The notes under the pieces were generated by a model, which saw only the letters and a program-made list of their open reading frames with translations, was not told where the DNA came from and did no database searches. This document shows positions 1 through 64,000 of a stretch of 64,000 bases of DNA, piece by piece. How positions within the stretch are numbered: position 1 is the stretch's first letter; every line of letters begins with the position of its first letter. Source of the DNA: Auanema rhodensis (taxonomy: Eukaryota; Animalia; Nematoda); contig OZ059896.1 in NCBI GenBank assembly GCA_964057225.1, positions 8,246,001 through 8,310,000 of the forward strand. The letters run 5' to 3'. The position numbers and the translations under genes were made by a program.

Positions 1-486
1 GAGTTTCCAATAATATGAACTTTCTCCTCTAATATTGGCAACTAATATTGTTGCCTTTTGCCTGTATTATGTAGTTGTCATAAGTCTAATTCATGAAGTC
101 TCAAGTTTCGTTGAGCATTTCTTTTTTTTGTTTTCATTTTCTTGAGCATAATTTACGATGGGACCTTCAGGCAAATCAAATAGTGCGTTTTTAATATAAC
201 TCAGTGCTTTGATTGAGCACGTGCCTTTCTTCTCGGATTAAATTTAGTTATATCGAGGATAAGGTTCAGTATTACCCTTTAACCGTATTGTTAAGCTGTT
301 CTGGTTATTGTAATTCCTTAAAGGCAGATAATATTTGTATGAACAATTCCTTTTCTAAATGAAATTATTTATTACTGACAATAAATTAATGTAGTTTTCA
401 CACCATTCCTCAGTTGATCTTGGTTTCGGCCTATATATGCTTAGTTTTGGACTATGCCAGACATTTGTCGCAATATAGTATAGAAG

Positions 487-2297
487 ATGGCATGCTTCCG
501 TGGAACTGTTATTACTGGTTTTGAGGATGTTGCCAAGCAGGAGGTTAATAAGATGGGTATTCGGTCATCTTGTATTAGAGGAGCTGTGTGTTTTAATGCA
601 GAAATCGAGTTTATTCCTCAGGTCTGAGCTCGTCTGTTGCGTAATGTTTTTGACATCCTTCAGTGTTTACAATTGAGATCAATTGATAACTTGTTTGCCG
701 TGTTATATGAGAATCCTATTTCAGAATTACAGTCTCTGGATACTGAGGTAAAGGTTATTAAACAATAAGTTATTGTACGCGAAAAAAGTAAATTCCTTTT
801 CCTTTTTTTTGCATTTTATTATGAAGTTCTTGAAGAAGAAAAGTAAAATTTTGATACTTGATATGGTGTAGTATACTATACTTATATTGTGAAAAAGCAT
901 AGTTCTTGTTTGAAATTTTCATCCCTAAAATTTAAAACTAGCTTTGATAAAATTTCCTTGGATTTGGGCAATTTGATTAGCTCTACTTAGCTTCAAAAGT
1001 TTCAATTCAACCATTGATTTTCTGTGGGGAAATATCTCTCATATTAAAGGAAGCTCTAAATCAAATTAAATTGACAACCGAATATGTGAATTGGTCTCTG
1101 GGTATTAAATGCTGGCAAACAGCTTTTGCACGAAAAATTGCTGGAGGTCCTGAGGGTTTGGAGGTAAAGCAATTTCTAATTAGATGGTTTCTAATATTTG
1201 TTTGAAAGGAAAACATGCGGAAATATATTAATACCGGGATACCAACGGTTTCTGATGAAAACTCTCCAAGATTTAGGTTCTTTGTCGATTTCCAAGTTTA
1301 ATTAAACTTTCGTAATGAACCAATTCAGAGTAACTTGTAACCGAGCAGGAGATAAAAATCAACATAAGTTCTCATCAATGGATGCAGCCCGAGTAATGGG
1401 TGCTAAATTGAATAACATGTTTGGTTGGATACCAGATATGAAACACTTTGACATTGAAGTTATCCTGAATATTCGTTCAGAAATGGTTAGGTTTTTTTTA
1501 TTCTATAACATAACATATAAATTTCTGGTGTTCGTTATGATAGCTCTGAATTCGGATTCATTATTTCGTAGAAACATTGTTGCTTTTGGTCCAACTACAA
1601 TGCGCTCTACAATGTGCTACTGTATGGTTTCTCTTTGTAAACCTCAAAGAAGTTTCTTTCATCATAAGGAAACGTAAAATGCATTATTTTTCAGATCAAT
1701 TAATATTAGATCCAATGTGTGGAGGAGGGTCAATTCCCATAGAAGGCAGTTTAGCATTTCCTGAAACAATTTTTGTGGGTGGTGACCATCATGACAAAGC
1801 CATGGAGCGTTGCTACGAAAACTCAAGAGTATGTATCATCCAAAGCATTTGATAAAGGCGGTTTCAGAACTTGACCGGTAAACCTGATTTTTTGAAATGG
1901 GATGCTTTGAACTTACCGTTACTGGATGGAAGTATTGATGCAATTGTAACAGATTTGCCGTAAGTTATTTTTCCTATATTTTGGAAATTCCTACAAATCT
2001 GTAAAGGTAATAGCTATTTAGTTTTGGGAAAAAACTTGGCTCTACAATTGATAACAGAATTATTTATCCAAAGCTTCTGTTGGAGTGGCATAGAGTTGTA
2101 CACAAGGGGGGTCGAATTGTTGTCATGACTCATGATAAAAGAAGTCTAGGTTTGAATTTATTCATATATATATGTTTTAAAAATCATCTTCAGAAAATTC
2201 TTTGCGTTCATTAGAAGGAAAATTTAAAATAATTAATAAGCTTGCATGTAATCAAGGTGGACTGACAACAATCTGTCTTGTTTTACAAACGTTGTAG
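487..2297 (+). CDS. THUMPD3: THUMP-domain tRNA (guanine-N2) methyltransferase, THUMPD3/Trm14-like (about 10 exons)
   Basis: Hand-spliced protein: MACFRGTVITGFEDVAKQEV...LRSIDNLF...FRVTCNRAGDKNQHKFSSMDAARVMG...SLFRRNIVAFGPTTMRSTMCY...ILDPMCGGGSIPIEG (SAM-binding)...IDAIVTDLPFGKKLGS. Stop TAG at 2295-2297. Confidence 0.92.
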
Positions 2298-2425
2298 GAA
2301 AACTATATATGATTATATTGAATTGAATATAAAAATATAATGACACAAATGAAAACAATGCAAAAAATTGACGTTTATGATGAGAAATTATGAAAATGAA
2401 CTATTTCGAGTATGGATAATTAGTT

Positions 2426-3494
2426 TCAAACTTTCCGATTTATAAAAGGTCGTATAGGAGCGGGGAGTGAAGTCTGATAAGCTTTATAGGTTCCTACAGG
2501 CTGATAAAAAGGTGATGAGCCAATAGGTATCATTAATGCTCTTCGTATTCTGTCGCATTCCTAAATAAATTCCAATGACTTTTGCAAGAAATTTAAATAG
2601 TGCACACCTTCTCATTAGTACTTATATTGTTTTCGTTATTGAAAAGTACTTTTGTTGGAAAGCCGCTCTTTTCGCACAAGTTAGAATGTTCAATAGAGTC
2701 ATAGAAGGTGGCCAGATGGACAATCTGATTATTATATTTCAATTATATATTTCAAAAAATATTTATTTGACTCATTTTACATCAAATTTGATTATTTTCA
2801 AATATCAATATTTTAAGAAACCAACCTGTTTCTTATCCTCTCGCCATCTTCTAAGCTTACAAAATGTATATACTCCTAGTACTATAGTCAACACAAGTAT
2901 AATCGGTAGAAGAGAAAATGTTGAATATACTATAAAGAAAAATAATCAAATTCAAAGTAAGCTTATTGTTCCAGAAAGGAGTTTTCTCTAACTTTTCTTA
3001 TATAAGCGCTCTGAATAATTGAATAACAAATATGAGTTCTTCTCAGATTTGTTTTGCAACCTGGGATAAAATGTATTCATTATGGCCGGCTGATGTGTCA
3101 TATGTAGGAAAAATGTTTTTTTTTTCAAATGAAAGAAGCTGAATATATCTTAAAAACTAAACATTATTCCAAATAGTTGTCTGACTAACGGGCATTATCG
3201 AGCTTTCGTGTATAATATATAATAAATGAAAAAATATCAAGAAACACTTAGAAAAATATCAAAAATGATTTTTAATAGATTTTTAAGCGTATGTTGAAAA
3301 GTAAAGCCTTGTTTCAATGTTTTTTATACTTAACACGGAGAACGAGGTGTTTTATTCATTTTCGAGTAAGTAATATAAAAATAAAATTTGACTCGCTGAC
3401 ATTTCAATCTTGAAAGTTAGTTTGTTTTCCATTATATAATCCATATTTATATGTACACAAACACACAAACACATTCATGTATATTTATATATAC

Positions 3495-3535
<41 letters not shown>

Positions 3536-3645
3536 CTCCTTTTGAAATACTTACTATTTCCTCTAGATAAGTTGGAATCGCCAGATTTATGACCAGTTAG
3601 AAATGGAATATTTGTAGCCAAGTGATTTTGTATAGTCACCGCCAT
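2426..3645 (-). CDS. Uncharacterised single-pass membrane protein, about 148 aa, 4 exons (3645-3555, 2929-2826, 2724-2608, 2560-2426)
   Basis: All three introns are GT-AG and phase-compatible. Protein: MAVTIQNHLATNIPFLTGHKSGDSNLSRGNIYSTFSLLPIILVLTIVLGVYTFCKLRRWREDKKQIVHLATFYDSIEH...ECDRIRRALMIPIGSSPFYQPVGTYKAYQTSLPAPIRPFINRKV*. A hydrophobic helix is followed by a basic stop-transfer. Not in the ORF track; an upstream exon is possible. Confidence 0.72.
3458..3535. repeat. Compound CA/TACA/TA microsatellite in intron 1 of the membrane-protein gene
   Basis: acacacaaacac...atacatacatacatacatatatatatatatat seen directly. Confidence 0.85.
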
Positions 3646-5626
3646 CCATTCTAATTTTTTCAGTTTTTGTAAATCTCTAAAAATAAAAGTTTAAAATAGG
3701 TTTGACAAAGCAGAAAATAAGTATATTATAAAGGAACTGTTTGGTTTTTAATCCGAGCTATTTTTGAACGACAACAATAAATTATACAATTCATTTTGAA
3801 GAAATGGAAAATAGACAATGATTTTATATATTTTCTAAGCTAAATAAGAACCATTTTTCAACCTTCACACATTCATATTAGTGAGAGACGTGCTTATGGC
3901 GTTGAGCATACGCTTTCCAAGCTACATCTATTGCTACTTTCTCATTTCCCTGTTCCGTTTACATCTCTCATTCCATATATGCCATCTCGCGTTCACGATC
4001 TCTTTCACCTTTCTACTCACTGCTTTTTTTTGATATTTTTTTCCAGGAATTGCCAAAAAAAAATTCGAAAATATGAAGCTCTGGATGAAAACAATTATTC
4101 TAAGCAAGATTACATGCGAATACGGTTCTAAAACAAACATATACGTGCAGAGAATACAGAGAATACTGAACGACATGACAAATTCTAGAAATAAAAAAAT
4201 TAAATAGTAAAACTTGGTTATTAAATATTACATACCTCATTTTATTAATTAATAAGCTTTTGAAAAAAATAAAAGAAAGTAATATAGCATCAAATAAATT
4301 TTGTACACGTCATGATTTTATCTAAGGAATGAAATAGAAAACAAAAGAAACAATTCGCTGATGTTAGGTATTTTGAAGATTATAAGGAAAAAAAGATGAA
4401 AACGTTTTAAACTTCTTTTCATTGAAATTAATTTCAAGAATCAATGAATTCGAATAGCTGTTGCTTAGCAATTTAATAGAATAAATTAAGAAGATATATT
4501 CGAAGTTAGTAGCAAAACCTAATAACCAAATGATGTTATTTTTTGTTTTGCAAATCCAATAATGGAAAAAAAAACTCAATTTCTGTCTCTTTGGGATATG
4601 AAGAAAGATGTGGAAAAAGACTATGCGACCTGACAAGGCATAAACAACTCGTTTCAAAATGAGATCTGACGAAGGACAAACGTGCTTCATTCGGTAAAAT
4701 ATAAGCATATCTTAGCTGTTTTTTAAATAAAAGTGTGAGAAGAACATAATAACGAACCATTTCTTATTCCAGTTCCCATTAAATCTTCGGCAGCGAATGA
4801 GACGGAAAGGAGAACTTAAAAAAAACATAGCATTTTCAGGAATTTCAGTGTGGAACCCTATTTCTCTTTGTTTCTCTTTTCCATTCTTTTGAAAGCTGAA
4901 TATTCCGTTAAATTCTTCCCTGCTCTTCTATCGTTTACTTTTTTCTTTTTGCTCCTGCCTTCTATCTTTAAGTCTTCTGAAACATTCAAAGTTTCATTAA
5001 GGACCCTGGTGAAACAGCGGACGACAATTTTAAGTATTTCCATTCAATCTTTCAAATCAAGATGTTAATACTAGTTCAGCAAAATCTATGGGAAGCAGAT
5101 TTCTGAATTATAAAATAAATTGTTTCCAAAGAACGAATAGAAGTTCAGCTCTTCTTCCAAATATTTAAATGTTTATAGCTACTCGGAATCAGCGTAACTT
5201 TAACAAAATGGGAAATTTAAAAAAATAGTTTCAGTATAACATATTAATGAAAACTATTTATAAAACATTAGAGTTTGGTCTGTATCGTAAAGGTCAAAGC
5301 AACAAAAATACGATTAACCATTTTATAACTATAGCATCAACAACACTAGTTACATGTTCCCCATCTGTTCACAGAGACGAGGGCATGGAATGACCCCAAC
5401 CCAACTACACACACCAACGTACACTCATATGACATTTTATTTTTATTAACATATAGAAAAGTTTTATTTTATCAATAATACTAGAAACAATGACAAAATA
5501 GAATTTAAATTTTATTTTTAACTGTTTTTAAAGGAATAGTATCTTACAAGACAATTATGGATTGCTAATTTGCATTTCTAACTCTGTTTCACGTAAAACG
5601 TATTATTTTTAGTTGATAATACACTT

Positions 5627-6609
5627 ATGTGGTTAGCTTTTCTTGGATCCTTTATTCCCTTAATATTAACAATAATGGTATTTGGGTGCGGAAGAAAGCA
5701 GACAGTAAGTTATCCTGTTGAAAAAAAATTATTTAAAGAATGTAGAGTTTACTTGGAGAAGCTTCGAAACATTTTCAGAATCATGCTGTTATTCGAAAAA
5801 TTTTCAACAGTATGTGTTCATAGGAATTAGATGATTTGTATCGAAAACAATGACAAATTTTTGTTATTAAAAATATAAAATTATGATAAAATTTTGAACT
5901 TGGTTATGGATTTTCAGAAAACTTCTCAAAGTATTTCTCCAGAGAATTCACAAAATGAGAAAATAAGCCGGTATAAGATATTTACGTTTTTTGATATTAT
6001 ATTCGCATATATGTATATTAAATATGCTTCAAATTAACATGATTAAAATATCAGAATCATTTTTTGAGAATGCTTTTATTATTTAGTCAGTCGTTGGTTG
6101 ATTCAACTATCAATTCAGAAGATAGAATCACAGACTTGAGAAGCGTATCACCAAATGAGACACCAATCATAACTATTCATGGGCAACATAATGGCCTTAT
6201 ATTCAAGCCAACAGGTGGATTTTACAAAACATTTCTTGAGAACTCTGGCAGCAAAAAAATTGTTTTTAAAGTTAGTAAATATATCTGTGTTAATTTAATT
6301 TCATCGTTAATTATTCATAATTTAGATAAAATGTTCGGACAATCAAATTTATAAGTTTGATCCTGTTTATGATTTTATTGAACCATATAGTTCGACACAA
6401 CTTAATGTACTTCGTCACAATGGTGCTTCAAAAACGGATAAAATGATCATAGTTACAGGAGAGGTAAAATAGTTCAACTACATAATATGTTTCACAGTGT
6501 ACGTAACCTTATGCAGACTTTGTCCGAAACAAATATTAATCCCAAAGAAGAGTTTGAGAAACTAAGCGCTACAGATATATTAACTGTACCTCTTATAGTT
6601 AAATGTTAA
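5627..6609 (+). CDS. MSP (major sperm protein)-domain protein with N-terminal hydrophobic anchor (6 exons)
   Basis: N-terminus MWLAFLGSFIPLILTIMVFGCGRKQ, then an S/T/E-rich linker, then an MSP fold: LIFKPTGG...LENSGSKKIVFKIKCSDNQIYKFDPVYDFIEP...VLRHNGASKTDKMII. Stop TAA at 6607-6609. Confidence 0.85.
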
Positions 6610-6833
6610 AATTAAAATATTATATATTATATATAATTATATAATATTTGTTAAATGTGAAGTACTGTATCATATTTTTTATTCAGTTTTTTCTATTTTT
6701 TTCTTTACATAAAATATTTGTATAAATATATTGCTAAATATTGGTAAATAATTTAAAAATAAAGAAAATAACATTTTGAATTAGTGTTAACGTGTGTTTG
6801 AAATTGACGTAACATACGTCTTTCACGTCACGT

Positions 6834-6850
6834 AGATAAAAAGTATAAAT
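6834..6850 (+). promoter_or_regulatory. Putative GATA site (AGATAA) plus TATA box (TATAAA) upstream of the SSQ-like gene
   Basis: agataaaaagtataaat lies about 50-60 nt before ATG 6896. A GATA site near a TATA box is typical of ELT-1-driven nematode sperm genes. Confidence 0.45.
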
Positions 6851-6895
6851 AGCTGGAACTTCCATCTTACTGGCCATTTCAGCTCTGCTGTAACA

Positions 6896-7698
6896 ATGGA
6901 CCAGTCCGCATATTTCAATGTCCCTGGACAACCAAAAGCTAGTGGTGGAGCTCCCAAGTCTACTTCAGCAAGCTCTGGCTTTTCTGCTCCCAGTGGTGGA
7001 GCTCAATCATGCTACATGGGTGTAGCAGGCAATAAGGCTTCTCCAGCTGCTTCATGCTATATGCCAAGCCCTGGTATTAATAGTTATACCTGTTAACAAT
7101 TTAAATAATTACTTAGGATATGGAGGAGGGTATTCCAACACATCTCGCCCTGTCACTGAAGTTTCTATTGAAGGTTATTAAGAAGTCCGATTGTTTCTTA
7201 AAAAAAGTTATAATTCTAGGAGGATCGACCATGACTGCTCTTCCTGGAGCTGACATGAGTGGAGGTTCTACCATGACTGCTCTTCCAGGAGCTGACATGA
7301 GTGGTGGATCTACCATGACTGCTCTTCCAGGTGGATTCTCGGGAGGATCCACTATGACTGCTATTGGTGAAATGCAACCAATGTCTGGTTAGTTGTGACT
7401 TTAATTTTCTTTCACGTTGTTAACTACAGATGATACTAAAACTGCAATTGGCGGATTCGCTCCTGCACCAGCTCCATATGCTCAACAAGCAATGGGTTTG
7501 TTTATATTGTAAATGCTTATGATCCGAAATCCTTTAGGGGCTCAATCTGTTTACTGTGGTGTCAAGGGTCCATCATCATCTCCATCCTATGCTGCTCAAC
7601 GTTCAGCCCCAGCTCCAGCCAATGGAGGATCTGTCTACTTTGGAAGTTCATCTTCGGGATCAACTGGAATGCAATCTCAATACTTGGGTCCAAAGTGA
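6896..7698 (+). CDS. Sperm-specific class Q (SSQ)-like Gly/Ser/Ala-rich protein (5 exons)
   Basis: Exons about 6896-7073, 7117-7173, 7220-7387, 7430-7495, 7538-7698. Repeated GGSTMTA(L/I) and (Q)S(A/C/V)Y(F/M)G motifs resemble C. elegans SSQ proteins; the protein ends MQSQYLGPK*. Confidence 0.8.
7219..7365 (+). repeat. Coding 42-bp tandem repeat (GGSTMTALPGADMS, about 3.5 copies)
   Basis: ggNggNtcNaccatgactgctcttccWggagctgacatgagt units that differ mostly at synonymous positions; the third unit is shorter and divergent. Confidence 0.9.
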
Positions 7699-8260
7699 TT
7701 TGTATGTGAAATATATATATATTTATATATTTGAACTGATAAACTTTCTGAACTTAACACAAATGTTTAAACTATTAAAGTAATGGACTAAAAAAATTAG
7801 AATAATGCGAATAGATTATACAAATTCTTTCAACTATTTTCAAGTTCAATCAAGAGAAGTGTAACTAAGAATATCATTAAGAGTACTATGCTTACATCAT
7901 ATTGACATAGCCATCTTTGTTTCAATAGAACTTCAAAGAGATGTTTGTCTCATTATTTTAAAATTTTATACGAAGATAATTTTATCGTGGTTCATGCGCG
8001 GAAATTTAACTTCTTTAGCTGCACTTTTGAAAATCAAGAGCAATTTTTTGTAGTTACAGTTTGTCAGTAGATTTAATTCAGTATCGGTTTCGTGTCGTTT
8101 TGTAGCCATTATCTAGCAATATCTAAGTTAATAATGTTCAATTTTAAAAGAATTAATTTTCCGTCATACGAACAAATTTTTTGTTTCAAAGAAATATATC
8201 TCTCAGATAATCCCTCCCTTTTATTCAATAGCATATTCAATTCTTATTTTAGTTTCAGCC

Positions 8261-9581
8261 ATGAATTTGACCACGACGCCTGAAGGACGACCACTGGCTG
8301 TCTTCACTTTTGCGGTATAAGAAAAAAACTTATTAATTTTTACATATATTCATTCTTTAGACGGCTTTCACAGGCATGTGCGTTAATTGGTATGTTCTAA
8401 TTTTTATTGGAAGAGTATCAACTCTTCGAAATTCGTTTGGGCAATTGACCGCTGCACATGCAACTGCAGAAACATTTTTACTGACAGTGTTTGCATTTTA
8501 TTTTTGTCCTCTAGTATTCTTGTAAGTATATACTGGTATATAAAACATAATTATTTCACATTTTCAGTGAAACTGAAGTTTTAAAGAATTTAGCTCATTA
8601 CTTCGCTGTTTTCTTATTAGTTTGTTATGATGTTTGCAATTATTGCCATCTTTTGATTTCCATGAATCGTTTGACTGCTATCATGTTACCTTTACATTAT
8701 GATACCATCTTCAGGTATAATAGAAATTATTTTTTTCACCAATTCATATTACATATTCGTAAATTTTAGTTCAAAAAATACAAGACGAGCAGTAATAGCT
8801 GTGTGGATTATTTCTATTTTAACTTGTCTCTGGCTTTATGGTTTGGGTATGTTTCTTATACTCCGAAATGCATTTACTATTTATTAATATTTTTTAGAAG
8901 ATTGTGGTTTATTTTATGCAAATGATTATTGGCATTTTCAATTTCGAACAAATCCTGTTTGTAACACTATCGTGTGGTATGGCGATTTTGTTAAAGATTT
9001 TACAATGGTTATTATAATTGTGGTTGTGGACACAATTACCGTTTGCAGAGTTGCTGCTTTGAAAGCCAGAGTAATTTATTGTATGAACATTTATATCAGT
9101 TGTATAATATTTTCAGTTTGCCAAAAATAGATTGTCTAGCAGAACAGTTGATGAGACAAAGTTTTTGAAACAAGCATGCGTGCAAGCCACTGGCTTTGCC
9201 ATTGAACTAGTATCTTATTTTATTATTGCAAATCGTGTAGAAAACCGATATTTGAAATATTTTTTAAGCTCATATGCTTGGATTCTCTTACACTCTGTCG
9301 ATGGGTAAGTATAATTTATAATATAACTCTCGGAAAGTACAAAATGCTTTGAGAACTTTATCATCTCTTTATTTTAAACTGAAAACGATGAAATCATTTC
9401 AACTAGCACTTTACTCGTATGAGTTTTGTATTCATAATTATCCTTTTTCAGAGCAATTACAATTTATTTCAATAAGGAATTTCGTGATTTCAAGAAACTG
9501 AGAAAGCAAAGTAAAGCTGTCGTTAGTGAGAAATGGAGCACAAAAGTTTCTGCCTTAAAGGTAGAAAATATAAATTTGTAA
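8261..9581 (+). CDS. Serpentine chemoreceptor, class x (7TM GPCR Srx), 7 exons
   Basis: Srx motifs: LRNSFGQLTAAHATAE, CHLLISMNRLTAIMLPLHYDTIFS.KNT, C...IVWYGDFVK, ETKFLKQACVQ, AWILLHSVDGAITIYFNKEFR. Confidence 0.9.
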
Positions 9582-10138
9582 TAAAATATAAATAGAATAG
9601 TAATTAAAATTCCTCTTGAACTTAACATATTATGGATAAGTGAGCAAAATAAAATTAAAAAAATTCAAACAGTTTTATGTATTTTTTTTGTAGAAATGGT
9701 TTCAGAAGGTTTTTAAATATTAATACGAACTAATGCTACTTGTTAATCTCGTTTCATTTTCATTATTTCAAATACTTATACAAAGATGTTTATATATGTT
9801 TCATATTTTCTATATTATTTATAAGTCTGTGGAAATAAAATATAATGCTAAGCAATTGTTTTTTTGAATTTACATCTCATAATTGGAACTATACAAAACA
9901 AAGTATTTTAAACTGTAATAATATGATAAATATAATTAATTGAAAACATGTACGGGTGGTATAATAGCCAATTAGTCACCAAAAAACATGTGGATGAAAA
10001 AATTGAGTGATCACACCTCTCGTATATAAACGAAACGACACAAATTTCATCTTCAAATTATGTTATTTTATTTGTTATTATGTAATACATATACACACAC
10101 ATATATATATATATATATCTGTATTTTGATTATTTCAG

Positions 10139-11002
10139 ATGAATATGCACCATCGACTCCTAGTTTTTCTTTCCGTTGTAGCTGTTGCTGCTGCTCAAGT
10201 AGCTAATGTTGCAAACAGAACAAGATTGTCAAAAATAGGCGCTACTTTTGGCGTGAAAGTATTCAATGATAAGCAAATGACTGAAGTAATAAGAACAGGC
10301 ATTATTATTAATGTTAATCAGTTTGATTTAGGTTTTAGCATGTGCTGATCCTACGATTTATAATACCGATACAATGGATAATACACAAAAAAGTATGTTA
10401 TTTTAAATAATATATTAATTTTTCAAATAAAATTTCAGAAATAAGAGAGTGTGCACTTAAAACATGCAACAAAGATACATTGGGTTGCTATCCAGTACTT
10501 TTGAAAGCTAACAGCGCTGGTATTCTATAATATTTTGTTTGAAACAAAATGATTTTTGTTGTTTAAGTTAACTCCTGCCTCAAAAAAATTGGAAGCAAGA
10601 AAACAGCAACAGATTTGTTAGATGCAGCGCTTGACGCTTCTACCCCAGTGTTGCGTGCTTTATTCAAAGAAGTAAGTAGATGATAATACTGCAAAATTTT
10701 CTTTAATTTGTTTCTCTTCAGGTTATAACAAAAGTTAAAAACGATAAAGGCAAAGGACTGAAACAATTAAATGTCTATGAGAATGCTTACAACAAAGTTT
10801 GTAACATTGTTAAAGTTAAGTTGATAAATGATGTTTGCGTTAAAATTCACAAGGTATTGAACCAAATATTGAAACAAAACGTGAATTGAGTTATTTTCAG
10901 AAAATGACCAACAAGGAATTTGGATGTGCCATACAGAACATTGGTGGATTAGTTAATTTGAAAGCAAAAAACTATAAATGCAATACTTTGCCTCAATCTT
11001 AA
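10139..11002 (+). CDS. Secreted basic, Cys-containing, probably all-helical nematode protein (6 exons)
   Basis: ATG directly follows tttcag. Signal peptide RLLVFLSVVAVAAAQ. Phase-compatible exons with about 9 Cys. Stop TAA at 11000-11002, AATAAA at about 11038. Confidence 0.8.
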
Positions 11003-11747
11003 GATTTTAACATTGTAAAGTCTATGTAACAGTAGTAAATAAAAATACTCAAATAATCTTGAAAGCATAATACACAGTGACGGTAAAAGTGCTTATACTA
11101 ATTAGGATTTCTAGTAAAACATTAATTTCAATGCCCTAAAGGTTTCAAAAATAAGTTAAATTGGCTATATTTGTACACAACTATGACGAAAAACATATTT
11201 TTAGTAGTACTATATTTGTTATTATATATTAATAATTAGTTTTGCAATTTTTTTTTAAACTTATGCTATGAATTCTCAATATAAAAAAGTTTCTTTGTAG
11301 ACAAATTTCATAGACGCGTGAAAAAAAATTGAAAGAATTATCTATCTATACTAAAGTATAATATACTTTGATCTTGAGAACATTCTCATAATTACGTATG
11401 TTTAAAGCTAGAATCGCTGTCTAAGTTCAAGTGATCTTCTAATTTGATAATGTCATAAGTTCTGAACAAATTTTTGTATTGCGCGGAGTAAGATATAGTA
11501 TTCTCCTATCTCCTATAATAATGTGTTCAGTCTGCTACAAATATTTCAATACATCATATGTTACTTGTGTTCACAAAACTAAATTGGATAAAAATAAAAC
11601 TTTATTATTACAGTATCACAATCATAAGGTCGGTCGAGTTGAAAAATCAGAGTGAGGGTAGGACAATATAGCTTATGGCAGAATGGAAAATATTTTATTT
11701 TTAATCAGTGTTCGATTATAAAAAATATTTTTTTTATTTCAAGTAAA

Positions 11748-12406
11748 TCATTCAATTATTTTTTCATTCTTTCTTTTGAATCTTGACCTACGATGATTGT
11801 TTCTCATGTGTTGAACGAGATCAGTAGTTAAACGAAATACAGCCCCACAAATAGCACAGCAATTCTCGTTTACTGCAGAAGCACCCATAGCAGTAGCAAC
11901 TAAAGGATTCACAGCAGAAACAGTAGTAGGGACTGAAAATAACATTTTATAAATCTTTTAATCTTTTTAATTCGAATTGTAGGCAAAAATGATTTATTTA
12001 CCTGGAGCTACTGTTGGATGCTGGGAAGTAGAAATATTAAGAATTGGTTTCTGTATTCGAGCAGGAGTTGTAACGTTTGACACAATTGGTGGATTCATTA
12101 ATCGCTGTCGCATTAAGTTTTCCATTTGTTGTTGTTGCATTCGGGCCATGAATGGAGCAATATTCAAATAGTTCTGAACAAGAATAAATAAATAGATTCC
12201 TTTATATACGGTAGACGTACCTGAAGAAACATGGGGAGCATTGGATTTGCTAGCTTTGCGAAATCGGCCGGTCCATCGTTTTGCTCATCAAATGAACCAT
12301 CCTGTGTCGGGCTTGAGCTTTTTGATGTATCATCGAATTTGACAGAATCGTCATCAACTGCCGGGTTCCATACACGGACCTTCTTAGCAATTGAACTGTC
12401 ACTCAT
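11748..12406 (-). CDS. Small single-C2H2 zinc-finger protein (PRDM8/ZNF488-type finger), 3 exons
   Basis: N-terminus KVRVWNP, Q-rich middle, C-terminus ENCCAICGAVFRLTTDLVQHMRNNHRRSRFKRK. Exons about 12406-12221, 12173-12002, 11932-11748. Confidence 0.85.
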
Positions 12407-15400
12407 TTGAAGATATTCGTTTTAATCTGAAATAGCATTTTTGTGAATCAATAAAAATAATATTCAAAAACAAATGAGAAATCTGTGTATATCCTATGAA
12501 ATACACAAACGAACATACAATATCGAAAATATTTTTGAACGGAAAGAAAATATTAAGAATAAGGTATAGAAGAATAAACGAAGGTGAAACAAGTAGACTG
12601 ACAAAGAAAGAGAGAAGGGTGTTAAATCATGTATCGGTTAAGCAATATACGTTCACACCTATTAACGAATACATTACACAGCAGGTAGTAATTCGTTTTC
12701 CTTTTCCATACCTCTATCTGCATATCCTCTTTCGTTCTCCTTGAAGTCAACGTCATCACTCGCTCATTTCTCTCTTCTCCACCTTATTCTCATCTTTTTC
12801 AGACTCATCTGAATTTTGTTATTTGGCCTTTATGCTACTTTGCAAATCACATACGACATATCTTGTGTGATGAAGGTTATTTCTACTCTAAAACATCATA
12901 AACTATGGTAAGGATTACGGTAGCGGCTGTTTCGTGTTGCGATATGATCGACCCAGAGCCATATTAAGAAAAAGATGTCCGTTTCTTTGACTATAGACTG
13001 CTCAGTGGGTAGCTGGATATATAGTAGATACAAGAACAAATACGTGTAATAAGCAATTTGAGAGAAATATATTGTCAGTTATAGATAGAAAATACAAAAG
13101 AAGAACTTTGGTGGCCTGAGAGAACGGGAAAATAATGTATGCATCACATGTTTCTGAGAAAATATGCTAGGAAAGGAATCAATTGTTAAAAATTTTGCGT
13201 ATTTCGGTGAAATATCAGGTGGTGGCTGAGTATCAAGCAAATTGATCTTCATCTGATTCTATTATCAGTATCATCTGCTTCATCTTCACACCTTCTCATA
13301 GTGGAGAAGGATTAAACGTCAAACTTAGCTGCTGACCTTTCAATCTGCCATCTGACCTTATTGTTTCAAGATACTTTTCGCTGTAGGAGACTGCAAAAGA
13401 TGTTTAAAATACATGGTACATGTAGTGGATTAGTAGATTATTAAGCAGGTGCCAGAATTATGAAGAGAAAGATAGGCGTATATCAAGAAGAAGCAGATGT
13501 ATTGGCTTCGGACGTATTACGCCATTTTGATTTTTGAAAACAATGATGATGACAACCTATTATCCTGGTTACACAATATAATATTGTTGCAGAGACTGAT
13601 CAGCATAAAGCAAATGAAGCTTAGTGAAGTAATTTAACTATAACAGTTGATATACAATATATTAAAATATAGTTAAATTATAAAATATATTAATGATGGT
13701 CGGGTATTGTTGAAATAAGTAATTCGTTATAGAGATGAATGAAAGCCACTAGAAATGATTCGTATGAGAGTAATAATAAGTTGAAGGTTATATGATTCAT
13801 TCTCCGGATGGAAAACTAAAAGATTGTATCTTGAAAGATGATTTCTACAAAGGATTTGACCGCCGGCAGCTGACAGCCGAAATGAAGCCGGATGTTTGAC
13901 CATCCTCATGGGAGACGACTATGTGATGTTGCCGAATAAATAAAATTGGATCAAGTAGAAATTAATAACTGTTCTATCAAATGTATTTAAAATATTAATA
14001 AGATAAAATGATATAAGTAAAATATGAAATACTCAAACGAATGATTATAATATTAACGTATATGCTAGAACTTATAGTAACCGAATGCTAATAGTAGACT
14101 ATTTCTATGTTTATAAATATATAATCAATGATTTATCTACAAAATCATTCAGCATAATCTTCACAGAAAAAGAAACTTTAAAAATCTCATATATGTTCAA
14201 ATACATGATCACCAAACAGCTAAGAGATGCCTATAAATTTGAAGATTTACGAATAGTAAGTGAATTCTTCTCATTTCTAAAGCTCACACCTTCCCGAGTG
14301 CATAATGAATTAGATAGAAGATGATGATCATAAATATACGAATCTATATGTTTATCGGGTTTTCGGGTTTTCCAGGTCATTACTATGCACATAAACAATG
14401 GAAAATATTTCTAAAAGCTTATTATGAAAACGGTAGATAACCTGAGCAATACTAATATCTTTTCATCTGAATAAATGATTTAATTATTTTGATTTGCAAG
14501 AGAATAAAGATAAATCGTGAACTCAACAGATTGGTGTACGGTATTTAGACTAGTTGCCATACGTTTTTCATTGTCAAGTATATATTTTTTGATAACTAAT
14601 ATTTCATTTATTCATTATTTAACTATGACATAATAATTAAAGTCACGAGTTTTTTTGGATATGCATATTTGAGTGAATAATATTATTCAATGTCTTCTAA
14701 AAGAGGACGAAAAGTGAAAAAAAAGCAATTTTGAGTGGCAATAAGTAGACAGGCGGACAAATCGCAATGTACAGCCATTAACAGTATGAGGAAAGAAAGC
14801 ATCATCTGGTTAAGTGGACAAGAATTGCCTATTTGTATGATTCCATAGAGCAACAGGCACACATGGAGCTCATCAAGATTTGAATTGAACAAAAGGCTAA
14901 CCGCATGAAGCATCGTGTTCATGGGTATAGTCAATTGTAATTCAGAAGTCTAGATCTATCCTCCCTTGAGGAAACAAAGATACAGAGGAATAGGAGTTAA
15001 GAAAATACTTTCTTCGAAGGATAATATAATAATTAAGAGGTTGGATTCGCAAGAGGTAAATAATATTAGAAGACTAATTGAAGAAAGTTGCAAGTAAATT
15101 AGATAAATTTATTCGAACAGAAGATTTGTTGGTAGAACTGATCTTCGTCAGTTTCAATGTTTGAGAGTGGTATGAATATCAAAAATGCCGAGTTCATCGG
15201 CATCTACTACAAGAAAATAAGAAAGATCTCATTACAATGACAGATTTTTAGCTGATTTTCGGTTAAATCTTTAGACACCCTGCGGCGTCTGTTTACAATA
15301 AAAGGCTCGGATTGTCTGAACAGGCAAGGCTTTGTTATATAAAATACAAAAGGATTGGCTGATTTGATACTAATAATAAATATGAAATGTTTTATAAGTC

Positions 15401-16750
15401 ATTAATCCTAAATCAGTAAATCAAATGTTGATTAGTTGGGAATTATTTAATTAGGCACAACGTTTAAATGTGTTCAGATTTTTGATGATCTTGAATGGAA
15501 AAATAGAAACGCATAAAAATGATAAGTATAAAAACTGCAAAAGAATCTGTTGCCAAGTCTGTGTGGCCTTCGATTTTCACTCATCCAGTTGCAGACATCT
15601 GTCAGCCATCTCAGCTTTTGACATTACATATGGGAAAAGAATTTTGGAAATGAAAGAGATAAAAAAAATTACAAACAACTTCTAAGCCTAAAGAGTTCAA
15701 GCTTTTCATAAAAATACTGGTTACGCACAATTTTTTATCGACAGTTGCGTTATAAAGTTAATTCAACATGTTTTGATAAATATGTTGAAGGCTGAATAGG
15801 ACGAGGAGGAGCTAACGAAAACCCTTCTTATTCTTTTCTTGGCGACAACTGTGAATTGAAAGGGTCAACGCAGCATGACATTGGATGCAAAGTGGATAAT
15901 ACACAGATGGTCTTATACCTATAATAGCCACCTTATGAACAATTGCTGATTTAAAACAAATCATTATGCGTTTGTTAGTTCTCTAATAGTAAAATAAAAT
16001 ATTACAGAAAGTCAACTTCTTGTAAATCTCAAAAAATGCGTTACAAATGTTAAATTGGAGCAACTAATTCAAAAATCTGTAAGAGCTGTACTTGAATTCT
16101 TGTAAATGTTCAATCATATTTTATATGCGTGTGCCTAAATATTATTGAAATTTTCTTTTTCATCGATATCAGTGGGATGAGCATAAATTTTATTTTTGTC
16201 TTATTCGTATTACAAATGAGTTTTTTTTATATATTATATTCTGTATAAAAACAACATCGAGACGAAAAAATATATGCATATATTCGTGATGAAAGGTATG
16301 GAACATGCATGTATACCCATGTTACAGATAAAAAATATTATTATACATTAGTTTGGTACTTGATCTCTCATTCATTCCAAGAAAAATGAAAATGTGTATA
16401 ATTTGATTTTGATACTTTGATATTCAATCTGAGAATTGGGTGGTCTATTAACATTTAGAATCTTTGTGCTCTAAATTTAATTATTCAAAATCATGTGGAT
16501 TTAATTTTTAATTTATTTCTTCTCTTCTTTACCGAAAATATTGTACGAGCCTAAATTATTAATAGGTTTATGAATTGATGCTTTATTGATTGTTTGATTT
16601 TCTTTATCAGCATTTTTTATGGATAAGAAAAAAGGATGTTGAAACCGCTTAAGTAGTTTCGTAAGTGAATATTATACCTTGTTGTACTTTGTAATATTAG
16701 CAATTTAGCTTAATTTTATATTGACTTAGATTTGAGTGTTTGATAGAAAA

Positions 16751-17963
16751 ATGGATGGAATGATTAAGCAATCAGTTTCAAACGAGAGCCTTAATTCTTC
16801 AGGATCTATTGATCTTGAACGCTCCACGTGGTAAAGTTTAATAAGCTCATGCACGTTGACTTTTTTCTTAAAGGACATCATCGCTTTCATATAATAAAGA
16901 AAATCAAAAGCTAAATTTTGAAATCCAATGTATTCCTGAGGAAGGACCTGAATCCACTTTCAAGCCCAACAAAGTAAGTCATTTTTAAATTTATAACATT
17001 TCACTTGTATCATAGAATTGGAACTTCTGTGCAGATGTAACATTAAGAGGTTATGCAGATGGTAAAATTTTGTTTACACTTGATCTACCGGTGAGTTTTG
17101 TTCTCTTCAACATTGCTAAATATTATGAACATTGCAGAAAACTCATTTTACAAGTGAGAAAAAAACGCACTCTTCCCTGGTTGAAAATGTGAAACTTAAT
17201 TCATCTATCACTTGTTCCGTTATAATCATAATAACATCTGTATCTGGCTTAAGGTTAAGAGAACCCTTTTCCTGCAATATGAGATTTATTTTGCAGTAGA
17301 TCCAGGCCATTAGATTATACAAAGTTGGAGGATATGATTGGTTCAGATTTGGCCATAAAATGCAAAGACGGTGTAACCGCTTTCCTCCACAGAGCGGTAA
17401 TACTTACCATTCGATATTTTAACAAAAACAAATTTAGGTTGCTAATGAAAATAGCGGATATTTTAATGAAACTTGCCTACAATTCAATGTAATTAATTCT
17501 GATTACAATTATAAAGATATGTTCAAGTTGCTTTTGGATTGTTGGTATTCAGATGATTTTGAAATCAATGGTAACTCCTTCAAAATAATGATTATCATAA
17601 ATGTTTATTTTCATTTAGAAGCTAACGTGCTACTTCTTAATGAACTGTCTAAATACTATCAAGATATAAAGTTGCTGAATCTTTGCCACGAATATTGTTT
17701 AAACTATTCTGGTACAAAGTTGTCTTCAATGGAAAAAATAAAAGTTTTACTTTTGGAAAATGATGATGCTGTGTCGGTTAAAATCTATAGCGTAAGTTGA
17801 TTCTCGTATTTAAATGATTTGAATACAAAACTTATTTTAGACACATTTAATTAAAATCGCGGAAGTCAGAGCTTATTTAGAGAAATTTAAAGATTCTGAG
17901 GAGTTTGATAGATTAGAAGACAAGAAAAAATTAGTTATATATGAATGTATGTATAAAAAATAA
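16751..17963 (+). CDS. Divergent MATH-like plus BTB/POZ-domain protein (8 exons)
   Basis: Beta-rich N-terminal half (FEIQC...WNFCADVTL...FT), then BTB-like SDLAIKCKDGVTAFLHRAVANENSGYF...FKLLLDCWYS...LLLNELSKYYQDIKLLNLCHEY. Stop at 17961-17963. Confidence 0.7.
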
Positions 17964-18074
17964 ATTCCTTGTTCTTTCGTTGTGTTATATTACATTTATA
18001 TTCACTTGTTCAATCAGTTTATTACTTATAAGTTCTTAGATTCCAAATGTATAATCTTATTTTTTTATTTCTTG

Positions 18075-19197
18075 ATGCTGAAAACGATCTGTCTATTTTT
18101 GAGCCCCCAGAGGGATGCTAACAGTGATTCTGTGATACCTTCGCAACCTGTAACAATAGGACGATTTACATAGTTTGGTTATATGTATTATTTCTTTTTA
18201 TTATTTAAATATTGAAGCTATCTATCATTCCGCGCTGATGCTAACTTAGGAACAAATGTTGATTCCCGCTCAGTATTTATAGACGTTAATTGTGAGTGCT
18301 TCATAGAAAGCAATCGCGATTGGTCTAGCACTATATCTCTGAATTGTATGGTCAATAGTTTGAAGAAAATGGTATTTTTAAAATTATATTCAGTAACTGA
18401 AGCATGTTTTTAGCCTGCGTATCAGAACGAAGTCACATTTACAAACGAGAAAAAAGTATATAGCATAAATATCGGCACAATGGGTGAATTTTTATTATTA
18501 CCTAGTGCTGACTTTGAGTTCGATATAAGCTTGTTACAAACAACTGGGGTGATGTAAGTGTTGTGAGAATTCTAAAATAATATTTACGATATTTAGTTTA
18601 TCTACACATAACTTTCGTGAAATGGGATACATCGACGACATCTGTATAAAAGTTGGAAGCGAAGATATATCTTTGCATGCTAATAAGAGAGTCCGTATTT
18701 CCATATCTGAGGCACTATGAAATTATTACTATTATTTACAGTTCCTGTCTCTCTTCTCGCAAAAGTTGTCGGAGGTAAGTAATTTGCCTAATGAAAATCC
18801 CTACCATGTATATGAAGTCTTGGAATATCTTTATATCAGAAAATCTCAAATAACTTGTAAGTTTTTTCATTATTTTTATTCTGTTAACGTATGCTATTTA
18901 GCTAAGAACATTGATCACATACTATCCTTTTCCAACACTTACAAAATCAATTATTTATTAGACCTGTGTGAAAAGTTTTTATGTGAACAATTGAAAACAT
19001 GCAGAGATAACGCCGCTATCTTTGGAATAATAGAAAAAAGCTGTAATTATGAGCTTACTAATGTTCGTATAGCTGCTGTAGACCAACTTGCCAACCAACA
19101 AGTATTTTGCGATTTTTTGTTATCTTCAGAGTACAATCGAATAAATGATAAACATAAATTGGCAATAAACACGCAAGGATTAATGAAATTGTCTTAA
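18075..19197 (+). CDS. Second divergent MATH-like plus BTB/POZ-domain protein (6 exons)
   Basis: VFIDVNCEC...DWSSTISL...TFT, then DDICIKVGSEDISLHANKRFLSLFSQKL...VLEYLY...ITSKNIDHILSFSNTYKINYLLDLCEKFL. The start codon is uncertain. Confidence 0.72.
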
Positions 19198-19786
19198 GCA
19201 TGTTGTAGTTGTTATTGTACTCCAAAGGTGGATTTCGAATGTCTTTGTATAAATAAATATTTTTTAAATGTATGTTGGTACATGTTTCTAGTAAAGTACG
19301 GTTACAAGATGATATGAAAAGTTGGGAAAGATATTGATAGTGCCTAAAGTCTTGTTTTATCAAACATTTCCCTGACCGCGTGGTTTCCGTTTTCCTTTCA
19401 ACGAATATAGTTTTATTAGCTTATTAAAGCCAGCTGACGATATTTCATCTAGTTTGTTGAAGGGTATTAACTAATTGATTAGATATCTTTTAATGTCCTT
19501 CTTAGGCCTCCATATATATTAATAATAACGTTAAAGAAGTGTTTAAGTTCCGAAATCTTCACTAATACTAAGTTTTCCTTTTCAAACTTGCTATTTTACT
19601 GACCATCTTCTTCCAAACAATCAATTGTTATTACTTTTGAGCTACCATATAAGTACTATGTACCTTGATGCATGATCATTTTTGATTAGAAAATTGATAA
19701 ACAATTCATCTACATTGATCGCCATCCATGCATTTATACATTATTCTTTTCTATTTATGCTTAAATTAGTGTGTTATATTCAGATA

Positions 19787-21182
19787 ATGTTTGGCACAAA
19801 CGCTTGGCTAAAAGATGGTATGGTATTATCAAAAGAACAGAAACAGTTCTACGAAACAAATGGCTTCATCGTTATAAGAAACTGCGTTCCAAAGTTTGAA
19901 CTAACTAAATATCAACGACGATTCAGAGTTCGTGTTATTTTTTGTAAAAAATAAATCATTTTTCCTTCAGGATATTTGTGAAAAAAAAGATGTCCCACCA
20001 GACATGACTGTGATGAAAGATGTTTCAATTGCCAAGTCTGAATTTCTTTCTGGCGAAAAAGTAATTGTTCATGTTCCGATAACAAAAATATTAATTTGAT
20101 TAAGGCTGTAACTAAAGTTCAAGATTTTCAAAATGATCCAGTGCTCTTTGATTATTGTAAATTCCCAACGGTAATTGTTCAGATGAAATCAATGATAATG
20201 TTTACTCATAGATTGTGAACGTTGTGAAGGATTTGATTGGAACTCGAAGCTCGAACTTGATGGCAATGCATACAATGCTAATAAATAAGCCTCCTGATAA
20301 TGGTTTAGTTTGAACACTTCACTCTCAGACTCATAAGGTTACAGGCAAATTGACATCCCGTCATCCAATGCATCAGGATCTACACTATTTTCCTTTTCGA
20401 CCCGCTGATTATATCTGTTGTGCATGGACTGCAATGGAAAAAGTAAAATACTGGGATGATTTAAGTTAATAATATCATATTAAGTTTTAGATTAATAGAG
20501 CCAATGGGTGCTTAGTCGTAGTACCTGGAACTCATAAAGGAACTTTGTTGCCACATGAATATCCAAACTGGCAGGTACTACAATGTATTAATTAAAATAT
20601 TAAATATCTAGGAATGCTGATCGAGAACTATATTTATAATAATTTCTTACCATACACAGAAGCTTTAATAATGTTTAATTGTTTTTAAGGGAGGCGTAAA
20701 TAAGGCTTATCACGGAATTCAAAATTACGATCCTAATTCAGCAAGAGTTCATCTAGAAATGGAAGCTGGAGATACCGTATTTTTCCATCCAATTTTGATT
20801 CATGGCTCAGGAGCCAATAGAACAGAAGGTTGAAAGTTAGCCTCTTCATTTTATCAATCCTTTTCAGGTTTTCGAAAGGCTATATCATGTCACTATGCCA
20901 ACGATGATATGTGTAAATATGTGGATGTTCAAGGAACAACCCAAGAAGTAAATATACTTTCAATCTACTATCCATACTTGTAATTATTTTCAGGAACTTT
21001 CAAAAGAAATAATCCAAATCGCAAAAACTAAATTCTTTAAAAAATATGGTCACAAAGATGATAATGAGATTAACATTGATTATGCTGTACGTTTATTTAC
21101 AAATTATAAATAATAATTTACGTTTAAGGATATTTGGCGACTTCGTGCTCGTGAGGTTAATGGTAGTCGAGCCAACTTATAA
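19787..21182 (+). CDS. PHYH: Phytanoyl-CoA dioxygenase (peroxisomal, Fe(II)/2-oxoglutarate), 10 exons
   Basis: [32 protein letters not shown] (HxD motif), [44 protein letters not shown]; C-terminus ...NGSRANL*. Confidence 0.96.
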
Positions 21183-21257
21183 ATGTGTAAATATAATGTT
21201 TCTTATACATAATGCAAACCAATTAGTCAATAAACGAGTTTTACTTATACCGCCATT

Positions 21258-24040
21258 TTACAGCTTGCTTTTTGTATTCAAAAAAGTTGACAAGTCTTTC
21301 CACCAACTAGGACGAAACTTTTCAAATTCATTTTTACGGAATTCCGTCATAAGATGGTCATATGCCCTGAAAAATCAATTACCCCCCATCACGTAATAAA
21401 AAATCAAACCTTCCATCCTTAAATCCTAAAGTGGAATGAAGCAAGAAATCATGTGGAGCGATAGCATCAACAATTGAGATAGCGTCTGGTGCTAAAGAAT
21501 CCTGAGCAGATTTGCGCAGCTTTTGTAGTGTTGTTCCAAAATTGGGACCAGAGCAATATTCTCCTTGAAAGAAGAAAAGAATTATAAACAAGTACATTTT
21601 AAATTACCTATATACAGATAAGATAAATGTTTTTCTAAAACAAACAAGCTGTATAACAAACAAATGTTCTCTAACACCTAAACAGATATTACATTAAATA
21701 TCAGAATACTATTAGACCTTTTTGAGTGAAGAATTCTCCAAATCTACAATGAAATCATAAAACCAACTGATTACCGTATGCTCAGCATACGCGATAGAAA
21801 GAGGATGAGCACCATATATCTTTGAATTAAAAATTATTATTTTTTATTTAAATAATATACCTGTGATAAATTTCTAGATTCAAATTGCCCATTTGGTTTT
21901 TCAGAATCGAGAAGGCTGTTAGTTTGGTTGAGTAAATACTGAATAAGCCATTTATATGCCTTCAAAATATCTGAAAAACAAACAGATGATATCAGAATAG
22001 CTTATTACCTTACCTTCAATAGGTTTATCAGTAAAGCTGGAGAAAGTTGAGGTTGGCGTATTAAGGAACGAATATGTGGACATAGGGCTCGAACAATTTT
22101 TAGTTTTTGCCTTAAATCATTGTTAACAATACATGTTTCCAAGTGGAAATATTTTACTATAGAGGATTCTCCTCTACAAAATATTACAATTTAATTTAAT
22201 TTACCTTGGCAACGAGTATATTACTAGTTTGTTGAAGTAAAATATTATTTTCACCCTCAAAAGTTTGGGATGGATCATATGAATCACGTAGCTCATTTAA
22301 TCGCGACGAATACAAAAAACTATAAGTCATAACAATATTTTTCAAAATTTAAATTCACATACCCGTGACCGCCACAGGCTCTTCTAGCTTCCCCCAACGC
22401 TTCAATACCTAACCAAGTAGATATAGGTTTAGCAGCTGAAGATAAAGCGTGTACTTCTTTAGAAAATTCAGCCTGAAATATGTTTAAAAATAGAAAGCAA
22501 ATTGAAAATTGTTCGAACTAAGTCATCAGACTTTTCACCAGTAATCATACGAATCATATATTCTTTAAAATATTCCAAAAATCTGTAAAAAAAAAAGTAA
22601 AAACAAGCAAAAAACCTGATAAATTACCTCTTGTGAAAAATCCTGAGTGCGATATGAGACGCCAAGTACGGAAACAATCTATGTTGTTGAAGTGGATAAT
22701 CAAGGACAGGAATTTCTTCTTAAATATTAAAATTATAGAACATTGTATATAAAATGTAAGAAACCTTTCCCAGGAGGGCCAAATTGGCGACGAGTGGCAC
22801 TGTATCGGATAGCAATGGTAGATGCTAAGGCGCAAGCTTGCAGACCTTTACCAATAATTCCAATTCTAATGTGAAAGAATTATATTTAACAATTCGGTGC
22901 AGATAGTTGAGACCTCCCAATAGACAAAGACCCCAAGCTAACAGACTGCCTCTCACTAGTAGATTTGTAGCTGCTAATGTAATTACCATCTTTTGTCACT
23001 TCAAGACCCTTATTTAGTAATGAATCTAAATGAGCCCGATGATTCTAAATTTAGCATGTTTTATGTCTATCTAAAACTTTCTTCATTACCTTGAATTCCA
23101 TCCAACCGTTTTCCACAGAATTCCATGCTCCGGGCTTCTCCCCCATATCACCAATAGTAATGCCCGGAAGAGTAGCGAATGTTTCAAGATTTCGCACTTG
23201 GAGAACGAAAGCATGTAATCCTTTAGAAACACCCCCAATAATCAACTGAGCAAAAACTACAGCATGGGTGGCAGAAAATGCTTAAAATATAACTTGAAAC
23301 CCATACTGCCTGCTTGTAACCTAAATTTCCAGCCCACACTTTTATGGCTCCTTCATTAGGTGAATTAAAAACAAATTCTCCATTGTCGTAAGTAGCAGTA
23401 GTTTGAATCATTTGGGTATTTGAGCCATGACTTAGTTCAGTTAAACAGAAGCAGCCTACGATCTGCAGACTACAACGTTGAAAATATTACGTTTTTTTGC
23501 AACCTGGTTATTTCTAGCTTGTTCAAGAATAGCTTGATGCCGTTCAGTTCCCATTGAAATAATAGCGGAAGTAAAAACCTATCATAAAATTAGTTAACTA
23601 CAGATCACAAAAGGCATATAGTCACATTACTGTGCAACATGAGACGTGCAGCTAAACCTTGATCATACAATTCAAGTACTTCAGATAAAGCTAAAAACCG
23701 TTCACTTTCCATCATCGGCTGAAATGATACTAAATATACTTGCATATAAAGATTTTTCAAAATCACATCTTCAATAAAGTTATATTCGATTAATCGCTTC
23801 CATCTTTTGTGGGTTATTTCTCTAGCTTCTTCAAGAGATGGTTTTACAAAGTCCCTTTTGAATAATGGATCTTTCGCTAATACCGTAGTAAATTCATCCT
23901 ACAAATGTTTTGAAAAAACTCTTAGGTTGATTACATACCATAAGTTTGACGTGCTCATCTCCTTCTACCAATAGTTTAAATTTTTTAGGACAAATCGAGC
24001 TTTTCTCACGATAAGCATCCAAAGGAGAATTAACGGACAT
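21258..24040 (-). CDS. acox-3: Peroxisomal acyl-CoA oxidase 3 (pristanoyl-CoA oxidase type), about 18 exons
   Basis: [16 protein letters not shown] (ACOX3-type N-terminus), [47 protein letters not shown], catalytic TFEGEN; ends ...NTKSKL* (PTS1). Confidence 0.93.
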
Positions 24041-24908
24041 CACTCTTAAGTGAGAAAAAGTATTATAAGAGTAAAATATTAAATTAAAATGGATTAAAAT
24101 GCTAAAAAAAAATACTAAATTGAGTTAGACATAATGATGCTTAATGACACCAAACACAATATATTGTTGTCTCCATAGATGGTTAAATATAAGGGTACAT
24201 TGTCGAAAGTTCAATCGATTGTTTGATATCAGATGATTGCCACGAAAGAAGAACCAACTATTTCATTATTTAAAGTGGGCATAATAATAAAATTTTAGCC
24301 AATTATTAAATAGCTCAATTTTATGAAATGGATATAAATTTATTTAATTCAGAAATATAATATTTGTATAGATATTGTTAACAATATAAAGAAATTTATA
24401 CCTTCTAAAAGTCATAGGAGTTTTGGTTACAGTTGATAAACATTTTAGCATCTTCTAAGAAAATTAGTCAATTACTACTTGAAATTTGCTATATGGTAAT
24501 CAAACAATAAGCTAAGCTATATAGCCCAAATATCATACATAATAATTATAAAAATTTGTACAAAAATAGAATTGTATAATAAAGTATTAGCATCTAAAAT
24601 GTTTCTGCTTTTCATCTCAGATTTTACCATTGTTAAAACTCATAGCTGCAAATTTATACAAAATTTTTTATTTAAACTCAAATCATCATACCACTGATTT
24701 CTGCCATTTATGGTAATCTACAATACAATAAATACGTTTAGAAGACGTTTTCCTAGAGTTTGGTATGTAATTGCGACCACGATGGCGGTAAAAATAAATT
24801 TTTGATTTTTGATAGTTCCGAGTTCAATTTTACAGAATTCGTACTATCACCAGCCAAGTGAGCTCCTTTTATGATAGTCTCTTAATATTGAAGCTAAATT
24901 TTTAGAAT

Positions 24909-26522
24909 ATGAGTCATAATGAAGAGCAGAAGTTTGTTTTGTCTGGAGAACAAGTTCGTCAGAGGGTGTTTGATAAACGTAATTCTCAGGAAAACCATAT
25001 TGTTGCATTGAAGTAACTTATAGATTATTAACATTAATTCAATATTTTTTAAAGTTCTATGGATGATGCTGAAAAAGAAGAAATGGGTTATTCTATCTAT
25101 CTAGAACTGTCGGAAAAAGTGAGAATTTTGTTATAAATTCATGTAATTTTGAAAAAAAATTTTCGTCAGACTCGGCCTAAAAATTTGTACCAACATATGG
25201 AAAAGTTCGAATATCATACCTATATGGTTCGATCAGATAAATTCTGGAATACATTTTGCACGCTAAGGGAAAATTATGAAAAGGAAAAAAGCATTTCCAA
25301 AATAAGTAAGCTTCTTCAGAAAAGTTATATCTAACATTATGTAGGCTTACTTCGCTCCGTGCTCAATGGACATAAGTTGTCAGAATGCAATGCCAAGCCA
25401 CGTCGTGTTTTGTTTGATGAAGATGTTCAAGACAATGCGAGTTGCGATAATATGCTTCCACTTAATAGTTTAACAGAGCAACGTGAAACTCATGCTCATA
25501 ATTTAGCATCTAATGAATATCCGACACAAGAAATACAAAAAATACAAGAACACAAAAGCGAAAAGGGAGAATCTATGTACATAGGTATTTTATTTTTCTC
25601 TTATTTTGTGTTCATTGCATATCTAAGGTTTTCCCAAAGTTCACGAGAAGGTATCAAGTCGCAAAGACGCTGAAATAATCGCAAAGTGTTCAAAATCTCA
25701 TCCCAGGTAACATATATAATTGTTTAAATTTCAATTAGCATTTTTATTTTAAGTGATAATGTAATCATTAATGAAGAACAGCATGACGCACCTGACAATG
25801 ACAGTTCCAAGAATATTGTGAATTTTCAATATTTTTTCATATATATGTTATAGATTATAGGTGGTTTCAAAGATGGAAGCAAGGAAACAAGCACTCCTTG
25901 CACAGTCGGCGAAGAGACGAGAAGTGTCTAGTTTAAAGGTATAATAATTAGACAATGAAGTATAAACTTGTTATTAGGGTGTACAAGATCCTAAACCTTC
26001 TGCTCGTAAAGTAACGAATAAGACTAATAGAAATGTAATACAAAATGCTTTGAAATTTTGTGTTTTCCCAGGAACAGTAAATGAAATGACAAGAAAAAAG
26101 GTATTTTTGCATAAATTATTTCATCTAACATCTATTATAGATTTTGCTTGAAATCGATAATTCGTTTTCCAAACATTTTCTCGTTCTATTCCGTGATAAA
26201 GGTCTTCAGTATAGGGGAATTTATACTTGGGATGAGGTAATTGTTTCAATTGTCAGTATCTTTCGATATATAATCATTTTTAGAAATGTGATGTTGTTGA
26301 AAAAATGTGTGGCTCAGGACCTTCAGTATGCAGCCAGGACATGATAAATTTAATGTTTAAGTAAGCGGAAAAGCTAAGTTCAAAATATCAGTTATTTTCA
26401 GATATGATTATGGAGGGAAAAAGTTTTCATCCATACCCGCAAAACAATTTGATTCTATTTATGATGGCTTTACCATTCAGGATAACTATTGGATGAAAAA
26501 ACCAAATGTTACCAGAAATTGA
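24909..26522 (+). CDS. Short CKK-domain (CAMSAP/patronin-like) microtubule-binding protein, about 400 aa, 11 exons
   Basis: C-terminal KTNRNVIQNALKFCVFPGTVNE...KHFLVLFRDKGLQYRGIY...GSGP...MFKYDYGGKKFSSIPAK....DGFTIQDNYW is a CKK domain, preceded by the coiled-coil remnant KMEARKQALLAQSAKRRE. Confidence 0.85.
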
Positions 26523-26682
26523 ATAAAGAGTCAAGTGATTACCTTTTTTTTTAGTTTTCATTGTGTTATTAAGAATAAAGTTTTATCTCTAGCCTGATAT
26601 CAAATATTTTGTTTGAGTAAATGAAATCATTTTCACGTGCTTCACGTCAAATCTAGTATTTTATTTTCGAATGAAAAGTTTA

Positions 26683-27574
26683 ATGAAGCAGTTTATTCCA
26701 ATTTTTCTGATTATTTTCACCGATTCGGTCTGGTCTGCATATACAAATCATCAAGCAAGCTTTTTGATTTGGTTTTCCATATTATTTTTAATTTTTAGTT
26801 CGCAATTTCTTTTGATTTTAAATCAACAGTATTTACTGGGAAATTGGCTATTACCGATTTTGTTTTTTTCTTTTACAATTCTGACGGGTTAATCGAAGTA
26901 AGTAGATACCATATTGTTTATATGCGATTTAGAGTCGATTAAGATATGGAATCTGCATAAACGATTGTCCTCTTCATAACTTCACTTCAAATAGAATTGT
27001 AGGTTTTTTCTTTTGTTCAGAACATATTAATCGATTGCAGCTCGCTAAAAGTTATGGAGATCTGAGTGGATTTGATGGAGCAGCAAGCGATCGTCTCACT
27101 ACAGGAGCGACAATTACTTTCTTTCCAAAAGTTCAAGGCCCTGCAGTGGATCAGCACTTTTACCCTGAATCCTACAAAGAGATTAGTAGAACGGTTTGAT
27201 TCACATATTTAGCTTTCATAAAGATTGGACCACAGGGTGAACTCAACGATTGGTTCTATAGAGATGAAGCATTATTATTTTCATCTCTCAAAGTAGAGGT
27301 TTATTTCGCTGACTCGAACACTTGGAAAACTATTTTGTGAGCTGATTAAAATTTTATTTGACCAATATTTTTTTAGCCAATGGAAAAATGAATTGGAGGG
27401 TTCTCTCATAGAGCCAAAACATGTTATCTCCGCTCCAGGAATATACAGGTTCAATATTCAGTAACTTTCGCCAATAATTTAAGCAACAAACTTTTCAGAT
27501 TTGTGCCAAATGGCACTCTTGGATACATCAAATCATTATTCTATTACCCAAAAACAAATATGATTATGACATAA
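26683..27574 (+). CDS. Uncharacterised secreted protein (about 210 aa, 7 exons)
   Basis: Signal peptide MKQFIPIFLIIFTDS|FAISF followed by continuous phase-compatible exons ending ...FVPNGTLGYIKSLFYYPKTNMIMT*; N-glycosylation sequons NFT and NGT. Confidence 0.7.
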
Positions 27575-28018
27575 TTATTAGAAAAAAAAGCTGTATTCAT
27601 TGAAAATTATTTTTGTTTAGTATTTTACATGCTTATTTAATAAATGTAATTATTGCTATCTTATACACCCAACGACTTTCATGCGTACTTACTCTTAAAT
27701 GGTTTTACAGTTTATCAAGAAATATGAAACACAGTTTTTTTTTATCTTTCAATGACAGCATGTATTCCCGGTCTTGACGCGATTTTCCTGAGAGTATGGG
27801 AGAACAACGATAGCTTGTTAGAAACCGGGCGGCGGGCCTTCATATTCCATAACCTTAAGCAAAATTAACTATGCTTAATAAATATCAATTGATTAATTTG
27901 TGAATTAAAAATTATTCAGTTATTAAGAGAACAGTTAACGTTTAAAATATATGTATACTATTATTTTGTTCTTAAAGCTATCACTTTTTCCTTCAGACAA
28001 ATAAACGTTTTCTAGGTA

Positions 28019-30135
<2,117 letters not shown>

Positions 30136-31185
30136 GTTTGAGTTCATATTGTAGTCACCGTAATACGCGGAATATATAGATCTAAAGTTTCGCTTATATA
30201 CTATTATCTGTTCATACTTCATCAATTTCCCCAGTGGTATTAGTTTAGCTAGGAATTTAATTCTTAATTATACGAGCGAGCTCAATAAATTAATAATAAG
30301 GAACTGAAACAGAATTTTTATTTTAATACAATGGTATTTTTCGAATTTGCATGACCCTGCTGTGTTCTGTTCTAATCATGTGGTTAAAACTGAAGTACTC
30401 TATCAACGTTTTGGTTATATTTGATTGTATTGTTCTAAAGTAACGTCCTTGAGATGGATGATATATCATGATTAGTGAGTGAAAGCTTCTGAGAACAACA
30501 CTCGTATTTCAAAGTTAAAGACGGTTCTATCATGATGATAATGCTAAGTTTTAAACAATGATTGTGATCGTTCTGAACTGCCGTTCCTTGTATTGATTGT
30601 TAATGAAAGAAAAATCAGGTAATTCGGGAGGTGTCTCAGCTGATTCGTAAGTAGTCGGTATGGACGGCGGCCAAGGAAAAAAATCGTTTTTAACTATTGT
30701 TGATGCTTCCCATCGAGTTTAGAATAGACAGAAGAACGAGGTGAAGGAGGGGTAGAAATTATGAGAATAGGTTGTATGAGTAGAAGACTAGGTCTGGTGA
30801 GAACGAGGTGAATTGATTCCATTTGGGGAGACATCGTCAACCACAACGTTGCCGACGCAGTACATGTGTAAGAAACTAGCTCTTTCGACCTATGTCGTTC
30901 TTTCGTCCCTACCCCTTCGTCGTTGTGATCATCGTTCCGTCCGTTTGCTTCCTAAGAGGCAAGGGGCATTGTGTTGGCGCTGACTGCTTGCGATGGTAGT
31001 TGCCTCTTCTCTGATGTCTTTTACTTCTTATTTTTGTCGACGGCAATTCTTAATTATCAAAGTCGTCATTAAATGAATTTCTCTTTCTATCTTTCTTTGT
31101 TATTTACTCTACGTCATAGGCTAACCACGCATATACATATCGGACCACGTGAAGAACAGTAGTTTCAAGCAATCATCACGTCAAT

Positions 31186-34100
31186 ATGGTGTTCCATTTA
31201 TCAACAATATGGCTAAGTCTGCTTCTTGTATGGGTTTCAGAAGTATCTGGTTTATATACAAATAGGTAAGATTCAGGAAAATGTTTAAGGATCTTATTAT
31301 TTCTTTTCAAATTGAAAATAAATTAAATCTATTAGTCTTCTACATGTCTCGGAGGACTTCCAAATTAAATTTTTCTCTGCAATCTGTTTCAATCTGTTAT
31401 TTGTTTTATTATAATTCATTGAAAAGGCGAAACCAATCTCTCATTATAATATATTTCTTCATTAGCCATAAATCTCTAGGCTGTTTATGATAAGAAATCG
31501 GGTATTTGCACTGAACAAACTAGAAAAAAATAACAGGATGTTTTTACTTCGTTTAAGACGGACATTAGAGCAATCTTGAAAGAAAGAAACCAATGAAATA
31601 TTCACTATTTGAAATTGAAATAAGTTTATAATTTTAATTTTCTATGAGAAAAGCTTCATTTCATTCAAACAAAAGCGTTTCTTATTCTGTTATTTAGCTA
31701 GTCTACAGTATTTGGGCTACATTTTCCAGTGTTAGTGATGTTTGATGCCAAATGTGCTCACCTACTTTCATATACAAAAGAAACTTCTTTAATTAATTGG
31801 AATACTGTTTAGCTAACATTAAACTATTGGGAATCACTTATTTGTTTATTGCTTGAACAAGAAAAATATTTTAAAACCTTTCATTGACTACGGTTATATC
31901 TTTTCTATATTTTTAGAACTGGTTGTGGATCAACCAAAGCTTGCTTATTCAAACCTATGGGATGTGATCCTAACTTAGATTGTACTACTGGAGTAATATT
32001 TTACGTAGTGGGGCCGAATCAGCTTCGTGTGGAAATGGTAGCTGCTGCTCTCATTCCGTCAGTCCAACAACAATACATAGCTATTGCTTTCTCTCGTGAT
32101 ACTGTAATGGTTAGTTCAATTTTTTTGATCAAGATCTTTAACTTTAGTCTTTTTTTCTTTTTATATTATCTATCTGTCACTATGTTCTTTCCGTGACATC
32201 ATCAACTTTTTTAGTCTTGTAAAACAAAAGTTTTACAATTCCTTAGTCAACTTCATACTTCTATTAAAAGTTGTTTTTAAAGATCAAATATGAAATTTAT
32301 AGACCTGAATTCACAGAAAAGAAAATTCTTCAAAACTTATATCATTTGAAAAAAAAAAATTTGTATCCTCTTTACTTCTGCTTCGCTCTTTTTGTTTTGT
32401 TGAGCATTTTCTGATTAACTTTTGAATCATCACCGGAAAATATACTCTGCAAAGTTCAACTTCTAAAACAGTATTTCTTTCCAAAAAATTAGAAACAAAA
32501 AAAAAAGAGCAAAGGATTTTTTAAGAACAGGAAGTGATTACTTATTTTCTCTTGTAATTTTCTAAAAATATTTTGTATAAGTACGTTTAATTTTACTTTA
32601 TTGTCAGAAAGTATTATTACATCTACTAATAAGAATTGACTTTAGATCAAAAATTGTGATATTCTATCGAATGTCATACAAGGGCGGTTTTTGATTAGAT
32701 TTAATTGTTTTTCATAGTAACTAATTATTTCTGTCCATTTCACTAATGATCGTGTGTAACTCATCATGAATAACATGTCAAATATGATTTGCACATCCTT
32801 CAGGCAATTTTTTTACATTAAATCGTAAAAAGAGAAGTAATAGACAGTTAGACATGCCCAAGCTCTTGTATGTTTCTCTCTTCAATTTCTTATTGAAGTG
32901 TTTTCACTTTTTTGACAACCTCCAAAACAAGAATTAGTCCTATGATTTGTTTGACATGTACTGCAGAAATTTTAATTCATTCTTGAGGAGAATTAACAGT
33001 AACCACAATTGAACATATAGACAAATGACAGTATTATTAAAATTAGAAGAAACATGAAAATTAACAAATTAGTCATCGATTTCAATGCTTTGATTAATTT
33101 ACAATTCCACTTCCGAATTTGATTAGAGGAAAAATATACAATGTAAACTGTTTACCCATTTGATCTCATTTGGAACAAATGTCTTTTGTAATCTTTGATT
33201 ATCATCATGACACATGCAGCAGAGATCAACTTTTCCGTCATTAAACATATAAAAATCTTTCATCTTTTTCTTATTAGGAAAAATGTCTTTTTCATTAAGA
33301 ATTATGAGTGTAACTGACAGCTAACACTATCAGCTTCCCCACCCATCTTTTCTCCTGAAATCTCGTTTCTGTAGGAATTATGTTAAAAAACCAAAAATCT
33401 CTGATGACGATGCACTGTATTGATGAGAAAAAGTTACGAACAAATCTTTTCCAAAGGTTCCATTTTGAATTATTTTGGAGTAGCAGTTTCTCTATCTTTT
33501 TTTTCTACTTCATAAAATATTATATAAAAAAAGTACCGTAAAGAATTGTATTTCGGCGCCCCCAATTCATGAAAAACCCGGTTTTCAATTGCCTAGCTTT
33601 CAAATAATTATGTGTTTCTAGAGAAAATAGGAAATAAAATTCAATAAAATCCGACCAAACTATGTTTGAGAAAAATGATAAAAATAAAAAGTAATTGAAC
33701 TTGTTTATAGGGATCGGATGCGGTTACTGAATGCACTTTGAGTGATATGGGTCTACTAGCTGGCTATGAACCAGAAATATTTGCTTCATTCAATAAAGGA
33801 AAAAGTAATGATCGTGTCTTCCTGAACAAGGTAATTGAATTAACATTTATACTATCTGTTAGCATTGGAACAAACATTCCCTTATATTACTTAACGTTTA
33901 TTTTTGTTGTCCTTGAAAATGGCATTACAAGCTACACATGATTCAAATAGTACTTTCTCTCGGGTAATCAAACTTTAACGGCTACTTCTTATTTGTAAAA
34001 CCTTGAAACTTAAAATAGACTAAAAATCATAACTCAAAGTCTGTTTTAATGAAGGAAGTGACGTGCTTGAGTCAAACATTATCGTATTGGATCCAAACAA

Positions 34101-34766
34101 AAAGATTTTTCTTACCAAAAACTTTTTATGCGTTCGAATCAATTAAGTTCTAGAAAAATTAATTTAAATCACATTATGTTACAGGAAGAGAAAAATATGA
34201 TATTTACGGATGTAGCGAGTGAAGTCGTCGATGGAAGAATTGTCTGTCACTTTACTCAACAGATTATTCCTCAAATTGATGATAAAAATGGAATGATTTG
34301 GCCACTGAATGCAGATTATTATATTATGGCAGCAACCGGAAGTGCCCAACCAGATGGTAGAATATTATACTGGTATTTGTCTTTGATTATTTACATATAA
34401 TTACAGAAGTTAATGCTCACGATATGAGCAAAGGTTCTCATTTCTATCCTATCACCTCTCAAAATAAAATTAATCCATCAAAATTATCCGATCAAGAGGT
34501 ATGAATAATCTGTAAATTTATAATTTATGCTAATTATCATAGTTATATAATTTTAAATAATAATTAAAAAATCTAACATATATCTTATTAACTTAATTAT
34601 ATTATAGTTTGAATTGCCTAAGCCACATGTTCCATTAGAAACAACCAAAGCTCCTTTACCGATCACAACAAGCAATCGAGTAAGACCAAGAATTACATCC
34701 AGTGGAACTGCAAATATGATTTTTACCATCCTGCCGATTATACTCATTAAGCTCTTAATCAACTAA
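31186..34766 (+). CDS. Secreted, probably GPI-anchored DOMON-domain protein (SDR2/FRRS1-type DOMON without cytochrome b561)
   Basis: Signal peptide, GCGSTKACLFKPMGC..C, YIAIAFSRDTVMGSDAVTEC, VVDGRIVCHF, YYIMAATG...NAHD, P/T-rich stalk and hydrophobic C-tail MIFTILPIILIKLLIN*. Exons start at about 31186, 31917, 33711, 34184, 34407 and 34608. Confidence 0.88.
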
Positions 34767-37700
34767 GACCATCATCCAAGTAATTTTAAATAGTATATAC
34801 ATTGTTACCTTTCATCAAATTACATGTCTTTGCCTTTCTTTAAAAAAAAAACATTTTTGTGATATTTTCTAATTGAAGTTGTCACCAAAATTCTTTCTAA
34901 GTCAGTGACAGATTTTATATATTTTCCATGGCAAGTTAATTATGCTATAGAGAACTGGAGATATTAGAAGTTTTTTTTTCTAACAAAACATTTTTTCATT
35001 TCAAGTCTTTAAGAGCGCAAAAGTCTTCTTTCCTGAATTAGCACATATCCATGCGGGTTTATGCTATCATCATCACTGTTAGTATATATATATATACATA
35101 TAGTATATATATGTATACAACATATATACATATATACCATATACTTATACATATACTAATAATACTTATATCCCAAATAATACTTATATCACAAAAGTGT
35201 TTCATTTTCATTATATTCTCTTAAAATTTCACATTTATTTCAATAAATATGCTATATACCTATTTCGGTTTGGTTGAAAATATAAATATGTTTGTTCCAT
35301 TTTTCATTTTCTTCATGGGTTTTTGTAGAAGGTCAGAAAGCTTTCCTAGCTTGTCTCCGGTTTTCCCTACGCCCGGATGAGTATAAGCCATTTTTTCGCT
35401 CCTTTTGTTTAATCTTTTGTCTTTTGCTTATTAAAGTTGTCCTCTATATCTATTTTTGTATATTTGTTCGTTTTAGCTTCATTAGTATGGCTTGAAACCA
35501 TCACCATCATCTCTACCCTAGCATCATCTCTATTAGCTCATAGGTTGCTTCTTCTTCACCGTTCCACGTTCTATTGAGCATCGTGTGTTGCACATTTCAA
35601 CTGCGATTTTCATCCCTTCCTACTGACCATCCGACGTCTTTCTCCTTCTCTTTCTCTCCATCATCTATTCCTCTTTCTCTTTCGGATTTAATAACAACGG
35701 TCTTTCTTTTCAGTACTCTCGTCTCTGTTTTAAGATATTCTATCATTGCTTTTCCTCATCAGACCTTTCTCTCTTTCTTCGTCGGTACTGCACAGCTCAA
35801 CTTTCCAAATTCAGTTAAATCTTTCTGGCAAACAGAAGAACACTAACAACGGTCAAATGATAATACCCGACTCCTTTTCGAAAGTTTGTCCCCCCGGGGC
35901 TCGTTCATTAGCGTTCCTATTGAATTTCTAAAAACCTGAACATCTGAGCACAGTTAATCATTCGATTGACCAGTTTTGTAAGAAACGAAATTTATTTTTG
36001 GCTTAATTCTCAGACTAGCTCTAGCATCATTGAAACCACATGACCATGATTACCTCTCTTCATTACCGCAATGAGGGCTGAATAGTCTGTACTATATGCC
36101 GTAGTTAGGACTAGTCTTAAGAGATCTGCTATGATAAGTTATTACAAATATTTTCACTTTCATTCTGCTTCTTATGAATCTAATTCTGTTTCTAACCGTA
36201 GAAGACGTTTTCCTCCTTTTTTTCTCTTCAATAATGGTTTTGTATGTTTTGTGTTCTGTCATCACATCAACCAATTTTATTCTTTTGAATACATTTATAT
36301 TTCAATGACTAAACTTATTCTTCCATTTTACCGAAACATATTGAGCTTTTATATTTCTAAAATGCTTTTTTGCAGAATTCAGCATACACTGATCTTCAAT
36401 TTATATTCTTTCATAACTAAATCAAATTATATCTAAATTTCATAGTATTTAATGATGATCATGTATAAAATTAATATCTTACCATTTATATAATATTATT
36501 AATATATTCCTCATTTCTTTTGATTTTCGATGTAATATTTTAACAAATATTAATTAATGAAACTGGTTCTTGATTATGTGTCTTTTCTCTAACCTATCTT
36601 AATATACATATCTTTGATTTTGCTGAGACATTTGTTAAACCTTCAATCATTCTATCAAAAATAATGATTTTATGAAGCAAAATTGAAAACTAGATCGTTC
36701 TTTCATGGATACAAATATACAATTCTAAGTTTAATTTGAACAAAAAATGATCTTTCCACAATATATTTTTTGCTAATTTGATTAGATGCTTGGTTAAATC
36801 AAATGTTTTTATGAGTATTATATGCACAGATAATACATAACTTTATAAAAATTATTAAGATTATTAACTGCCCAAGATGATATCTCTGTTATAGTTGCTC
36901 ATGAATGTGTATTAATTAATGAATATTTTACATATTTCTCAACGTTTTCACAACTATTCAGTATATTTTTCTTTGCAATCACTATTATAATACTTGGATG
37001 TTTACTGAACAATTCGCGGCTCTCCATCCATCTTGTGCTCTTTTCTTGATTATCTTTTTCGAAATCGAAGTTAAGGACTAACGTCCATAACACTATTTCC
37101 ATAGTATGAAAATGGATTTCAATAAAGTTTTAGAGAAATACTTTTCACTTCGATAAAACATTTCAACAATTTTCTCATCCTTTTATAAAAAAATAAGTAA
37201 AAATAATAATAAAAATAAGAAAAAAGAGACATAAATGTTTAGAAACACTAGATTTTGTGTTTTGATCACAATTTGAACTTAAAATTGCACTGAAAAAGTT
37301 ATGGTTTTTGATTGTTGTAAGCTTTAGGATGATAAGATTCAGAATAGGTATATGAAGCACCAGATTGTTCTCGTCTCGAGTAGCAACTTAAGAAGTTAAT
37401 GCAGAAAGAAAAACGAAAAATAAACAGACCAGTATCAATACTACATTCGATGTCTTGTTAAGAAAAACAAGCGATGATGAAAAAACAGCCCAAATATGGC
37501 TTCTCTCATTGATGTCAAAAAAGTAAATCAACTATATTTTCTTCTAAATTTTGCAATATTTTAACTTTTATTCTTGTTCTTAAATGTTTATTCATTAATT
37601 AAATTTCACACATTTTTATTGTTTATTTTGACTTAATTGATATAATTTGAATTCATCATATACATACGTACATGTAGAGAGAAAACTATGTGTATATGTA

Positions 37701-39969
37701 TGTATATTTATTTTGCTATATGTATAGAACTACTGCTACTACTACTTGATATAATAGATAAGAGTTAACAAAGCATGACGATGTCAATTGAAACAACAGT
37801 GCGATCTGCCGATACTAGAATTCTTTGACTATATTCGTTTATTGCATCAACACAATCATCATCAACGTCGTCCGAATCCGTTATAGGCACAGAAGAACCT
37901 AACGTCGATGACGGTGATGTCGTCATTCAACTACTATCTTTGACTTGCCCAACGTACTGACAGATTTGTTCCAGTTTCTCTTTCTCTTACCAACTCTCTC
38001 TTCTATTATATCTTACTCCTCTATGCACTGTTCTCTTTCTCCTCTTTTTGTTCTCGATCTCTTTTAGGGTTTTATATTCTGAAAAAAGAGGCAGTAGAAC
38101 AGATAGCCTGAAACAACATTTTGCTGACGTACAATACTTGATTATGCTAATCATTTCAAAAGCAGTTTTGTTAAAATTTAGATATAAATATGTTTAAATT
38201 CGGTTCAGAAGTTTCACTTGACTCTGCAACAAGTCTGCTCAAAATTTCATTTTATATGCAGTTTTTCTGAAATATATTTTAGTATATGCTTTTCACTGAT
38301 GATTAAGTTTAATATTTGAAGAAATAGAAATGTCTTTCAAATTTTTTCTTCAAATTATACCCCATAATGTTCATCTGATGACAACAGGATATGGTAACCA
38401 GAGACTTTTCTCTTCCTGTGGAATGAAGACTAGTCCCTGGCACATTACATTATTTCCGGTCAGATAACTGCCGTTTTGAGCGGAAATCAATCCTATTTTC
38501 CTATATAGATATCTCATCTAAGTAATACTCTTCAATAATTTTATAATCTAAGATTTCAACATTTTGCATAACTAACTTGTTATATCAGTCAATACTTTTA
38601 TCCTTTCTTCATTTGTTCTTTCAATGTTTTTTCGCGTTTTTGTGTCAAATTTTCCTTTTTTTTTGCCGAAAGAGAAACAAACAAACAATTGAATTTTTCA
38701 ATGTACTCTTTTCTTTATCTCTCTTGTTAACCTCTTCGTTTGGATGTCACCATCTCTAGTTCAATTGAAGAGCTAAACATCTGAGAGTTACGAGATTCAC
38801 TACTCAGACATAGTGATTCGAAATAAAATTTAGAATAAGCTTAAACGATCGCTTTACGTCAAACATTTATTTCATTTTCTTTTGACCATTGTTTCTTTCT
38901 GTAGTTCTTTCTGTTTTTTCTATTTTTTGAGTCCTGTATTCCATAAACGTATAACGATTTGATGAAATGTTTAAACATTCGAACTCTTGAGGGCACTGAG
39001 ACGATTTTTGAACGCAATAAAGCTAGTTTTCATTTTCTATATTTGAGTTTCCTAACAGATACCGTTATCGAAAATGTTTAAAGATGTTCATTTTTTCAAT
39101 CCGTCTTTACATCATTCCCTGCAAATTCTGGCTATATTTGTTCTGAAATTTTCAATTTTTATCCCTCACGGTTCAAGCTTGAAGGTTTCTCTCCACAAAC
39201 TAAATAAATTGAAAATAGAGCTACGCTAGCAGCTTATGCTATTTGGAGTTTGGAGTTGAGCTATTCAGAAATTTCCTTTTTCAATAAACTGCCAATTTAA
39301 TTTTTTCCCATATTAGGCTATTCCTGGTTGTGCAGATGCTCATTTCATAAGCCATTTTCGAAAAGTGGAAAGTGATTGAAGAATAAGTTGGTAATGCTCC
39401 TCAGATTAAGACTTAATACATAACTAATTTCATAAAATTGAAAAAAAAACCAAAGTCTAATGAAAGATTCAACATTTGTAATATAATTATTTGATCAACA
39501 ATAAAATCTCATCATAATTTCGTCATTTTCTCTCCATATTTTTGCAACTCTTGAAAATCACTCGTCAAAATAGCAAACAAGCTGTGAAAAAATGGCCAGG
39601 AAAAAGTTGAAATTAGCTTAGATTGCTTGTAATAACTATTAAGAGCCAAAAAACAGTTTGCTAGTTATGCAACTTATTTGATATATCTTAGACAATATTG
39701 TTTAATCTTTTTCATTATTTTTTATTAATTATTATATATTAAATGCAATTATTTGCTTGAAGTTTGAGCATTACTACTTACTTGATTTGCTTTCTTTGCT
39801 AAATCTTTTGATATTGTTGAAAGTTTTTGCTGTCATTCTGAGGTCTTCTGCATGGACTTTATACTCGTTTTATGCAGCATTGCTGACGTAATCACGAGTA
39901 CCTTATTTGAATATTTGACGAACCGAATGAAGATAAACTTTAAAACCAATATGAACAAAACTTTTCATT

Positions 39970-40004
<35 letters not shown>

Positions 40005-42094
40005 TTAAGAGATATAGATATGTATATATGCATGCTTTACATGCTTCGGAAGCATTGCAATTTTTCAAATTTCTCGTCAGTTTTCTTACTGAGCTCTAAT
40101 AGCTCGAAGGCTAACGCTAGCTACACCATCTCTCATTCATTGAACTAATGACAGAAACGTGGCAAAAAAAGGTTAAAAAAGGAAAAAAAAAGGAAAATTG
40201 ACAAATTCACTTCAATTTCCTTTCTTGTCTTTAGCCCAATAGACATGCAAACGTTAGAAGACATAGTCATGTCACATTAGTTGTTTCTAAGAAGGCATCA
40301 TGAGGTCGTTAATATCATTTTAACAAATAATGCAAATTAAAATAAAAAGGTTTTTTTATTCATCCTTTCTATTATAATATATTTCATCATTTTCACTTTT
40401 CTTATAATGTGTAACACCCCATTTTTCTTGGGTTATCATCACAATTCATTCTGTTTTTATATGCTGAAAAGGCTTCAATGAACGCATGTTAACATATCCC
40501 ATTATATCATTCCACATCATGCTTTTGATTTTTCTCATTTTCTTAAAAATGGAAAGCTCCTCCTTCTTTCATAGTTCGTTCTACCATCTTTATGAATCTT
40601 TTATGATGGCTAACAAATTTTTTCGTCTTAGGAAATTGAGCTCTACATTACCCCCCCCCCCTCCCAAACATACTAGATGAGTGGCATGTCGATTATTATG
40701 CCCGAATCATTTTAGCAGAAATTTGTTCACCATGAGCATAAGCCTCTCCCAAACTTTCTACTTCATTCTCCTGCCTTCTCTAGCTATCTGGCCACTCTCT
40801 CACTTTAATGTATCTATGTATCTTCATTATTTTTCTTTTACTTCATCTCTCACTCTCTAACCTTTCTGTTTAACCTCAATATATCTCTTCTTTCTCTTCG
40901 GCTTGTTCTATCTTTAAAAGATTCCAATTTTGGCTTTAGGATGTTAGTTAGTAAGAGTAATCGCCAGGCAATTTATATCCACAAGCATTTTAGAGATAAC
41001 CTATTCAAAAGCACTTGAATATTTTCATCATTTTCATACAAATTGGTTACGAAAAAGACGGTTTCTCACTTTCTCACTACGTTGTTTTATTCGCAGTTTT
41101 TCCTTTTTTTCTTCCGGCATGCACCACACTATTTTCTCCATTATTTCTTTCTTTATATCATATATACATACATAGTTATATATATATATATATATATATA
41201 CACATACACAAATACATATAATTAAGTGTGATTAAATGTTTTAAACTGAAATCTATCTCACCAACCTTTCATTCTCTTCGGTTGTTGTGTATATACATGC
41301 AATCATACAATATGTATCCATATATGTATGTACATAAATTCATATTGAAGAATAATAATTGATAAATATCTTTCTATCTATATATTATAATCTTAATAAG
41401 ATCAATGAAATCCCAAAGAATTAAAAATTAAATATTGTGCTTTTTCTGAAAAAAAAATCACAACTAAAGAATAATTTCCTTCAAGTTTTTTAATAAGTTC
41501 CATACTAATAAATTCAAACGAAGAATTTTATCACGCGAATTCTTTTTCCACGTCACGTCTCACAATGTATTTCGTATTTTGTGCTTGTTCCTTTGAAAAA
41601 AAAATGTTTGCAAATTTATATGCAGATGTTTGAAATCTGAATTTTGAGTTTGTTTTGATTAAACTTTGTTTCAAAGTTAATCCTATGCATGATGTACATA
41701 ATTAATAGGTATATTCCAAAAATATTTAATTATATAATCAATTAAAATTCTAAAAGACAATGACTCATATGTGAAAAATCTATCTGTTTAGAATAATTAT
41801 ATATTCATTCAGAACGATTTGAAGAATACAATTTTTTTCATAGCATATGGGAACGATTATGAATATCTATTGATTGAGTTTTGGTATGCAATTTGGAATT
41901 TATCTTGAAGAATATCTCTAATAGCTTTTTCTGTTTTTTTTTTTACATTTTCAACACATCTGTGCCTACGTATAAGCATAGGTTTAACCTATGTATCTTG
42001 TCGTTCATGCGAACTGAACTACATCCGGGTTAACTATGGCGATTGCTAGAAAACAACTCGTAGTAGCACCATTGTATAGATATAGTTAAAGACA

Positions 42095-42096
42095 TA

Positions 42097-42142
<46 letters not shown>
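42095..42142. repeat. (TA)n microsatellite; similar tracts at about 39975, 41177, 42428, 46441, 46694, 48830, 62062, 62711 and 63505
   Basis: Directly visible TA runs. Confidence 0.9.
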
Positions 42143-42144
<2 letters not shown>

Positions 42145-42425
42145 ATTTGTTTCGGTGGCAAGGCTACCTGCACACATGTTTGTTTTATCCTTTTTCTGCA
42201 AAGTTCATAATGCACCCATTTTGGCGATAAAACGTTCTTGTTGTCAACATCTTTTTGGTTATGTTTTATTAAACCTCTTTATTTTGTTTTTGGTATAGTT
42301 CTACACTTGATGTGATATTATACTAAACTAAAAAATTAAAGAAAAGAAGCCTGATGAATGTTTCTGGTGTGATCGTTCTTGAAAATGCATGTGTGGCACG
42401 AAACATTTCCATATACCAATATATA

Positions 42426-42460
<35 letters not shown>

Positions 42461-45400
42461 ATGTGTATGATCAGCTTAAAACTAATGTTAACATTGAATT
42501 CCAACGAGCTGAAACGTCGAAGATGAGCTAGGCATCCATCGTTTACAAACCGGAAGATATACGATGGCAGTAATGAGACATACATTTTAATGCTTTAGCT
42601 TGAATGCTTTTTGCAAGCTCAAAGTATAATGTTTATATCTCTATTCGAAGAAAAAATTCATGAAATCATTTTTCATCATGAGATCAATGATACCATCATC
42701 AACAGTCGACGGTTTCCGCGGTTCTAATCGTTGTTGCAAGGAAGCGTCACCTGAACGTGCTCGATGTCGATGTTGTCGTGATCACAATATCACAAAGATA
42801 TCTATATATGTGATATACAATGACATGTAGTCCAACATAATGAAACAGGTTATCGCAAACCGTCAGCCATCATCATATTCCATTTAACAAGACCATCATC
42901 CTCGTTTGTGTTCTTATCGCCATACGCAAACTGCCAGCACCGGCCAAACCACCATTTTTCTTTTCCGAAATCCTACATAATGAAATATTTAATATTTTAA
43001 ACCAATTAGTCATCAAACTTTTTCTTTTATCATGATGTTACTATTAGTTTAATATCATATAAATATAATCAAAGATTGTTCTATTCTCCTCACATTTACC
43101 CAACACATAACTATTTCTTTTTTTTCTTTTTTTCAAGAATTTCAAATACAACAATTTTGTGTGTCAGTGTAGAAGTATAACACACAATAAGCACATTGCC
43201 TCAGTCATTAATAGTAATTAATATTTTGTTTTTCAAAATATATTTCCTCTATAATGAAACTACTTACTTAGTATTTTAATTTTTTCTAGTTTTCACTATA
43301 TTAGTTACTAATATGATGATGGAACTAGAGTTCATATATATATTATGTTTTTATTACAACCAGTTTTAGCCTCTTATGTATTTTCTCGGCTATTTGTATT
43401 CTCAAACTTTCTCCTTCAACTTCAAAAGCTTCTTGATTTTGATTCAATTAGACATATTCTTTTTGTTTTTTTTTAACTTATTTTTTTCAAAATTAGTCCA
43501 ATGATTGACAAGATGAAGTTTTAATCAGATAGTTTACATCATTTTTTTTTTCAAAATTCAATTTAAATTTATCAGATTATTTCCTAATTGATTCAAGTTC
43601 TAATTGTTTGAACGACCAGTACTCGTTTATTTCACAGCTTAATTAACGCTTGAATATGTGAAGTAGTAAATTAGATATACATTATTACTTATAATATGAA
43701 TGTATAAAAGTTTTTTTTTAAATATAAAATTAATTAAAAAGATCGTTTTTTATGTTTTTGATTGCAAAATTGCATTCATTATATTAAGATTTTGTGAAAT
43801 CATATAGGTGCACGTTGTAATAACTTATTCTAATTTTCAAATATGCTCACGCATTCTTTTATGAGCGCCTTTATTGAACGGTTGTTTCCCTTTTTCTGTA
43901 ATGTGTTTTTTATTTTTTCTTTTTTTTTCTTTTTAGTTATTACGGATGTTTTCACCTTATATAGACATTATATGTATATATGTAATCTACATGATCAAGT
44001 GCCGGAAGTTTCCATATCCGAACCTCATTATGACGTCATATTAATGAAAACGAGCTATCAACCTATGTTAATCAATTTTTGCATATTTGTGAAGATAATG
44101 TTATGAAAATCATATTTATAATTTTGAAGAAAAAACAAACAAACAATCTTCTCATTAAACCTTCTTTTTTTCGTTTTTGAAATGAATCATTGAATGATTT
44201 TCAAACTCTTAAAAGTTAAAAGCCAATATTGTAATGGTGCGGAAAATGCCACAACGCTTGATGCCACTCTTTCAAATGTGTATTCTGTGCACATTTCATG
44301 AATGAACACTGTGCTGGCTGGCATTGAGTTAGCTGTAGTCATTCCAGTGCTGATGACATCGACATCGACAGTATCATCGTCGTTCAATTGTGGACGCTGT
44401 CATTTTCTGAGTTTCCGTTTTAGAGTCAAGTGAAATGTCCAATTACATTTGTTTATAGCTGGCCGTTTCTGCTTCTATCTTAGTTCACCTCTCTATCTCT
44501 TCAAACCTCTTTCATACCTCTTTCTCATTCTTATCTATTTTTCTTGAAATCTTTGGTTCTCTTGTTCTATTCTGACTCTTTTTACATGTATTTTACCTAT
44601 TTTTTGTCATATGTGCTTTTTGTTTCTTTTTTTTTGGGGGGAATTTTTGCTTCTATGTGTTTCTGTGTTTCTATTTCCTTCCATTTGTCATATACATCTA
44701 TCCAGACATAGTATGTTCATGTGTATGTATGTATGCTATATAAATCTCCAAAAAATACGTTATATCAGATACTCATTTCATCTTCATTTCTCTCATTATT
44801 TTTCTTTCCGTTTTCCGTCTTTTGCTATGCCTGTCGCCATCATCGTATGCTTCTTTCTACCATCTTCTCCTACTTCGGATAATCCGAGCATATCTTCCTT
44901 ATTCATAGACGTTATCGATTAAAGAAGCTGTGCTCGTCTTCTTTCTTTCTTTATTCTGTCTCCTTGATGAGTGCTATCTACATCTTCTCTCCTAATCTCC
45001 TAATATGGCTTGTCAGCTTTTACAGATCCAAACCTGGCTAGATCCAATGACTTCTTAGAAATCAAATGCTTTCAACAGCGGCTTCCATGGTTGTATAAGA
45101 TTTTCATTTTTTCCCTTCTAATGATGATTTGCAGTGTTCGAATCTTCAGAATTTCAATTCAACTTTCTCTACCTCACTTTAGATTTTTATGTATGCATTT
45201 TTTTTGGCAGTTTCCCTCTGCCGTTTTCTTTCGCACTTCATTTAAATTCTAGCATTTCATCTCGGCCTTTTGAATTTTGTTAGGAATTTTCACCCACGCA
45301 AAGTTGAAAAAGTCTTTCTCGCATTTAAACGTCTTCTAAGCATTCTACCATAATTGATTTCATATTTTTGAATGAACTCTACGAATACATTATTCGTCAT

Positions 45401-46435
45401 AGTTCATAACTGATATAATCTATATGTATGTACATATATCTGTTGATATACATACATCTATATAAGACAACGTTTTTCATTGGTTTCTCAACCCTTAAAA
45501 GCACACTAAGGCCATTTCTCACCTCCATTTTGAGCATTCTCTCCAGTTTCCTTTTCTTCTTCTCTTAACCCCTTTCTCTTCCCCTTCTTCCTTCCCTTTT
45601 TCCACTCTGTCATCGTTCCTCATTTCTAGTTTCGTTCAGCTGCAAATCCCACTCAGCCCTCATCCAGCAGCAAACGGACCGTTTGAGCTTGACAATTACT
45701 CTCAACTAGGTGATGTGGAAGGACATCATAATTAACATCCTCTTAATCATAAAAATCTTAAAAATTTCTATAAACCTTGTTCCAATCCTTTATAGCAAAT
45801 TCCTTCCCACTTCTTTACGTGCTCATAATGTTGAATATATTGAAAAGTTCATAGGTAAGATTAAAGACCTTTCTTGGAAATAATAATGCACTAATGGCCA
45901 AAGGTTTTTACAAATGTTGTTATCCATCATTTCAAATTATTAAATATTGCATTTTCCTAAACGTTTTTTCATATCAATTATGTCTTTTTTTTTCCAACAT
46001 GATAACTTTCATTTCTTTTTTTAAAAATTTATATAAAAAAAGATATAATCAAATTAGAATTTACATTCATTTTACTTGACACTTAACATTTCTATCGAAA
46101 GTTTATTTTTTTGTTATAATTTCAAATCCCCTTATTTTTCTCTCTCTCTCAAACAGAAATGATTGAAATTGTCGGAACTTGGAAATTTTCAGGAAATAAA
46201 AGTTAAAGCCAACTTTTGCTCTAGCTTTTCCCTTCTATCTGAATTAAAACTTCCATTTTTATGGTAAAGTTCATACAGAGTTTATTTTCAAAACATTTTA
46301 CCTTCATAATTTTTGCAATATGCATATTATATTCCATACATTAGTTTTTATTTCATTTCATTTATTTCAATTACATCTTTCTGCTAAATAATCTTCTTTT
46401 CTAGTACAAATTCTGAATATACTATATATAATAAA

Positions 46436-46478
<43 letters not shown>

Positions 46479-47698
46479 ATATAAATTTTCAAATTTTCAA
46501 ATTCAGATCATAAACCCAATATTGCATATTCATGAAAATTATCTACTTAAGTACTGTGAAAAAGTCTTAAACTTTAAGGATAATACTCTCAAAATGTTCT
46601 TTTTTCACATAGTACATATGTATTTAGGCATAAAATTTAATATATTTTAATAGAAAAGTTAATAAAAAAGAATAATTTAAATATAAGATTACATATATAT
46701 ATATATATATACATATATAATATATAACTATGTGCATAAAATGATCCTGAAAAAAATGACATAACCTCAATCTGAATTTTTAATAACACATTATAATCTA
46801 TTACAAAAACTCCCCATAGTTTTTTTCAATATGTTTTTTAATGTTATTGGCTTTGCTGTAAGCTAATTTGTTTTTTTTATCATATAATTAAGCTGATTTC
46901 TGAGTATTTTTCTATGTTGTTCGTATTGAATGCCAAAAGAAGACGCATAACGCAATATTTCATTTAAAATTATTTTTCTTACATTTCAAAAGAAACAAAT
47001 TAAATTCTTAAATTTTGGAGTATATTTTAATTCTTTTCTTTTTATTTCACACTATACTATACGATATAGGTTGTACGATGAAAATTTTGATTAATGAAGA
47101 AATATTTCACGCCTAGAATAAAAAAAAAACAGAAACATATGATATAATATACTATACTATACATGTTACTTCTTCTTTCATTGTTGAGGAAGTAGTATGT
47201 CAAATGATAGAATTCTGTATTTCAATGTGCTAATCTGTTGAGTTCGACAACAATGTATTGAAAAATGCTTCTAATATGAGAACTTTGAGCTTTTGTTCGC
47301 TTCCAACTTATGATTTGAAGCAAAATTCAGGTTTTAATCGAATCTATTAACAACCAGACTGTGCCTATTAAAAAATTTGTCTATCATTTTTAACTAACTC
47401 AATCGTTCTATAATTCGTTTACTCATATTTAGAAACAAAAAATAGCATAGAAAGAGTAAAGACACCAGAAAAGTAAGAAAACAACTTTCTGTTCGCTTTT
47501 CATTGTCGTCGAAAGAATAACAACATGTATGCATGCATATACAAAGATGGTAGACATCTACTTCTCTCTCCTTTCTCTTTCACTCTTTTTTCTTTCATTT
47601 TTTAACTTTTTTCTTCTCTCAATCATCTCGTTTCTTCTCAATATTATGCCTCATTCTGTTATTGAAACAGTGTTATCACATCACTAGTTTACTTACAG

Positions 47699-47748
47699 AC
47701 TTGAATATACATATTTGTATCTGAAGCCAGGAGAAGCCAAACTGATAC
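47699..47748 (+). other. Candidate non-coding 5' exon of the PMCA gene
   Basis: ttacttacag acceptor, 50 nt, then a perfect gtaagt donor at 47749. It follows a pyrimidine-rich promoter-like tract, and the PMCA first coding exon has its own acceptor at 52348-52349. Confidence 0.4.
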
Positions 47749-48824
47749 GTAAGTATGGTTTTCATGTGAGCAATTCATAATTTTATTGTTATGAATCTAT
47801 TACTCACTTTGTTTTCTTCAACTTAATGCTTAAGCATGATGATGGGAAAAGGTTTGAACATCGAAGCACTGCTATTAAATGAAAATAATAAGCAATTGAG
47901 TAAAGTTCTAATCAATATGTATTCAAACATTGTTCTCTTAAAAACATGAAGAACTCTTGTAAAGTGTTTCAGTAACATCATATAGTTAAGTGTAGAAATA
48001 GTTCGTCATACACAATCAAACTTTAGCACATCTGAAGAGCTTAAATGTGAAAAACGTGTGATGAACTGAAAATTAGTTAGATATACGTGAACAAAAAAAA
48101 GAACAGTGAGGAGAAGCCAAGGAGATAATCATTGATAAGATTTCAACCTTGATCTGTCTTCTTCATCATAGACATTTTAAGTGTGAATCAAATTGTTGAA
48201 AAATGATTGTTACCATGGTTGCCCATCACTTCATTGCTCGCTTCTACCTTATGCTTAACAAAACTTTTATATACAATATGTTGGATTTATTAGACCTTTT
48301 AAATAATAATTATATTATTCTTTATTGATCTTTATGAAATTTATATATTTCTATAGATATTAATTCATATTTTTTCTTAATATTTTATAGTTACATTGAT
48401 ATTTGACTTGATACAAAATATGAAATTGAAGAAAAAAGAATGAAGAATTCATTTTCGAAACTTCATAAAATTTTTAACTTTTCAAATTAATATTGTATAA
48501 CCTCATTTATCTTCTATTATAGTTATAATTTATAATTTATAGTTTTCGTATTTTCTTTTTCTATCTAAATCAACCAGAAAAAATCTCATCTTGAGATTGA
48601 AATCGAAGTAAGCTGTTTATCATAAACAATCAGGATTCCGCTCTCTTTTATAACTTCAAAAGAATGGCAAGCGGAATTAGTTTGGATGGCAAAAAAGCAA
48701 CGTTTAGTAAAACCTTTACATCCAAATTCTTTATGCAGTTTTTTCCTCTTTCCTGCAATACCTATTGTACTTTTTCCTTTTTTTTTTGCTTTTTAAACAT
48801 CATTAACTCATTATTTTCTATTTT

Positions 48825-48860
<36 letters not shown>

Positions 48861-51800
48861 TATGAAAACAAAATAAGTAAAATTGGGAATATATTGATGA
48901 ACAGATCAAAAGGTTTCATTTTCTTTTTTTCTTCTTCTTCTTCTTCTTTTCAATTGTCATTTCTTATAGTTACAATTGAGAACAGACCAAGTACCAATTT
49001 TACAATATTTTGATCCTAGTCTTAAACATATTAGATAGATAATCAACGTTTTTTGCTCTGGAAAATTGAAACGATTTTATAAAACCTGTTTCAATTTATA
49101 CTTTTATTTTATTATTTATAATATTATTAATTAATTTTATATAATATCTTATGTATGTATATATGTATATACTATATACTATATGTATATGTGTATCTAA
49201 TATTATTATTATTATTATGATTATTATATCGATACACATAGATGAAAGTATATAGTATTGTACATTATAGACATGTTCTATCGTTCGTTCCATACTTTTG
49301 CTTTTACGAACTAGATGAAACAGCCAAAACCGCGTGTTTCATGCGAAATAATTTTGGTTTAGCATCAGATGAATGCTGACGATGTAATTGTTTAATGATA
49401 GTGTGGTGTATTGAATGATCAGACAAAAATTCGAAGAGACACAGATATCTAGGAAAAAGTCCTTCAACTTACATCTTCTCATATCGTTTCTCTTCTCCCT
49501 TCATTTCCCTAACATTTTCGCGCATTTTCTCTGAATTTTCATGGATCATTTTGAAAAATTTAATAGCTCAACCAATGCTATACTGAATCATTCTCTTACA
49601 GTCTAGTCAGATCACAACATTTTTCAATTTTCTGTCACAATTTTTGTTCTTGTACAATTGATTCAATCTACTTCTGATTATCATGACACTGATGTATATC
49701 ATCACTACAGGAACCGTGATGACAGAATCAACGTCATCCATATCACATTTCGGCAACGGCACGACAACGGTGACGACGTCAACTACAACATGCTAACAGA
49801 TCACCTTTTATCAACACGTCTTCTACGTCACCGTGGTCGTTGTCATCGTTGCCTTCGTCTTCGTTGTGATGATCGCTAGTACCGTGTGCGACCTTGCTGA
49901 AAGTCTGACTTGGTTTTCATATTATTCTGCCTCTACCTTCTTTCCCACAAAAAGTCGTCGCTCTACTTTTTGTTCTTCCATTATCATATAACAGACACAC
50001 ACACATACATACACAATAATTCTAACAAATAGCTAGATTACCCGCATCACGTTGCTAAGTTCAAATACTGGCATCAAAATGCAATTTTTTCTCTTAATAT
50101 ATTACAAATCATCTGTCAATGCTCTTCACTCCCCTCCCCCTCCCCCATGTTCTATTTTGATTATGTTCGATGCTTTGCTATTAACTTTTATTATATAAGT
50201 AGTATTTGTAATACAATAGTTAACATCTTATTACATAATTTACTTTCTCTCATGATTTTCTGCTTAATCCGTTGGAGGATTACATCAACGTCCACAAGTC
50301 CAGCCGATAAAAGTCGGGAAATATACCACATCTTCAATCAATTTTCTATTAACTTATAGAAACATATACTTACATATGTATATATAAAGTTTTTCTAACT
50401 TTAACCCAAAAACCTTGTTTTAGCACCTAAAGCATATGTCATAGTGTTCACTTTGTTTAAACTACTATTGGCTTCATCCATAAATTGATGTGAACAACCT
50501 ATAAGCTTTAAGAGCTGTAAAAAGCTTTCGTTATAAGACTCTTTACATAATTTTTGATGAGAATTACATACATACATATATATCTATTCACATATAGTTA
50601 ATTAGTTCAAATGACTTCTATAGTTTATTTCTAAAATGCCTTTCTTCAGCTACAACTTCATACTTGTCTTCATCAGTCATGTCACTTTTCTTGTTCTTAT
50701 TAAAACAAATTGCCAATTCAGACAATTAACTTTTGAAAGTATTAATAAATTATCAATTCATGACAATAAACGCAAAAAATGTTATTTTTTGCGGATAAAG
50801 GAACCTGTTTCCCTATATACTATTTTTGTGGAAACTTTCATGTTTACGTAGTAAGTACACTTATGTCATTTTGCATTTCTTTTCTTGTTTCCCGACATAT
50901 TTTCTTTATCAACCTAATCATTAATTCATTTTTTTTCTCTCATTTTTTATTCTTTTCTCTTATTTCCATACGATAACCGTAATATTGACAAATTGAATTG
51001 TCGAGACCTGGCAAATTTTCGACCAGTTGCCCCCCCCCCCCCGTCCAAAAAACCTGCTTCGGACTTGGCACTTGATGTTATTGCTTGAGGGGCTTCACTT
51101 CCAATCAACTTACCTCCTACTACCATCAGAGCACAAATTCAATTGATTCTGATGATTATGTTTTCTTTTTTCTGCATTTCGTTAAACCATGTTTTAGGAA
51201 AAACATTCTATTCATGACCTTTCTTCTCGTTATTGCTGTATCTCTTTGCTTTTCCTATACTCAACTACTCATGCCTTAAAAGTAGTTTTCAAATGTGAAC
51301 TATTTGAGCTTGAAAACCTAGCAAATAGTTTTGCATTGAGCTTCTTCTTTCTATTATACAAATGTAAGCTCATTAAGGAATTCAAACAAATCATTTGACC
51401 TTTTTTCTCGAAAAAAAAATCATTTAAAACGCGTTGATACCCGCCCATACCCCATTAATTCAACAACATCTCAGTTCGTATCATCATATACTGAAATAGT
51501 TTGTCTAACGAACTATAGAGGTTCTCATGTTCTATCCCTCTCTCAATTAATCCATATACATTTGAAAAAAAAACATTTTGGATGGCTCAACAACACAAAA
51601 ATATCCAAATATAATTCATTGTTATAATATTGATAGAATTTGTCTTTATATCTTTTCTTTTATTGTTCATCATGGTTTCTAGATCTACCAACATCTTCAC
51701 TAGATTGATAATCCTTTCATCTTTCCATAAAACAATATATGAATCTCTTGATGTTTCAGCTTTTTCTCGTCTTTTTTTTCTATTTCTTTCTTCTTTTTTT

Positions 51801-52361
51801 TTACAAAAAGTCTAACTAATGTCGTTTTTTCTTCATTTTATAAATATTTTAATGTTTTTTTTAAATACCTTGACTCTAAGTTTTACTCAATACTATAATG
51901 TATATATAGAAATATGTTCATTCATACATATTTATATATCTCTCTTCCTAAAATAATACTAAATGCCTTTTTTTTATTATTATTATGACATATGTTCAAT
52001 TTTGTTTCTCTTTTTAAACTATTTACAAATAACTTACCTTTTCTTCTGTAGTAGTTTCATAATAAGTCTTGAAATTTTGTGGGAAACATTTCAAATAGTC
52101 AAAGTTGTTGAGTCAAACATCAAATTGCGATAGCTATTCAAAAACCCTTTTCTTCTCACCAGAATAGGTGCCAATCGCAGTCAGAAACATATGAGAAGTA
52201 TGGAAATACTCATTTTCAACTCAAACCTTTTTTTTCATTTTATCATATAGATTATAATATTTAATTTTTCAATTATTCACTTCTTCTTTTTTTTTCTTCA
52301 TTTTTGATGTGCTAGGTAATCATTTTATATTTTAATGTTATATTTCTAGCGGGTGGATGAA

Positions 52362-59791
<7,430 letters not shown>

Positions 59792-62700
59792 ATTCTCTAC
59801 TTTTAACTATTAATTTTTCAACACTTATATTATACATATACATTTATGTATATATAATTATCATGTTGTATATTTATTATCATTTTTTTTTGTTTTAATC
59901 ACACAAAAAGCACAATATTACTCCACAAAAAGACTACTTCACTTCACTAGCCGTCCGTGTTTTGTCATTTCAAGTCAAATTACACTCGTGTTCTTCTTTT
60001 TTTTGCCATTGCCTCTGCTTGTGTGCCTTTCTATCTTTTTATGTCTTCATTGGCCGGCTTCCTGATATTCCTGTAGTAACAGTTTCATAGAGTTTTCAAC
60101 TTTTTTAGAACAAAAAAAGATGGAAATTCTCTATTACCTGTTTGGCTGCTCATTCCATCATCCTTTTCCACATCTTCGAATTTTTTAGATTCCCGTGTTC
60201 TTCCTTCTTCCTTATCAGTTTGTTGTTGTTAAATTTTCTTCTTATTTTTCAAATTTCTAAGGAGTCACGACTCCATTACTTTTTAGAAAGAAACTTATTT
60301 CTATTTGCTCATGACAGATTTCCATAAGAGATAAACTGAAAAAATTCCTGTACATAGTGAACATTCCAAAATATCGGCTTAAAACCGTAGTTTTCACTTT
60401 TCTTTTTCCTTTTTTTAGCCTTAATCTTCAACAAAATGTCATTTTGATATCCTCTCCCCGTTATATAAAGCGAGTGTGTCTTTCTAAGTGTCAATAGAAT
60501 CTTCCTGATTCGGACCCAAACCATTTTTAACAAATTTGTATTGAAAGTACTAAAGTTTTTCTTATTTTTTTATTTAATAAGCTATAATATAAGAAATTTC
60601 CTAGATAAACAGTGTACTTGAATTGAAATACGGTAAATGCCGATCCGTTTTGGTTTCAACAACAATTATTTTTTCCATTTTTCTCTTCCATATGAACATC
60701 CCACAAATCTGTTTCATTTCTCATAATTATTTCCATATTTCCTTATTGAAATGGCTCAAACTGCTTACTAGTTCATAACTGGAGTTTTATTATTTTGCTT
60801 TCTTTGAATTTTTTTTATAAACTCGTATAGAAATAACATATAAAAGGAAGAGCTAATATGAACATTGTTAGGTATATAACTAACTGTTCACCAGATTATC
60901 TATATAGCTAAAATGATTAAAATATTTCATAAAATCATTGTTTTAATTTTTATAATTGAATATATACATGCATATATAGTAATATACATAATAAGTTATA
61001 TATGTACACATATAAACAATATAATCAGCAATTTCAATATCAACAATATCCTTATTTAAGAACTTGAAAATACAATATTTTTGTATAATCTATCAAGTTA
61101 TATAAATTATATTATGATACACATATTTATATAAATAATTATGAAAACAAATCAAAAATAAAAACAATATTTATAGTTGGAATTGAAAGCAAAAAATATT
61201 GGAAAACTGCTTACAAGCCCGTTCATGCTTCAACTAAAACTCTTCCGGTAAACTTTGTTCTCAGACCATATACATATGACTTAGACTAATTAAGCATTTA
61301 GATGAAGTGAATACAACAGATAATTGCTTATTGAGTTTTTATAATTATGAGAATAAGATAAATTAATTTGAGGGCACTTTTAGAAAAATGATCTTTCGTC
61401 TTGTGAAGAATATTAGGAAGTTTTCGGATCAAGTGGCCTTTTTGAATGACCATAAACTTGCACACTGATCTCAATTTTCTTTAATTTCTTGTAGCTTGTT
61501 TCATAAATGGAATTAGCTATTTGAGAGTTTTTAGAAGTGGAACGAGACGTTGAATTTAGTTTCTGATCGCGGATGGAATGTCAATTGGTTTATGTAATAA
61601 GATCTCATGGTTAAGTGATCAGAAGAAGTAAAAGGATGAAGATTATGTCAAAGATGAAATGGAGAACATTACTAAAGAAGAAGAAGAAGAAGAATGAAAT
61701 TGAGGAAAGAAAAGGAAATTGCAATCAACCATTCACCTAATACGTCTCAACCAAAAGTTTATATTAGTATCCAAAAACCATAATAGGAATCAGAATAATC
61801 TTTGCGTGAACGTCACTTTTTTTTGCACGTGAAATGAATATGTACACGTTTATGCTAATTTATATTTAACGTTTATTAAATTTATTTTATGCTCCTTTAT
61901 ACATTTGGTGATATGCTTAACTTTTTTTTTCTTAATTTTGATCAGCAATGCAAAGAAAAAAAAGATCTGAATTGCATAATCTTTGTATTAAATATTTTAA
62001 TAATACTTTGATTTGTTATAGTTTCTTTCTACTTTATTTCCACGAATATTTAATTTTTTATTATATATATATATATATATAGATAAATATATTAATTTTT
62101 ATTTTCACTTCATTATTTTCATGAAGGAAAGAAAAAGCTAGTGACGATACGAATAAAATATTACCTAAGGCATAGACAAGAAGTCAAAGAAGAAGGGGAA
62201 ACATCATTAACAAACCAATGGGAAAAGCTGTATTTAGTGCTGAAACGCTTATTCATCATGCTGAATAAAGGGAGTAAAAGAAAAAGAGAAAAAAGCGAGA
62301 AACTGAGAAGAAAATGAGAGAAAACATAAAAGTAAGAGTAAAGTTAGAAAGTATGAGAGGGTGGGAAGAAGGTAATAGAGAGAAGGAAAAATTCGTCGTT
62401 TTCTGTTGTTTTCTTTTTCTTTTCGCTCTATCTATCTTAACTATCTATATCTTTCTTCCTATTTTTCTTTGTTTCTCAGCAACTCTTTACGTATAAAAAG
62501 TTTTTTTCCTTTGTGGATGTTCTCCTCCCATTCTCAGCTCATATGCATCTCCTTTTTTTTGCTTTTTGTCGCTTTTTGCTTGATTTCGAGTCATATTTTC
62601 TATAACCATTTACTATTTTATTTTTTTTTCAATGAGCAGAAAACAAACCGATTTCACGTTTTCAACATTATGCACATCATTTCATAGTTCTGAAGCTCAA

Positions 62701-64000
62701 ACTAGTTTACTATATATATATATATATATTTGTATCTAAACATTTTTATTCAATTCCATAACAAGTCAAAAATCTTCCAGACAGCTCAATTCGTGAAGAA
62801 ATTTCGTTTACGAAATGTTATAGTCGTTTTTCCTGTATTAGAAGAAATAGGCAGCTTAATGCTCAAATTTTCTCATTTCTATAGAAAATTAAAGAAATAA
62901 ATTTTTTTTATTGAATATAAAAGATTTCTTCTGTTCTTAGAAGCATAATTTGCTTCTATTGATGAATAATAAGTTTCAACAGGTTTGTGATATTAAACCT
63001 TTTGAGGAGACTATTCTAATATTTATCCTATCAAACATGCAAACTGTGTCTATATGCCATACTTTTTTTGTTGTTAAATTCATTTATTTTCTTTAATTTT
63101 TGTTTAATTTGGTTATATTTTCTTTCTTTTTCTCCTATAAAAAAAAGAACTGAAAGAAGAAACGTTGTGTTGGTATCTTAAAAATTTTCTGAGCAATTTC
63201 ATTGTTTTTTCTCGCCTCTCTTGCTGCGGTGCAGCACCACGTACACATACACATACATCTCTAGCCTCTTCTTCGGTTTCTTTGGATCATGATCATCATC
63301 TTCTCTTTCTATTATTTATTTCTACATCTATCAACTATCTCAATTACTTATAACCATCATCGTTTTTGACTTTGTTTTCATTACCTCAATAATTGCCGGA
63401 ATCGCATGAACTTGATGAAATGACTTGGAGTATTTGGGCTTGAATTTTGATTAATAACACAGCATATGTACATATACATGTGTTCAAATAGTTGTATGTA
63501 CATACATACATATATATATATATATACTATATAACTACTTACTTCTATCTACATATGTTTATATAAAAAAATATATTTTCTATTATTTACAACAAAAAAA
63601 AATTTTTTTTTTGATCTCTTATCATAATTATGCAAAATTCATCATTATAATAATATTTCTTTATATAGATTTTAAAATGTTTTGAACAGTTGCTTTATCA
63701 CATACAATAACTTTTTTTTATAATATATAAGTTTAATATTGAAAAGGAAATCAACTAATGATATGCATGTAAGTTTAAGAGGAATCATCTCAATCATCTC
63801 TTTTACTCATTTTATATGAAAAAATATAAAATTACAATGATGTCATGATTTAGTAGACTGAAATAAAAGCTTTGAGAAAGAAAACGATGTGTAGAATTAG
63901 TTGGCAAAAAAAAGGAAAAAAAGTAGTATTCATCTAGTAAACTTAGTTGAGATCTTTTAACTTGATTGTGTCGTATGAAGATTTTTTTTTGAATGAAATC

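What the first reader, a model, noticed from the sequence alone, without database searches (positions are those of the whole stretch)
19787..24040. Tail-to-tail PHYH and ACOX3: a candidate two-gene peroxisomal branched-chain fatty-acid cluster
Seen in the sequence: PHYH (+) and ACOX3 (-) converge with only 75 nt between their stops (21182 and 21258). Established knowledge: PHYH starts alpha-oxidation of phytanoyl-CoA towards pristanic acid, and ACOX3-type oxidases catalyse the first beta-oxidation step of pristanoyl-CoA; C. elegans acox-3 is also implicated in ascaroside side-chain shortening. Adjacent non-homologous enzymes from sequential steps of one pathway are rare in animals. Inference: a co-regulated alpha/beta-oxidation module for methyl-branched dietary lipids or pheromone tailoring.
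Basis: partly seen in the sequence, partly recalled or inferred. Interest (0 to 1): 0.7.

Follow-up and report, generated by a model that had tools for sequence, protein, structure and literature searches.

The report
Adjacent PHYH and ACOX-3 worm genes
Two ordinary peroxisomal fat-breakdown genes (PHYH and acox-3) really do sit tail to tail in this nematode, but only the Auanema lineage shares the arrangement, so it looks like an accident of gene order, not a purpose-built gene cluster.

Summary
A 10-exon PHYH gene (+, CDS 19787-21182, 311 aa, ends -ANL) and a 19-exon ACOX-3 gene (-, CDS 21258-24451, 680 aa, ends -SKL) converge with exactly 75 nt between their stop codons. Spliced cDNA contigs from four runs of one study confirm every intron. 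They show an SL1 leader on PHYH and run unbroken across the spacer, so the two 3' ends overlap or abut.

Both identities are right. PHYH keeps its iron and 2-oxoglutarate ligands, and human PHYH is its only solved-structure match. The oxidase falls inside the metazoan ACOX3 clade with C. elegans ACOX-3.

The cluster reading is not supported. The pair recurs only in Auanema sp. JU1783, the closest relative found, inside a 23-24 kb stretch that is collinear throughout. No PHYH lies within 10 kb of ACOX-3 where that much flank was available in Caenorhabditis remanei, Diploscapter, Nippostrongylus, Mesorhabditis, Pristionchus, Steinernema or Toxocara. The genes are convergent and have separate 5' ends, so they share neither a promoter nor an operon. 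Co-expression could not be measured.

Verdict: real genes and real adjacency, most likely a lineage-limited chance juxtaposition. Low interest.

The parts
19782..19783 (+). SL1 trans-splice acceptor (AG) of PHYH; the 5' UTR is only 3 nt (19784-19786)
   Evidence: Loose ends CAAGTTTG and CCAAGTTTG lie before 19782 in runs X3 and X4. With the genomic AG they give the last 11 nt of SL1.
19787..21182 (+). PHYH (phytanoyl-CoA 2-hydroxylase orthologue) CDS, 311 aa, C-terminus -RANL. Ten exons: 19787-19927, 19971-20060, 20105-20170, 20212-20302, 20345-20442, 20491-20574, 20690-20828, 20868-20947, 20994-21086, 21129-21182
   Evidence: Pfam PhyH matches on four exons. Human PHYH 2a1x is the only PDB match. 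All 9 introns are GT..AG joints in the cDNA contigs. The model translates without an internal stop.
21183..21257 (.). 75-nt spacer between the two stop codons, transcribed throughout
   Evidence: cDNA contigs are continuous over 21129-21365 in all four runs. The spacer is not conserved in sequence with Auanema, whose spacer is 62 nt.
21229..21234 (+). AATAAA, the likely poly(A) signal of PHYH, which would put its 3' end next to or inside the ACOX-3 stop codon region
   Evidence: Read directly from the sequence. The actual cleavage site was not mapped.
21258..24451 (-). ACOX-3 (acyl-CoA oxidase 3 orthologue) CDS, long isoform 680 aa, C-terminus -SKL. Nineteen exons: 24402-24451, 23939-24044, 23767-23898, 23626-23718, 23504-23578, 23321-23462, 23090-23280, 22914-23044, 22765-22865, 22628-22718, 22519-22582, 22363-22472, 22205-22319, 22014-22110, 21861-21970, 21718-21819, 21608-21677, 21410-21563, 21258-21366
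   Evidence: Pfam Acyl-CoA_dh_M, ACOX_C_alpha1 and ACOX. Joints and contig lengths. 71% identity to Auanema ACOX-3 and 58% to the cluster representative (P0156) that holds C. elegans ACOX-3. Tree placement.
24402..24454 (-). It follows an acceptor-like ttttcttag. The ATG at 24451 adds MLKCLSTVTKTPMTFRRV ahead of the Met at 24040
   Evidence: A 52-nt loose end of the contigs in X1 and X2 maps to 24405-24434 and onward. Auanema has a matching long isoform, P0268, 20 aa longer than P0166.
24045..24401 (-). ACOX-3 intron 1, 357 nt, the only long intron of the pair
17438..19197 (+). Context: BTB-domain gene(s) upstream of PHYH, in the same order as in Auanema
   Evidence: Pfam BTB. Two BTB genes lie next to PhyH in L004. 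Collinearity by tblastx.
24739..30164 (+). Context: CAMSAP_CKK-type gene and a pyridine-nucleotide disulphide oxidoreductase gene (dihydrolipoamide dehydrogenase-like) beyond ACOX-3, in the same order as in Auanema
   Evidence: Pfam Pyr_redox_dim, L004 annotation, tblastx collinearity.

Best explanation
These are two ordinary single-copy peroxisomal enzyme genes of a rhabditid nematode related to Auanema. One is the PHYH orthologue, which performs the alpha-hydroxylation step of 3-methyl-branched acyl-CoA alpha-oxidation. In nematode fashion it appears to be targeted by a C-terminal PTS1-like -ANL instead of the N-terminal PTS2 of mammals. The other is the acox-3 orthologue, the first enzyme of a peroxisomal beta-oxidation cycle, ending in -SKL. 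They lie tail to tail in a compact genome, 75 nt apart, so their 3' UTRs overlap or abut. Each has its own 5' end. The juxtaposition arose in the lineage leading to Auanema and this species and has persisted as part of a larger block of conserved gene order. It is a by-product of genome rearrangement, not a selected, co-regulated metabolic cluster. Shown: gene structures, identities, catalytic residues, transcription across the spacer, and the phylogenetic distribution of the adjacency. Inferred: peroxisomal import, substrates, and the absence of selection on the adjacency.
For: Gene identities: Pfam. PHYH exons match only human PHYH in the PDB, with His175/Asp177/His264/Arg275 equivalents kept. 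ACOX sits in the metazoan ACOX3 clade (100*), the nematode clade (100*) and a clade-V group that holds C. elegans ACOX-3 (97*), apart from an ACOX1-type control. The GGHG and FEGEN motifs are kept. Transcription: spliced contigs with SL1, continuous across the spacer. Distribution: Auanema L004 has ACOX3(+) and PhyH(-) 62 nt apart, flanked by the same BTB, CAMSAP and Pyr_redox genes, and the whole 23 kb is collinear with window 10.4-34.9 kb. tblastn finds no PHYH similarity, even at E<=10, in the fetched flanks of ACOX-3 (up to 10 kb; about 1.1 kb upstream for Nippostrongylus L002 and Toxocara L010, which lie near contig ends) in Nippostrongylus, C. remanei, Mesorhabditis, Pristionchus, Steinernema, Toxocara and Diploscapter, or on two RNA contigs. 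The downstream neighbour differs in each lineage: a convergent P5A-ATPase in L001, a convergent 309-aa gene with no Pfam hit in C. remanei, and a same-strand RabGAP-TBC gene in Nippostrongylus. The spacer sequence is not conserved.
Against: The two enzymes do belong to consecutive peroxisomal pathways, so a functional link is plausible. The adjacency has survived while non-coding sequence diverged beyond alignment, at 71-82% protein identity. Only one ACOX-3 paralogue per species was examined in Pristionchus and Steinernema. No species between Auanema and the other Eurhabditis groups was sampled. Expression correlation was not measured.
Confidence: 0.8

Rival explanations
1. A selected two-gene metabolic module: adjacency is kept in the Auanema lineage because a shared chromatin domain or enhancer co-regulates alpha-oxidation and the following branched-chain beta-oxidation, or ascaroside tailoring.
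For: Both products are peroxisomal and act in consecutive pathways. The pair is kept in two species with 71-82% protein identity.
Against: The conservation cannot be told apart from that of all eight or so neighbouring genes. The pair is absent from seven other genera. The genes are convergent, with 5' ends 4.7 kb apart and no shared promoter. At least three enzymatic steps separate the two reactions (and general knowledge). No other pathway gene was noticed in the few neighbouring stretches scanned.
Confidence: 0.1
2. Antisense coupling: the overlapping convergent 3' UTRs form double-stranded RNA or cause transcriptional interference, so that expression of one gene modulates the other.
For: cDNA contigs are continuous across the 75-nt spacer in all four runs, so both strands' transcripts jointly cover it. 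The PHYH AATAAA sits 24 nt before the ACOX stop codon.
Against: Contigs are unstranded and cannot show true overlap, since read-through or trace pre-mRNA could bridge the gap. The spacer is not conserved with Auanema. The same kind of merged convergent contig occurs for ACOX-3 and an unrelated P5A-ATPase in another rhabditid, so such merging is commonplace in compact nematode genomes.
Confidence: 0.07
3. Assembly artefact or misjoin that places two unlinked genes together.
For: None found.
Against: Independent cDNA contigs bridge the junction with 0 mismatches. An independent genome assembly of Auanema sp. JU1783 has the same arrangement.
Confidence: 0.01

Closest known systems
C. elegans acox-3 (ACX3_CAEEL, Q20992) and metazoan ACOX3 (pristanoyl-CoA oxidase type)
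   Same: Same domain set, the same catalytic FEGEN glutamate motif and GGHG motif, and a C-terminal SKL. The oxidase groups with these proteins in the tree. It is 58% identical to the cluster representative (P0156) that holds C. elegans ACOX-3 and about 42-43% identical to non-nematode ACOX3.
   Different: It has an alternative first exon that adds a basic 18-aa N-terminal extension, as in the Auanema long isoform. Its substrate range is unknown. C. elegans ACOX-3 is documented on ascaroside side chains (PMC5986272), not on 2-methyl-branched acyl-CoAs.
Human PHYH (PDB 2a1x) and the C. elegans PHYH homologues ZK550.5/ZK550.6
   Same: PhyH fold signature. The HxD...H iron ligands and the 2-oxoglutarate arginine are kept, and the catalytic core exons align to human PHYH with few changes. 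The role in alpha-oxidation of beta-methyl fatty acids is proposed for the C. elegans homologues (PMC10876521).
   Different: There is no N-terminal PTS2 presequence. Instead the protein has a C-terminal -ANL, shared with Auanema, which fits the loss of the PTS2 pathway reported for C. elegans (PMC3178647 citing Motley 2000). It is a single gene here next to ACOX-3, whereas the C. elegans homologues carry neighbouring cosmid names.
Metabolic gene clusters of fungi and plants, and nematode operons
   Same: Physical adjacency of non-homologous genes with a shared metabolic context.
   Different: There are only two genes. They are convergent, not co-directional, so no polycistron is possible. The adjacency is not kept beyond background collinearity, and the two steps are not consecutive.

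Membership tests
PHYH (phytanoyl-CoA 2-hydroxylase, PhyH family PF05721) | PhyH domain detected | tested here: met
   Three exons match PF05721 above its cut-off, up to E 2.7e-12, in the correct order along the profile. A fourth, exon 1, matches weakly and below the cut-off (14 bits against 22).
PHYH (phytanoyl-CoA 2-hydroxylase, PhyH family PF05721) | Fe(II) ligands His-x-Asp...His and the 2-oxoglutarate-binding Arg (human H175, D177, H264, R275; residue roles from memory of the 2a1x structure paper) | tested here: met
   HQD at residue 139, IHGSG at 227 and GFRK at 237 align to the same positions of 2a1x.
PHYH (phytanoyl-CoA 2-hydroxylase, PhyH family PF05721) | Orthology to PHYH proper and not to PHYHD1 or other PhyH-family members | tested here: inconclusive
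   Human PHYH is the only PDB sequence matched by three exons (E 1.9e-20, 6.2e-16, 6.1e-07). No family tree was built because no full-length PHYH set could be fetched.
PHYH (phytanoyl-CoA 2-hydroxylase, PhyH family PF05721) | Peroxisomal location and phytanoyl-CoA hydroxylase activity | not testable with these tools
   The C-terminal -ANL is PTS1-like and is conserved in Auanema. This is inference only.
ACOX3 / nematode acox-3 | Acyl-CoA oxidase domain architecture (Acyl-CoA_dh_M, ACOX_C_alpha1, ACOX) | tested here: met
   with the domains in the right order along the gene.
ACOX3 / nematode acox-3 | Falls inside the ACOX3 clade, separate from ACOX1-type oxidases | tested here: met
   Quick ML tree with SH-aLRT support only (the careful search did not finish): ACOX3 clade 100*, nematode clade 100*, clade-V group with C. 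elegans ACOX-3 97*. The ACOX1-type control was verified against the PDB.
ACOX3 / nematode acox-3 | Catalytic glutamate (xEGEN motif) and GGHG motif | tested here: met
   GGHGF at residue 426 and TFEGEN at 449, as in C. elegans ACOX-3 and vertebrate ACOX3.
ACOX3 / nematode acox-3 | Activity on 2-methyl-branched (pristanoyl-type) acyl-CoA | not testable with these tools
The C. elegans data concern ascarosides.
Functional metabolic gene cluster | Adjacency conserved beyond background gene-order conservation | tested here: not met
   Adjacency appears only in Auanema, inside a fully collinear 23 kb. It is absent in seven other genera.
Functional metabolic gene cluster | Shared regulation (common promoter, operon or co-expression) | tested here: inconclusive
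   The genes are convergent with separate 5' ends, so there is no shared promoter or operon. Co-expression cannot be measured from contigs.

The most novel reading that the evidence does not exclude
In the Auanema lineage, PHYH and acox-3 became a genuine co-regulated pair. They would be coupled through a shared chromatin domain or their overlapping convergent 3' ends, to process methyl-branched lipids or pheromone side chains. That would be a rare animal example of a young two-gene catabolic cluster.
Probability: 0.07. Interest if true: 0.45.

Novelty: new member of a known kind. Interest (0 to 1): 0.15.

Why it matters
If the pair were a selected module, it would be one of very few non-homologous metabolic gene clusters in animals and a handle on branched-chain lipid or ascaroside metabolism. 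The evidence points the other way, so the practical value is mainly annotation. This report gives exact, transcript-supported models of PHYH and acox-3 in this genome, including a missed first exon. It also gives an example of a PTS2-to-PTS1 switch on PHYH, and a caution that same-pathway neighbours in compact nematode genomes need a synteny control before they are called clusters.

Tried and rejected
(1) The search for homologous proteins could not be used on single exons because of its length window. I searched one ACOX exon with the search of protein representatives and then used a full-length hit, P0003, as the query.

(2) P0006 and P0166 were not on record for the look-up of encoding contigs. 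The Auanema locus was reached through its longer isoform P0268.

(3) A first intron search that minimised intron number gave wrong, exon-skipping models. It was replaced by a search constrained by the contig record positions.

(4) The careful ML tree did not finish in time, so the quick tree is reported.

(5) A PDB search with the C-terminal ACOX exon found nothing.

(6) Literature searches found no report of PHYH/ACOX3 synteny or of a nematode peroxisomal gene cluster.

(7) Assembly artefact was rejected.

(8) A PHYH-family tree and a look from the PHYH side in other species were not possible.

The joined spliced proteins were never typed or sent to any database tool. Database searches were done exon by exon, by reference. 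The joined models were built only inside scripts from window.fa, for the length check, for local BLAST against already fetched sequences, and for the tree.
Full report
**What is there**

The window is AT-rich (about 30% G+C) and carries short-intron genes. Stop-free stretches on the + strand at 19787-21182 match Pfam PhyH on four exons, in profile order; three are above the cut-off and exon 1 is weak. Stretches on the - strand at 21258-24044 match Acyl-CoA_dh_M, ACOX_C_alpha1 and ACOX. The PHYH stop, TAA, is at 21180-21182. The oxidase stop is at 21258-21260. Exactly 75 nt lie between them.

**Transcript evidence**

Four runs of one study hold the stretch as contigs. The record only guesses that they are RNA. 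The contigs are spliced and carry a spliced leader, so they are cDNA-derived.

Laid on window:19600-24300 (4701 letters), each run gives one contig of about 3.0 kb with no mismatches:

- It skips 9 GT..AG introns in PHYH.
- It shows CT..AC joints, which are GT..AG on the - strand, in the oxidase.
- It is continuous over 21129-21365, across the spacer.
- In runs X3 and X4 the contig begins with CAAGTTTG or CCAAGTTTG before the genomic AG at 19782-19783. That is the 3' end of nematode SL1 (its sequence is established knowledge). PHYH is therefore SL1 trans-spliced 3 nt before its ATG, and the organism is a nematode.

Contigs are unstranded and have a single depth value. They show that the whole spacer is transcribed, so the two 3' UTRs overlap or abut, or read-through bridges them. 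They do not show a common transcript or any expression level.

**A missed exon**

In runs X1 and X2 the contig runs on for 52 letters beyond 24047. These letters map to 24405 onward. On the - strand this is an exon, 24402-24454, preceded by ttttcttag and followed by gtataa.

Eleven further joints inside the laid stretch were not listed. I solved them by enumerating GT..AG introns under the intron counts and summed lengths fixed by the contig record positions. The best-scoring solution gives 19 exons, 680 aa and one stop. Its spliced length from 19782 to 24047 is 3012 nt, identical to the contig. PHYH has 10 exons and 311 aa.

**Identity of PHYH**

Three exons match only human PHYH (2a1x) in the PDB, with E 1.9e-20, 6.2e-16 and 6.1e-07. 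The alignments keep the equivalents of HQD (His175/Asp177), IHGSG (His264) and GFRK (Arg275). The residue roles are from my memory of the structure paper.

The protein lacks the mammalian N-terminal PTS2 region and ends in -RANL. Auanema PHYH ends in the same -RANL. This fits the reported absence of the PTS2 pathway in C. elegans (PMC3178647 citing Motley et al. 2000). I could not build a PHYH-family tree, so orthology against PHYHD1 rests on the PDB result alone.

**Identity of the oxidase**

One exon, searched against 1.8 billion representative proteins, gave full-length relatives. A full-length hit used as the query returned nematode oxidases first, and then proteins that their sources name "peroxisomal acyl-coenzyme A oxidase 3" across Metazoa.

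The local model shows the following identities:

| Compared with | Identity |
|---|---|
| Auanema sp. JU1783 | 71% |
| Strongylids | 60-61% |
| Representative (P0156) of the 90% cluster that holds C. elegans ACOX-3 (Q20992) | 58% |
| Non-nematode ACOX3 | about 42-43% |

A quick ML tree (the careful search did not finish) gives these groupings:

- Window plus Auanema: 100*.
- A clade-V group that includes C. elegans ACOX-3: 97*.
- A nematode clade: 100*.
- The metazoan ACOX3 clade: 100*. It is separate from a control that I verified as ACOX1-type against the PDB.

The GGHG and FEGEN motifs and the C-terminal SKL are kept.

**Is the adjacency conserved?**

In Auanema sp. JU1783 (L004) the order is Pyr_redox gene, CAMSAP_CKK gene, ACOX3 (+), PhyH (-, 311 aa), BTB, BTB. 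ACOX3 and PhyH are 62 nt apart. tblastx shows that the whole 23-kb locus is collinear, in inverted orientation, with window 10.4-34.9 kb. PHYH has the same 10 exons at 82% identity. Introns and the spacer no longer align. The pair is therefore shared, but no more so than every other gene nearby.

Around ACOX-3 in seven other genera the annotated neighbours are unrelated genes, and tblastn with the PHYH model finds nothing even at E<=10. The same holds for two RNA contigs, L001 and L008. Flanks of up to 10 kb were fetched; the Nippostrongylus locus L002 and the Toxocara locus L010 have only about 1.1 kb upstream because they lie near contig ends. The seven genera are:

| Genus or species | Locus |
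|---|---|
| Nippostrongylus | L002 |
| C. remanei | L003 |
| Mesorhabditis | L005 |
| Pristionchus | L006 |
| Steinernema | L007 |
| Toxocara | L009, L010 |
| Diploscapter | L011 |

The downstream neighbour of ACOX-3 differs by lineage. In L001 the oxidase transcript is merged with a convergent P5A-ATPase. That shows that merged contigs of tail-to-tail genes are routine in these compact genomes.

On the tree, Auanema plus the window are one of three Eurhabditis branches. The two other branches and all outgroups lack the adjacency. A single recent gain is the most parsimonious reading.

**Mechanism and pathway logic**

The genes are convergent. Their 5' ends are 4.7 kb apart. PHYH has its own SL1 acceptor, and the oxidase has its own first exon. 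There is no shared promoter and no operon.

PHYH and ACOX3 are also not neighbouring steps. After hydroxylation come HACL-1 cleavage and aldehyde oxidation, and only then does the alpha-methyl acid enter beta-oxidation (PMC10876521). CoA re-activation and, for 2R isomers, racemisation also lie between the two enzymes; those two steps are from general knowledge.

C. elegans ACOX-3 is documented on ascaroside side chains together with ACOX-1.1 (PMC5986272). Activity on 2-methyl-branched substrates is known for rat pristanoyl-CoA oxidase (references listed in PMC7106852) but is untested in nematodes.

**Chance**

With assumed numbers of about 50 peroxisomal lipid genes among about 20,000 genes, the expected number of adjacent pairs is n(n-1)/G, or about 0.1 per genome for this one set. 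A reader scanning a whole genome for any same-pathway neighbours will meet several.

**Verdict**

The genes are real and well supported, and the adjacency is real. It is most likely a lineage-limited chance juxtaposition carried along in a collinear block (confidence 0.8). The selected-module reading (0.1) and the antisense-coupling reading (0.07) are not excluded, because expression was not measurable here.

Spliced proteins were never typed or sent to database tools. Searches were done exon by exon, by reference. The joined models exist only inside scripts built from window.fa.

Noticed in passing
window 24402-24454 (-); P0268 and P0166 of Auanema sp. JU1783: ACOX-3 has an alternative first exon that adds a short, basic, acid-free, Ser/Thr-rich N-terminal extension: 18 aa here and 20 aa (MKRFTGILKSQRLRYNSSAR) in the Auanema long isoform. 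A Pristionchus fissidentatus model (P0169) also has an arginine- and serine-rich N-terminal extension. It resembles a mitochondrial presequence on a protein that also ends in SKL, so dual targeting of one isoform is conceivable. In X3 and X4 the contigs stop at the exon-2 acceptor, which fits a branch between two 5' ends but does not prove one.
   Followed up: partly
window 21165-21182 (+); L004 about 13126-13145: PHYH ends in -RANL in both this species and Auanema and lacks the mammalian PTS2 presequence. This is an example of the nematode PTS2-to-PTS1 switch using a catalase-like ANL tripeptide.
   Followed up: partly
window 29019-29107 (+): ARAGORN calls an 89-nt 'tRNA-Pyl (cta)' here. The place lies inside a coding exon of the Pyr_redox (dihydrolipoamide dehydrogenase-like) gene that is 74% conserved at protein level with Auanema, so the call is probably a false positive.
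   Followed up: partly
window 10400-34900 against L004 1-23063: There is complete collinearity, in inverted orientation, of about 8 genes with Auanema sp. JU1783 contig CALQYR020007438.1. This places the window's organism as a relative of Auanema. Exons are 50-100% identical at protein level, and introns and spacers do not align.
   Followed up: yes
L001 13-5668 (Logan RNA contig, SRR33369742): In another rhabditid, the ACOX-3 transcript contig is fused tail to tail with a P5A-type ATPase transcript, with 154 nt between the CDS ends. Such merged convergent contigs seem common and should not be read as shared transcripts.
   Followed up: partly
window 52400-58100 (+) and 1300-1900 (+): Open stretches look like a plasma-membrane Ca2+-ATPase (P-type ATPase motifs such as DKTGTLT-type and [20 protein letters not shown]) and a THUMPD3-like methyltransferase. 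I did not examine them further.
   Followed up: no
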